A stretch of DNA of 64,000 nucleotides from a virus: positions 1-64,000 of the IMG/VR virus record IMGVR_UViG_3300021406_000012; one strand, given 5' to 3'. The translations under genes and the position numbers were made by a program. Under the pieces are notes generated by a model. It saw nothing but the letters and a program-made list of their open reading frames with translations. It was not told where the DNA came from and did no database searches. Below are positions 1 to 64,000 of the stretch, in pieces (the first letter of the stretch is position 1; every line of letters starts with the position of its first letter).

Positions 1-243
1 CTCGACGCCGAGATCCATCGCGCGACGCTCCAGCGGACTGACCCGCGCGTACATATTGAACTTGGGCGGCGTTTCCTCTTGGGTCTCCCAATATTCGCGC
101 AGCTCGGACAGCGTGCGCTCGACACCAATCAGGGCGTGCCCTAGCCCCTTCCAGTCGTCCTGCGTCAGGTGACGCACGGCGTTCACAGAAAACCCCGCCA
201 GCGCCTTCGCGCGCGCGATGGCGTCGCTTTTCGTTATTGTCAT
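1..243 (-). CDS. Hypothetical early protein (partial, runs off window)
   Basis: ATG at 243 preceded by GAGAGTCGAG SD-like motif; frame MTITKSDAIARAKALAG... stays open to position 1. Confidence 0.6.
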   Translation of the reverse strand, partial: MTITKSDAIARAKALAGFSVNAVRHLTQDDWKGLGHALIGVERTLSELREYWETQEETPPKFNMYARVSPLERRAMDLGVE

Positions 244-313
244 CGTCTCGACTCTCCACCGGGCGGATTGCCCGCGACCGCGCCCCGAAACGTCGAGGCG
301 CGCGCGCTGGCAG

Positions 314-2320
314 TCACGCAGCGGATTTGATAATCGCTAGGAGATCAGCCGGAAGTTGGCGATGGTACTTGAGGACGATCCGGCGACCGAGTACCGCCTG
401 CTTGGCGGTGAGCCGGGGGGACGTGGCCAGCGATTTGCCGACATGCGTATCCATCCGGTTGAAGCCCATGTCATCCAAGCTGGCGGCGCCGTCGCAGATG
501 CCCGCCAGCGCGCGCAGAGCCGCGTGGACGGCCAGGACGGCCTCTGGGCTAATCTTCACCGCCTCCTCGGCTACTTGCGCCTGGGTGACCGCCCTAGTGG
601 CCGGAGGCCCCGCCCTATCGGCCGGGGGAACGTCAACCGGCTCGACGTCTGGGAGCCGTTCCTTGTCGTCGAGGGCCGCGTCGAGGTTGCGCTGCTTCTC
701 GACGAGGATCTCCGCCGCTCTCTGCTCGTAGCTCCCGTCAAGCACAAGATGCTGGATCAGCACTGACTGGTCCTGACCCCTCCTGTGCGCGCGGTCCTCG
801 GCTTGGGTCATATTGCCGGGGACGACATCAAGCTCCCCGAAAACGACGAGCGAGGCGGCAGTCAGCGTGATCGCCACGCCGGCCGCTTTGATCGAGCCGA
901 TAAACAGCGTCTTGGCCGGGTTCGTCTGGAACGCATCCACCTCGGCCATGCGGTCCCGCTGCGCCGTCTCGCCGGTCACCATCACGGAGGCCGCGCCGAA
1001 ATGCGCCTTGAGCGCGTTCGCCACGTCGTGGTGCCAAATCATCACGATCGTCTTGCCCTGGTTCTCAATGCACTCTTCGAGGTGCGTGATCAGCTGGGGA
1101 ATCTTGGCGACCGCGACCTCATGACGAACACGGCTGATCTCGGCGAAGTCCACCGCTGCGGCCTCACGCAGGGCCGCCACGGCGTTCCGATAGTCGGCTG
1201 GGTCCTCTGACGCCTTGGACAGCTCGACGGCCAGCCGTAGGGCTTCCAGGCGCTTCTCGGACGCTGCCTCGGCGGCGCTCTCCCGCGCCAGCGCTTTCTT
1301 GGCGGCGGCGCCCTCGGGGGCGATAACCACGATCTGGCGCCGCTTCGCCGGCAGTTCCTTGAGGACATCGCGCTTAAGGCGGCGAATCATGATCGACGCG
1401 CGAAGCTTCGCCTGTAGCTCATCGAGGTTCGACGCGCCGGACACGTCCCAGCCATAGGAGCCGTGATAGCCCGCGCAGTAGCGCGTCACGAAGCTCTTCC
1501 AATTGGCACCCAGGCCTTTCTTGTCGAGCGCCTGGACGATCGGCCAAAGCTCGATGGGCCGATTGAGGAACGGCGTTCCGCTCAGAAACACCCGGCGCCG
1601 CGCCTTGAGCGGCTCGATCTCCCAGGCGCGCGCCTTCGCGTCCCACTTGCCGAAAACCAGCGAGGTGCGCTGCGCCTTCTTATTTTTCAGGTAGTGAAAT
1701 TCATCCGAGACAAGGATGTCCCACTGGCGCGCACGCAACGCATCGTGATGCTTGCTCAACATTTCATAGTTGATGATCACGACATCTGTCGCCGGAAACG
1801 CGCCATTGGCCACGCCGACAGACATGTCGCGGACCAGCCATTTCTTGGCCTCGCGCTTCCAATTGAGCTTGGGCGTGGCTGGGCAAATGATCAGCACGCT
1901 CTTGATGCTCGGATCGGCGTTGATGATGCCCAGAGCCTCGATCGTTTTGCCGAGTCCCATTTCGTCGCCGATCAGAACGCTCGGGCGATCCATCGCGTAA
2001 GCGACCGCCGCGCGCTGGTACGCGTCAAACTTGCAGCCCTCGGGGGCCGGGATATCAACGTCTGCATCGGCCGCGCGGGAGGCCTCGATCGCCGCTGCAT
2101 CGCGATCGTGCTTGGCTTGGCGTTGCGCGGTGAGGTTCGCCGCTAGCTCGCCGGGGTCCTTCCCTAGCTGGGCCGCGATCTCGGCGCGATCGGTCCACCA
2201 GTGTTTGCGCACCGGATCGAACCGGAATCCGGCGGCCTTAACGAGGTCTTTCGTCGCGTAGTCAAAGGGAAACCGGGCGATGAATTTGCCGCCCTCTTGC
2301 GTGACTGTGATTGCTGACAT
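314..2320 (-). CDS. SNF2-family (HARP/SMARCAL1-like) helicase
   Basis: GDEMGLGKT (motif I), DEFH (II), LSGTP (III), [11 protein letters not shown] (VI); N-terminal HARP-like FPFD..VK..GFRFDP..K.WW. Confidence 0.9.
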
Positions 2321-2325
2321 TTCGG

Positions 2326-2598
2326 TCACCCGTGCCAAAAATGAGTGATGATCGAGGTAATGATCGAGGCTAAGAGCGCCGCTAGAACGCTGCTCGACAG
2401 CAATTGCAGCCAAGGGAACCAGTGGTTCTCGCGATCCAGCTTTCGTAACTCAGCCGCGTACTTGTCAGACTCTTGTTGCAGCTTTCGTGACTCAGCGCGG
2501 TACTTGTCGGACTCTTCCTGCAATTTGCCGGTTTCAGCGATCGCCTTGTAGATCCGAGTCAATTGCTCGGGAATATCAAACGGGGAAGGATCGGCCAT
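2326..2598 (-). CDS. Small coiled-coil protein with C-terminal TM helix
   Basis: 14-aa tandem repeat KLQ(E/Q)ESDKY.AE.R, hydrophobic C-terminus; own promoter and GGAGTCGAA SD. Confidence 0.7.
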
Positions 2599-2678
2599 GG
2601 ATTTCGACTCCAGAAAGGGAAAACCGGGCGGTAGGCGCCGCCCGGTCCTGATATGGCACTAAACGCAAAAACCGTCAA
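2599..2678 (-). promoter_or_regulatory. Early promoter cassette: -35/-10, CCTA-loop hairpin, GGAGTCGAA SD
   Basis: Minus strand TTGACG-17-CATATC, ACCGGGCGG-CGCCTA-CCGCCCGGT, GGAGTCGAAATCC-ATG. Confidence 0.7.
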
Positions 2679-3013
2679 CCTTGCGACAGTTTTTTCTGCG
2701 CCTCATCCTCAATATATCCCCTCGCGTAGGCCTTGCGCGCGTAACTCAGGGCGCACCGCAGCGTGCAAAACGGCTCGTAAGGCGCGCTCCACGATACGCC
2801 GTCCCAAATATCGCGGCCGGTGACGAGCATGGGCGTGGTCGCGTTTGGCGTCGTCCGATAAGGCGTCGCGGTATTGGTGACGATCCCGTCGCCCTCGTGG
2901 GCGGGCATGGGCTCGCCCTCGGGCCAGCGCACTTGCTCGTACGTGGTGATCCGTTGCCCGTATTTGGCGCCGCAATGGACGCAAACCGGGCGCGGCTTAG
3001 TCGCGGCCTTCAT
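2675..3013 (-). CDS. Small Zn-binding hypothetical protein
   Basis: CVHCG ... FCTLRCA; ATGA overlap with neighbour. Confidence 0.7.
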   Translation of the reverse strand: MKAATKPRPVCVHCGAKYGQRITTYEQVRWPEGEPMPAHEGDGIVTNTATPYRTTPNATTPMLVTGRDIWDGVSWSAPYEPFCTLRCALSYARKAYARGYIEDEAQKKLSQG

Positions 3014-3303
3014 CGGATCGATCCCGCCGGGAACTTGAAGCGAACCAGCCAGGACGGGCCGCGCGAGTTGCGCAAGTACGCAAGCGGCTGGATGTGCCGA
3101 TCGGCGACGCCCATGTACTCATGGCGCTCCCACGCGGTTCCTAGAGCGGCCCGCCAGCGGCGTCCGTACACCTTGCGCCACGCCACCATCGCCTCTAGCT
3201 CGACGTCGGTCAGCGGGCGCGTGATGCGCCCCGCCTTGTAGCCGGCCATGTCATCCCAGCGCACGCGGTACGTCAGGCGCGAGGGCGTTCCTTCGTCGCT
3301 CAT
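3010..3303 (-). CDS. Hypothetical early protein
   Basis: Coupled ATGA overlaps; YGRRWRAAL..AW...LAYLRNSRGPSWL. Confidence 0.7.
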   Translation of the reverse strand: MSDEGTPSRLTYRVRWDDMAGYKAGRITRPLTDVELEAMVAWRKVYGRRWRAALGTAWERHEYMGVADRHIQPLAYLRNSRGPSWLVRFKFPAGSIR

Positions 3304-3593
3304 GACAGCGCCTCGTTGCTGACCCAGCTATCGCGCGGCGCCGCCCACTTGGGGTTGCCATGCTGCTCGACAATGCGCTCGATCTTGCGCTGATTCAGCT
3401 CCTCATATTCGGTCTTCGCGATCTCGACCGCCGGATTCGGATAGACGCTCGGGCTGGCGGGTTTCATGCTGAACCCGTAGCTCGTCACGCGGTGCGCGTC
3501 GCACTGAATCCACGCGCTGAGATAGACCCGGCTCTCGCTCCCGCGAAACACCGTGAAGCGACCGTTCGTCGCCTTGAAATAGCGGAGCGGCAT
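3300..3593 (-). CDS. Hypothetical early protein
   Basis: MPLRYFKATNG..., start overlaps upstream stop. Confidence 0.6.
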   Translation of the reverse strand: MPLRYFKATNGRFTVFRGSESRVYLSAWIQCDAHRVTSYGFSMKPASPSVYPNPAVEIAKTEYEELNQRKIERIVEQHGNPKWAAPRDSWVSNEALS

Positions 3594-3793
3594 CAGATCA
3601 ACTCCGCATCGGGCGAGCCGCAGGCGGTCCGCGCCTCTTCCAGCGTGGGGTAAATCTCGCCCAGCTGGGGGACATTTCGGCGCAAAAAGCGGATCGGCTG
3701 GAAGCCGTAGGTCTGCGGCACCATCGAGCGCGCAGCCACAGAACCGGGCTGCACATCCCGCACTTGCTGGATGTACCAAACATTCAATTTCAT
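3593..3793 (-). CDS. Hypothetical early protein
   Basis: MKLNVWYIQQ... preceded by AAGGAGTCGAAT SD. Confidence 0.65.
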   Translation of the reverse strand: MKLNVWYIQQVRDVQPGSVAARSMVPQTYGFQPIRFLRRNVPQLGEIYPTLEEARTACGSPDAELI

Positions 3794-3808
3794 ATTCGAC
3801 TCCTTCGT

Positions 3809-3872
3809 AGGCTCATCAGGCGGCGCATCACGCCGCGAGACGGCGGGACATGCCCGCCGCCTTTCGCCTTGG
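3809..3872 (-). ncRNA. Type II hammerhead ribozyme (HH1)
   Basis: Minus strand AGGC-GAAA-[GGCGGCGGG catgt CCCGCCGTC]-TC-[GCGGCG tgatg CGCCGC]-CTGATGA-GCCT; intact core; predicted cut between 3837 and 3836. Confidence 0.88.
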
Positions 3873-3873
3873 T

Positions 3874-4800
3874 TCACGCTGCTAGAAGCGCTGGCGCGCC
3901 CGTGGACGCCTCTTCGTCCGCGTCCGCCTCCTCGGCCGCCGCCGCGCCTCGGAGCCAGTCTACAGCCTTGCTGGCCGCGCTGGCGGCGGTGATGATCGCC
4001 GTTTCCCGCTCTTCGAGCAGCGATACCCAAGTCTCGATGTACGAGGCCGGAGCCTCGCCTAGATCAATGCCCCATTCCGCGCAAATGAACGCGCTGGTTA
4101 GCTCCGCGATCAATTCCTCGGCCGCATAGGTGCGGTCGCCAAACTTGGCCCCATAGGTCCGATTGAGGCGCGAGGGATGCCCGGTGCCGTGGCCAAGCTC
4201 ATGGAACAGCGTGGCATAGTAGGGATGGGCGCCCTTGAACGCCTCAAACGCCGGCATCGCGATGCGGTCGAGCGCGGGCGAATAGCAGGCCCGCGAACCC
4301 TCCTCGACCACGCGAATCTCGGTCGCCTGGACGAAGGCGTCGAGGTCAGCATCGCGCCCGTCCGGATTGACCGGCGCATGCTGGCGCGGCGCGCCAATGC
4401 CCAGGACTGAGTCCGGCAGCCCGTCGCACTGCGCGACGTTGAAAACCGGGTACGCCTTGAGGAAACCAATGCTCTTGTGCTTGTCGGGGTCCTGCCGATC
4501 GCGCACGACCATTTTCTTGACGAAGATCACGGTGAGGCTCTTCTCGCCCGCGCGAACCGTCCCGCCGGCCGCCTTCGCTTGCTTGAACGTGAGCCACCTC
4601 GGACCCCAGCCGTTCGCCTCGGCATGCGACCAGAGCAGGATGACGTTGGCGCCGCTGTAGGCGTGTCCGGTGACCGCGTTGCGCGGCATCACGCTACCAT
4701 GAGCTTGGACGCGCTCGGACCATGGCTTGCGCCACGGCGCAACGCCGGTCTTGAGCATGGCGAGGATTTTGTCAGTGATTTCGCGGTGCATGTCGCGCAT
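3874..4800 (-). CDS. ardC: ArdC-family antirestriction ssDNA-binding protein with metalloprotease-like domain
   Basis: PWRKPW, PRNAVTG..YSGAN, WLTFKQA, V..GEK, VFNVAQ, HELGHGTGH, YA.EEL.AEL. Confidence 0.92.
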   Translation of the reverse strand: MRDMHREITDKILAMLKTGVAPWRKPWSERVQAHGSVMPRNAVTGHAYSGANVILLWSHAEANGWGPRWLTFKQAKAAGGTVRAGEKSLTVIFVKKMVVRDRQDPDKHKSIGFLKAYPVFNVAQCDGLPDSVLGIGAPRQHAPVNPDGRDADLDAFVQATEIRVVEEGSRACYSPALDRIAMPAFEAFKGAHPYYATLFHELGHGTGHPSRLNRTYGAKFGDRTYAAEELIAELTSAFICAEWGIDLGEAPASYIETWVSLLEERETAIITAASAASKAVDWLRGAAAAEEADADEEASTGAPALLAA

Positions 4801-4879
4801 TGGGTTCGACTCCAAAAAGAAAAAAAGGGCGGGTTAGGCGCCCGCCCTGCTGAGATAGCACGTTTTGCAAAACGGTCAA
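4801..4879 (-). promoter_or_regulatory. Early promoter cassette for ardC with operator
   Basis: TTGACC-16-TATCTC, TAGCA-CGTTT-TGCAA in spacer, hairpin AGGGCGGG-CGCCTAA-CCCGCCCT then U-run, GGAGTCGAA SD. Confidence 0.7.
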
Positions 4880-4960
4880 GATCATAACCGTTTTTATTTT
4901 CAGATGCGCCCGCTCGCCATCATGAACAGCGCGAAAGCAAGCGACAGGCCGGTGCAAAGT

Positions 4961-5245
4961 TCAGCCACGGCGCACCTCCGTTAGCCGGATGGCGACTGTC
5001 CCGCCGCGCACAACGCCCTGCCCCGCCTCGCAGCGGTAGACGCCAATTGCAGCCTGGAACGCGCACGGCGCGCACTGCATCAGGAACGAGGATTCGGCCG
5101 CGTCGCCATAGCGGCGGCGCGCGGCAAGGTTGGCGACATGGCGCGCAACCGTGAACGCATCGCCCTCAATCGCCACGGTGCAGAATCGGTCGCTCTCGCG
5201 CGGGTCAGCGGCGAGGTGGACGACATCGGCGGTGAAGCGGGTCAT
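4961..5245 (-). CDS. Hypothetical early protein
   Basis: MTRFTADVV... with GGAGG SD. Confidence 0.55.
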   Translation of the reverse strand: MTRFTADVVHLAADPRESDRFCTVAIEGDAFTVARHVANLAARRRYGDAAESSFLMQCAPCAFQAAIGVYRCEAGQGVVRGGTVAIRLTEVRRG

Positions 5246-5246
5246 T

Positions 5247-5465
5247 TTAGCCCACCTCCCCGGCGACGACGATTCCAAGCTCGGCGAGCGACGTCTCGAC
5301 CTGTAGCCGGCAGGCGGCCCGCTCGGCCGATTTGCGCGCGGTGAACGTTTTACCCTCGCGCATCTCGATCTCGCGCCCGTCGCGCAGGAAGAGCGCATAG
5401 CGGCGCTCGCCTTTCGAGGGGTAGCGCGGGTTCAGGTCCGCGTAGACCTTGAGGCGGCACGTCAC
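5247..5465 (-). CDS. Hypothetical early protein
   Basis: GTG start overlapping upstream TGA. Confidence 0.55.
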   Translation of the reverse strand: MTCRLKVYADLNPRYPSKGERRYALFLRDGREIEMREGKTFTARKSAERAACRLQVETSLAELGIVVAGEVG

Positions 5466-5863
5466 GAGCGCACCGCCCGCTCGATGTTGCCCCACGGCGC
5501 CTGGGCGTAATCAACGCCCTCGTGCGGCAGGCGCACCTCAAGGTGACCAATCACCCGGCGCGCCTCGGAGGCCTCCCAGGCGTCATGCTCGCAGGCTTGG
5601 TAGGCGTAGCAATCGACGATCTTGCCGGCGGCGCCAGCGGCCAGCGTGAGCGGCTCGAAGCGATAGGCCTCGACGTCCGCCACATAGCGCGCATGCTCTT
5701 CCGCGTGACGCTTGGGCATGGCGTAGCGGTAGGCTACGCTCTTGACGTTCTCTTCCCAGAGCAGGCGCCCCAAAAGGTTCGCCGGCCGGGTTGAGACGCC
5801 CAACTCCAGGGCGATGGTGACGATGGCGTCAATATCGCGCTTGGACACAACAAAAGCAGACAT
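5462..5863 (-). CDS. Conserved phage early protein
   Basis: MSAFVV...ID..., LWEENVKSVAYRY, CYAYQACEH..WE.S.A; GGAGTCGAA SD. Confidence 0.75.
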   Translation of the reverse strand: MSAFVVSKRDIDAIVTIALELGVSTRPANLLGRLLWEENVKSVAYRYAMPKRHAEEHARYVADVEAYRFEPLTLAAGAAGKIVDCYAYQACEHDAWEASEARRVIGHLEVRLPHEGVDYAQAPWGNIERAVRS

Positions 5864-5894
5864 GGATTCGACTCCTTCAGATTGGCTGACGGTT

Positions 5895-5963
5895 AGGCTC
5901 ATCAGGCAGCGCCAAACGCTGCGACACAGAGGCCCGCTGGCAGGCCTCCGCGTTTCGCCTTGG
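5895..5963 (-). ncRNA. Type II hammerhead ribozyme (HH2)
   Basis: AGGC-GAAA-[CGCGGAGGCCTG..CGGGCCTCTGTG]-TC-[GCAGCG tttgg CGCTGC]-CTGATGA-GCCT; GUC cut between 5923 and 5922. Confidence 0.92.
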
Positions 5964-5964
5964 G

Positions 5965-6159
5965 TCAGGGGTTCTTGATCAGCTTGCCAGCCGCCAGGAC
6001 GCGCCCATCAGCGAGCACTGTGAATATCGGCGCGTCAGTGTCGCGATCCGGGGTCCACGCCTTGTCGTCGGTGATCCGCCAGTCGGCGAACATGCGCGAG
6101 TAATAGACGAACGCCCCGCCGCGATCGGCGGCCAGCTTGGCGGCTTGCTTTAGTGTCAT
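5965..6159 (-). CDS. Hypothetical early protein
   Basis: MTLKQAAKLAA... with GGAGTCGAA SD; flanked by two hammerheads. Confidence 0.7.
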   Translation of the reverse strand: MTLKQAAKLAADRGGAFVYYSRMFADWRITDDKAWTPDRDTDAPIFTVLADGRVLAAGKLIKNP

Positions 6160-6178
6160 CGTTTCGACTCCAGTTGGT

Positions 6179-6244
6179 AGGCTCATCAGTGGCGGCCAAA
6201 CCGCCAGACAGGCGCCGATTCGCTCGGCGCCCGTTTCGCCTTGG
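6179..6244 (-). ncRNA. Type II hammerhead ribozyme (HH3)
   Basis: AGGC-GAAA-[CGGGCGCCGA gcgaa TCGGCGCCTG]-TC-[TGGCGG tttgg CCGCCA]-CTGATGA-GCCT; GUC cut between 6207 and 6206. Confidence 0.92.
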
Positions 6245-6433
6245 TCACTGCCGCTCAAAAGCCAGATAGGCCTGCTTGTGGCTGATGTGCGGGTGCGTCT
6301 TGATGAACTCAGACGCGGCCCACAATTTGCGGTCATAGCGGGACTGGCGCTCGACCGGCCGGTCCGCCAGCGCTACGCGCGCCAGATGGAACAGGTTGGA
6401 CAGTTCCGCCATCTCAGCGTGAGTCAGCATCAC
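6245..6433 (-). CDS. Hypothetical early protein
   Basis: ATGA overlap; LSNLFHLARVAL...SRYDRKLWA. Confidence 0.7.
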   Translation of the reverse strand: MMLTHAEMAELSNLFHLARVALADRPVERQSRYDRKLWAASEFIKTHPHISHKQAYLAFERQ

Positions 6434-6669
6434 GCCCTCCCGCGCAGGAGGGCATGAATCCGGCGAGCCTCGGCGTTCGATACGCGAGACGAACGGCGCG
6501 CGCTGGCGATAGCCTTGTCGATCGCAATCTCTTGCTCGCGACGGGCGATGAACCGCTCGGCCGCATTGGACCCAGCGAATCCAGCGACCATCACGCCGCG
6601 ATCAAAAACAAGCCAATCGTGCTCGGCGTGCTCGCTCCACTCGTTAAACTTCATCTCAAAACGGGACAT
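6430..6669 (-). CDS. First gene of early operon, hypothetical
   Basis: MSRFEMKF... with GGAGTCGAG SD and upstream TTGACA promoter. Confidence 0.65.
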   Translation of the reverse strand: MSRFEMKFNEWSEHAEHDWLVFDRGVMVAGFAGSNAAERFIARREQEIAIDKAIASARRSSRVSNAEARRIHALLRGRA

Positions 6670-6744
6670 GATCTCGACTCCTTTTTCGGGCGCCGTAGGC
6701 CAGCGCCTGTCCTCCAAATAGTGGGTTGGGATACACGCTGTCAA
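6670..6744 (-). promoter_or_regulatory. Early operon promoter cassette
   Basis: TTGACA-17/18-(C)TATTT, hairpin GGCGCTG-GCCTA-CGGCGCC, GGAGTCGAG SD. Confidence 0.7.
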
Positions 6745-6802
6745 GCTTTTTCGGTCGCCATCGTGACGATATTTTGCGGCCGCTCTCGACTCCTTATTAC
6801 AT

Positions 6803-6951
6803 TGTCCCCAGCCAGTGTCCCGATGACCCCCCATAAACCGCGCCTTTGCGGCGACCATGTCCCGCTAAGTGTCCCGCGTTTGTCCCAAGCGTGTCATGCA
6901 GTCTCGGACACGCTTAAATAGGCGGGACTGAGGCGGGACAAGCCAGGGACA
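6803..6951. repeat. Phased TGTCCC / GGGACA direct and inverted repeats (iteron-like)
   Basis: TGTCCC at 6803, 6816, 6858, 6870, 6881; GGGAC(A/T) at 6924, 6935, 6946; 11-13 bp spacing within clusters. Confidence 0.7.
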
Positions 6952-7161
6952 AACGCTCCAAAGCCACAAAACTCGGTAGGCGTTTAAATCAATTTGGAGG
7001 CCCACTGGCTGGGGTCTATGAAAATCGGCCGTAGGACACTGGCGTTGCACGTTTTGCAAGTCCACGGTGCGTCCAATCGATTCTAGGGGTCGTTTCCGAA
7101 ATTGGTCAATTTTCAGAATTTCATGGCATGAAAAGCAGAAGGCGGTGAGAAAGACAGAAGT

Positions 7162-7890
7162 TTACACCCTGCGGACCTCTGCTAAGTCATTGATATTTGA
7201 ATTTTGCGGCAAGTCGGATGTCGGCTTATCGCTGGAATATCCGAAACGCATCTCGAAGAACGCTTGCGATTCCAGTAACTTACGGTGCGTGCGCCTTTGG
7301 CGAGCGAGTTCATAGCGGAAAGCTTGCCGAGTGAGGGGGAAAAGTAGCGGCCCTATCACGACCGGCATCTGCCAACGCTCTCGCACGCAAGGCGCTCGCC
7401 AGCGCTTTGCCCCGCGCAGCCAGTGCCGCCATTGCGACTCGATCACGCATGGTTTGCGCCAGACCGGCCGGACAGAAACGATTGGCTGGAATCTGCGTCC
7501 GTGACCCAATGTCGCCAGATAGGCGACAGCGCTCCACCTGACCCGCTCGCGAGCAATCAATCGCGCATGCGCCAGCGGCTCGATGCTGTCGGCAAGGCCT
7601 CGACCAAGCTCTCGCAACTCAGCCGGCGACCATGGCGTCGAATCGAGGACATGGCGCCACCGCGAGATCAGCGCCCGGTTCACATAGGCCGCTCGCGCCT
7701 CGAAGTCGTATGGATGCCGGTCGCCAGCGATCCCGTTGCACTCGCCGCAGGAAGGCAGCAGCCAACCGCGCACGCGATCCACCGCGTAAGGCGGGAAATG
7801 ATCCCAACAGGTGGCGCGCTCGCCGCAATAGACGCATCGCTCGCCGATCACTCGGATGCGCTCGCCCACCTCGTTTTGCCGGTTTGCCAT
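7162..7890 (-). CDS. HNH endonuclease
   Basis: CVYCG...DHFPP...SCGECN; TTGCA-N5-TGCAA directly upstream at 7893. Confidence 0.75.
   Translation of the reverse strand: MANRQNEVGERIRVIGERCVYCGERATCWDHFPPYAVDRVRGWLLPSCGECNGIAGDRHPYDFEARAAYVNRALISRWRHVLDSTPWSPAELRELGRGLADSIEPLAHARLIARERVRWSAVAYLATLGHGRRFQPIVSVRPVWRKPCVIESQWRHWLRGAKRWRAPCVRERWQMPVVIGPLLFPLTRQAFRYELARQRRTHRKLLESQAFFEMRFGYSSDKPTSDLPQNSNINDLAEVRRV
7183..7195 (-). promoter_or_regulatory. IHF-consensus site
   Basis: Reverse strand TATCAATGACTTA matches WATCAANNNNTTR. Confidence 0.4.
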
Positions 7891-8666
7891 CCTTGCAGAT
7901 CATGCAAACAAGCCGCAACAGTCAATCCCCCCCAAGACGCCTTCGCCAAGCCTCAGAGCCGGTCGCTGGCAGGCCTCGATCGCACCGAAACGGCTCATTG
8001 CCCCAAAACCGTCAAGCCCCAGGCCTCGCCCAAGCCAATGAGATGCCAGGGTTATAAAAAGTGATTTGCGCCACGACACTGTTTTGGCACTGTCCCCGCG
8101 CCTCCCCTCGCGCGCGCGCGGTCGCCTACTTTCCACCGCCTGAAGCCTTGGGGACGGAGCAGGCGTCCCAAAGGGCGCCGTCCGCGAGGTCCACACACAC
8201 CATGCAGACGTCTCAGCACTCCATCCACGCGCGCGTACCCGCGAACAATGGCCCTCTTTGTCCCCAAAATGTCCCCTTCCTCCGCTCGGGACAAGCCGCT
8301 CCGCTCGCTCTCTTCGTTCGCGCTTGTCCCTCCCTACGGAATACCGTCGACAACGCTCCAAAAGGCAGCGGCCAGTGATCAGCCGCTCGATCCATTCCTC
8401 GCTGGTTCCCTCTCCGGAAGCGAAGATTGATTGTCGGCGCGCGGCGCGCTGGCGTCCCTCGAAGCGTCTCGCTTTTCAACCTATGAGGATATTCAACCGT
8501 GCCCACAACCGCTCTGAAGTGGCTTGTTGATTGGAGGCGACGACAGTTCCGCCTTCGCGTCATTCGCGCGCGGAAAGCCCAGCAATTGCGGGCGTCTCCG
8601 AGGATCGCTGTGCTTGTATCTCCGGATTGTGAGACACGCGTCAAATGCATGGCCAAATGCGTGTTA

Positions 8667-8756
8667 GATCAATAGGTTAGCGTGTGCCATATCAGTGCCA
8701 GCGGCTGTGCCGATATAGTGCCGTAAATGGTGCCAGGAGGGTGGGGGGGGAGACCC
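8667..8756 (+). repeat. Candidate packaging (pac/cos) site: IHF-like box, five phased GTGCC, G-tract
   Basis: GATCAATAGGTTA at 8667; GTGCC at 8684, 8695, 8707, 8718, 8730; G8 run; upstream of terS. Confidence 0.5.
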
Positions 8757-9140
8757 TGTTCGCTTCAGTTTAAGCTTAAGGCCCGAGTAAAAAATATGGT
8801 GGTTTGGCTGTGGGTTCATCTTAAGTGATGTGTGTATTGTCCATTTGGACAGAAAGGACGGAATGGACAGAAAGGCGAGTTTTTGGGATATTGCGTTAGA
8901 GTGTTTGTGTGGCTTACAGTTGGTTTTATGACAATGACCGAGGCAGAGGCGATAGTTGCTAGAGTGCCAGCGATTGAGTTGGCTGAGTTAGGGCTGATAG
9001 CGGAGAGATGGCCTATAGAGGATATAAGTCCGAAGCGCGTATTGGAGCTTGCGGAGCAGATGCGCCCATCGGAATTATTGGCGTGGCTTGAGGAGGGTCG
9101 ACGGAAGGTCGGTCGACAGCGCCGGCCGCGAGGGTGAGTT

Positions 9141-9725
9141 ATGGCAGGGGACACGGGGAAGGGACCGAGGGCGCGCTCGAAGAAGGATCGGAGCGCGGAC
9201 GAGATTGCGGAGGCTGCGAAGGGGGCACGGGAGCTTGAGGAAGCGATTGAGCGGATGTCGGCGAATGGACTGACGCCGCAGGAGATCAGTTTGCTGACTG
9301 GGTTGCGACCGGACCGGCTTTATCGGCGTTACAAGGATTGTATGCTCAAGGGGGGTGCGCGGCGGACCAACGAGGTTGCGGAGGCGGCGTTCAACATGGC
9401 GGTAGGGGGGCCTGACCGGAACTGGCGTCAGGCTGATGCGTCGATGAACAAATTTTGGCTTGAGCGGCGGGGTGGGCCGATTTGGGCGCCACCGAAGCCG
9501 GACGATGAGCGCGGTCCGGACTTGTCACGGCTGAGTGTTCCGCAGCTAATTGAACTTGAGAGGGCGTTGCGGCCCTTGGCCAGGAACCCGGTTTTGATTG
9601 ATGCCGAGGTCGAACCTACCGAGCCACGAGGCGATCGTGGCCGAGTTGATGAGACGGGAACTGGGGATCAGCTCGATGGAGGCGTCGGCGAGCGTGTCGA
9701 CGGTTCGGGAGCGGTGCCGGAATAG
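9141..9725 (+). CDS. terS: Terminase small subunit
   Basis: HTH-like GLTPQEISLLTGL, A.FNMAV, KFWLERRGG; directly precedes terL. Confidence 0.75.
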   Translation: MAGDTGKGPRARSKKDRSADEIAEAAKGARELEEAIERMSANGLTPQEISLLTGLRPDRLYRRYKDCMLKGGARRTNEVAEAAFNMAVGGPDRNWRQADASMNKFWLERRGGPIWAPPKPDDERGPDLSRLSVPQLIELERALRPLARNPVLIDAEVEPTEPRGDRGRVDETGTGDQLDGGVGERVDGSGAVPE

Positions 9726-11259
9726 TTTGGTGAATTTCGTGGAGGAGGCGTGGCCGATCTTGGAGCCGCGCATGCCGTTTGTGAAGGGACCGCTGGTCGA
9801 GGCGATTTGCGAGCACCTCGAAGCGGTGACGGCGGGGATGATCACGCGGTTGCTGATCAATGTTCCGCCTGGGAGCGCGAAGAGCCTGCTTGTGTCGGTG
9901 CTGTGGCCGGCGTGGGAGTGGGGGCCCCGGGGTCTGACCAGCTATCGGTACATCAGTTCGAGCTTTGCGGAGAGCGCGTGCGTTCGCGATGTGCGGAAGA
10001 TGCGGCTCCTCGTCACCAGCGATTGGTATGTTCGGCATTGGCCGCACGTTGAGCTGACCCGGGGCGGCGAATTAAGTTTTGAGAACACATTGACCGGGAC
10101 GCGGGACGGGGTTGCGTTCAGCTCGCTGACCTCGCGGCGCGGCGATCGGCTGATCCTCGACGACCCGCACAGTGTTGAGAAGGCGGAAAGCCCGAACGAC
10201 CGGGAGAAGGCGACGCGGCGGTTTCGGGAGAGCGCGGTGAATCGTCTGAACGATCAGGCGAAGAGCGCGATCGTTGTGGTGATGCAACGGCTGCACGAGG
10301 CGGACATCAGCGGGGTCATCCAGGAGTTTATGCCCGACTACGTCCAGCTGGTGCTGCCGATGGAGTACGAGAGCGGGCGCCATTGCGAGACGGAGATCGG
10401 TTTTTCGGATTGGCGGCGGAGCGAGGGCGAGCTGCTCTTTCCGCAGCGCTGGGGGCGCCAGGAGGTTGAGAACCTCAAACGCGACATGGACAAATGGGCT
10501 TACGCCGGCCAGTACCAGCAAAGGCCCGCGCCGCGAGGGGGCGGGCTGTTCCCCTACACCGGCTGGGAGCTTTGGCATCGCGGGGTTGCGCTGACCTATG
10601 GGCGCAACGAGTCGCAATATCCGGACTTCGACATGATCGTGGGCTCGCTGGATTCGGCCTACGGGACGAAGCAGGAGAACGACTATTCGGCGTTCATCGT
10701 TTTAGGGATTTGGACCAACCATTTCGGGGTTCAACAGGCCATGCTGATGGCTTGCTGGCAAAAGCGGCTGGCGTTGAACGAGCTGGTCGAGGAAGTGATC
10801 AAGAAGTGCCGCACATTGAAGGTCGATCGGCTGCTGATCGAGCTGAAGGCGAGCGGGATCTCGGTGGCGCAGGAAATTCAGCGGCTGACGCGGGACGAGG
10901 AGTTCGCGATCCAGCGGATCGATCCGGGCAACATGGACAAGGTGAGTCGGGGGCACGCGCTGTCGCATCTGTGGGGCGAGGAGCAGGCCGACGGCTCGTT
11001 TCGCAAGGGGGTGGTTTGGGCGCCTGGGCAGACCCAGCCGAACGGGGCGGTTTGGCCTCGCGACTGGGCTGAGCTGTGCATGTCGCAGTGCGCGTCGTTT
11101 CCGAAGGGGAAGCACGACGACATCGTGGATGCGCTGTGTCAGGCGCTGAAGTTTTGCCGGGAGCGCGGGTTGCTGAAGAAGTCGGCCGAGGTCCAGGCCG
11201 AGGAGTACGCGGAGCTGCTACAGTCGCCTTTGCCGCCTATGCCGTTGTACCCGGTCTGA
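9598..11259 (+). CDS. terL: Terminase large subunit
   Basis: LLINVPPGSAKS (Walker A), LILDDPH (Walker B), VMQRLH, YQQRP, DSAY, FPKGKHDDIVDA. Confidence 0.95.
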   Translation: MMPRSNLPSHEAIVAELMRRELGISSMEASASVSTVRERCRNSLVNFVEEAWPILEPRMPFVKGPLVEAICEHLEAVTAGMITRLLINVPPGSAKSLLVSVLWPAWEWGPRGLTSYRYISSSFAESACVRDVRKMRLLVTSDWYVRHWPHVELTRGGELSFENTLTGTRDGVAFSSLTSRRGDRLILDDPHSVEKAESPNDREKATRRFRESAVNRLNDQAKSAIVVVMQRLHEADISGVIQEFMPDYVQLVLPMEYESGRHCETEIGFSDWRRSEGELLFPQRWGRQEVENLKRDMDKWAYAGQYQQRPAPRGGGLFPYTGWELWHRGVALTYGRNESQYPDFDMIVGSLDSAYGTKQENDYSAFIVLGIWTNHFGVQQAMLMACWQKRLALNELVEEVIKKCRTLKVDRLLIELKASGISVAQEIQRLTRDEEFAIQRIDPGNMDKVSRGHALSHLWGEEQADGSFRKGVVWAPGQTQPNGAVWPRDWAELCMSQCASFPKGKHDDIVDALCQALKFCRERGLLKKSAEVQAEEYAELLQSPLPPMPLYPV

Positions 11260-11260
11260 A

Positions 11261-11322
11261 GGTCCGCCGCCCCAGCACTGAATCACTGGGCATCAAGAGT
11301 TCATTGGCCGAGACGGCGGACC
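11261..11322 (-). ncRNA. TIGR-like stem-loop guide RNA unit 1
   Basis: 16-bp stem enclosing CCA-ATGAACTCT-TGATGCCCA-GTGATTCAG-TG; promoter TTGACT-17-CAAATT at 11326-11354. Confidence 0.75.
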
Positions 11323-11357
11323 GACAATTTGCACCAACTGCAAGACGGAGTCAAGAG

Positions 11358-11627
11358 ATGGGTAAAGGCTGGCGCGTCCTCTCCGATCCGCGCGAGGTCG
11401 TCCCCGTTGATGATCTGATGACGCACGGGGGCGGCCTCGATTGCCTCTGCAAGCCGCGCCTGGACGGCGCCGTGATCGTCCACCATGCTTTCGATCAGCG
11501 GGAGGACAATGAACGTGGGGCTCTGGGCGCTGATCCGGATGGGGTGGCAGAGGCGCCAGCGGCGGCTCGACATGGAGGTGCTTTGGCCGGCCTGCCTGGA
11601 GGTGTCGCCGGATCTCGATCGCGCTAA
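11358..11627 (+). CDS. Small His/Cys phage protein
   Basis: VVPVDDL..H...CLCKP...IVHHAFDQRE. Confidence 0.5.
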   Translation: MGKGWRVLSDPREVVPVDDLMTHGGGLDCLCKPRLDGAVIVHHAFDQREDNERGALGADPDGVAEAPAAARHGGALAGLPGGVAGSRSR

Positions 11628-11727
11628 GGCGGTGTTTGCGGCGCACTGTCTCCACGACCCGGCCTGGACGTCGTTGGGCGAGGACGCGCTGTTCGCGTTC
11701 ATTGATCAGCTGGAGGCGTATGACTAG
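11509..11727 (+). CDS. Hypothetical protein
   Basis: GGAGG SD; DMEVLWPAC...AFAAHC..DPAW. Confidence 0.6.
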   Translation: MNVGLWALIRMGWQRRQRRLDMEVLWPACLEVSPDLDRAKAVFAAHCLHDPAWTSLGEDALFAFIDQLEAYD

Positions 11728-11993
11728 AGCGGATCGATATCGATGCTGTTCGCCTGCATGAGCCAGATGTCGATCTTCTGGCGGTCGTCCAGCTCGTCGA
11801 CCATGCGGCGCAGTCGTTCGAGCACGCGCGCCTCGGCGCCTGGAGCGGCCTGCCAGGGTCCGTCGATCCACTGGCGAAGGTAGGCCCTGATCGCGGCGAT
11901 CTCGGCCGGCGTCAGTTCGTCCCGCTGGAGGTAGGCCTCGATTGCGGGCTTGAGGACGCCGCTCGTCTCGAACATCCAGTAACCCGGCATCAC
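11724..11993 (-). CDS. Hypothetical protein
   Basis: PGYWMFETSGVL..A..AYL...RAYLRQWI...IDPL. Confidence 0.7.
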   Translation of the reverse strand: MMPGYWMFETSGVLKPAIEAYLQRDELTPAEIAAIRAYLRQWIDGPWQAAPGAEARVLERLRRMVDELDDRQKIDIWLMQANSIDIDPL

Positions 11994-12844
11994 GGGTGCC
12001 GCTTTGGCTTTGGTCGGAGATCCATTTCGCTGAGCGGGACGTCATAGCCGTGGGCGATGAACCACATCGCCAGACCCGACCGGAGGACCGCCTGCATCGT
12101 CATGCGCTGGTCGAAGGCAGCCTGCCGCAAGGCCTCGTGGATCTGATCCTTGATGAGGAAAACGATCTCACGCATGCGCTCGCGGTCGCGCCGGTCGAGT
12201 GTGACGCCGACCTCGCTGACCGCTTCCTCGTGCGCTGCCATAAGCGCCACGATGGTTTTGTGTTCTCTCTCCGCCGCTGCGGCTTCCGCTGCGGCTTTGG
12301 CTTTTTGTTCCGCAGTCCGCTGGGCGTCTTCCTCTCGCCAACGCTTGTTGCGTTGCTCCTGCTGCTTCAGTTCCTCTTGTCCCTCCGGGGACGCCGCCCA
12401 TCGCTCCCGCTGCAAGCGCTCGTAGGCGAACATGATGGAGTAGATCGACCCATGGTCTTCCACATTGCGCTCGAAGAAATCGGCAGGAAGAGAGGCGACG
12501 CGGAGCGCTTCGCGCATGGCGCTGTCTGACATTTCATCTACGGCGGCGACGCCTTGGAATACTGACCTGATCTTGCGGTAGCGCGCGGTGAGGGTCTCGC
12601 AGTCGGAACAGTCGATTTCGTTCAGCAGCTCGCCGATTCGTCGCCATGCGCGAAGCTTGATCTGGAGGAATTTCCTGACGCTTTCGTCGTCTTTGATCTG
12701 CTTGTGGTAGGCGGCGATTGCGGCGGCTTGCTCGGCGATCGCCTTGCAGTCATCGAGTGAGTGGCAGGCTGCGATCGCCGTCTGCATCCTCTCGTAGAGC
12801 CGAGCTGCTTTGGGGCTTTCGTCGATAAGGGCGAGTTCGTTCAT
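11990..12844 (-). CDS. Helical phage protein with possible C-terminal RHH-like DNA-binding segment
   Basis: AAAIAAY.KQ.KD...IKLRAWRRIGELL; C-terminal HEALRQAAFDQRMTMQAVLRSGLAMWF. Confidence 0.65.
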   Translation of the reverse strand: MNELALIDESPKAARLYERMQTAIAACHSLDDCKAIAEQAAAIAAYHKQIKDDESVRKFLQIKLRAWRRIGELLNEIDCSDCETLTARYRKIRSVFQGVAAVDEMSDSAMREALRVASLPADFFERNVEDHGSIYSIMFAYERLQRERWAASPEGQEELKQQEQRNKRWREEDAQRTAEQKAKAAAEAAAAEREHKTIVALMAAHEEAVSEVGVTLDRRDRERMREIVFLIKDQIHEALRQAAFDQRMTMQAVLRSGLAMWFIAHGYDVPLSEMDLRPKPKRHP

Positions 12845-12946
12845 GCCTTTCTCCCGGTCTTAAAGCCGCCAGCTTGACCCAATCTTGCAGTTCGTGCAAA
12901 TTGTCGCGTTGGCGACTGTTTTGCTGGTCGCCGAAGAGTCGAACTC

Positions 12947-13666
12947 ATGTCGGCCCGGGCAAGCAATGGCGGTTCGCACACCGACGCGGAATGGCGCGCG
13001 CAGCTGCGGCGCCAGTTCCATCGCTGCAACAACCCTTACTGCATGTGCGATCTGCGGGCCGACGGCATCGTCGTCCACCGCGATCACTTCGTCCCGGTGA
13101 CCAGCGGCGGCAAAGACGACATCGCGAACATAAGGGCGATGTGTGCGCCCTGTAATTTGCGCAAAGGCGCGAAGGCGTGGCGCGTGTTCCTGGCCGAGGA
13201 GCGCGCCCGTCAAGATGGCCATTTCAAAGTTTGGTCTGCCCACCCCGTCTGGCCGATCGGCTCCGTCGTGCTGTTCACCGTTGGCCTGATCAAAGGCCTC
13301 GCATTCGGTCCGCTGGCGATTGTGTTCCTCGGCTTCGCCTGCTTGGCCTTATTCGGCCTTGGTTGGGTCTCCAGGCTGCTCAATGGTCTCTTAAGCCTCT
13401 GCCTCGTGCCGCTGATCAGGTGGGCGTTGCGCGGCCCCCACATCCAGCGCGTCGGCGTCGCGCTCGGCGCTTTGGTTATGGTGGTGCTGATGACCGGGGG
13501 AGACGCGCGGGTGAACGACACTGGCCATGGCATGCGCCCCAAGCCGAGGCTTGAGGCGGGGCCGATCGCGATTTGGCGCGCGCCCGCGCTGCCGGCGAAA
13601 ATACCGTGGCCGCCTAAGCGACCGTGGTATCTCGATCGACCATTCGGGACACGACCGACCGGGTGA
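12947..13666 (+). CDS. HNH nuclease domain fused to transmembrane helices
   Basis: CNNPYC...DHFVPVTSGG.DDIANIRAMCAPCNLRKG then 3-4 hydrophobic segments; promoter TTGACC-17-CAAATT and GAGTCGAA SD. Confidence 0.75.
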   Translation: MSARASNGGSHTDAEWRAQLRRQFHRCNNPYCMCDLRADGIVVHRDHFVPVTSGGKDDIANIRAMCAPCNLRKGAKAWRVFLAEERARQDGHFKVWSAHPVWPIGSVVLFTVGLIKGLAFGPLAIVFLGFACLALFGLGWVSRLLNGLLSLCLVPLIRWALRGPHIQRVGVALGALVMVVLMTGGDARVNDTGHGMRPKPRLEAGPIAIWRAPALPAKIPWPPKRPWYLDRPFGTRPTG

Positions 13667-14279
13667 ACGGCGTGCCGGTCGAGCTGACATAGCCCAGGTT
13701 CGCCAGCGCCACCCGCACCCCGTTCAGCGACTTGCCAGACTGGCGCAGTTCGCGCGCCATCGCGACCATCGCCGGGTCCATTTCGGTCCAGCTCTTGCGC
13801 CCCTCGCATTTGCCGGTCGAGGCCTTCTTGCGCGCCCGCGCCGCCTTGAGCTTGGCGACGATCATCGCCTTGTCGAACTGACTAACGGCGCCCAGGATCT
13901 GCCGGATCAGGACCGCCGTCGGCGTGTCTTCGATGAAGCTCGACGGCGAATCGACGGCGATCAGCTCGACGCCCAAATCTTGGAGCCGCCGAAACCCGAT
14001 TTCTTGCACCATCAGATCGCGGGCGAACCGGCTGGCGTTCTCGACTAAGATCGTGCGAACGCCGTTGCTGGCGATGCGCTGGAGGAGGAGCCCGAAGCCC
14101 TCGCGCTCGTCCAGGGCGTCGGCGCCGCTCACCGCCGCGTCGTAATATTCGCCGACGATGTCGATGTCGTTGCGCGCCGCGAAGGCGCGGACGGCGCTCT
14201 CCTGGCGAGCGAGTGAGTCCTTGTCCTGGCCGACGTTGGTGGCGCTGGATGTACGGAAGTAGGCGACGGCGTGTTTCAT
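13614..14279 (-). CDS. Serine recombinase (resolvase/invertase family)
   Basis: AYFRTSS, SLARQ, DAAVSG, R.GF, SRFARD, GKCEGRK. Confidence 0.9.
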   Translation of the reverse strand: MKHAVAYFRTSSATNVGQDKDSLARQESAVRAFAARNDIDIVGEYYDAAVSGADALDEREGFGLLLQRIASNGVRTILVENASRFARDLMVQEIGFRRLQDLGVELIAVDSPSSFIEDTPTAVLIRQILGAVSQFDKAMIVAKLKAARARKKASTGKCEGRKSWTEMDPAMVAMARELRQSGKSLNGVRVALANLGYVSSTGTPFTRSVVSRMVDRDTTVA

Positions 14280-14363
14280 GGTAGACTCCTGTTGGGACCT
14301 CACGGTCCCTTCCTGTTGGCGATAGGTGGGCCGCCGCGCCTCCGCAGCGCGGCGGCCTTTTCG

Positions 14364-14552
14364 TTAGGTCGTCCTGCGCACGCTGACGCGGATTTTGCCG
14401 TCGGCGAACCTCGACTTGCCGGACTTGTTGAGGAAGGCCTTGCGGCCGAGGATCTCGGCGAGGCTGCGAACGTCGATCTCGACATCGACGTCGAACTCGA
14501 CCAGCTCACCCTTGCGGGTGCGCCCTCGGATACCCTTTACAATCGTGTTCAT
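14364..14552 (-). CDS. Small hypothetical protein
   Basis: Own promoter TTGCAA-17-TATATG, CCTA-loop hairpin, GGAGTCGAA SD. Confidence 0.7.
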   Translation of the reverse strand: MNTIVKGIRGRTRKGELVEFDVDVEIDVRSLAEILGRKAFLNKSGKSRFADGKIRVSVRRTT

Positions 14553-14752
14553 GTTCGACTCCTTGATTCGGGCGGTAGGTCGCCCGTCCTTCATATAGCA
14601 CATACCGAGACAGGTTGCAAGATCTGCAAATCGCGGTATCGTGCAATCGGCTGGCCGTTTCGACCAAATCCGGACCAGCCCGGGCGGCTCTCTAAGCGGC
14701 TTCGCCCCCCGACGCATCGCGGATGGGGGCCGCCCGCTTTTTTGGAGGAAAC

Positions 14753-15028
14753 ATGGCTGAACTTGACGAAGTTGCAGAACGGCTCACCCGCATGGCGCGG
14801 ACGATCGGCCGGGTTGTGGGGATCGATGTCGAGGTGGTGAAAAACGGCAATCGGCTGATCTTCGTCGACGTCAACGGCGAGCCGGTCTCGAATGACGGGG
14901 ACGAAGTTATCGCGACGACCTTGGAGGAGATCACGGCGGGCAAATTTCTTGATGACTTTGCCGCCCGGGCGTTCCGGGCGGGTATGGTCCTCCGGTATCA
15001 GCAGATCGAGCGAGACAGGACTCCATGA
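14753..15028 (+). CDS. Hypothetical protein
   Basis: GGAGG SD; I.ATTLEEITAGKFLD.F resembles next gene. Confidence 0.65.
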   Translation: MAELDEVAERLTRMARTIGRVVGIDVEVVKNGNRLIFVDVNGEPVSNDGDEVIATTLEEITAGKFLDDFAARAFRAGMVLRYQQIERDRTP

Positions 15029-15345
15029 GCGAGCACCAGCTCCGTCAGCAAAGCAAGGTCCGCAGCTCGTTCGAGGTGCGGCCGATCCTCGACGCGGTCG
15101 CCGCTGAGATCGGCAAGCTGCACGGCGTTGTGCTCGGCGTCTCGCACACGGCTGAGGGATTGTTTTTCATCAACGGCATTGGCGCGATCGTGCAGGACGG
15201 CCCGGTCCACATTCTCGCTTGCAGCGACGAGGAGATCGCGACCGGCGAGTTCTTGAAGTACTTCACGCCGAGATGCTTCTTCGCCGCGCTGTGCGAGCGG
15301 TTCGCGCAAGAGTACGTCCGTCAGAGGATGGGCGGCGTCAATTGA
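15025..15345 (+). CDS. Hypothetical protein, probable paralog of upstream gene
   Basis: ILACSDEEIATGEFLKYF; ATGA overlap. Confidence 0.65.
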   Translation: MSEHQLRQQSKVRSSFEVRPILDAVAAEIGKLHGVVLGVSHTAEGLFFINGIGAIVQDGPVHILACSDEEIATGEFLKYFTPRCFFAALCERFAQEYVRQRMGGVN

Positions 15346-15623
15346 GCGACGATTCCAGGGATCAAGCGCTTGAGGCGCAACGCCTCGTCGAATCGATCCG
15401 GCCGCTTCTCGCCGGGAAAGGTCAGGCCGTGCAAAGCGCGGCGCTCGTGGATTTGGTCAGCATGTGGCTGGCCGGAATGTTTGTCGTTGGCAATGCCGAG
15501 GCGACCGACGCGATGCGCGAGGAGCATTTGTACCTGTTCATGAGGACGGTGGTGGACCTGATTCCGCTCAACGAGGAAATGATCACCAAGCCGATGCTCG
15601 AACGGAAGCTGAAGCGGCAATGA
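15342..15623 (+). CDS. Hypothetical protein
   Basis: IRPLLAGK...VQSAALVDLVSMWLAG; coupled starts/stops. Confidence 0.6.
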   Translation: MSDDSRDQALEAQRLVESIRPLLAGKGQAVQSAALVDLVSMWLAGMFVVGNAEATDAMREEHLYLFMRTVVDLIPLNEEMITKPMLERKLKRQ

Positions 15624-15883
15624 CCGGCAATTGGCAGAAGCTGGCGCAGACCAAGGTCGCCGATCTGCCCCGGCTATGTTGGAGCTGTGAGTTTTGGCTT
15701 CCTGAAATTAATTGGGACGTTGACCCTCCGGAAGAAAAGCAGACTGGAAGGTGTCACAGGTTTCCGCCGACGAGGGCAACGCTATTGGCTGGCGGCGAAT
15801 CAGCGTTCCCGCGCACTTGGGAAGGGGACGGTTGCGGCGAATGGCGCGTTGGGCTGCCCCAGGCGCGGGCGGCGCAGAAGTGA
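15620..15883 (+). CDS. Small Cys protein
   Basis: CWSCEFW...GRCHRFPP...FP.T...D.CGEW. Confidence 0.65.
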   Translation: MTGNWQKLAQTKVADLPRLCWSCEFWLPEINWDVDPPEEKQTGRCHRFPPTRATLLAGGESAFPRTWEGDGCGEWRVGLPQARAAQK

Positions 15884-16155
15884 AGCTGCCCAAGCTCGGC
15901 CCGACCGGCGACTTCCCGCACGGCAAGCCCAGCCCGGACGACGAGGGCGGCCTGCTCCTCGCCGTCGGCGCCGACGAGCATGGGAATGTGAAGATCAAGT
16001 TCGGCAAAAAGATCGCCTGGATCGGATTGAACAGCGAGCAAGCGATTCAGTTCGCGATGATGATCTTGAAGAAGGCTGGATTTACGGGTTCTGTCATCAT
16101 CGGCCCTGGAGGGAACGATGCCGGCCATCCTAGAGAAGGCGGTCAAAGCAATTAA
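15880..16155 (+). CDS. Hypothetical protein
   Basis: LGPTGDFPHGK..PDDEGGL..AV...V.I.FGK.IAWIGL. Confidence 0.65.
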   Translation: MKLPKLGPTGDFPHGKPSPDDEGGLLLAVGADEHGNVKIKFGKKIAWIGLNSEQAIQFAMMILKKAGFTGSVIIGPGGNDAGHPREGGQSN

Positions 16156-16360
16156 GAAATCGAGCCCCGGCGTGAACCCGTGGGCCGTGGCGACGAGCAC
16201 ACTCCAAAAGGCGGGTGAGCTGAAGAAGGGCACGAATCAGCCGACCAAGCTCGGGGTGAAGCGCGGCAAAATGTCGCGCAAGGAGAGACACGCGAAGCCG
16301 CTGGCGATCGGCGGCGCGGCGAAAGGGCCGTCACTCGGGAGAGCTGCGCGCCCCTCTTGA
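16118..16360 (+). CDS. Small basic protein
   Basis: MPAILEKAVK...NPWAVATSTLQKAG.LK.GT. Confidence 0.65.
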   Translation: MPAILEKAVKAIKKSSPGVNPWAVATSTLQKAGELKKGTNQPTKLGVKRGKMSRKERHAKPLAIGGAAKGPSLGRAARPS

Positions 16361-16499
16361 CGTCAACTGCCATCCCTGCGCGAACTCCGCCACCGAGATG
16401 GCGGACTTCTGACGGCGGACCGGCAGCAAGCGAGCCATGGGAGGGGCACCGCCCGGTCCGTCTCTTGGCGTCCCCTCCCGCCCAACCGGGAGAAAGCCC

Positions 16500-16874
16500 A
16501 TGGCCCAAGCCCCCCACCGCCCAGCATCCTCACAGTCGCAGAGTCAGCAACGCTCCCACCCCGCCGCAGCGCCGCCCCCGCGCCACCCGGCGCAGCCGCC
16601 GGCCGCCCGTCCTGGCGTTCCCCAGCGCGATCAGCAGCCGCGCCCGGAAGCCGAGGACGAAGCGCCCCCCGAGAAGATTCTCGAAAAGAGCGACGCCCTG
16701 GCGCTCTTCCGCGCCGGCCACCGGCTGAAGAAAGCGGGCGACCCGCCGGAGAAATGGATCGCGGCGTCGCGGATACACGGCGTGATGGTCTTGTGCTACC
16801 CAATGGACGAAGAGATCGAGAAGGGCATCATGGACCAAGAGTTGGTCCTCGCGGATGATCTTCCACAATCTTGA
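16500..16874 (+). CDS. Hypothetical protein, Pro-rich N-terminus
   Basis: GGGAG SD, ends just before portal. Confidence 0.5.
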   Translation: MAQAPHRPASSQSQSQQRSHPAAAPPPRHPAQPPAARPGVPQRDQQPRPEAEDEAPPEKILEKSDALALFRAGHRLKKAGDPPEKWIAASRIHGVMVLCYPMDEEIEKGIMDQELVLADDLPQS

Positions 16875-16891
16875 TCTGAACGGGGTCGGCG

Positions 16892-19648
16892 ATGGCCGGG
16901 TTTGGCGGATTGGGCGCAATCAGGCTGCCGCCATCCCCAATCGATGGCAGCGTAGACGACCCCGGCGACCTCTCGACCCGCTTCGCGCCGAAAGAGATTA
17001 ACCTCGACGCTGACGACGGCGACATCGACTACGACAAGGCGACCAAGATCGAGACCGAAGACGGTGGCGTCATCGTCTATGTCGGCCCCAGGCGCATCCC
17101 GAAAGAGGATACCGAGTTCGGCGACAACCTTGCCGAGGTGCTCGGCGACTCTGAGCTGAACGGGATCGCCGACGATCTCCTGCGGCTGATCGAACAAGAC
17201 AACGAATCCCGCCGCGAGTGGCTCGACACGCGCGCTCGCGGCATGGAGCTGATGGGCCTTCGCATCGAGTCCATGCGCTCCAGCGGTTCCGATGGCTCCG
17301 CGCCGCTCGAAGGCCAGTCCCAGGTCCGGGCCACGCTACTGGCGGAAGCGGTAATCCGTTTCGGCGCCAACGCCTTCGCCGAGCTGTGCCCCACCGACGG
17401 GCCAGCCAAAGTTTCCGAGGACACGTCGGGCTCGACTGAAGATCTCGACACGCTCTCCGATGCGCTTGAGCACGATCTCAATCACTACTTGACCACCGTC
17501 GACAAGCCGTGGGTTCCTGACACAGACGCAATGCTCCTCCGTGTGGGCTTGGATGGTTGTACCTTCAAGAAAGTCTACCATGACCCGATCCTCCGGCGGC
17601 CGATCTCACGCGCGGTGTTCGGCGACGACCTGATCGTCAACAATAGCGCGACTTCGATCTACGACGCAGGCCGCATCACGCACCGCTCATTCATGCGCCC
17701 GTCGATGATCCGCCGCATGCAGCTCGTCGGGGCCTATCGCGATGTCCCGCTCAACGACACCGGCTTCATCGAGAAGGGACCGATGGAGCTTCAGGCCGAG
17801 CAGATCTCCGGCGTTCGCCGCTTCGACAGCTGGGAGAAGGACGACCGCGATCACGAGATCTTGGAGTGCTACTGCGAGCTGGATCTGCCGGGGTTCGAGC
17901 ACGAGACGGATGGCGAGCCGGACGGCCTCGCGGTTCCCTACAAGGTGGCGATCCACAAGGAGACAAGAACAGTCCTCGAACTGAGAAGGAATTGGAACGA
18001 AGACGACGAGATGTGTTTGCCGAAAACGTATTTCGTACAGTATCCATTCATCCGTGGGTTCGGATTTTATGCTATTGGCCTAAGTCATCTGCTGGGAAAT
18101 ATTACAAACGGCATCACGGCTGCTTGGCGAGAGATAGTAGACGCCGGCATGTTCGCCAATTTTCCAGGCTTATTAGTTGCGAAAGGGGCCGCTAGACAGA
18201 ATAACAACATATTCAGGGTTCCGCCAGGGGGTTCGGCCGAAGTCGAGACCGGCGGCCTGCCGATCCAGCAAGTGGCGATGGGTCTGCCTTACCGATCGCC
18301 AGACTCGGTCTGGGTGGGCTTCGTTCAGCAGCTGAATCAGGAAGGGAAGAGCCTCGGCGGCACGGCCGAGATCATGGTCGGCGAAGGCCGCCAAGACGCG
18401 CCGGTCGGGACGACCCTCGCTCTCATCGAGCAAGCCATCAAACCGCTTATGGCGACGCACAAGAGGCTGTGTGCGGCGCAGAGCGACGAGCTTCAGCTCC
18501 TGTGCGAGCGCTTCCGCGAAGACCCGGAGGCGTTTTGGCGAGCGAACAAGCGCTCCGCCTACGATTGGGATGAGCAAGCCTTCCAGCAGGCGCTGAACAC
18601 GAGTGAAATTGTCACGCGCGCGGACCCGAATACGGCCTCGCATCTCCAGCGAATGCTGCGCAACGCGGCCTTGTATCAGATGGCCAAAGACGAACCGAGC
18701 GCTTTCAATGTCGCTACGATTCGTAAACTCTGCATTCGAGGAATCGGCTTCGCGAATCCTGATCAATTTTTAAATCCGATGCCGTCCGGCCCGCCGCCGG
18801 ACCCGAAGGCCCAGGCCGCGATGCTAACCGGGCAGGCGGCGATGATGGATGCGCAGACACGGGCCGGTCAGCTCCAGCTCGACATGCGCGACAAGCCGCT
18901 CGACGACCAGCAGCACCAAGTCGATGCGCAAGTGAAGATGGCGACGTCGAAGATGGCGCTGCAAAAGCAGCAGCTCGCCACCCATACCGCTGGTTTCCAG
19001 GCCCAGAACGAGGCCCGCAAGCCGCAAATGGAGGCGCAGAAGCAGCAGCATGAGGCCCAACAGAGCCAGCTCGACCGCGCGCACGACACCGCGACGCAAA
19101 TGCGCGAGCAAGCGCACGAATTGAACCTCGAAAGAGGTGGTTGGGCGCATGAAGACCAGCTGCATGCGCGCGATCAGCAGCATGAGCAGCAGATGGGCGT
19201 GCGCGAGCAGATGCACGACCGCGTCATGGGCGCGCAACAGCAGCAATTCGACGCCGCGAGGGACATGCAGGGGCGGCAATTCGATGCCGCGAACGCTCAG
19301 CAGGACCGCGCGCACGAAGACCAGATGGGTCAGCGCGAACAAGCCGTCGAATCGCAGCGCGAAGAGCGCGGCCGCGCTCACGAAGAGCAGATGAGCGAGC
19401 GCTCGCAGCAGCACGAACGTGTCATGGGCCAGCAACAGGCCAGGGCGAAGATCCAAGAGGTGAAAGCGAGGCCTGCGCCGCAGCGCACGAACGGTTCGGG
19501 CTCAGATCGGCAAAAGCGGGCGAGCGGCGGCTCGGTCCATCATCAAATTGAGACGCCCTACGGCACGGCGAGGCGCGCTCCCGACGGTGAATTTTACGTC
19601 CAGCATCCAAAGACCGGCCAATATTTCCGAATCCGGAGGCGATCATGA
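16892..19648 (+). CDS. Portal protein with long Gln/His/Arg-rich C-terminal extension
   Basis: SRREW, LLAEAVIRF.A.AF.EL.P..GP, FKKVY.D, PY.V.I, GFGFYAIGL.HL.G, DAG.FAN.PG, APVGTTLAL.EQ; position after terL. Confidence 0.9.
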   Translation: MAGFGGLGAIRLPPSPIDGSVDDPGDLSTRFAPKEINLDADDGDIDYDKATKIETEDGGVIVYVGPRRIPKEDTEFGDNLAEVLGDSELNGIADDLLRLIEQDNESRREWLDTRARGMELMGLRIESMRSSGSDGSAPLEGQSQVRATLLAEAVIRFGANAFAELCPTDGPAKVSEDTSGSTEDLDTLSDALEHDLNHYLTTVDKPWVPDTDAMLLRVGLDGCTFKKVYHDPILRRPISRAVFGDDLIVNNSATSIYDAGRITHRSFMRPSMIRRMQLVGAYRDVPLNDTGFIEKGPMELQAEQISGVRRFDSWEKDDRDHEILECYCELDLPGFEHETDGEPDGLAVPYKVAIHKETRTVLELRRNWNEDDEMCLPKTYFVQYPFIRGFGFYAIGLSHLLGNITNGITAAWREIVDAGMFANFPGLLVAKGAARQNNNIFRVPPGGSAEVETGGLPIQQVAMGLPYRSPDSVWVGFVQQLNQEGKSLGGTAEIMVGEGRQDAPVGTTLALIEQAIKPLMATHKRLCAAQSDELQLLCERFREDPEAFWRANKRSAYDWDEQAFQQALNTSEIVTRADPNTASHLQRMLRNAALYQMAKDEPSAFNVATIRKLCIRGIGFANPDQFLNPMPSGPPPDPKAQAAMLTGQAAMMDAQTRAGQLQLDMRDKPLDDQQHQVDAQVKMATSKMALQKQQLATHTAGFQAQNEARKPQMEAQKQQHEAQQSQLDRAHDTATQMREQAHELNLERGGWAHEDQLHARDQQHEQQMGVREQMHDRVMGAQQQQFDAARDMQGRQFDAANAQQDRAHEDQMGQREQAVESQREERGRAHEEQMSERSQQHERVMGQQQARAKIQEVKARPAPQRTNGSGSDRQKRASGGSVHHQIETPYGTARRAPDGEFYVQHPKTGQYFRIRRRS

Positions 19649-19893
19649 GCGAACCACTCGATCCCCAAGAAGCGGCCACCCTTTTTTACTCTGGCTCGCC
19701 AATGGCGTTCGTCGCGGTTCCCACCGAGAGCTTCGTCTGCGGCCAATGGATGGGCCAGCGCGCCCTGGTCATGCCGATTCCGTTCGATGACGCTGTCGCC
19801 TACTTCACCGAGCACCCCGTCATGCTTTACGACCCGAACGCGCCGCTAATGACGGCAACAATCACGGCTGGAACCCCCTACACCCCAGCTTGA
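19645..19893 (+). CDS. Hypothetical protein
   Basis: Coupled to portal stop. Confidence 0.55.
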   Translation: MSEPLDPQEAATLFYSGSPMAFVAVPTESFVCGQWMGQRALVMPIPFDDAVAYFTEHPVMLYDPNAPLMTATITAGTPYTPA

Positions 19894-19907
19894 TAAGGAG
19901 AGGAAAC

Positions 19908-20366
19908 ATGGTCTCGCTCGCTCATGGACAATCTGTCGATCTGACCGTCGCCTACACCGATTCTCAGGGCGCACCAGCCCATCCGCCAGGGCCGGTCAAC
20001 TGGACCTCGTCTGACACCTCGATCGCCACCGTCTCGGCCGGGACCGAAGACACCCAGGCGACCGTGACGTCGGTCGCGGCAGGAGCTGCGACCATCACCG
20101 CCGCATCGGAAGGGATCACTTGCGGCATCGACCTGATCGTTGATGCCGGCGAGGTCGGGGCGAGTGAGGGGGAAATCACGGCTGGCGAGCCCTACGACAC
20201 GACGGGATCACCGGGACAGGGTCTGCCGGATCAGGGTCTTCCGCGTCCAGGTCTGCCGGGTCGTCAGCCGGGTCAGCTGCCGGGTCAGCAGCAGCGCCCG
20301 CAGGCTCCGGTGCGGCCGGGTCAGCCGGGTCAACCAGTCGTGCGGACAACGACGATCCGTAGGTAA
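19908..20366 (+). CDS. Ig-like (Big_2) domain protein with Pro/Gly/Gln tail
   Basis: VNWTSSDTSIATV...V.AGAATITA. Confidence 0.8.
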   Translation: MVSLAHGQSVDLTVAYTDSQGAPAHPPGPVNWTSSDTSIATVSAGTEDTQATVTSVAAGAATITAASEGITCGIDLIVDAGEVGASEGEITAGEPYDTTGSPGQGLPDQGLPRPGLPGRQPGQLPGQQQRPQAPVRPGQPGQPVVRTTTIRR

Positions 20367-22708
20367 TGGTCGACGATCTCGGCGACTACGACGTCGACCC
20401 GGTCGAGGGAAATCCCTTTGGCTCGATGGCGTCGTCGCCGAACGATTTCGACGTCGCGCCGGTCGATCACGATCCTTTCGCTGGCGCTGGCGGAACCCCG
20501 GCGCCAGACCAGTTCGAGCTAGCGTCGAGGCAGCCCGAAGCCACGCCGTCGAGCGCTGGCGGTCCGCCCTTGGACCCTGGCGATCGGCAAGACCTGATCC
20601 GGACTGTCTACGGCGAAGCGGCCGGCGAGCCCGCGCTCGGCCAAGCGGCAATCGCCCACGCCATCCTCAACCGCGTCCGAGCTGGTGGCTACGGCCAGGG
20701 CATTGCTGGCGTCGTCCACGCCCCGGCTGCGGGCGTGAACCCGAAGTTCGGCTATCATGAGTTCAGCCCCTGGAACACGGGGCGCGCCACCGAGGGCAAT
20801 CCCGTCGCGCAGAACCTCTCGCCGAAGAACCCGGCTTATGCGCAGATCGGCGACATCGTCGACAAGTCCTATTCGGGTCTCATACCCGATCCGACGCACG
20901 GCGCGACGCACTATTACGGGCGGATGCCGCACCCGCCGTCATGGGCGCCGCCGCTCGCCGCGCTGAACAAGGTCAGGATCGGCGGCCAGACCTTCGTCGG
21001 CGGCGCGGAAGGCCCAGGTCGAGCGCCGATCCAGACTGCCGGCGGCTACGCGGGCGGCGGCCCTGTGCAGATGAACGCGGACTTACAGCGGCGTCTTGCG
21101 ATGATAACGCGGCCTCGACACGGGTTCGCCGATGGCGGCGCGCCGGACGATGATCCGCTTGGCTCCAGCGTCACCATGGCGCCTGATCAGAGCCAAAACA
21201 CGATGCCGACGTTCGCCGATACCGGGCCACGGCAAGATGATCCCTTGTTTGCCGCTCCGGCGAGGCAGCCGGGAGACGACGAGACGCTGGCCCACTACGC
21301 GGGGAATCCGGCGCATTCGATGCCGATGCGGGTTGGCGCTGCGATCGGCGAAGAGGCCAAGCGCATGGGGCAGGGGCTGTGGAGCGCCGCCACGGCTCCG
21401 GGCGATGTCCTTACCGGCAAGGCCTCGATGGCGGACCCAGAAACGCAGCAACGGGTCACGAGCCTCGCCGCGTCGTTGCCCGGAGGAGGGCCGGAGGCCG
21501 CGCTTGGCGCGCGCGGGCCGGTGGGCGCCGCAGCGAAGGCGCTCAAAGGCGCCCCTGCGGAGCGCGAGCTTAACGTTTGGAACCCGACGACTGGCCAGTG
21601 GGAAGGCCCGAAGCCGACGCTGAATCCGCCAGCTGGCACGCAGTTCGATCCGCTGTTCAACTTCGATCCGGCCGTGATGAACAAGGTGCCGGACGTGCCG
21701 CAATTTGAATTGCAGCGCTATGACCCGCCTCGCGGCGTCTCGGATCGCATGCGCGATCTGGTGACCAACTCGGATGTCCGCGCGAAGATGATCGATATCG
21801 TCAAGAACGGCATGCAGACCGTTGGGCTGAGCTGGTACAACACCGGCCAGCTGCGCGGGATGTTCCTGAAAGAACTCGGCGACGAGCAAGGGCAGCAAGC
21901 GTTCGAGAAGTACATGAACCTCGTGTCAGCCACGAGCCCGGAGAACAAAATCCCGCAGAACATCAGGACGGCGAGCTATTTCTATGAGCGCGATGCGCAA
22001 GGCAATCCGGTGCCGGAAAGAGGTGATCCGATTGCGCAGCCCTACGGCTCCAAGGCGCAGAAGCTTCACCAGCAAAACGTGAACAGCGTACTGACCGATG
22101 GCTACGACGTCCTCAAGAACCCGAAGCCGCCGTCCTTCGTTCAGAACCTGATGGGCAATTATGCCCCCGGCACGATGGACCGGCACGCCTTCAAGTTGCC
22201 GGCGATCCTGTCGCGTGATCCGCGTTTCTTGGAGACGTCGTTCACGCCTGAAAAAGGCGCCGACATCGTGCGTCCGCAACAGATGTACCAGAATGGTCAG
22301 CTGACGATGGAGGATGCGGTCAATCAGCCGACGATGTGGGCCGGGATGCCGAACAAGAACGAGTATGCCGCGCTTGAGGGCTGGTATAAGTCGATCGGTG
22401 ATGAGCTGGGGATCACGCCAGCCCAGGTGCAGGCGTCGGCCTGGGTTGGCGGAGGGCATATCACCGGCCTCGCCTCGGCCGCCGACGAGACATTCCTGCA
22501 CTCGTTCCAGGGGCGCGCATTCAACACCGCCTACCACACCGGGCAAACGCCCTCAGAAGTGGTGAAGAAGATGATCAGGGGCGAGCAGCCCCTGCTTTCC
22601 GGCGGGCCGGGGTTGGCTCCGACAGCAGCTCAAACTTCGACGGCCGGGGCGGGAGATTCGCCTCCGCCACCATCTGATCAAGCAGAGCCCGGACATCCGT
22701 TTTATTGA
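20366..22708 (+). CDS. Multidomain virion protein: SleB-like cell wall hydrolase plus HhH/glycosylase-like (DUF7178-like) domain
   Basis: RTVYGEA.GE...GQAAIAHAILNR...FSPWN...DPT.GATHYY; C-terminal WY...SATSP...N...KPPSF.QNL...TMDRH...GITPAQVQASAW. Confidence 0.75.
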   Translation: MVDDLGDYDVDPVEGNPFGSMASSPNDFDVAPVDHDPFAGAGGTPAPDQFELASRQPEATPSSAGGPPLDPGDRQDLIRTVYGEAAGEPALGQAAIAHAILNRVRAGGYGQGIAGVVHAPAAGVNPKFGYHEFSPWNTGRATEGNPVAQNLSPKNPAYAQIGDIVDKSYSGLIPDPTHGATHYYGRMPHPPSWAPPLAALNKVRIGGQTFVGGAEGPGRAPIQTAGGYAGGGPVQMNADLQRRLAMITRPRHGFADGGAPDDDPLGSSVTMAPDQSQNTMPTFADTGPRQDDPLFAAPARQPGDDETLAHYAGNPAHSMPMRVGAAIGEEAKRMGQGLWSAATAPGDVLTGKASMADPETQQRVTSLAASLPGGGPEAALGARGPVGAAAKALKGAPAERELNVWNPTTGQWEGPKPTLNPPAGTQFDPLFNFDPAVMNKVPDVPQFELQRYDPPRGVSDRMRDLVTNSDVRAKMIDIVKNGMQTVGLSWYNTGQLRGMFLKELGDEQGQQAFEKYMNLVSATSPENKIPQNIRTASYFYERDAQGNPVPERGDPIAQPYGSKAQKLHQQNVNSVLTDGYDVLKNPKPPSFVQNLMGNYAPGTMDRHAFKLPAILSRDPRFLETSFTPEKGADIVRPQQMYQNGQLTMEDAVNQPTMWAGMPNKNEYAALEGWYKSIGDELGITPAQVQASAWVGGGHITGLASAADETFLHSFQGRAFNTAYHTGQTPSEVVKKMIRGEQPLLSGGPGLAPTAAQTSTAGAGDSPPPPSDQAEPGHPFY

Positions 22709-22832
22709 GAAGTTCGTTGAGCGGCACCCGCTCAAGCACGGTCCCGCCGTCCTCGCCGAAGATTTCCAGCTCCCAGCGGCCACCTAAGCTGCCGCGCTCC
22801 CGCCAGAGCGGCCAAGCCTTGTAAGTGCTCAT
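22575..22832 (-). CDS. Antisense small gene with own early-type promoter
   Basis: TTGCAA-17-TATATT, operator TTGCA-CGTAA-TGCAA, GGAGTCGAACG-ATG. Confidence 0.55.
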   Translation of the reverse strand: MSTYKAWPLWRERGSLGGRWELEIFGEDGGTVLERVPLNELLNKTDVRALLDQMVAEANLPPRPSKFELLSEPTPARRKAGAARP

Positions 22833-22941
22833 CGTTCGACTCCATTTGCACGTAATGCAAATATAGAAACCCTTTCGCCCAATTGCAATCGGCGCCATAA
22901 ATCCGCGCGTTGAAAGGCTGGACCCGAATGAGGGTCAAGCC

Positions 22942-23991
22942 ATGGGCGAACACAGCGCAAAGGCCTTTACGACCGACAAACTGAAAAAGTTTGCGATCAG
23001 TGGCAATAACAACGGCTCCGGCGGCGACAAAGCTGCGGCGGCGGACGATTACGGGCGGAAAGCCGCCAAAACGAGCGATTCTTCGGCCTTCGCCCAAGGC
23101 GGAGCCGCGAAGGCGCCATCGCTTGGTCGCGCCGGCAGAGCTGGCGGCGGCCGGGTTGCGCGCGCCGAGGGCGGCAGGACCCGCGACATCAGCAAGCTCA
23201 CCGACGGCGGCCCGGAGTCCTATGGCGACCGGCCTCTCATTCGCGCCAAGGGCGGCCGAATCGGGAAGCAGCTCGGCGGCGCTCTGCCACAAGGGACGCC
23301 CCCTGGCTTGGCCGCGCCGCCCCCGGCGGGCCAGATCCCTGGCCTGCCTGGGCTGGGGCGCAAGAAGGGCGGCCGGGTCGGGCGCTGGAAGGGCGGCCCG
23401 TCGTATGACCGGCTCGGCCAGAAAGACGCTATGGCCTCGGACGCCCCCGGTTACGGGGAGGACATCCCTGGTGGCCGAGAATACTACGACTTCATTCGCG
23501 GTGGTCTCGGCACCTCGAAGATCGGAGCGCCGCGAGGCCAAGGCGGCATTGGCTCCGATGAGACCGCTGAGCCAACGGACCAGCGTCGCGGCGGCCGGGT
23601 CGGCCGCGCGCATGGCGGACGCACCAAGGGCAAGGGCAAGACCGTCGTCAACGTCATCGTCGGCGGCCACGGCGATCAGCAGCAGCCCCCGCCGCCGCCC
23701 GTCATGCCGCATCCAGCGATGCCGCCGCCTCCACCTCCGCCGCAGGCCGCGCCACCGAAGCCGCCGATGCCGATGGGCATGCCGATGATGCCTCCCGGCG
23801 CCATGGGCGGCGCTCCGCCGATGGGCATGCCGCCCCCAGGAGGCGGAGGCATGCCTCCTGGGATGCCGCCTCCCGGCATGGGCCGCGCTCACGGTGGCCG
23901 GATCAACGAGAGATTCGGCGCGGCGTCCGGCCAGGGCCGGATGGAGAAGGCGCGTCGCGAGAACGATGGAAAGGTGAAGTTGGCCGAATGA
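22942..23991 (+). CDS. Gly/Arg/Pro-rich virion protein with about ten RAxGG-type repeats
   Basis: RAGGGRV, RAEGGRT, RAKGGRI, RKKGGRV, RAHGGRT, RAHGGRI. Confidence 0.75.
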   Translation: MGEHSAKAFTTDKLKKFAISGNNNGSGGDKAAAADDYGRKAAKTSDSSAFAQGGAAKAPSLGRAGRAGGGRVARAEGGRTRDISKLTDGGPESYGDRPLIRAKGGRIGKQLGGALPQGTPPGLAAPPPAGQIPGLPGLGRKKGGRVGRWKGGPSYDRLGQKDAMASDAPGYGEDIPGGREYYDFIRGGLGTSKIGAPRGQGGIGSDETAEPTDQRRGGRVGRAHGGRTKGKGKTVVNVIVGGHGDQQQPPPPPVMPHPAMPPPPPPPQAAPPKPPMPMGMPMMPPGAMGGAPPMGMPPPGGGGMPPGMPPPGMGRAHGGRINERFGAASGQGRMEKARRENDGKVKLAE

Positions 23992-24221
23992 GCATGTTCG
24001 TGAACAGCGAATCGGACGATCGCACCATCAACAACGACGTCAGGCATCAGTATCGCGTTCTGACTGATGCCGAGAAGACGATCATGGTCCGCATCAAGGA
24101 TGAGGGCGCGCTGTTTCTGGCGATGATTGATTCCGTCATCCCGCAAGGCCGTGAGAACTCGCTCGCCAAGACCAAGATTGAGGAGGCCGTCATGTGGGCC
24201 GTCAAGGGGCTCACGAAATAA
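23988..24221 (+). CDS. Acb2/Tad1-like cyclic-nucleotide sponge (anti-CBASS/anti-Thoeris candidate)
   Basis: YRVLTDAEKTIMVRIKDEG...GRENSLAKTKIEEAVMWAVKG. Confidence 0.7.
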   Translation: MSMFVNSESDDRTINNDVRHQYRVLTDAEKTIMVRIKDEGALFLAMIDSVIPQGRENSLAKTKIEEAVMWAVKGLTK

Positions 24222-24446
24222 ATGGACGCGACATCCATCTACCTCGCCAACAAACTGGTCGAGATGATCGAGGAGAAGCAGCAAGAGATGCTGCGCCCGC
24301 TGATCCAGGGCGCCGCCGCCGACTTCCCCGACTACCAGAAGCGCGCCGGCTACCTCCGGGCGCTTGGCGACGTCATCAGCTGGATTGGCGAAATCAGCGC
24401 CGAAGAAGACAGCGAAGGAAGAGGACCAATTGCCCGCGCATCATAG
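24222..24446 (+). CDS. Small conserved head-module protein
   Basis: L..GAA.DF.DYQK.AGYLRAL, typical of the gene preceding phage GroES. Confidence 0.7.
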   Translation: MDATSIYLANKLVEMIEEKQQEMLRPLIQGAAADFPDYQKRAGYLRALGDVISWIGEISAEEDSEGRGPIARAS

Positions 24447-24837
24447 AATCGTAACCCTCCATCTGGAGGACCCGCGAGACACTATCTGGAACGGTTGCGG
24501 CGAGGATCTCGGCAAGGTCGAGCCGTTCAACCAGCAAGTCTTAGTCGCGACCTATATCCGCCCCGCCACGCGCACCGCGAGCGGCCTGGAGATCGCCGAA
24601 GAGGCGGTCGACGAGGATCGCTATCAGGGCAAGATCGGCATGGTCTTGAAAAAGGGGCCGCGCGCCTTCGTCGATGACGGTCCGGTCCAGTTTTATGGCC
24701 AGAATGTTGAGCCCGGAGATTGGGTGGTCTTCCGGGGTTCTGACGGCCTCAAGAGCATGATCGGCTCCCGCGAGGTCCGGTTCATTCCCGACGTTTTCAT
24801 CAAGGCGAAAATCGAGCATCCGGACGCGGTGTTCTAG
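24430..24837 (+). CDS. groES: GroES/Cpn10-like co-chaperonin
   Basis: PFNQQVLV...TASGLEI...G.VLKKGP.AF...VEPGDWVVF. Confidence 0.85.
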   Translation: MPAHHRIVTLHLEDPRDTIWNGCGEDLGKVEPFNQQVLVATYIRPATRTASGLEIAEEAVDEDRYQGKIGMVLKKGPRAFVDDGPVQFYGQNVEPGDWVVFRGSDGLKSMIGSREVRFIPDVFIKAKIEHPDAVF

Positions 24838-24838
24838 C

Positions 24839-24900
24839 GTGCAAGCCCCCCAGCAAGGCTCGACTGGGCATCACGGGGACTGTGGCCGGGTGACTTGCAC
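24839..24900 (-). ncRNA. TIGR-like stem-loop guide RNA unit 2
   Basis: Stem enclosing CCA-CAGTCCCCG-TGATGCCCA-GTCGAGCCT-TG; operator TTGCA-CGAAC-TGCAA at 24895. Confidence 0.75.
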
Positions 24901-24916
24901 GAACTGCAAATAAACG

Positions 24917-25987
24917 ATGGCGCGGAGCATGGCAAGAGAAACTGACGACCCCGAGCAGGCGACGCATTTCGGCGCGCTCATCGACGAACCGGACGACGAT
25001 CTCTCGCCGGAGGAGCGACTGGAGCCGAAGACGGTCGTCGTCGGCGGCGCGCCGGTCCGCAAGGGCGACAAAAAGCCCACGCCGGCCGAGGTAGACTCGC
25101 CGATGCGCGCCTCGCCGGAGCCCCCGCCGGAGGATGAGGGCGTCCTTGAGCTGAAGCGCCAGCTCGCCAACCAGCAAAGTATGACGGCGCGCGCGGCCCA
25201 AGTGGCCCAGGCCGAGCACCAGCGGCGCATCCAGGCCGAACGCGGCCTAACCCAGTCGAATGTGCAGATGGTCGACGCCGCGATCGAGGCGGCGAAGCGC
25301 GATTCCGAACAGGCGCGAGCCTACTTCCAGGGCGCGCTCGATCGCGGCGACCACAAGGGCGCGTCCGAGGCCCAGGTCCTGCTCTCCGACGCCCGAGCGA
25401 ACCTTCTGCGGCTGATGGAGATGCGAGAGGGCGTCGTCGCCGAGGCGCAGCAGCAGCCACAGCAGCAGCCGCAGCCGAGGCAGGCGCCGCAACCGCAGCG
25501 CCAGTACGCGGACCCTGCGCAATTGATGCAGGCCAACGTCCAAAACCTCTCCGGCCACCTCGACCGAACCGGCTTCCCGAAGAGCGCCGCGTGGATCAGA
25601 AGCCACCCAGAAATGGTCAAAGATCAAACGGCGATCAACGCGGTCGACGGAGCGCACAGCTTTGCCGTCAACACGCTCAAATTGATCCCCGAAACGGACG
25701 CCTACTTCGACAAAATCGAGGAACTGCTTGGCGCAGGAGAAGACCGACAGATGACACAGACCCGCCAGGGCCAGCGCCAGATGGGCCAATTGCAGCGCAA
25801 CATGGCCGCGCCAGCCCGCGCCGAAGCGCCAAGCTTGCGCACCGGCCGCACGCGCGGCACGGCGGTCGCGCTCACCGCTCGCCAGCGTGAGCATGCCCGC
25901 GACGTCCTCGGCATGAGCGACGACGAATACGCGGCCGAGCTGCTCGACGCTCAGTCGCGCGGGAAAATGTTGGGAGCGCGATCATGA
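24917..25987 (+). CDS. Capsid scaffolding protein
   Basis: Acidic N-terminus, coiled coil, AYFDKIE, C-terminal V.LT.RQRE.AR..LGMSDDEYA. Confidence 0.75.
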   Translation: MARSMARETDDPEQATHFGALIDEPDDDLSPEERLEPKTVVVGGAPVRKGDKKPTPAEVDSPMRASPEPPPEDEGVLELKRQLANQQSMTARAAQVAQAEHQRRIQAERGLTQSNVQMVDAAIEAAKRDSEQARAYFQGALDRGDHKGASEAQVLLSDARANLLRLMEMREGVVAEAQQQPQQQPQPRQAPQPQRQYADPAQLMQANVQNLSGHLDRTGFPKSAAWIRSHPEMVKDQTAINAVDGAHSFAVNTLKLIPETDAYFDKIEELLGAGEDRQMTQTRQGQRQMGQLQRNMAAPARAEAPSLRTGRTRGTAVALTARQREHARDVLGMSDDEYAAELLDAQSRGKMLGARS

Positions 25988-36313: not shown

Positions 36314-36549
36314 GCACGCAAGCGCTCGACTTCGCCTTATGGATGCCGCCCATCGGCGGCGTGGCGGTCGGCGACGGCATTCAGGTGGCCTCGGTCAATC
36401 CGACCATCACGCAATGGGCCCAGGTCGGGGCCGGAGGCGGCGGCGGCATCCCCGACGCGCCGAGCACGGGCGTCACCTTCGGCCGAGTGAACGCGAGCTG
36501 GCAGCCGGTGCTGACGGCCAACTCGGTGGTCGACGCGGGAACTTTCTAA
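36310..36549 (+). CDS. Small fibre-associated protein
   Basis: DAPS.G..FGR.NA.W...DAGTF shared with next gene. Confidence 0.65.
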
Positions 36550-36561
36550 GAGGGCTGAGCC

Positions 36562-37803
36562 ATGCCGAACCAGATCCAGATCCTGCGCAGTTCGACGGCC
36601 GGCGCGCGCCCCGCCGGCAAGCAGCCGGGTGAGCCCTACATCAACTTCGCCGATGCGCAGTTCGGCGTGTTCAATGCGGCGCCCGTCGATCTGATCGCGG
36701 TCCGATACTTCAGCACCCTCTCCGCCTACGCCGCTGGCGACCATGTGATCCAGGCCGGCATCCTTTACGTCGCCAATGCTGCGACTGGCCCTGGCCCGTT
36801 TCTCCCCGCCTTTTGGGACACGGTGAGCGCAGGCACGGGCGGGCCGTTCCTGCCGCTAAGCGGCGGCATCATGAGCGGCGCGATCACCACCCTCCCGCCG
36901 GTCGCCGCGACCGACGCCGCCAACAAGAACTACGTCGACACGATGGTCGCCAATCTCCACCTGTTCCTGGGGACGTGGTCGGTCGCGGCGAACAATCCCA
37001 ACATCAGCGGCACGCCTCCCGGGATACAGACCGGCGACTATTACATGGCGACCACTGTCGTCCCGGCCACCCCAGAGACGGCGCCGGGAGGCGTCCTCGG
37101 CATCGGCGGCACGCAAGTCAATAACGGCGATCTGGTGATCTGGAATGGCGCGCTGTTCCAACGAGTGCAGGGCTCGGGCCTGACCGTGGTCGAAGGCGAC
37201 GCGCGCTACGTGATGCTGGCCGGTGGGATCATGACCGGCCCGTTGGTCCTCGACGCCGACCCGACCGCCGCGCTGGGCGCTGCGACCAAGCAATATGTCG
37301 ACGACTTGGACGCGCTGATCGCTCAGTATCTGCCTCTCGTCGGTGGAACACTGACAGGTACGCTGAATATTTCTCCACCCACCGTCAGTGCCCGTCTGAA
37401 TTTAAATTCAACAGGTTTAAATGCTCTTTTGCAGCTTAATTCTGTAAACGGCCTTTCTGATATTACAATGGGAAAGGCGTCCAGTGGTGGTTATTCGTCT
37501 ACTATTACAGGCGTTGTTGGCGCAACGCAGGACACCCGCTGGCGGATTGATTTAGTTGATGCGACCGCCGAAACTGGGGGTAATACTGGCTCTAATTTTG
37601 GTATAGTCGCATTTAGCGATGACAATTCGACGACTATCACGCCGCTTTCGATTGCCCGCGCGACTGGTGTTGTCAATTTTTCTACTACCCCCACCGTTGT
37701 TGGGGTTCCAATTGGCGGCATTGCCGACGCACCGAGCGATGGCAACGCTTACCTACGCTCGAATGCAGCATGGTCGACGGTGATCGACGCCGGAACATTC
37801 TAG
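36562..37803 (+). CDS. Tail/side fibre protein
   Basis: QILRS...PGE..INFAD, LPLSGG.MSG, AATKQYVD. Confidence 0.8.
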   Translation: MPNQIQILRSSTAGARPAGKQPGEPYINFADAQFGVFNAAPVDLIAVRYFSTLSAYAAGDHVIQAGILYVANAATGPGPFLPAFWDTVSAGTGGPFLPLSGGIMSGAITTLPPVAATDAANKNYVDTMVANLHLFLGTWSVAANNPNISGTPPGIQTGDYYMATTVVPATPETAPGGVLGIGGTQVNNGDLVIWNGALFQRVQGSGLTVVEGDARYVMLAGGIMTGPLVLDADPTAALGAATKQYVDDLDALIAQYLPLVGGTLTGTLNISPPTVSARLNLNSTGLNALLQLNSVNGLSDITMGKASSGGYSSTITGVVGATQDTRWRIDLVDATAETGGNTGSNFGIVAFSDDNSTTITPLSIARATGVVNFSTTPTVVGVPIGGIADAPSDGNAYLRSNAAWSTVIDAGTF

Positions 37804-37852
37804 GAACTAAGGCCCATACGGGCGGCTCCACGGAGCATGAGGCTAGATAGCC

Positions 37853-40015
37853 ATGGTAAATAGGGTCCAGACGCTTCGCTCGGCGGTGCCGGGTTCCGTT
37901 CCTCCTCCCGGCACCCGCCAGCCCGGAGAACTCTGGATCAACTTCGCCGATCTCTCGCTCGGCCTCATCGACACCACCCAGACGGCGCAGGCGCTGGTGG
38001 CGGTGCGCTTTTTCTCCACCTTGGCCACCTACGCCGCTGGCGATTATGTGGTCGCGGCTGGGGCGCTGTACGTCGCCAACTCCGCCACCGGCCCGGGCGC
38101 ATTTGTTCCTGCCGATTGGGATGCGGTGAGCGGAGGCGGCGGCCCGGGCGGCGGCCCGTATTTGCCGTTGGCTGGTGGAACACTGACCGGGCCACTGACG
38201 CTCGCGGGTCCGCCGGTCAATCCGAATGACGCCGCGACCATGGCTTTTGTTGCCGCCTCTGTCGCCGGCTATCTGCCGCTGAGCGGGGGCACGCTAACTG
38301 GCGTGGTTCGGTTCCCCAGCAACAACAGCTTCGTGATCAACGGGGCGGCCGGAACCCAAAGAGCGATCCTCACTCAGACGGCTGGCGCTAATCGTTGGCA
38401 GATGATGCTCGGCGACGTCACCGCCGAGTCGGGCCTCAACGCCGGGTCGAATTTTTCGCTCACCGCGCTCAGTGACGCAGGCGCGGTTCTCAGCATACCT
38501 CTGTCGATCAACCGGGCGACCGGCGCGGTCACCATCGCTTCGACCACTGGCCCCGGCTCCGCTTCGCCGACGCTCGCCCTCAATGAGTCCGGCACTGCTT
38601 CTGGCAACCTCATTCTGGGGCAGCGCAACGGGCTCGCGCGCTGGCAAGTGTCGCTCGGCGATTACCTCGGCGAGTCGACCGGCAACGCGGGCTCGAACTT
38701 CCGCCTCGACCGCTACAGCGACGCCGGGGCGCAGCTTACGCCTTCGCCGCTGGTGATCGCCCGCAATACCGGGGTGGCGACCTTCAGCGCGATCCCGAGC
38801 TTCCCGGGCGGCGCGGCGGGCAACGCCTTGACGACCGACGGGGCGGGCGATCTGTCGTTTGTGCCGATGCCAGCGCCTTCGACTACGCTGCCGTTGGCGG
38901 ATAGTGGGACGGGGGCGATCGGCTCCTTGGCCACCTCTTTCGCGCTGGCCGACCATGTGCATCCGGCGTCATCAGGAAGCGCGCTGGATATCACTTATTT
39001 TGGCGACGGTTCGGACGGCGCGGTGACCATCACGACGACCGTCGCGCTGACCCGCGACATGTACTATTCCAACTTGACGATCAGTGGCGCTGGCATCCTG
39101 CAAACAGTGGGCTGGCGGGTATTCGTGTCTGGCATACTCGATCTTTCGGCGGCGGGCCCTGGTGCGATTGCCCCTACGAGCTTACCGTCGACCGTTGGAG
39201 GCAATGGCGGAAGCCCGACAGGGGGGACCGCCGCGTTGGCTAGGTCCGGACAATGGTTCGTGGGTTCGGCGGGCGGTGTGGGCGGCGCAGGTTCCAGCAC
39301 CGCTAACGGCAATGGTGCTGCTGGAGGGACGGTTACCAACCCAAATGGCAGTACGGGTTGTCTCGGCGGCAATGGTGGCGTTGGCGGCGTTGGCGGAACT
39401 CCTGGGATCGGGGGGGTTCCAGGGAACGGTGGCACCAATAACTATGTTTTGGGTCGCCTTCGTTTTCCAATGGTTATCCCCATTTATCCTCCCACTGGCA
39501 GTACCCCTATGTATTGTGGCGGCCTTGCCGGTTCGGGCGGCGGCGGAGGCGGCAGCGCCGCGAACGCAAACAACAATGGCGGCGGCGGCGGCGGTGGTGG
39601 CGCAGGCGGCGTTCTCTTCATCTGGGCGCGCACCATCAATCGCGGCGTAGGGACGGCGGCGGGAGTGATCAATCTGTCGGGCTTCAACGGCGGCAACGGC
39701 GGCATTGCTAGCAGTTCCGGCGGAGGTGGAGGCGGCGGCGGAGGCGGTGGCGGGGTCTATCTTGTTTTCAAGTTTCTGACCGGGACGCCTGTAGCCAATG
39801 CGATCAACCTGTCAGGCGGCAATGGCGGCAACGCCGGCACCGGGACTGCTGCCCTACAAGGGCAAGGCGGCGCGGGCGGCAGCGCAGGGACTTTGACGAT
39901 GTGCGACCTCACCGCTGACACGGTTACAGCGCAAATCGGGCCGCCGGGTAATCCGCCAACCGGCACCGGCAATGTGACCGGCGGCTTGGGCGGCGTAGGC
40001 TTGTTCACCCTATGA
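37853..40015 (+). CDS. Tail/side fibre protein with Gly-rich C-terminus
   Basis: N-terminus paralogous to 36562 gene; A.ADHVHP, FGDGSDG, poly-Gly. Confidence 0.8.
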   Translation: MVNRVQTLRSAVPGSVPPPGTRQPGELWINFADLSLGLIDTTQTAQALVAVRFFSTLATYAAGDYVVAAGALYVANSATGPGAFVPADWDAVSGGGGPGGGPYLPLAGGTLTGPLTLAGPPVNPNDAATMAFVAASVAGYLPLSGGTLTGVVRFPSNNSFVINGAAGTQRAILTQTAGANRWQMMLGDVTAESGLNAGSNFSLTALSDAGAVLSIPLSINRATGAVTIASTTGPGSASPTLALNESGTASGNLILGQRNGLARWQVSLGDYLGESTGNAGSNFRLDRYSDAGAQLTPSPLVIARNTGVATFSAIPSFPGGAAGNALTTDGAGDLSFVPMPAPSTTLPLADSGTGAIGSLATSFALADHVHPASSGSALDITYFGDGSDGAVTITTTVALTRDMYYSNLTISGAGILQTVGWRVFVSGILDLSAAGPGAIAPTSLPSTVGGNGGSPTGGTAALARSGQWFVGSAGGVGGAGSSTANGNGAAGGTVTNPNGSTGCLGGNGGVGGVGGTPGIGGVPGNGGTNNYVLGRLRFPMVIPIYPPTGSTPMYCGGLAGSGGGGGGSAANANNNGGGGGGGGAGGVLFIWARTINRGVGTAAGVINLSGFNGGNGGIASSSGGGGGGGGGGGGVYLVFKFLTGTPVANAINLSGGNGGNAGTGTAALQGQGGAGGSAGTLTMCDLTADTVTAQIGPPGNPPTGTGNVTGGLGGVGLFTL

Positions 40016-40227
40016 GCACGATCATCGACAAATATGGCCGGGAGATCACCGTCCGAACGGGCGTTGTGACTCAAGGTGCTCCTGGGGCGGAGGACGTCTA
40101 TTCATTTGACGGCGTCGATGTCTGGCTCCCGACCGGGACGCCTGAATATCTCGCCTTAGCGACGATTGAGGCGATGGCCCCGGATTGGTGGACGACGCCA
40201 GAGCCGGATCAAGGGCCGCCGTCGTGA
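40012..40227 (+). CDS. Small tail-associated protein
   Basis: ATGA coupling on both sides. Confidence 0.55.
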   Translation: MSTIIDKYGREITVRTGVVTQGAPGAEDVYSFDGVDVWLPTGTPEYLALATIEAMAPDWWTTPEPDQGPPS

Positions 40228-41024
40228 GCTACACCTACGCCAGCTTCCAGAAGGCGCTCGCGCTGGAGATGATCATCCCCAACGCCAACGTGAGCGATCC
40301 GAACTTCGTCGCCATCCTGCCGACCATCGTCGATTACGCCGAGCAGCGCATCTATCGCGAACTCGACCTCCTGGCCACCCAGGTGGTGCAATGGTTCGCC
40401 ATGACCCCGAACTCGCGCGCGCAGAGCTTCGCGGCTAGCAGCTCCGTCTACGCCAATCATACCCCGGCGCAGCAAATCCTCGTCGTTGAGCGGGTCCGGG
40501 TGATGCCTCCCACCGCGACCCCTGGCGGCGGCTTCAATCAGGGCGGCGAGCCGCTTACTCCGAGCAGCATGGATTATCTCGACGCCGTCTACAGCGGCGT
40601 CTTCCCGGCCCCAGGCCCGACCGGGCGGCCTGTAAAGTTTTCGCAGCGCGACGATCAGACGATCGTCTTCGGCCCCACGCCGGATCAGGCCTATTTCTTC
40701 GACATCCAGGGTGAAGCGCGCCCGGTGCCGCTCTATAGCGCCGCGCCTGGAGACGGCTCGCAGACGACGTTCCTGACGACGGTCCTGCCCGATCTCTTCC
40801 TCGCAGGCGCGATGATCGCGGCGTCCGGCTATCGTCACAACTTCGGCGCTCAGTCCGACGATCCGCGCATGGCGCTGAGCTGGGAGAGCCAGTACATGGA
40901 GCTGCTCCTTTCCGCGAAGACGGAAGAGGTGCGCAAGCGGTTCCTCGGCTGGCAGCAAATGTCATCGCGCAGCGGACCGGCGAGTGCAGGCGGAGCCGCG
41001 CCCCCGGCGCCAGCTGGGGGATGA
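40224..41024 (+). CDS. Second adaptor/tail tubular protein
   Basis: I.YAEQRIYRELD, G.P, FGPTPDQAY, TTFL...PDLFL. Confidence 0.75.
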   Translation: MSYTYASFQKALALEMIIPNANVSDPNFVAILPTIVDYAEQRIYRELDLLATQVVQWFAMTPNSRAQSFAASSSVYANHTPAQQILVVERVRVMPPTATPGGGFNQGGEPLTPSSMDYLDAVYSGVFPAPGPTGRPVKFSQRDDQTIVFGPTPDQAYFFDIQGEARPVPLYSAAPGDGSQTTFLTTVLPDLFLAGAMIAASGYRHNFGAQSDDPRMALSWESQYMELLLSAKTEEVRKRFLGWQQMSSRSGPASAGGAAPPAPAGG

Positions 41025-41027
41025 GCT

Positions 41028-44000
41028 TTGCCCTTCTTGACCGTCAAGATTCAGCCTGGGGTCAAGACCATCGCGACCCCGACGCTGCTCAACGCGAACA
41101 TCGTCGCCTCAAACTTGATCCGCTGGCGCGGCGGCCTGCCCGAGAAGTACGGCGGCTGGATGAATTTCTTCACCAACCTGGGCACGGGCGGCGGCCCGGG
41201 CGCCGCCACCCTTCCGGGTATCGTCCGCGACATGTGCGCCTGGGCGGACCTCGACACCATCAACCACCTCGCGCTTGGCGGAACCAATGGCTTGACAGCC
41301 CTGACGCCAAACGCGGCGGGAGGGCCGCCGACGGTGGGCGATATCGCGCCGCGCTACGTGCTGACCACGAGCACGACTGCGATCACGACCGATGGGTCGA
41401 CCTTTTCGTCGCTCGCTCTAGACGCATCACCGCCAGGAAGCATGACTATCACCCTTGCTGGCAACGTAGCCGCGTCGGTGCAAGTCGGATGGCGCGTTCG
41501 CTGCTTTGGCTCCAGCTCAGCGTACGTCATTGGCCCCACGTTCGCGATCCCGCAGGGGACAGTCGTCACCGCGATAGCCGTGGCGCCTCCGCCCGGAGGC
41601 GGCGGCAACGTGACGACAATCACTTTAAGCCAGCCAGTTGCGCCAGGATTTCCTGGGACAGCGGGTGCTCCTGGGCCAGGGGTGCAGCAAGCCGCTCAGA
41701 TTGTTTTCGACAGCCCCGCGACAATCATCACGTTCACCGACCCCAGCATGCCATCGGGGTTCAACACCCACTGCTCGATCCAGGTTCTGAACCACGTCTG
41801 GCTCGGCGACGGGCAGATCCTGTTGGGGACATATCCGGTACAAACCGTCACGGGGGGTTCGAGCGGGGTCTTCACGATCGCCGCGCCGCCGGGGTGGTTT
41901 TACTGTGCCACGCCGGCCGTGCTGAGTCTCCAACTAACTAACGGCGTCACCGGCGTCGCCGGCCCACCAGAGGGGATAGGCACCTTCCCCTACACAATGA
42001 ACATTGGCGGTAGCAGCGGCTTGACCTTCCCAACGGTCGGCATAGTGCCATATCAGGCGGGCGGCACGCTCGCTATCGCAGCGCCGACGACCTTTGGCGG
42101 GGTCAATTTTGAGGGGCAGTTTTACGCGATCACGGCGCTCGACGTGGGGCAAAACACTCCAATGAACACCGGGCGAAGTTTCGCCTTCAGCCTACCCAAT
42201 CCCCCCAGTGCGAACGGCAACGTGAACGAGGGCAATCTCGTCAGCCCGCAAGTCGCGGAGATTATTTACTGGCTTTCGGAGCCGCCCGTAGGCACGGCGC
42301 ACAACCCGCGCGGCGCGCTCGGCGGGAATCCTTACCCGCCTCTCTACGGCAGTGCGGACTATGGAGCGCGCTGGGTCGGCGGTGTCACCAGTGACGACTG
42401 GTCGCTCGCCAACTTCGGCTCGACGCTCCTATCGAGCCCGCTCAATGGGCCACTGTTCCAGTGGGACCCGACGGCGGGCGTTCCGAACTCGGCCGCGATC
42501 GGCGGCGCGCCCACCACTTGCGCGGGCTTTTTTGTCGGCATGCCCGAGCAGCAGATCATTGTTTATGGGGCAAGCTACGATCAGGTGCAGGACCCGCTGC
42601 TCGTCGCGTGGTGCGACAACGCCAACTACAACGTTTGGATTGCCAATACCGACAATCAGGCTGGGACGTTTCGGCTGTCGCGCGGAAGCAAGATTGTCGG
42701 CGGCATCCAGGGGCCGCAGCAGGCGATGCTGTGGACCGATGTCGGTCTCTGGGTGATGAGTTACATCGGATATCCGGATGTGTTCGGGTTCAATGAGGTG
42801 GCGCAGGGATGCGGGCTGATCGGCAAGCACGCCGTCGCGGTCTACGGCCCCCAGGTGTTCTGGATGGGGCGCGACGCCTTCTGGGTTTACGCTAACGGCG
42901 CGGCGCAGCGGCTCCCGTGCGATGTGTGGGACGTCATCGTCAAGAACCTCAACAACACGCGAAACAGCAACGGGGATTACATCTACTGGGGCCACATTCG
43001 CGGAGCCGCGAACTCGGACTATGACGAAGTCGCGTGGCACTTCCCCTCACAGGCCGCGACGGACGGTGAGAACGACAGCTTCGTCAAATTCAATACGGTC
43101 ACCGGGGAATGGGACTATTCGATCTCGACCCCGCAACAAGGCATGGTCGGCAATACGCCGGTCCGGATAACCGAGTGGACCGATCATAATATTTTCGGTC
43201 ACCCGCTCTCGGTGATGCTTGGCCACACCGTCATAACCGGGGTGGCCTCCGCCGGAGCCGCCGCAGGCGCAACCACTTTCTCGCTCGTTGGGGGGCTGCC
43301 CGCAGGCGTTCTCGTCGGGATGACTATCGCCGACCTCACCAACCCGGCTGCGATTACGGCTGGGACCCAGTTGTCCATCGTCACGACCCAAGTGACTTTG
43401 AGCCTACCTTTGACGGCAAACGTGCCTGTCGGGAGTTTGATTACCTTTGTGGCGCCAAGCGGCTATCCGTCCATGACCGTGGCCACGAGCGCGGCGAGTG
43501 CTTCTGGATCATCCGTTCTGAGCTTCACTACCAATCTGGCGGGGCTCGCTGTCGGCTGGGAGGTCTTTGCTTTCGCTGGCGCGATAGCAAGCGCGACCAC
43601 GGTAAGCAGCTTCATCGCCTCGCAGATCACGGTGAGCGAGCCTTTGGCGGCGAATGTCTCGGCTGGCGACCAGATCCAGTTCACCGGCTGGAACTCCTCG
43701 GTGATGCAGCATGAAATGGGAATGGACGCCAACGGCTCGCCCATCAATTGGATGATCCAGACCGGCTTCTTCATGCTCAGCGATGGCGAGGACAAGGTCT
43801 TCGTCGACTACATGCTGCCCGACTTCGTGTGGCGGCGGTGGCAACAGCCGCAGTCCGTCAGCGCTACGGTCGAGATCACGCTCTACACCGCCGATGAGCC
43901 TGACGACCCGAACAACCCGTGGGTCGCCTACGGGCCTTTTGTGGTGACCAACGCCTCCGGGGGCGTTGAGCCCCGGTGCCGAGGGCGATACTTCTTCGCG

Positions 44001-44081
44001 CAGATCCAGGGCAATGACCTCGGATCGTTCGTCCGACTGGGGGGCATCAAATTTCGCTGTGCACCTGACGGGCGCAATTAG
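41028..44081 (+). CDS. Tail nozzle / DNA stabilization protein
   Basis: IRWR.GLPEKYGGW, WSLANFG, DPLLVAWCD, NQAG.FRLS.GS.I, WTD, HE.G.D, R.RGR, PDGR. Confidence 0.8.
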   Translation: MPFLTVKIQPGVKTIATPTLLNANIVASNLIRWRGGLPEKYGGWMNFFTNLGTGGGPGAATLPGIVRDMCAWADLDTINHLALGGTNGLTALTPNAAGGPPTVGDIAPRYVLTTSTTAITTDGSTFSSLALDASPPGSMTITLAGNVAASVQVGWRVRCFGSSSAYVIGPTFAIPQGTVVTAIAVAPPPGGGGNVTTITLSQPVAPGFPGTAGAPGPGVQQAAQIVFDSPATIITFTDPSMPSGFNTHCSIQVLNHVWLGDGQILLGTYPVQTVTGGSSGVFTIAAPPGWFYCATPAVLSLQLTNGVTGVAGPPEGIGTFPYTMNIGGSSGLTFPTVGIVPYQAGGTLAIAAPTTFGGVNFEGQFYAITALDVGQNTPMNTGRSFAFSLPNPPSANGNVNEGNLVSPQVAEIIYWLSEPPVGTAHNPRGALGGNPYPPLYGSADYGARWVGGVTSDDWSLANFGSTLLSSPLNGPLFQWDPTAGVPNSAAIGGAPTTCAGFFVGMPEQQIIVYGASYDQVQDPLLVAWCDNANYNVWIANTDNQAGTFRLSRGSKIVGGIQGPQQAMLWTDVGLWVMSYIGYPDVFGFNEVAQGCGLIGKHAVAVYGPQVFWMGRDAFWVYANGAAQRLPCDVWDVIVKNLNNTRNSNGDYIYWGHIRGAANSDYDEVAWHFPSQAATDGENDSFVKFNTVTGEWDYSISTPQQGMVGNTPVRITEWTDHNIFGHPLSVMLGHTVITGVASAGAAAGATTFSLVGGLPAGVLVGMTIADLTNPAAITAGTQLSIVTTQVTLSLPLTANVPVGSLITFVAPSGYPSMTVATSAASASGSSVLSFTTNLAGLAVGWEVFAFAGAIASATTVSSFIASQITVSEPLAANVSAGDQIQFTGWNSSVMQHEMGMDANGSPINWMIQTGFFMLSDGEDKVFVDYMLPDFVWRRWQQPQSVSATVEITLYTADEPDDPNNPWVAYGPFVVTNASGGVEPRCRGRYFFAQIQGNDLGSFVRLGGIKFRCAPDGRN

Positions 44082-44093
44082 GGAGAAGAGCTA

Positions 44094-44411
44094 ATGGCCG
44101 ATATCGGCGCGGGCGACCTCCAGACGCTGATCTCGACGTTGCAGAACAGCAACAAGCAGTCCGGCCATATCATCAAAGCCATCGAAGGGGTCGGCAGTTC
44201 GTTGGCCAGCTCTTTGAGCGGTAGTATCGGTACGACCGTCGCCCTCGCCGTCTCTCAAGCCCTCGCCTCGACGAGCACGAGGGCGACGGCCGAGCCATCG
44301 TTCGGAGCCACGACAGAGGGCGGGCCTCTCCCGGCTGAGCCGGACGGCTACATCACCATCACCATTCCTGGCGTCGGGGATCGCTTCATCCCCTATTACT
44401 CGGCGGGGTAG
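44094..44411 (+). CDS. Hypothetical tail protein
   Basis: LPAEPDGYI.I...IPYY C-terminus. Confidence 0.6.
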   Translation: MADIGAGDLQTLISTLQNSNKQSGHIIKAIEGVGSSLASSLSGSIGTTVALAVSQALASTSTRATAEPSFGATTEGGPLPAEPDGYITITIPGVGDRFIPYYSAG

Positions 44412-44416
44412 GCCTC

Positions 44417-45130
44417 ATGCCCGGTTACAATCCATCGTCAATTAGAATCCAGCGCATGCTTGGCGCGACGGCGCCCATCCGCCCGCCGAAGATGCCGAAA
44501 CCGATGTCGACGCCGAAGTTCGGCCCCGGGATCAGCGATCGGATGCTGATGCGGCCAGGGCGCGCCGACGGCGGCGGCATCACCGACAGTCCCGCCTCAC
44601 CCTTCGCGGGCGGCATCATGTCGACCGGCGCCGGCCGCGCCGACGACGTCCCGATGCATGTCCCGAACGGGGCCTATGTCATGCCAGCCTGGGCGGTCAG
44701 CCATCTCGGCGAGGGGAACACCATCAACGGCATGAGCCAATTGAAGATGATGTTCGGCAGCCCGTGGGGCGCGCCAAAGACGCCGTTCGGCGCTCCGAGC
44801 CCAGCGCTTTCGGTCGGCAAGGGCGTCCCCATGCCGCATCCGAAGCCTCCGCCCATGCACTTCCAACCGCCGAATTTCTACCCACAGGGCATGTCGGCGG
44901 AGAACCCGGCGCTGAGCGACAAGCAGAAGCACGGCGGTGCGGCGGTCGGCGGTGGGGGAGCGATCCCGATCAACGCGAGCGGCGGCGAGTTCGTGATCGA
45001 CCCGGACGAGGTTGCGAGAATCGGGGACGGCAACGTCAATAAGGGACACAAGGTCCTCGACTTGTGGGTCATGAAGTTGAAGAAAGAGGCAGCCGACACG
45101 CTCAAGAAGCTCCCCGGTCCGGCGAAATAG
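44417..45130 (+). CDS. Virion protein with tandem tape-measure-C-terminal-like domains
   Basis: GRADDVPMHVPNGAYVMPA.AVS.LG.GN and IPINASGGEFVI.P.EV.RIG.GN. Confidence 0.7.
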   Translation: MPGYNPSSIRIQRMLGATAPIRPPKMPKPMSTPKFGPGISDRMLMRPGRADGGGITDSPASPFAGGIMSTGAGRADDVPMHVPNGAYVMPAWAVSHLGEGNTINGMSQLKMMFGSPWGAPKTPFGAPSPALSVGKGVPMPHPKPPPMHFQPPNFYPQGMSAENPALSDKQKHGGAAVGGGGAIPINASGGEFVIDPDEVARIGDGNVNKGHKVLDLWVMKLKKEAADTLKKLPGPAK

Positions 45131-45140
45131 GAGGCGAGGC

Positions 45141-45707
45141 GTGAAAGAGTTCTCGCGCGAGCACGAAGCCGAGCTGCGGGACACGCCACCGCGCACCCCG
45201 ATCCGCTTAGCCGATGACGACGACGAGCTGGGCATCCTCGACATGTGTCGGCTGATGCACCGAGAGCAGCCCTATCACCCGCTCAACGTCGGCAAGGTGG
45301 CGGCGATGATCAGGCTCGCCATCCATCAGGGGCCGGAGCGGCGTGGCATCCTCGGCGTGATCGGCGAGCGCGACCATCTCCGGGGCGCGATCTTCCTGCT
45401 GATCGAACCAATCTGGTACTCGGACGACTGGCAGCTGCTTGAGTTTTTCAATTACGTGCGGCCGGAATATCGGCGCGAGGGCTACGCCCAAGATCTCATA
45501 GCCTACGCCAAGCGGTGCAGCGATCAGATCGGCATCGACCTAACCATCGGCGTGTTCTCGAACATCCGGACCGCCGCGAAGATCCGCCTCTATCGCCGCT
45601 GGGTCCCGCAGTTCGGCGCGTTCTTCTGTTACGCGCCCCCGAACCGGAAACCGTTTATCGATCGCCTCGCTGAAATGACGCCCGTGAACAAAGTCGCGGC
45701 GGAGTAG
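45141..45707 (+). CDS. GNAT acetyltransferase
   Basis: WYSDD..L.E.FNYVRPEYRREG.A..LI.YAK. Confidence 0.75.
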   Translation: MKEFSREHEAELRDTPPRTPIRLADDDDELGILDMCRLMHREQPYHPLNVGKVAAMIRLAIHQGPERRGILGVIGERDHLRGAIFLLIEPIWYSDDWQLLEFFNYVRPEYRREGYAQDLIAYAKRCSDQIGIDLTIGVFSNIRTAAKIRLYRRWVPQFGAFFCYAPPNRKPFIDRLAEMTPVNKVAAE

Positions 45708-45712
45708 CAACC

Positions 45713-48700
45713 ATGGGCTCGAAGGGCGGCACCACTCAGCAGACATCGACGCAATCCTCGTCGGGTCCCCCGCCCCAGGTCCTGGCCGAGTATCAAGGTC
45801 TCGTCGACCGCGCGACCAACGTCGCGAACCAACCCTATCAGCCCTACCAGGGCGAACAGGTCGCCCCGCTGGCGTCCCAAACGCTTCAGGGGCTTGGCCA
45901 GATCGGGCAGTACGCCAACGCGGCCCAACTTCCCTTATTTGGAGCGAGCGCGGGCACCTCCCAGGCAATGCAATCGGCGACGGACGAAGCTCTGGGCTCG
46001 GCTGGCGCAGCATCGGGCATGACTGGGAATGTGGCGAACGCGGCCATGGGCATGACCGAAGCCGCCGCCGCGCCCGTCAACGCGCAGCAATTCCAGGGCC
46101 AAAGTTCGCTCCAGCCTTTTATGAACCCGTACACGTCCGATGTTGTCCAGGCGACCCAGAACGAGTTCAATAATCAGAACCAACAGCAGGCACAGTTTCT
46201 CAACAGCGCGAACATAAGTTCAGGCGCGTTCGGCGGCGACAGGGCGGGCGTCAGCCAAGGGATTCTGGCCAATCAGCAGCAGCTCGCCGAAGCGCCGACG
46301 ATCGCCGGCTTGAACCAAGCCAACTTCACCCAGGCCATGCAGGACTGGCAGCAGCAGCAAGGGGTGAACCTCGGGGCAGCGCAAGCGAATCGCAGCGCCT
46401 TGATGGGCGCCGCGAACCAGTACGGAAACCTCGGCCTGACTGCCGCCAACCAGATTGGGAACCTCGGCCTAAACGCCGCGCAAGAAGTCGGGAATGTCGG
46501 CCTAGCCGGGTCGAACCAGATGGGGCAGATCGGCCTGTCTGAGCAGCAAGCAGGGCTCCAGGGCGGCCAAGCGCAGATCCAAGCCGGCACGATCCCGCAG
46601 ACCGAACAGCAGGCGATCGATACCGCCGCCCAGAACATGTACCAGACTGGGCAATCCTATCCGTTCACCACCACCGGGTGGCTCGGCAACATCATCGAGG
46701 GAACCGGGAGCCTCTCCGGCGGCCAGGGCTCAAGCACCACGACCTCTCCTGGGCCGAACGCGATCACTCAGGGGCTCGGCGCGGCCACGCAAGGCGTTGG
46801 GCTCCTGGGCAGCATAATGTCGCTCTCCGACGAGCGCGCGAAGGAGAACATCGAGCCGATCGGCGAGACCTACGACAATCAGAAAATCTACAGGTACAAC
46901 TTCAAGGGTGACCCGCGCACCCAGATCGGCTTGCTGGCGCAGGAAGAGGCGTATCACCATCCAGGCACCGTCCAGCGGATCGGCATGGGCGATCTGCTTG
47001 GCATCGACTACGGCGGCGCGACCGAAGACGCGGCCGATCGCGGTCACTTTGCCTCTGGCGGCGCGCCGCCGGCGAGCATGGCGGGGCTGGGCGCCATGGG
47101 CGGGATGGGCGGCGGCGGCGCGATGTCTCCGGGCTCGGACCTCATGTTTAGCGGCGATCCTGGCGCGCGGATGGGCATGGGCACGTTCGCTCTCATGGGC
47201 GGCTCCAATGTCCGTCCGGAACCGACTACGGCCATGTCGCGTCCGCCTGGGTGGGAGCCTCCATATCAGCCTGCGCCGCAGGCGCCTCCGCCGCAGCAGA
47301 ATTTGCCACAGTCTTCGTTTCGCCAGTTGCCGCAGTATGGTCTTGGCGGAGGCGAGACCCGCCCGAGCTTCCAAGGCGGCGGCACGGCCATCACTACCCC
47401 AGAGGAAGCCATTCCGATCGGCACAAGCGGCCAATCCAGCTACACCCAAGGCTGGCAGCCGGGGGATCTCCTGAACCCTGCCGCTGGTGTATCCGAGGCG
47501 CTGTTCGGCGAGGCGACGGCAGGGTCGAAGACCCCCTACTACGGGCTCGACCTTGACCAGCTGAACGCGATCGGCGGCGGGCAATGGATGCCGCCGGACA
47601 CCAACGCGCCGCAGCCGGACTATGGGAACCTCCAGAACTCGCCGCAGTTCGGCGCGGCCGAGAAGTCGCTTTCGGGCCTGTTCGGCCCCGGCTACACGCC
47701 GGGATCGACCGGCGCTCCGCCTGCGACATCTCCGGTGGCCGCCGCCGCCGCCAAGCCCGCCGCGCAACAGCAACCAGCGGGGCATTGGCAATCAGTTGGC
47801 GGGACGACCACTGGCGGCGCAGCCGGGGGCGAAAACCTGGGCATGGGCGCTCAGATCGGAAACGTCTTTCAAAATGAATGGGTGCCCGACCCGGCCGTGT
47901 CGACCGTAGCGGCCACCGCCGCGCCGGGGCTCGCGACGGGAAAAGCAGACGGCGGAGGAGTGAGCATGAGATCCGGCTTCCAGCGCGGCGGCTTCCCGCA
48001 ATTCACCACCTACCAGCCGACCGCGAACCCGGCGCGCACCCCGCCGACCTATACCGCGCTCGATCTCTCGCACATGTTCGGCGGCGGGCAGCAGCCGCAG
48101 CAAGCGCCGCGCGCCATCCAGATCCAGCGCCAACTCGGGCAGGCGCGCGCCCAGGCGGCGGCCCAGCGTGGCATCGTGCGGCCTCGCGTCATCGCCCCGG
48201 ACCCGGTGACCGGCCAGCATCACGACATCACCCCGCCCGACCATCCTTCGACCGCGCGCTATCCCGGCTGGCCGACTCCTGGCCCAGGCGGGTCGAGCGC
48301 CGCGCCGCAAGGGGGGCCGATGCCGATGGTCCGTTCGCCGCCACTCCAACAGCCCGGTGCGCCCGGACAGGGGTTCGCATCGCGCGGCCCTGGCATGGGC
48401 TATCCGGCCAGGGGCGTCGTCCCGGCCGAGGCGCAAGGAACACCTGAAGCGGGGACGCTGACGAATGCGGCGTTCCGTTACCCCATGCCGAAGGTGACGG
48501 TGCCGACGACATCCGCGCCTCTTACTCAGGGCGGGCGCGGCATGACGACGGTCGCGCCGCCGCTTGAGGGCACGCAGGAATGGAACAAGCCTTCGGCCGA
48601 GGTCGAGAGCCCCCGCGAGAGCGCCGAATTTTCAGAGGCGGGGCGACCGCTGATGGCGCCCAGGCTCATTGGCGCCGATCCTGGCGGGCAGCACACTTTG

Positions 48701-51700
48701 CTAGGGCCGCACTCGATGCAGGCGCTCCCGCCGCCGTCCGGCGACGAAGCGCCCATGCACAGTGGCTGGGACGTCGACCTCCCGGGCGTCTTCCGAGGCG
48801 GTGGCCAAGGGATCGCCGCCGAGGCGCGCGGCGGGCGGGTTCCTCGCTACTACGGAGGCCGGATCGGCCGCGATGACGGCGGCTCGATCCCGATCGGCGG
48901 TGGCGCGGGCAACGTCATGGAGGCACCCACTGGCACCCCTGCCTCGCCCGATCTCAGCGATGTCGATTGGAACTCGATCTTCGGCGGGGACCCAGGCCAG
49001 GGAGCGGTTAGGACGCCGGACTTCTCCGCGCTTCCCGATGATATTTTCAACCTCGGCGGCGGCTCTCCGCAGCGCGCCCAGATCGATCCGCGTGCTGTCG
49101 CCCAAGCGCCTAGCTTCCAGGGCGCAGGCGGTGGCGGAGGCGGCGGCCCTCACTTTACCCAGGTCTCCAACATGGGCGGGCCGCCGATCTCCGCGCTCGA
49201 TCTCTCGGGCCACTACACGCCGACCACCGGCAACGCGCGCGGCGCAACCTATGTCCCGGGGGCCGGCGGCGGAGCTGGCGCAGGCATCAGCCCGAACGCG
49301 CGCGCTCAAGCGCCGGAGCACCCGGCGATCAAGGTGGCTCGGCACATCTACGCGGCGGGCCATGCGGCGGGAAGGGCGGCGGCGCCGTCCAAAGTCGACC
49401 CGAACATGGGGCCGATTTGGAGAGCGTCCGACACATCCTATGGGCCGCAGCTCCCCAGCGAATATGACGAGTACGGCTACGGCATTGGAGTGAAGCCTTC
49501 TCACGGCGGGGCATCGGGCAGCTTCCAGGGCGGCGGCGGCGTCATGGGCTCCTCGCCCGTCATGAACGCGGGCGCCTACACCCCGCAGGGCGAGGGCGTG
49601 ACAGGCCAGACCTCGCAGGGTCGAGGCATGGGCTTCGGAGATCTGTTCGGCGGCGGCGACCGCGCTGGCTTCCAAACCGGCGGAGAGGCCGGGGTCGATC
49701 CGTTCCTGGCGGCGATCGACGCCGCCGTGACGCAGGGGCCGAGAGGACAAGGCCCGCCCCAGGCGCCCCAGGCGCCCAAGCCGCCGGAGCCGCCGGGGCA
49801 GGGGCAGCAACCGGGAGGCGACCTCGGCAAGAACATCCAGAGCCTTACCAGCGGTATCAAAGGCCTCGGCGGCCAATCGCAAGGCGGGGGCGGGGGCGGG
49901 GACGGCTCATCGGGCCTGACCGGCGGCGACCCGAGTGACCTCTCCGGAGGCTGGGGCGACATGGCGGGCACGCCGAACATGGACGACGCCTCGCTCGGTC
50001 TGTCCATGGGCGATGATTTCGGCTTTGCGACGGGAGGTGGCGTGGGGCTTGGCTCCCTGCGCGGTGGCTTTTCCGATGGCGGGACGCCGGACCTCGATGC
50101 GCTCGATGCCGAGGTTGCAGGGGCTCCGCCCCCTGGCCAAGTAGCGGCCGCTCCCGCGACGGGCGCAGGCAAAGGAGGCGGAGGCGGGAACGTCTCTGAC
50201 CTCATCAATCAGAATTTCGGCAATCGAGCGGGATACGCCTCGACGATCTCCTCGCTCGAAAGCGGCATGGGCAAGAACTATGTCGGCGACGGCGGCTCGT
50301 CGTTCGGGCCGTACCAGCTGCATTACGGCGGCGTCAACAAAGCCATGCCGCACCCCGGCCTGGGCGATGAGTTCACCAAAGAGACCGGCCTCGATGCGCG
50401 CGATCCTTCGACCGTGCCGCAACAGATCAAATTCGTTGCGGATTACACCGCCACGCACGGCTGGCACGATTGGTCGACGAAGGCCCAAGCCGACAAGCTA
50501 ACGGGCGGCGCGCCGACTGCGGTGGCCGGAGCTGATGTCCCGTCTGCGGCAGCTCAGCCCGCGAAGGCGAGCACGGAAGCCTACGGCGGCGGCTTCCAGA
50601 TTCCTCCTGGCCTGGGCAGTCCGCCTCCTGGGCAGCTGAACCGGGCCAATCTTCAGGCGCCCACCATGGGCGACGAGATCCGGCACGATCCGTTCGGCTA
50701 CATGATGACGGTTGGCGCGGGGATGATGGCCTCGCGCTCGCCGTGGCTCGGCGTGGGGATCGGCGAAGGCTTCGAGGCCGGGAACAAATACCTCCAGTCG
50801 CAGAAAGAGCTGGAGAAGAGCTGGGGCGAGACGCAGGCGAACATCAACAACATGTCCCAGGAAGCGCGCGACCGTGGTGCGGACGCGGATCTGAAGGCCC
50901 AGCAACTCCAGATCAACGCGATGCAGAACAAGATATACATCGAGATGCTGCGCAACAAGGGTTTGATCGGCGGCGGTGCGGCGCCCACGCCAGCGGCCTC
51001 GCCAGCGCCCACAGGAGGCCCAGGACAGGGTCTCCAGCCTACCCAGCCCCTTCCGGCCCTCGGCGGCGGATCGGGCTCCAGCGCGGCTCCTAGCGGCCCC
51101 AGCGCGCCGTCTGGAGGCGGACCAACTGCGGCGGCTCCTGCTCCTGCCGGCGCACCGTCAGGCGCAGCCTCGGCGGGCAGTGTCCCCGTCCTCAACGACG
51201 ACCCGGCCTATAAGGCGGGCACTGACCTGATCGCGCGTGGCAATCTCCAAAACCTCGCCCATCCGGGGCTCGGCGATGATCTCATCACGCAAGGCAAGGC
51301 CCAGCAGGAAGCCGCGAAAGAAAATTGGCAGAAGCAGGCTGAGATCTCGGCCAAGGGGCAAGAGGCGGTAACGTCGGCGACGACCGAGGCGCAGAAGCCG
51401 GCGCTTCAGGAATACATCACCAACAGGCAGAAGTTCGAGCAGAACTATGACCAGACTCGGAGCGAAATCTCCGAGCTGTCGAACATCTACCAGCACTTCC
51501 AGGCCGGTCGATCAACCGAGGCGCAGGCCGAGCTAGCGAGCTGGGCCAACGCCTTCGGCATCAAGCTGCCGCAAGCGGCTGGCTTCGACGCCGGGATGAA
51601 GTCGGCGATTCAGCAAGCGTTCGCGGCGGTCGCCAACTCGGGACTCCAGAAAGCGCCGCGCGCCGGACTGCGCGAGGCCACGATGATGGTCGCCTCGCCA

Positions 51701-52048
51701 TCGCGCGATCCCGCCGCGCTGCGCAAGATCCTCACCGACCAGCTCGCGACGCTCGATTACAACCATGATCTCTACCAGAGCATCCCGGGCCACAATCTGA
51801 ACGTCGGCGACGACATCGAGGGCTTCACCAAGAAGGCGAAATACGAGGACTATCTTGGCAAGGCGCGGAAGGAGATCCCGATGTTCAAGGGGATCACGCC
51901 CGAGACGCTGAAGACGGCGACCGGCGAGGATTGGCCCGCGCCGGCCCTGCCGAGCGGCCTTCCGGCGGGGACGCGATATAGCCCGTCGCAGCAGAAGTGG
52001 TTCGACCCATCAGGGAGGGCTTACGATCAGAACGGGAAGCCGCTCTAA
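45713..52048 (+). CDS. Giant internal/ejection protein (pilot-like N-terminus, S74-like domain, lysozyme-like domain)
   Basis: MGSKGG, PYQPYQG, MNPY, GAFGG.R; SDERAKENIEPIG...IYRYNFKG...IGLLAQE; ESG.....GDGGSSFGPYQL. Confidence 0.8.
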   Translation: MGSKGGTTQQTSTQSSSGPPPQVLAEYQGLVDRATNVANQPYQPYQGEQVAPLASQTLQGLGQIGQYANAAQLPLFGASAGTSQAMQSATDEALGSAGAASGMTGNVANAAMGMTEAAAAPVNAQQFQGQSSLQPFMNPYTSDVVQATQNEFNNQNQQQAQFLNSANISSGAFGGDRAGVSQGILANQQQLAEAPTIAGLNQANFTQAMQDWQQQQGVNLGAAQANRSALMGAANQYGNLGLTAANQIGNLGLNAAQEVGNVGLAGSNQMGQIGLSEQQAGLQGGQAQIQAGTIPQTEQQAIDTAAQNMYQTGQSYPFTTTGWLGNIIEGTGSLSGGQGSSTTTSPGPNAITQGLGAATQGVGLLGSIMSLSDERAKENIEPIGETYDNQKIYRYNFKGDPRTQIGLLAQEEAYHHPGTVQRIGMGDLLGIDYGGATEDAADRGHFASGGAPPASMAGLGAMGGMGGGGAMSPGSDLMFSGDPGARMGMGTFALMGGSNVRPEPTTAMSRPPGWEPPYQPAPQAPPPQQNLPQSSFRQLPQYGLGGGETRPSFQGGGTAITTPEEAIPIGTSGQSSYTQGWQPGDLLNPAAGVSEALFGEATAGSKTPYYGLDLDQLNAIGGGQWMPPDTNAPQPDYGNLQNSPQFGAAEKSLSGLFGPGYTPGSTGAPPATSPVAAAAAKPAAQQQPAGHWQSVGGTTTGGAAGGENLGMGAQIGNVFQNEWVPDPAVSTVAATAAPGLATGKADGGGVSMRSGFQRGGFPQFTTYQPTANPARTPPTYTALDLSHMFGGGQQPQQAPRAIQIQRQLGQARAQAAAQRGIVRPRVIAPDPVTGQHHDITPPDHPSTARYPGWPTPGPGGSSAAPQGGPMPMVRSPPLQQPGAPGQGFASRGPGMGYPARGVVPAEAQGTPEAGTLTNAAFRYPMPKVTVPTTSAPLTQGGRGMTTVAPPLEGTQEWNKPSAEVESPRESAEFSEAGRPLMAPRLIGADPGGQHTLLGPHSMQALPPPSGDEAPMHSGWDVDLPGVFRGGGQGIAAEARGGRVPRYYGGRIGRDDGGSIPIGGGAGNVMEAPTGTPASPDLSDVDWNSIFGGDPGQGAVRTPDFSALPDDIFNLGGGSPQRAQIDPRAVAQAPSFQGAGGGGGGGPHFTQVSNMGGPPISALDLSGHYTPTTGNARGATYVPGAGGGAGAGISPNARAQAPEHPAIKVARHIYAAGHAAGRAAAPSKVDPNMGPIWRASDTSYGPQLPSEYDEYGYGIGVKPSHGGASGSFQGGGGVMGSSPVMNAGAYTPQGEGVTGQTSQGRGMGFGDLFGGGDRAGFQTGGEAGVDPFLAAIDAAVTQGPRGQGPPQAPQAPKPPEPPGQGQQPGGDLGKNIQSLTSGIKGLGGQSQGGGGGGDGSSGLTGGDPSDLSGGWGDMAGTPNMDDASLGLSMGDDFGFATGGGVGLGSLRGGFSDGGTPDLDALDAEVAGAPPPGQVAAAPATGAGKGGGGGNVSDLINQNFGNRAGYASTISSLESGMGKNYVGDGGSSFGPYQLHYGGVNKAMPHPGLGDEFTKETGLDARDPSTVPQQIKFVADYTATHGWHDWSTKAQADKLTGGAPTAVAGADVPSAAAQPAKASTEAYGGGFQIPPGLGSPPPGQLNRANLQAPTMGDEIRHDPFGYMMTVGAGMMASRSPWLGVGIGEGFEAGNKYLQSQKELEKSWGETQANINNMSQEARDRGADADLKAQQLQINAMQNKIYIEMLRNKGLIGGGAAPTPAASPAPTGGPGQGLQPTQPLPALGGGSGSSAAPSGPSAPSGGGPTAAAPAPAGAPSGAASAGSVPVLNDDPAYKAGTDLIARGNLQNLAHPGLGDDLITQGKAQQEAAKENWQKQAEISAKGQEAVTSATTEAQKPALQEYITNRQKFEQNYDQTRSEISELSNIYQHFQAGRSTEAQAELASWANAFGIKLPQAAGFDAGMKSAIQQAFAAVANSGLQKAPRAGLREATMMVASPSRDPAALRKILTDQLATLDYNHDLYQSIPGHNLNVGDDIEGFTKKAKYEDYLGKARKEIPMFKGITPETLKTATGEDWPAPALPSGLPAGTRYSPSQQKWFDPSGRAYDQNGKPL

Positions 52049-53968
52049 ATGGCCGCGCTCCCCGACGATCTGATCGACCCAGCCCCGCCGCCTGCCGCGA
52101 GTGCGCCTCCTGGGGGTTCGTCGCTCCCTAACGATCTGATTGATCCGGCGGGGTCGGCTCCTACTACTGGGGGCGACGCCGACAGCCGCGCGGGGGCCTT
52201 TGGCTATGGCGTGATCAAGGGCGTCCCTTTCGGATCGCAGATCGCCTCGGCTGGAAACGTCGCCGTCGGGGCGCTCGGCCGCAAGCTAGACGAATGGGGC
52301 CTTCTCAACGAAGACCAGAAGAAAGCTATCGGGGGGCTGCCGCAGGATTATTCCTCGGCAAGCGAGGCGCTGGCCGCAAAGGGCGGACAGGCGGCGGCTG
52401 AGCATCCCTGGCTGGAAGCAGCGGGAACGATGGTCCCTGGAGTCGTCTCTGGGGTTGGCACGTCGGCCAAAGGGGCGGCGCTGCTTGGCGGAACAACTGG
52501 GCTCGGCGAGGGCCTGAACGAAGGCGACAGCCCGCTCACCGTGGCGGGTAAGACGGCCCTTGGCACAGGGCTCGGATATGGGGCCGCCAAGCTCGCCAGC
52601 GCACTGCCGATCGCTGGGGATAAGACCCGCCAAGCCGTCCTCGACGCCGCAAATCGGCTTGGCGTCAAGATGCCGCGCTATTCGGTTTCGACGAGCCCGC
52701 TCATCAAGCGCGCGGGCATGATTGGGCAGAGCGTTCCCGGCATGTCGACGCCGCTTGAACACGCCACCCAGGAATCGACGGAGGGAATGGGCGAGGCCGC
52801 CGCATACTTGGCTGGCCCCGCAACACAGCAAAGCGCTGGCGCGGCAGCGAGCACAGGCCTCAAGAATTGGATCGGCACGACCTCAAAAAACGACCTCGAC
52901 GCCGCTTACAACCGCGTTGCCCAGTCGATGAACCCAAGCACCACAACGCCGCTGTCCGCGACCCGGTCTATCGCCAGTCAGATCTTCCAACGCCGACAAG
53001 CCGCCGGTCTGTCGGGCACGGGAGGTGCTATCGATCACGTCTTGGACGCGCTCCAGCGCCCAGGCGGGCTGACGTACAGCGGCATTAAAGATTTGCGGTC
53101 GAGCGTCGGCGAAATGATGGATCAGAGCATCCTTCCGCAGGGCATGTCGGGGGCTGAGCTGAAGCAAATCTACGGCGGCTTGAGCAGCGACCTTGATAGC
53201 TCAGCGCTCAACGCGGGCGGCCAATCAGGGCTCCAGGAGCACCAAGCCGCGAACGCTCTCGCGAAAAACATCAGTGATCGGCGCGCGCAGCTCACCCAGC
53301 TCCTGGGCGGCCCGAAGGGGGACGCCTCTGATGAAGCGGTGTTCGGGGCGATCCAGCGCGCAGCTGGCTCGAAAAGCTCGGCGGACATCGATCTCTTGCG
53401 GCAGGCGCAGGGAGCCGTCACGCCGCAAAGCTGGAAGGAACTGTCTCAAGGGTTCATTTCGCGCCTCGGGCGCGACGCTGATGGCAATTTTAGCCCGCAG
53501 CGGTTCATCACCGACTACGGGAAAATCTCTGACGCCGCTAAGCCGGTCCTGTTCGGCGGCGGCATGCAACAGCCTCTGGAAGATCTCGCGAACGTGTCGA
53601 GGCAGTGGAAGAGCCTCTACAAATACGCCAATCCATCAGGAACGGCGGGGCACGGCGCCGGAATCGGCATGGCGATCGAGGGCTGGCGCCACCCGCTCAA
53701 AACGCTCGCGGCGTACATGACGGGAGGCGCGCTCGGGAAATTCCTGGCGACCCCTGCGGGCGCTGGAGCTTCCTCAAATTGGGTGCAGGCGGTGGGCTCG
53801 GGAAATCTCAATACGATCCGCAACGCGGCGCAGCGGATCTCTGGGACCGCAGGCGCGCAGCTCGGCGCGCGGATCGATCCGATGGCCCTAGCCGCAGCAG
53901 CGATGACGCGGGAAGAAGAGGGGGAAGGGCACGGCGGTGATGATTCAGGCGGGGCGCAGCCTCAATGA
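52049..53968 (+). CDS. Internal/ejection protein
   Basis: Ala/Gly-rich; FSP.RFITDY, NPSGTA; last gene of virion operon. Confidence 0.75.
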   Translation: MAALPDDLIDPAPPPAASAPPGGSSLPNDLIDPAGSAPTTGGDADSRAGAFGYGVIKGVPFGSQIASAGNVAVGALGRKLDEWGLLNEDQKKAIGGLPQDYSSASEALAAKGGQAAAEHPWLEAAGTMVPGVVSGVGTSAKGAALLGGTTGLGEGLNEGDSPLTVAGKTALGTGLGYGAAKLASALPIAGDKTRQAVLDAANRLGVKMPRYSVSTSPLIKRAGMIGQSVPGMSTPLEHATQESTEGMGEAAAYLAGPATQQSAGAAASTGLKNWIGTTSKNDLDAAYNRVAQSMNPSTTTPLSATRSIASQIFQRRQAAGLSGTGGAIDHVLDALQRPGGLTYSGIKDLRSSVGEMMDQSILPQGMSGAELKQIYGGLSSDLDSSALNAGGQSGLQEHQAANALAKNISDRRAQLTQLLGGPKGDASDEAVFGAIQRAAGSKSSADIDLLRQAQGAVTPQSWKELSQGFISRLGRDADGNFSPQRFITDYGKISDAAKPVLFGGGMQQPLEDLANVSRQWKSLYKYANPSGTAGHGAGIGMAIEGWRHPLKTLAAYMTGGALGKFLATPAGAGASSNWVQAVGSGNLNTIRNAAQRISGTAGAQLGARIDPMALAAAAMTREEEGEGHGGDDSGGAQPQ

Positions 53969-54171
53969 GGGCGGCCGAAGGCCTGACGAATGCGCTCCCG
54001 GCGCTCTTCAATCTCTTCTGGGCGAGGGCGAGAGGAAATGCGCGGCGGCTTAAAGACCGTCGTAGCTGCGCTGGCCGCGCCGAAAACGAGCCATAGGGCG
54101 AGTATCAACCATCCGAGAGGCCCAGCAAATATCGCGATTATGACGAACAAGCCGTCGAAATCATCACTCAT
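53962..54171 (-). CDS. Small membrane protein
   Basis: Hydrophobic N-terminal half; GGAG SD. Confidence 0.6.
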   Translation of the reverse strand: MSDDFDGLFVIIAIFAGPLGWLILALWLVFGAASAATTVFKPPRISSRPRPEEIEERRERIRQAFGRPH

Positions 54172-54274
54172 CGCCCTATCTCCCCGGCTTCTCGTTGGGT
54201 AAGGTGATGATGATCGGCTGCGGAGCGGGTTGATGGGCGTTCAAGAAGGTCACGACCACGCCGCCAATGAATGA

Positions 54275-54526
54275 TCATGCTCGTTCCTCGCCGAGCAAGC
54301 CGGGGATAATCGGCTGCGGCGCCAGTTTGGGCTTAGGCAGCTTCCGCCGGATTTTTGCCTGAACCTGTAGCGCCACCCGCGAGATGGTAAGCTCTCGGCG
54401 TCTGGCGCGAGCAATTTTCGGATATGCTCCCTGCGCGATCAAGGTGTGGTTGATCGGCTTGCCCGCTGCGATGGCGTCAGCCACCATGCGGTTTAACAAT
54501 TCATTTGATGCTGGATCGCGTTGCAT
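54275..54526 (-). CDS. Hypothetical protein
   Basis: ORF divergent from the wHTH gene. Confidence 0.45.
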   Translation of the reverse strand: MQRDPASNELLNRMVADAIAAGKPINHTLIAQGAYPKIARARRRELTISRVALQVQAKIRRKLPKPKLAPQPIIPGLLGEERA

Positions 54527-54598
54527 CGAATCACCATTCACTGCTTCCGCGATCTGCTCTATAATAAATGATCGCTGAATGCAATTGGATAGATATAA

Positions 54599-54865
54599 AT
54601 GGAACGCGGTCAGGGAAAGATTCAAAAGGCTGTCATCGTCGCGCTCGGAGAAGGTCCGAAATCGGTCCGTGAGCTAATGCAGGGCATCTACCACAGTGAT
54701 CTGCACAAGCATGGCGTCGGCATTCGGCAGGCCTTGCGCCAATTGGCCGAAGCAGGAACCGTCAAAGTGAGCGACATCTACGCCAGTGAGGACGGCTCGC
54801 GGTGTTGGGTGCTCGCGGACGCACGGATGCGCAGTCCGCAGCCGCATCTAAGGCAAATCAAATGA
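54599..54865 (+). CDS. Winged-helix DNA-binding protein (paralog 1)
   Basis: GPKSVREL...IRQALRQLAEAG.V...CW. Confidence 0.65.
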   Translation: MERGQGKIQKAVIVALGEGPKSVRELMQGIYHSDLHKHGVGIRQALRQLAEAGTVKVSDIYASEDGSRCWVLADARMRSPQPHLRQIK

Positions 54866-54879
54866 TGATCTGGTGAGGT

Positions 54880-55035
54880 TCAGTGAAGAAGGCCGAGCCA
54901 GTGGAAGAACTCGGCCGACTCGCCGAGGACGGCAAGGGCGACGATCGGAATCCAAAACCCTTTCGGCGGCTGCTGGGCGGGCGGCTTCTCCCTCGACGAG
55001 AAACTGAACGGGTGCGGGAAAATGATGAACCACAT
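54880..55035 (-). CDS. Small membrane protein
   Basis: Same SD/ATG junction as the 54171 gene; hydrophobic. Confidence 0.5.
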   Translation of the reverse strand: MWFIIFPHPFSFSSREKPPAQQPPKGFWIPIVALAVLGESAEFFHWLGLLH

Positions 55036-55039
55036 CGCC

Positions 55040-55468
55040 CTATCTCCCCAGCTTCTCTTTGACGGCGGACTCCAAGCTGGCGAACGCATCGATCAGGATG
55101 TCGAACTTGGCGTCCAGCACGTCCAATTTCGCGCGGAGTTCTTTGCCGCTCAGTACGTCTGGAAACGGCACGCGCGTCGGGCGCGATCGGCGCAAGGCGG
55201 CCATATCGGCGCGCCATGCCTCGCTTTCGTGCGCGCCTTTCTCAAGCTCGGCCACGAGTTCCGGCGGCACGTACATGCGCCGTTCAAGATCGGTCAGGCG
55301 GGCCTCGATGGCGGCCAGACGGGCTTCTTCTGCTTCTATGATCTGGCAGATGAACTCGTTGAGCGCGTCCTGACCATAATCATGAACCAGTTTGGCTACG
55401 ATCGCCCTCGCATCGTTGGCTCCGCCCAAATCGCTTCGCGCCTGGAAAATGTCAGATCGACTGATCAT
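55040..55468 (-). CDS. Coiled-coil hypothetical protein
   Basis: ARLAAIEARLTDLE, LDVLDAKFD. Confidence 0.55.
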   Translation of the reverse strand: MISRSDIFQARSDLGGANDARAIVAKLVHDYGQDALNEFICQIIEAEEARLAAIEARLTDLERRMYVPPELVAELEKGAHESEAWRADMAALRRSRPTRVPFPDVLSGKELRAKLDVLDAKFDILIDAFASLESAVKEKLGR

Positions 55469-55542
55469 TTTTATGCGTCCTTTTAAGCCACGATCTGTGG
55501 CATAACCCCTTGTGGATGAGGACGCAATAGGACGTATAGAAA

Positions 55543-55833
55543 ATGGGGCGTGGACTGGGCGACTACCAACTTAAGGCTCTCGATTGGCTTCGACAGGTGC
55601 CTGACCGGACGCTGCTTGAGATCACCACGGCGGTCTTGGGCAAGTCGGATCTAACGCCTAACGAAGTGCGGACTTTGCGGCGGGCTGTGAGCGCGTTAGA
55701 AAAACGCAAGCTGATTAAACGCAATGGCCTAAATAAACGTGGCCAGGAATGTTGGACGATAACCTCACGCGCGCGACTGCGATCAGCAAAGCCGCTTAGA
55801 CCGGCTCTCTTCACGCCGACTGTCGTCAAATGA
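55543..55833 (+). CDS. Winged-helix DNA-binding protein (paralog 2)
   Basis: MGRGLG..Q, LRRAVSALEKRKLI...CW. Confidence 0.65.
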   Translation: MGRGLGDYQLKALDWLRQVPDRTLLEITTAVLGKSDLTPNEVRTLRRAVSALEKRKLIKRNGLNKRGQECWTITSRARLRSAKPLRPALFTPTVVK

Positions 55834-55934
55834 GGGGATCGGTGACTTCGCGCGTTGACGGTAGCCCGGGCGTCATCGAATCGTGCTACTCGCAAGGCGC
55901 TGAAAGGGAAGAAACCCCCCAAAGGAGAAACGTA

Positions 55935-56624
55935 ATGGCAAGAGGACGACAGCTAGTCTGGATCACTCCAGTGCATTTTGATCATCAGGGACGTCCGGTC
56001 GACCCGGACTATGGCATTGATGAGGGCGGGCATCCCGACCAGGGGCTTCCCGGCGGATTCCCCGGCTTCCCCGACCGCCCGGGGCATCTTCCCTCGCGTC
56101 CTGGGCGTCCGATCGATCCTGGCTTTGGCTGGGGCGGCGGCGAGCATCCCGGCAATCGGCCTCCGGGTTCGTGGGGCGGTCGCCCTGTCGACCCCGGCTA
56201 CGGCGTCGAGGGCGGCGGCGAGGCGGGTCACCTCCCTGTCTTCCCGGTCGATCCCGAGCACCCTGAAGTGATGCCCCCGATGGTGCCCCCGGGCATTCCG
56301 GAGCTGCCCCCGGGCTCGATCTGGCCGCCGTTGCCGCCCAGCATTCCTCCCGGCAAGGCGGTTGTGGCGATCTATATTTCCGGCGTCGGCTCGCGCTGGG
56401 CGGTGGTCGATATTCCGGAGCGACCAGAGGGTCCGGAAGTCGAACCGCCGGAGGGCGGCGAGTATCCCGACCAAGGGTTGCCCGGTGGCGGACGGCCTAC
56501 TCGGCCGCCCGCTCGGCCCCCGACCGCCGGCCAGCCCCTGCCCCCGACCCGGCCTGGGATTCCGCCGCGTCCAGGCCAGGGCTTGCCTCCGACCCCGCCT
56601 CAGAGGCCGGAGCCAAAGCGGTAA
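55935..56624 (+). CDS. Pro/Gly-rich repeat protein
   Basis: AAAGGAG SD; RP(V/I)DP(D/G)(Y/F)G x3, PDQGLP x2. Confidence 0.75.
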   Translation: MARGRQLVWITPVHFDHQGRPVDPDYGIDEGGHPDQGLPGGFPGFPDRPGHLPSRPGRPIDPGFGWGGGEHPGNRPPGSWGGRPVDPGYGVEGGGEAGHLPVFPVDPEHPEVMPPMVPPGIPELPPGSIWPPLPPSIPPGKAVVAIYISGVGSRWAVVDIPERPEGPEVEPPEGGEYPDQGLPGGGRPTRPPARPPTAGQPLPPTRPGIPPRPGQGLPPTPPQRPEPKR

Positions 56625-56827
56625 AAGACGCCGAATCGCTGAGGTCTCTCGCGCAGAGGCGGTAGGCGATTAAAGCGGCGGCGGCGCGTTCCTCCCACGG
56701 CGCCGTCGCTGCCGACTTTTTTTCGTCGAAATTGCGACGGATTTGGCGCCCCGTGCGAGTGAGTGTTATCAAACTGTGTTTGTAGAGTTGTAGGGGGGAC
56801 CTACAGCTCAAAACATGGGATGATGTA

Positions 56828-57484
56828 ATGCACAAGCTTCTTTTGTCCGCCGCGATGCTCGCTGCGATCGGCGTTTCGCCCGCTCATGCGACGCTGCAAA
56901 TCGAGATCTTCGATAATGGGACGCTGATCGACAACGTCACGGGGATCACCACGGGCGCGGCGAGCCTCACCACCAACGACGCCAACTTCGCCAACATCAC
57001 CATCAACGCGCAGGGCTCACCCATCCTGCCCAATGCGGACCTGTCCAGCGTCACGCTCGACGCCACCGCCTCGGCCGGCTTCACGGGTTCGCACGAACTG
57101 ACGTTCGATGTCATTCAAAGCGCCGTGGCTGGGACCGGGAACACGCAATCGACCTTCACGGTCAACGGGCTGGTCAACGATCCTGGCCCGACGACCGAAT
57201 CGACCTTCGCCAATGGAGCGCTGCTCGCTACGCACACGTTCCCTGTCGGGCTGCTTGACGGCTCTTTTGGGCCGGTCTCGGCAGCGACTGGTGCATTCAC
57301 CGAGGATGAAATCCAATTCGCCGTCGACTTCACGGCAGCGCGGCAATCGTTCGGCGGTTCGGCCCAGCTAACGACTAGCATTCCAGAGACGAAGACCTGG
57401 GCGATGATGCTGCTCGGCTTCGGCCTGATGGCGTTCCTTGGTGTCAGGAAGTCCCGCAAGGACAGGTTGGCCGCATTCGCATAG
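56828..57484 (+). CDS. Secreted PEP-CTERM (PEPxxWA-type) protein
   Basis: Signal peptide ...SPAHA; C-terminal IPETKTWAMMLLGFGLMAFLGVRKSRK. Confidence 0.85.
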   Translation: MHKLLLSAAMLAAIGVSPAHATLQIEIFDNGTLIDNVTGITTGAASLTTNDANFANITINAQGSPILPNADLSSVTLDATASAGFTGSHELTFDVIQSAVAGTGNTQSTFTVNGLVNDPGPTTESTFANGALLATHTFPVGLLDGSFGPVSAATGAFTEDEIQFAVDFTAARQSFGGSAQLTTSIPETKTWAMMLLGFGLMAFLGVRKSRKDRLAAFA

Positions 57485-57595
57485 GGGCGGGCGTAGGGCT
57501 GGGGCTTTTTCAACGAAATTTATCAATTCCGGACGCTCTATTTGCGTCCGGATTCCGGGGCGACGGCTTCGCCCATTAAAGGCATGGGTGACAAT

Positions 57596-57886
57596 ATGAA
57601 GCGCATTTTGTTTGCTACGGTTGCTTTCTTGGCTCTCGGCGCATCGGCTTATGCCGGTTCGGCAGCGGTCGGCGCGGCCACGTCCACGTCGAGCGTCGTC
57701 ACGGTCGGCCGTGGCGCCGGTTCGGCCTCGAACGCCTCGATCGGCGCAGGCCTTGGTATCTCCACCCCGCACGTCAGCGTTGGCGTCGGCGCAGCGACCA
57801 CCAACTCGGCGGGCGCGAGCGTTGGCCATGCCGCTACGTTCACCAGCGGTTCGGCGCTCGGCACGGGCCTCGCGGGCACGTTCTGA
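57596..57886 (+). CDS. Secreted small Ala/Gly/Ser/Thr-rich repeat protein
   Basis: MKRILFATVAFLALGASAYA signal peptide. Confidence 0.75.
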   Translation: MKRILFATVAFLALGASAYAGSAAVGAATSTSSVVTVGRGAGSASNASIGAGLGISTPHVSVGVGAATTNSAGASVGHAATFTSGSALGTGLAGTF

Positions 57887-57901
57887 TCATCTGAGGTTTG
57901 C

Positions 57902-57943
57902 AACCCCCGCTCCAACGACAGGGGCGGGGGTTCTTCTCTTTTT
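57902..57943 (+). terminator. Rho-independent terminator-like hairpin
   Basis: AACCCCCGC..GCGGGGGTT followed by CTTCTCTTTTT. Confidence 0.55.
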
Positions 57944-57957
57944 CGGAGGAAGCTCAC

Positions 57958-58311
57958 ATGAAGCGCGCGACCGCATTTCTCATTTCGACGGTGCTCGCGT
58001 CAGCAGCTTACGCTGGCACGACGCTGCCTAAGCCTCCCACCGCGCCCACGGCTGCGGGGATGGGCGTCACGACCAGCATCGGCGGCGGCACTGCCGTCAG
58101 TCACAACAAGGGCGCGTCCATCTCCACCTCGGCGGGCGCCGGCAACCCATCGGCGACAGCGGCTGGGTCTTCGGCGGCGGGCACCCCTGGCTATGGGACG
58201 AGCCACGCAGCCGCAGCGGCGCTGACGGCGGCAACGGGCACAGACGGCAGCGGCGCAGCCGCAGCGGTTGGGGCTGGCAACGTCAGCAACCAAGCGGTGA
58301 CCAACCCTTAA
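57958..58311 (+). CDS. Secreted small Ala/Gly/Thr-rich protein
   Basis: MKRATAFLISTVLASAAYA signal peptide. Confidence 0.75.
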   Translation: MKRATAFLISTVLASAAYAGTTLPKPPTAPTAAGMGVTTSIGGGTAVSHNKGASISTSAGAGNPSATAAGSSAAGTPGYGTSHAAAAALTAATGTDGSGAAAAVGAGNVSNQAVTNP

Positions 58312-58322
58312 GGGAGGCGACA

Positions 58323-58676
58323 ATGAAGCTTTTCATTTTGCCAGCTGTCGCCGTCCTGCTCGCGACCAGCGCTTATGCGCAGGACAAATCCATCGTCCTG
58401 CCTGACGGCAGCACTCTCAGCATCGACAAATCGCCGGGAGAGATCACCGTGTCGAAAGAAGGCGAGCATCTGTCGTGGTCGCACACTGTGAGCCACAACG
58501 GCTCAGTGTCGGCCGCCGCTAACGCATCGGCGACCGGCACGAATTTCGCCTATGCGCGGGCCAGCGCGACTACCAGCGCGAAGGAAAACGCCAACGGAAA
58601 GTCCATCGACATCGCCCGCGCCCGTGCGGTGGCGATTGGCAATTTGACATCGTCGACCTCGGCGACGACCAAGTAG
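58323..58676 (+). CDS. Secreted small Ala/Ser-rich protein
   Basis: MKLFILPAVAVLLATSAYA signal peptide; GGAGG SD. Confidence 0.75.
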   Translation: MKLFILPAVAVLLATSAYAQDKSIVLPDGSTLSIDKSPGEITVSKEGEHLSWSHTVSHNGSVSAAANASATGTNFAYARASATTSAKENANGKSIDIARARAVAIGNLTSSTSATTK

Positions 58677-58696
58677 TTCTATGACGGGGGAAAGCC

Positions 58697-59443
58697 ATGC
58701 ATACGGCGGCCCGGTATTCTCTAGCGTTGGCAGGGCCGATGCTGGTGATGCTGTGGTTCGTCGAAACGCTGGCTGACCCCGTCCCTGGCCGCATCCACCG
58801 GATCGCCGAAGACGCTGACTATTTCGTTTCATCGGTCACTGAGGCGGTTAAAGCGATTTACGGCATGCCTTGGCCGCCGGGTAAGAAGCCGCCACATCGT
58901 CCTGTCTCGAAGAAGGTGCGCGAAGTGCGCCGTCCGCTGAACTTGGGCGGGCCGATCAACCAGACGAGCACCGACGAGTTCCACAAGGTCGGACCTGATT
59001 CGATCATCAATCCCTGCTACGCCTGCAACACCACCGAGCCGCCGCTGCCGTCGTTCTTTTCCGTCTCGGGAGGCGGCGGTGGCTCATCAGGCGGCGGCGG
59101 AACGCAGGACCCGACCACGCCTTGCATGACGGCGCTAGCGGGGGATGGTTCGTGCCCGACGCCGTGCGAGCCGAACGATCTGCTGTGCGACCAGAATAAG
59201 GAAGACACCGCAGCTGGCGCTCTGTCGCCGTCGCTGGAGAAGCTCCTCGATCATGGCGCCCCGGGCGTCGGCGACCCGCCCCACATTGGCGGGTTCTCGG
59301 GAGGCGGCGGAGGCGGCGGCGCAGGAGGCAGCGGCACTATCCCCGAGCCGTCCACATGGGTGATGCTGATCTTTGGCTTTGGGCTGATGGCATGGATGAG
59401 TCGACGCTCCATCGCGCGGCGGGCTTCTTCGTCAATGGACTGA
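58697..59443 (+). CDS. PEP-CTERM protein
   Basis: C-terminal IPEPSTWVMLIFGFGLMAWMSRR; N-terminal hydrophobic segment. Confidence 0.85.
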   Translation: MHTAARYSLALAGPMLVMLWFVETLADPVPGRIHRIAEDADYFVSSVTEAVKAIYGMPWPPGKKPPHRPVSKKVREVRRPLNLGGPINQTSTDEFHKVGPDSIINPCYACNTTEPPLPSFFSVSGGGGGSSGGGGTQDPTTPCMTALAGDGSCPTPCEPNDLLCDQNKEDTAAGALSPSLEKLLDHGAPGVGDPPHIGGFSGGGGGGGAGGSGTIPEPSTWVMLIFGFGLMAWMSRRSIARRASSSMD

Positions 59444-59644
59444 TCGCGCTCGCGCTCAGCATGCTGATCTGGAGATTGACCGGCAACGTCTTGGGCTGGG
59501 CCGTGCTGTTCGGCCCAGGCACCGCGCTCGTGATCCGGGGCATTGTCTTGCTGGTTCTCTGATCGTTCTCGAAGAACGAATCGCGACCGTCATCGGACTA
59601 TGGCATAAGTGAGTTGGGCTAGCCGTTCGGCAATGGGGGAACCC

Positions 59645-60301
59645 ATGCCGTATGATCGTAAGCACTTCTTCGACACTGTCCGAAAGGATCTCTTTCGCGG
59701 CAACCTGACCCAGTCTCAGGTAGATGGCCAAAATTTTTTATTGGAGGTGTGGGAGAAGCACTTCGAGGCGGCCAATCCCCGCGACGGCACCAACTGGCTG
59801 GCCTACGCGCTGGCGACTTTCTTTCACGAAACGGCTGAGACAATGCAGCCGATCGAGGAATACGGCAAAGGCTCCGGCAAGAGCTACGGCCAGCCGGCGG
59901 GGCCGCATGGCCAGCGATATTACGGGCGCGGCCATGTGCAGCTCACCTGGGAAGAGAACTACAAGAACGGCCAGAAATTCCTCAAGGACCGCTACGGCGT
60001 CCACGCCAATATCCATCCCGAAGCGCACCTGATGCTCCACTCCCAGACCTCGGCCCTGGTCAGCTTCGATGGCATGGTGAATGGCTGGTTCACCGGCGTC
60101 GGCTTGCCGAAGTATTTCAACGCCTCGACTGAAGATCCGCAGCAAGCGCGCCGGATCGTCAACGGCACGGACAAGATGGACCTGATTGCCGGCTATTACT
60201 GGAAGTTCAAGAAGGCGCTGAAACAGGTGCCTGCGACGACAATGGTCGAGGCGGAATTGCCTGGGCTCCCCGAGGCTCCGCCGATGCCAGAGCCGACATG
60301 A
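59645..60301 (+). CDS. Endolysin, glycoside hydrolase family 19-like
   Basis: AYALAT..HET..TMQPIEEYG, YYGRGHVQLTWEENY, ARRIVNGTD. Confidence 0.88.
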   Translation: MPYDRKHFFDTVRKDLFRGNLTQSQVDGQNFLLEVWEKHFEAANPRDGTNWLAYALATFFHETAETMQPIEEYGKGSGKSYGQPAGPHGQRYYGRGHVQLTWEENYKNGQKFLKDRYGVHANIHPEAHLMLHSQTSALVSFDGMVNGWFTGVGLPKYFNASTEDPQQARRIVNGTDKMDLIAGYYWKFKKALKQVPATTMVEAELPGLPEAPPMPEPT

Positions 60302-60606
60302 CCCCCAGCGACGTCGTCCAAGCGCCTCCAATCCCGAAGCTGGTCCCCTATCCTGGGGCGATCAGCATTGCGCTGCTCATCGTTTTTTCGACGGCCTTGA
60401 TCTTTGTCATCGGCAAGTACGATCCGACCGGCGGGCCGCTCTCGATCTCGATTCTGGTCGTGCTCTCATTTATCGGGGTGGCGGTTTTTTGCTTGTTCTT
60501 CACCATCCCGAACGATGAGATTACGAGCGGCGTGATTGGCGGCCTGATCGCATCATTCGGCGCGGTGGTCGCCCACTGGCTGGGGAGAAAGGACAGCCCC
60601 AAATGA
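60298..60606 (+). CDS. Putative holin (3 TM)
   Basis: Three hydrophobic helices, GGL.A.FG.VV.HWLG, adjacent to endolysin. Confidence 0.65.
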   Translation: MTPSDVVQAPPIPKLVPYPGAISIALLIVFSTALIFVIGKYDPTGGPLSISILVVLSFIGVAVFCLFFTIPNDEITSGVIGGLIASFGAVVAHWLGRKDSPK

Positions 60607-60785
60607 GCCTCGGAACCATCCTCATCATCATCCTGATCGTGATTCTGATTGGAGGCGTCGGCCCGCGCTTCTACTCCGGCGCGCCCTGGCAACCGGGCTA
60701 CGGCTTCGGCAACGGCGGCATCGGCCTCGTCGGCGTCCTGCTGATCATCGTCGTCGTCTTGCTGCTGACAGGCAGGCTAGGCTAG
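60603..60785 (+). CDS. DUF3309-like small membrane protein
   Basis: MSLGTILIIILIVILIGG...GYG...GG.GL..LIIVVVLLLTGRL. Confidence 0.7.
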   Translation: MSLGTILIIILIVILIGGVGPRFYSGAPWQPGYGFGNGGIGLVGVLLIIVVVLLLTGRLG

Positions 60786-61004
60786 TTTCGATCCACGCCC
60801 CTTCTGCGGGGCGACTCGGTTTTAAAAGAGGGAGACCGCGCTTCCGTAGGAGGTAAAAATCTATTGAAGGCGGTCTCCCGAAGTGCCCCCAGGCGAGGCG
60901 GCGCCGGGGGCAAACCGGGTTGTGGGACCCGGCTCAATTCGCGTGTAACGCAAATTTGAACAATTTGCACGTTCTGTTTTCGCGTTAGGCCTGGGGAAAT
61001 TTAC

Positions 61005-61367
61005 CTACGACAGCTCGATCAACTGCTCAGCGATGGCGTAGGCCGTGTCCGCGTCCTTCGTCGACCAGTCGCTGATCGGGCTCTCGCCCCGCCGATGGAT
61101 CGCCAGCGCGACCATGAGAATGGCGTCGCGCCGCGCCTCGGAGCGCTTCTTGGCGTTGCCGTTGGCGGCGGCGGCGATGCCGTGGTCTGCGTCGCCCAGG
61201 ATCTCCTTTTCGCTCGGCGGGATGGCGCCGAGCATGCGCTTGAAGGCGGGGATCTCGCGCGTGGGCTCGCGCGTCGGGGTCGCGGGGATGCCGACGCCGG
61301 CGCCGGCGCGAACCTCGGCTTGTCCTTCGATGGTGGGTCGCCACGTCTGGTTCAACTCGTCATTCAT
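61005..61367 (-). CDS. Hypothetical protein
   Basis: Coupled minus-strand operon end. Confidence 0.6.
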   Translation of the reverse strand: MNDELNQTWRPTIEGQAEVRAGAGVGIPATPTREPTREIPAFKRMLGAIPPSEKEILGDADHGIAAAANGNAKKRSEARRDAILMVALAIHRRGESPISDWSTKDADTAYAIAEQLIELS

Positions 61368-61639
61368 TTCAGTTGCTCCTTTAGCTTGTTGAGGCCCCTG
61401 GCCCGGTCAGGGTCTTCGGCGGGCGGCTCGTCATCGAGCTTCCAAGTCGGCGGCAGCTTGACGATCTCGACCTTCCAGTCGTGGTCTTGCTCCTCGGCCC
61501 GATGGACGAGGGGCTGCGGCGCATAGGCGGTGAAGCAGCGTTGCGGAAAAGGGTAGTGCCAGATGCTGTGCATGCGACATGCGGCGGCCGGGTCCGTCGC
61601 CAGTGTGATGGCGATCACAGCCAGGGCCGCGCGCCTCAT
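61364..61639 (-). CDS. Hypothetical secreted protein
   Basis: Signal-like N-terminus; CRMHSIWHYPFPQRC. Confidence 0.55.
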   Translation of the reverse strand: MRRAALAVIAITLATDPAAACRMHSIWHYPFPQRCFTAYAPQPLVHRAEEQDHDWKVEIVKLPPTWKLDDEPPAEDPDRARGLNKLKEQLK

Positions 61640-62166
61640 GCTCCACCTAGAACTTCGAGAACCTGGGCGAACGAATGATTCCCCTCTTGCACATTGCCGT
61701 GCGTCTTCTCCAGCCACTCGCCCGTGTCCATCATGTACGGGGGGATCAGCACGAGGTCGCTGCCGTCGTTCTTGACGCGGACGAGGCCGACGAATCCGGT
61801 GCGCCGGATCAGCCACGCCCGCAGCGCGGGATCGCGATGGGCGTCAGGAAATTTCGGATCAACCCAGATCTGGACGGCGGGGATTTTGATCTCGCCGAGC
61901 TTGGGGTCCTGTGCCGTGACGAAGTCGGGCATGACATCGATTACATAGCCGGATCGATCCGGGCGGCGCAGATCGCCCGTGTCTTCGCCTTGCAGCCAAA
62001 TGCAATTCCATAGGCCGCACTCCCACGGAAACCCTTTCTCGGGCTTGTGATAGACTTGGCAGCCTGAGTGGCGCTGGAATTTGCAGCGCGTGTTCGCTGG
62101 CTTGTTGACGCCCTTTACGGGCAACAATCGACAGCACAACGAACATGATCCGCATGTTCTGTTCAT
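61636..62166 (-). CDS. YkgJ-like CxxCxxCC Fe-S/Zn protein
   Basis: RTCGSCSLCC...KP...C...GC.VY...C....C.WL...RPD. Confidence 0.75.
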   Translation of the reverse strand: MNRTCGSCSLCCRLLPVKGVNKPANTRCKFQRHSGCQVYHKPEKGFPWECGLWNCIWLQGEDTGDLRRPDRSGYVIDVMPDFVTAQDPKLGEIKIPAVQIWVDPKFPDAHRDPALRAWLIRRTGFVGLVRVKNDGSDLVLIPPYMMDTGEWLEKTHGNVQEGNHSFAQVLEVLGGA

Positions 62167-62206
62167 CGACTCATCCTTCTTGAGGGCTAGGCGCGCCCCC
62201 GGTAGC

Positions 62207-62731
62207 TCACTCGCTGATATCGCCGAGCATGACGCCGCGAAAGGCGTCGTGGCGCGCTGGGACGCAATTGCAGAAGTCGAGCATCGGCATGATCTGCTGA
62301 GCCTCCATCATAGCCTGCGGCGCCTGCGAGTTCAGCGCGTTCATCAATCGCCGCTGCGTCGCCTCATCCATCTGTCTGGCGACCAGAGGCCTACCCACGC
62401 CCACCGTCAGAGGCCCGCCGGCCCCGCCGCCAGTGACCATGATCTGCGGCGGCATTTCGGTGATGTACCGCCGCGCCAAGAGATCGCGCTCCAGGCGATG
62501 GCGCATCTCCTGCGCATGAATCTGGGCTTGAAGCCGCCTGTTCTCGTCGAGCAGCTCATCGACCCGGCGTTCCTCGTCGAGTAGCTCATCGACTCGGCGT
62601 TCCAGCGCATCGATCCTCGCATCGTACTCGGCGAGACTGAGCGTCGGCTCTGGCTCCGGGTCCGGTCTCGGCCCCTCAAACCGGGCGAGTATCGCGGTCG
62701 AAACGAACGCGAGCATGTCTGTGAGTGTCAT
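62207..62731 (-). CDS. Coiled-coil hypothetical protein
   Basis: ERRVDELLDE duplicated; C-terminal FCNCVPARH. Confidence 0.6.
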   Translation of the reverse strand: MTLTDMLAFVSTAILARFEGPRPDPEPEPTLSLAEYDARIDALERRVDELLDEERRVDELLDENRRLQAQIHAQEMRHRLERDLLARRYITEMPPQIMVTGGGAGGPLTVGVGRPLVARQMDEATQRRLMNALNSQAPQAMMEAQQIMPMLDFCNCVPARHDAFRGVMLGDISE

Positions 62732-62988
62732 TAGGCCTCTCCCTCTTCAAACAGATCCATCGTCTGCGGGACGACGAACTTCGACTTCACGCCTAGCGCA
62801 TCGAACTCGTTCCATTCCAGGCGCATGAAGGCATCTCCGGCAGGCTCGCCTCGCGCCTTGGGGATCGTGCAATAGGCCTGAATCCCCCAGCTCTTCACCG
62901 TATTGACCACGAGGATACAGCGGAACCAGTGCGCCGGTCCGTCCTCGTTAACTTGAATCAGGTCACCTTCCGAAACCTCTTTGCGCAT
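62731..62988 (-). CDS. Hypothetical protein
   Basis: GD.IQV...C...V..VKSWGIQAY. Confidence 0.65.
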   Translation of the reverse strand: MRKEVSEGDLIQVNEDGPAHWFRCILVVNTVKSWGIQAYCTIPKARGEPAGDAFMRLEWNEFDALGVKSKFVVPQTMDLFEEGEA

Positions 62989-63190
62989 TGGGCGCGTCCT
63001 TCAGCTGTCGTTCCTCCAGCGCGTCGAGCCGCGCTATCAGCCATCCAATCTCCCGGCGATATTCCCGGATCGCGTTCAGCGTTAGGGTGACGTTCTTCTT
63101 CGTCTTGAGCGCGTACCAAGCGCCGAGCCCTACGGCGATCAGGATCACGATCTGCATCACGGCAGTGGCGAGTTGGAGCCACGCGATCAT
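62963..63190 (-). CDS. Small membrane protein
   Basis: TM N-terminus. Confidence 0.5.
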   Translation of the reverse strand: MIAWLQLATAVMQIVILIAVGLGAWYALKTKKNVTLTLNAIREYRREIGWLIARLDALEERQLKDAPNAQRGFGR

Positions 63191-63399
63191 TGGATCGACT
63201 CGATCCATCGGATGACCGCAGGCGAATCATCGCTCATGGCGTGCATTGTACCGGCCAAGATCTGAGCGTGGTGGACCTTCATGTCCTGCCGGCGGTTGAC
63301 CTCGATGCCGATCAGGCTGACCGCGTGCTGGAGATCCCCGGCGCGCGCCAGCTCCAAGGCGCGCCTCTTCAGATCGGCGAGCCACTCCTCCTTGGTCAC
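63187..63399 (-). CDS. Hypothetical protein
   Basis: E.L..LK.RALE...GDL..AV; GTGA coupling. Confidence 0.6.
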   Translation of the reverse strand: MTKEEWLADLKRRALELARAGDLQHAVSLIGIEVNRRQDMKVHHAQILAGTMHAMSDDSPAVIRWIESIQ

Positions 63400-64000
63400 C
63401 GCGCGCCCACCTTGTCGGCGACGTTGCGCCATGCCTTGAGCTGGGCCAGGGAGATCCGCGCCATTTCATCTGGGGGTAATTCGTTTACCCACCGCTCCAG
63501 CTCGGGACGGCCTTTCTTGGCCATGTCCGCGCCGCGCTCTTCGACCGGCGGCGTCAGGAGATCGGGGGCGGAACCACCGGGAGCCGGCGCGGGGGTTTGC
63601 GATGCTCCCGGTGGCGCCTGTGAGCCGGGAGAGTGGCGCCCTTCCGGCTCTGGCGGCGCGCGGTGCGAAGGCGCGCCATCCGGGGCGGGGGGGATCTCCG
63701 CCCTGGATTCGAGAGGTTGCGCGGCCCCCTCGTCTCCGGCGCCTACTCCGGAGATGTCATGGGGGGCCGCGCGTTCCTGCGACAGGGGAGTCGACACCCG
63801 GTCAGCAGAACCAAATTCACCAGTCTCGGGATCGACTCCGACGAGAAGCTCTAGGCGGTCATCGAGTACGCTCGGCGCTTGAATACGGTCGGCGCGATCT
63901 CGCTCGACATTATATAGCTCATCGTCGCGCGATAACAAACCCATGATGTCGCTGGACATCGGCAGCTGCTTGGCGTGCCTCCTCGCGATCGTCTTTTTCG
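63396..64000 (-). CDS. recT: RecT-like single-strand annealing recombinase (C-terminal part)
   Basis: Frame at window edge reads KKTIARRHAKQLPMSSDI, the RecT C-terminal motif; VDPETGE tail. Confidence 0.7.
   Translation of the reverse strand, partial: KKTIARRHAKQLPMSSDIMGLLSRDDELYNVERDRADRIQAPSVLDDRLELLVGVDPETGEFGSADRVSTPLSQERAAPHDISGVGAGDEGAAQPLESRAEIPPAPDGAPSHRAPPEPEGRHSPGSQAPPGASQTPAPAPGGSAPDLLTPPVEERGADMAKKGRPELERWVNELPPDEMARISLAQLKAWRNVADKVGAR

Follow-up and report, generated by a model that had tools for sequence, protein, structure and literature searches.

The locus described here lies in an uncultured 78-kb phage of probably alphaproteobacterial lineage (IMG/VR virus record IMGVR_UViG_3300021406_000012; record length 77,961 bp), of which we analysed the first 64,000 nucleotides, hereafter referred to as the window. 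An ardC-like anti-restriction gene (308 aa, 4800-3874) and every other ORF of the region preceded by a ribosome-binding site are encoded on the minus strand, on which all features with descending coordinates are read. Upstream of ardC are found orf61 (61 aa, 6430-6245), orf64 (64 aa, 6159-5965) and orf133 (133 aa, 5863-5462), and downstream of it orf66 (66 aa, 3793-3593). The ardC product features an ArdC N-terminal domain (ArdcN, PF08401, E=2e-34) and a zincin-like metallopeptidase domain (MPTase-PolyVal, PF18818, E=7e-41); the small flanking ORFs have no Pfam match and fall into no family, and PHROGs gave no match for orf79 to orf66 and weak matches only for orf97 and a 112-aa ORF at 2675-3013.

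Three of the spacers between these genes read, on the minus strand and in the same order, CCAAGGC, GAAA, a hairpin, UC, a second hairpin, CUGAUGA and GCCUA, with the CCAAGGC starting 0-1 nt past the upstream stop codon. We refer to these elements, each identified by its sequence, its match to the Rfam type II hammerhead model RF02276 and its predicted fold, as HH3 (6244-6178, abutting the stop codon of orf61 and followed by orf64), HH2 (5963-5894, between orf64 and orf133) and HH1 (3872-3808, directly 3' of ardC, whose stop codon lies 1 nt upstream, with orf66 as the first gene behind). In HH3, stem II pairs 6241-6238 with 6182-6179, GAAA occupies 6237-6234, stem III spans 6234-6208 (11 bp), C17 is 6207 with a predicted cut at 6207/6206, and stem I (6206-6190) leads into CUGAUGA (6189-6183). 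HH2 has a stem III of 13 bp (5953-5924), C17 at 5923 with a predicted cut at 5923/5922, stem I at 5922-5906, CUGAUGA at 5905-5899 and GCCUA at 5898-5894, and the corresponding positions in HH1 are 3862-3838 for stem III (10 bp), 3837 for C17 with a predicted cut at 3837/3836, 3836-3820 for stem I, 3819-3813 for CUGAUGA and 3812-3808 for GCCUA. Our re-reading of the sequence agrees with a preliminary description of the region on the three minus-strand motifs, on their cut sites and on their placement on the coding strand between cistrons, one of them directly after an ardC gene now backed by Pfam. The same description held that stems I and III differ completely between copies; pairing is indeed kept, but one compensated pair is the sole difference between stem I of HH1 and that of HH2. 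A GGAGUCGAA ribosome-binding site follows 4-18 nt downstream of each ribozyme's end; the word GGAGTCGAA (3803-3795 after HH1, 5875-5867 after HH2 and 6171-6163 after HH3) is found 4-18 nt after GCCUA and 3-6 nt before the ATG, and the minus strand of the window holds 7 copies of it against 0.67 expected. Two long mechanically called ORFs, one running across HH3 (5965-6336) and one opening on the AUG of the HH2 CUGAUGA (5462-5902), were rejected as listing artefacts; the starts preceded by ribosome-binding sites lie downstream.

All three copies contain the complete catalytic core of the hammerhead (C3 U4 G5 A6 N7 G8 A9, G12 A13 A14, A15.1-U16.1 and an H17 other than G), provided by CUGAUGA, GAAA and the junction U-C. 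The order of the elements, namely 5' stem II strand, GAAA, stem III hairpin, UC, stem I hairpin, CUGAUGA and 3' stem II strand, is that of the type II permutation, in which stem II is open and loops cap both stem I and stem III, and the cut-site triplet GUC is common to HH1-HH3 and RF02276. Perreault et al. accept candidates with no mispair beside the core at 10.1-11.1, 1.1-2.1 or 15.1-16.1 (PMC3088659), and these pairs are intact in every copy, as G-C at 10.1-11.1, A-U at 15.1-16.1, and either G-C (HH1 and HH2) or U-A (HH3) at 1.1-2.1. The minimum-free-energy fold is a three-way junction in each case (z-scores -2.5 to -3.3); in a 153-nt context HH1 is predicted to lose stems I and II. The word CTGATGAGCCTA occurs three times against 0.23 expected, and a full type II descriptor matches the window at three places, whereas 40 dinucleotide shuffles yielded no match in any, so that a chance origin of the three motifs is excluded.

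An Rfam check of the type assignment gave a divided answer. With permissive filters RF02276 (Hammerhead_II) aligns all three copies over model positions 1-66 of 66, at 33.2 bits for HH3, 23.0 for HH1 and 21.8 for HH2, values comparable to the 24-33 bits of copies in close relatives and all below the gathering score of 37, which is why a scan of the whole window at the gathering threshold reported no match. It is not the core that lowers the scores but stem III, long here at 10-13 bp where the family mode is 6-7, together with a gap in the model's stem I region: HH1-HH3 share core and permutation with RF02276 and differ from it in a stem I shorter than the model's and, for HH1, in having no evident pseudoknot. 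A fourth match at 3421-3393 (14 bits) falls within orf97, has no core and was rejected.

Outside this phage, the element is present in at least 119 IMG/VR phage contigs, where it nearly always fills the gap from a stop codon to the following start, and 2-5 copies each are carried by 26 of the loci examined; related phages have two or more copies each, with five in about 4 kb in the genome designated G004. Of 148 unique cores, 108 keep five or more perfect pairs in both stems, where shuffling leads one to expect 0.08, with many pair types at every stem position. In 77 of the 148 copies an ORF ends at the element and, within 70 nt, a ribosome-binding site, a start and an ORF follow, an arrangement seen twice in the antisense control. 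In an alignment of 12 copies from this phage and its close relatives, 97.6% of cells are paired, against 33-47% in slid controls, and 14 of 21 pairs have changed on both sides, a level that none of 500 shuffles reaches; the catalytic columns are invariant in 12 of 12 copies, except for the permitted N7 (C in L019_c). The orthologue of HH2 in the relative L042 has two doubly compensated stem I pairs, and that of HH1, likewise after ardC, has a stem III wholly different in sequence with pairing kept. As stem II is constant throughout the alignment, it is uninformative for compensatory change, which is strong in stems I and III and supports the predicted three helices round the core. Taken together, core, topology and covariation support the assignment of HH1-HH3 as type II hammerheads, in line with the identity originally proposed for them. 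The exact subfamily pattern was also found six times, at scattered places, in genome contigs, including Microvirga lupini (there without the GGAGTCGA word), which is too little to name a host.

A loop I pseudoknot with the 3' tail has been published for type II hammerheads (PMC3088659), and the Rfam consensus has CCA in the tail and UGG in the loop. In the class as described, this pairing is about 4 bp or more and marks a majority of members, not all. When 132 family members were parsed, complementarity of loop I to the 3' tail behind stem II was seen in 50%, against 29% in permutations, and to the 5' flank in 7.6%, against 10.9%. In HH3, CCAA directly after stem II (6177-6174) is a candidate partner of loop I UUGG (6199-6196), at the canonical type II place and as in the RF02276 consensus. 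HH2 has a possible partner for loop I UUGGC (5915-5911) in GCCAA (5886-5882), 7 nt past GCCUA, uncertain because the relative L069 keeps the tail while its loop differs, and in HH1 loop I is left with no partner of at least 4 bp. HH1 and HH2, the latter with its displaced partner, may cut slowly at cellular Mg2+. The preliminary description had instead paired the UUUGG of loop I with the 5' CCAA, which is feasible on paper; however, that partner has no family-wide enrichment and is absent in relatives even where the loop is UUUGG (L019_a), and the comparative data point to the 3' tail as the likely one.

The ribozymes had further been placed in a single operon, a view at odds with the transcription signals. 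Between the HH3/HH2 block and ardC lies a strong terminator-like hairpin with 7 G-C pairs among its 8 bp and a T-run behind it (4848-4826), and just upstream of it a promoter-like site read from the sequence, TTGACC (4879-4874), 16 nt and TATCTC (4857-4852); the hairpin places the ribozymes in two transcription units. For the ardC/HH1 unit the candidate promoter is this site at 4879-4852, which a consensus promoter scan did not report and which shares bases with a degenerate TTGCA-N5-TGC operator-like word. For the unit holding HH3 and HH2 the candidate is TTGACA, 17 nt and CTATTT (6744-6716), followed by a hairpin (6707-6689) and GGAGTCGA, with a second candidate, TTGACC-18-TAGAAT, at 7109-7080. 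Elsewhere in the window, too, promoter-proximal hairpins precede a GGAGTCGAA-type ribosome-binding site, and the primary transcripts of this phage seem to start with hairpins ahead of the ribosome-binding site common to the ribozyme spacers.

We consider it probable that HH1-HH3 are three genuine self-cleaving type II ribozymes on minus-strand multi-gene messages and that they uncouple the decay and dosage of the cistrons between which they lie. Once about 65 nt have been transcribed past the stop codon, the RNA would fold into the three-way junction and cut after C17, leaving an upstream piece that ends in a 2',3'-cyclic phosphate one base past the G+C-rich stem III hairpin (10-13 bp), and a downstream piece whose 5'-hydroxyl would sit flush at the base of the stem I hairpin and which would continue through CUGAUGA-GCCUA and the GGAGUCGAA ribosome-binding site into the next gene. 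That cleavage would cap both pieces with hairpins, as had been suggested, follows from the type II topology, which necessarily places stem III at the end of one and stem I at the start of the other. Cuts at HH3 and HH2 would set orf64 free on a single-gene RNA of 284 nt (6206-5923), and one at HH1 would part ardC from the small genes that follow. Decay that depends on RNase E is slower where the 5' terminus is a hairpin or is not a monophosphate, and hairpins at the 3' end stop 3' exonucleases, such that segments cut in this way could decay, and hence be dosed, independently of their neighbors. The analysis shows motif, fold, covariation, position relative to the genes and conservation in related phages; cutting at the three sites and a stabilising role of the terminal hairpins are inferred, and the ribozymes probably divide long transcripts into segments capped by hairpins. 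A role of the cut in switching the ribosome-binding site to an open state was considered and rejected, as its unpaired probability computed before and after the cut (0.09 to 0.56, 0.25 to 0.24 and 0.43 to 0.40) gives no consistent predicted change in accessibility.

Messages divided by cleavage between cistrons have a precedent in the T7 early transcript, where RNase III cuts between genes and the pieces keep end hairpins. The likeness is an analogy of function only: T7 depends on a protein enzyme of its host and on sites of double-stranded RNA, whereas in the present phage self-cutting of the RNA would give other end chemistry. The idea of segmentation by hammerheads is itself already published, Perreault et al. 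having proposed in 2011 that long phage transcripts are processed by clustered hammerheads and having partly tested this for prophage clusters (PMC3088659). Their triple hammerhead in a prophage of A. tumefaciens C58 flanks an anti-restriction gene, 'ardA', and cuts both in vitro and in E. coli (PMC3088659). Like it, the present set consists of three hammerheads on one strand flanking single genes, here within 2.4 kb on the ORF-coding strand of a phage region and there within about 2 kb of phage-derived DNA, with one hammerhead adjoining an anti-restriction gene, proteobacterial hosts and a proposed role in transcript processing. The two differ in that the A. tumefaciens cluster has been shown to cut whereas cutting by HH1-HH3 is predicted, in that the gene here is ArdC-type by Pfam, and in the terminator-like hairpin that divides the cluster of this phage into two units. 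In Desulfovibrio vulgaris three type II hammerheads, also near hypothetical and phage-like genes, are active in cells by cyPhyRNA-seq and leave 2',3'-cyclic phosphate and 5'-OH ends (PMC8782182); those copies lie at three separate chromosomal places, and the ones described here in one gene block.

Comparison with near-identical relatives bears on what the ribozymes are kept for, as HH1, HH2 and HH3 each coincide with a homology break. The relative L058 is without exactly orf61, HH3 and its ribosome-binding site (cassette 6160-6435), and at the position of HH1 (3805-3886) it has a different small ORF and a plain GNRA-capped hairpin, indicating that the ribozymes are dispensable for the neighboring genes. 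The sequence shared with L069 breaks off at 5905, where the HH2 CUGAUGA has its 5' edge, an identical stem I is found at non-orthologous positions in L069 and L035_a, and stem I of HH3 is identical to that of a G003 copy whose stem III differs. A hammerhead might on these grounds be the joint of a mobile cassette, core and ribosome-binding site serving as recombination linkers for small accessory genes and each acquired gene becoming an autonomous hairpin-capped message, which we regard as unlikely; were it true, near-identical pairs with and without the ribozyme, such as this phage and L058, would make its role testable. That the ribozymes cut but persist mainly as linkers of modules, gene, hammerhead and ribosome-binding site moving together, the core words AAGGCGAAA, CUGAUGAGCCUA and GGAGUCGAA offering short homologies for gene swaps and any effect on stability being secondary, is decidedly unlikely in our estimate: the comparison covers three junctions, phage mosaic joints are usually intergenic whatever their content, the joint of the orf90 indel carries a promoter-hairpin module and no hammerhead, and the strong purifying selection on the core together with the compensated stems argues for a function at the RNA level.

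The proximity of each element to a stop codon raises a further reading, in which cutting is conditional, gated by translation of the upstream gene or, for pseudoknot-less copies, by Mg2+, so that segmentation is coupled to translation. With the 5' strand 0-1 nt past the stop, a ribosome terminating there would sit over stem II, GAAA and some of stem III. In most family copies the element's 5' end is overlapped by the stop codon or adjoins it (gap of -2 to +3 nt in 88 of 115); the family search pattern had a fixed AAGGC, which favours overlap with TAA and TGA. Pseudoknot potential also differs among HH1, HH2 and HH3, and regulated cleavage of phage hammerheads was raised by Perreault et al. (PMC3088659). 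Yet phages normally pack stop, spacer and start closely, the sequence shows no ligand-binding or switch element, and the prophage hammerheads that were assayed cut efficiently in plain in vitro transcription (PMC3088659), making conditional cutting very unlikely. Finally, the scores under the Rfam gathering score, the plain hairpin that fills the HH1 spacer in L058 and the promoter-proximal hairpins before the common ribosome-binding site elsewhere in the window would suit motifs that are catalytically dead or irrelevant, their two stable hairpins acting as structural punctuation, end protection or targets of host RNases, but this is barely credible given catalytic nucleotides intact in all three copies and invariant in 12 of 12 (bar N7) beside freely drifting stems, a pattern not expected without selection for catalysis.

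The role of bacterial and phage hammerheads was called undetermined in a 2019 review (PMC6765202), and to this class, known since 2011, the present locus contributes one more clean and well-conserved case. It also makes apparent that the default Rfam threshold misses a common subfamily of phage hammerheads. Relatives without the cassette or with a plain hairpin in its place, along with primary transcripts that seem to be led by hairpins, offer the comparison by which a role of the ribozymes in making protected ends may be judged.

Three intergenic spacers on the minus strand of the window, which covers the first 64 kb of a 77,961-bp IMG/VR virus rated complete by CheckV, carry in order CCAAGGC, GAAA, a hairpin, U-C, a second hairpin, CUGAUGA and GCCUA, and both the minus-strand sequence and our parsing bear out the preliminary description of three hammerhead motifs. 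In transcript order, HH3 (6244-6178, cut-site nucleotide C17 at 6207), HH2 (5963-5894, C17 at 5923) and HH1 (3872-3808, C17 at 3837) parse into a 4-bp stem II, a 7-bp stem I and a stem III of 11, 13 and 10 bp, respectively, and the cut sites proposed earlier (6207/6206, 5923/5922 and 3837/3836) match the parsed C17 positions exactly. A TGA stop codon lies 0-1 nt upstream of each element, and GGAGTCGAA follows 4-18 nt downstream, with an ATG another 3-6 nt on.

Several tests support the hammerhead assignment. CTGATGAGCCTA occurs three times in the window versus 0.23 expected, and a type II descriptor requiring the core, a stem II of 2 bp or more and two capped stems of 4 bp or more returned three sites in the window and none in 40 dinucleotide-preserving shuffles. 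The three-way junction is the minimum-free-energy fold of each element, and all three show the exact core, with no mispair adjoining it, on which the acceptance rules of Perreault et al. are based. The Rfam model Hammerhead_II aligns to all three elements along its full length, but at 33.2, 23.0 and 21.8 bits, all below the gathering score of 37, which is why a scan of the window at that threshold reports no hammerhead. The core does not account for this deficit, which stems from the length of stem III and a gap within the model's stem I region; copies from close relatives reach similar scores.

Scanning IMG/VR for the exact pattern found the element in at least 119 contigs, and 26 of the loci compared hold 2-5 copies each. 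Family elements sit intergenically on the coding strand: for 77 of 148 copies (antisense control, 2), one ORF terminates at the element, with a ribosome-binding site, start codon and further ORF no more than 70 nt beyond it. Both stems have at least 5 perfect pairs in 108 of the 148 unique cores, against 0.08 after shuffling, with several pair types at every stem position, and H17 is a C in 126 of 132 parsed cores. Five contigs are relatives of the source phage, with shared genes 60-100% identical at the protein level, and all five combine the same hammerhead subfamily with the same ribosome-binding word. In a 12-copy alignment, 97.6% of cells are paired (slid controls, 33-47%) and 14 of 21 pairs have changed on both sides, a result that none of 500 shuffles matched. 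Compensated changes separate orthologous copies: at one related locus, L042, stem I of the copy preceding the orf133 homologue contains two pairs that are doubly compensated, and the copy behind ardC has a wholly different yet paired stem III. Further copies of the subfamily lie at 35647-38617 of the L042 record, one with a stem I identical to that of HH3 and a different stem III, and at 4433-8167 of the record of locus L019, where five occur within ~4 kb and some read CUGACGA, with a C at N7.

In the published type II consensus, loop I pairs with the 3' tail beyond stem II (PMC3088659). Accordingly placed complementarity of at least 4 bp is found in 50% of 132 members versus 29% (sd 3.6%) when permuted; for the 5' flank the values are 7.6% and 10.9%. 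In HH3, loop I contains UUGG and CCAA immediately follows stem II; in the tail of HH2, GCCAA lies 7 nt further along; and loop I of HH1 has no 3'-tail partner of at least 4 bp. The 5' CCAA, noted in the preliminary description as able to pair with loop I of HH2 and HH3, can do so on paper, but its flank is not enriched and the CC of CCAAGGC is lost in relatives, even in one with loop I UUUGG; on these sequence comparisons it is not the favoured partner.

The gene before HH1 encodes an ArdC-type anti-restriction protein (PF08401 and PF18818) whose best cultured-phage matches, at ~45% identity, are from Caulobacter and Brevundimonas phages. No Pfam match was found for the remaining flanking ORFs, nor any PHROG match for those from orf79 to orf66. 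Orf64 is bounded exactly by HH3 and HH2, and the predicted double cut would release a 284-nt RNA. The proposal of a single operon is contradicted by a terminator-like hairpin with a T-run (4848-4826, minus) and a promoter-like TTGACC-16-TATCTC (4879-4852, minus) overlapping this hairpin module, which separate HH3/HH2 from ardC/HH1; the upstream unit has candidate promoters at 6744-6716 and 7109-7080 (minus), and a similar promoter-hairpin module (2678-2624, minus) precedes orf90.

Such a module, a promoter-like hexamer pair followed by a G+C-rich hairpin, GGAGUCGA and a start codon, recurs four times on the minus strand (4879-4798, 2678-2596, 14620-14550 and 6744-6658). Its hairpin begins 3-8 nt past the -10 hexamer, with CCUA(A/C) in the loop, CCUA being shared with the GCCUA of the ribozymes; two of the four look like terminators because T-runs follow. 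A hairpin may thus open primary transcripts too, as it would ribozyme-cut ones. A 15-bp palindrome, TTGCA-N5-TGCAA, occurs seven times in the window (7045-7059, 7893-7907, 11329-11343, 12885-12899, 14615-14629, 22846-22860 and 24895-24909) versus a roughly estimated ~0.06 expected; several copies overlap promoter-like sites, as does a degenerate one near 4870 at that of ardC, and the palindrome resembles an operator for a phage regulator. A 699-aa SNF2-family helicase (314-2413, minus) is encoded downstream of the block of small genes, and further upstream a 221-aa serine recombinase with a Resolvase N-terminal domain (13614-14279, minus), which suggests a temperate or invertase-bearing phage.

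Type II hammerheads, often clustered around single genes in prophages, were described by Perreault et al. in 2011, who also proposed processing of long phage transcripts and reported, from A. tumefaciens, a triple hammerhead arranged around an anti-restriction gene, with cutting both in vitro and in E. coli (PMC3088659). Type II hammerheads near phage-like genes of D. vulgaris cut in cells (PMC8782182), and a 2019 review still called the purpose of bacterial and phage hammerheads undetermined (PMC6765202). The preliminary interpretation was largely right, but already published, and overstated as to the operon, the 5' partner and the early and host-takeover labels. A hammerhead sharing the AAGGCGAAA and CUGAUGAGCCUA core, without the GGAGTCGA ribosome-binding word, lies on a Microvirga lupini scaffold (KI911970.1, 2269-2337 of locus L131; Hyphomicrobiales), a weak pointer to alphaproteobacterial hosts.

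Homology to near-identical relatives breaks at all three ribozymes. L058, a locus 96-98% identical to the source phage, shows three clean cassette differences: it lacks orf61, HH3 and the ribosome-binding site (window 6160-6435), carries a different small ORF with a plain hairpin, capped by a GNRA loop, in place of HH1 (3805-3886), and lacks orf90 (2311-2604), the joints falling at a ribosome-binding site, a start codon or a ribozyme. At a second locus, L069, homology stops at the 5' boundary of CUGAUGA in HH2. These breaks suggest that the ribozymes move together with gene cassettes or mark the joints of exchange, and that neighbouring genes can do without them.

We propose that the RNA would fold once ~65 nt past the stop codon are transcribed and then cut itself after C17, leaving an upstream product that ends one base past stem III in a 2',3'-cyclic phosphate and a downstream product with a 5'-OH start flush on stem I. 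Predicted accessibility of the ribosome-binding site shows no consistent change upon cutting of HH1-HH3. Because the type II permutation places stems III and I at the cut ends, both products would carry terminal hairpins. In bacteria, ends of this kind protect RNA against 3' exonucleases and against RNase E attack that depends on the 5' end, and we infer that they may play the same role here.
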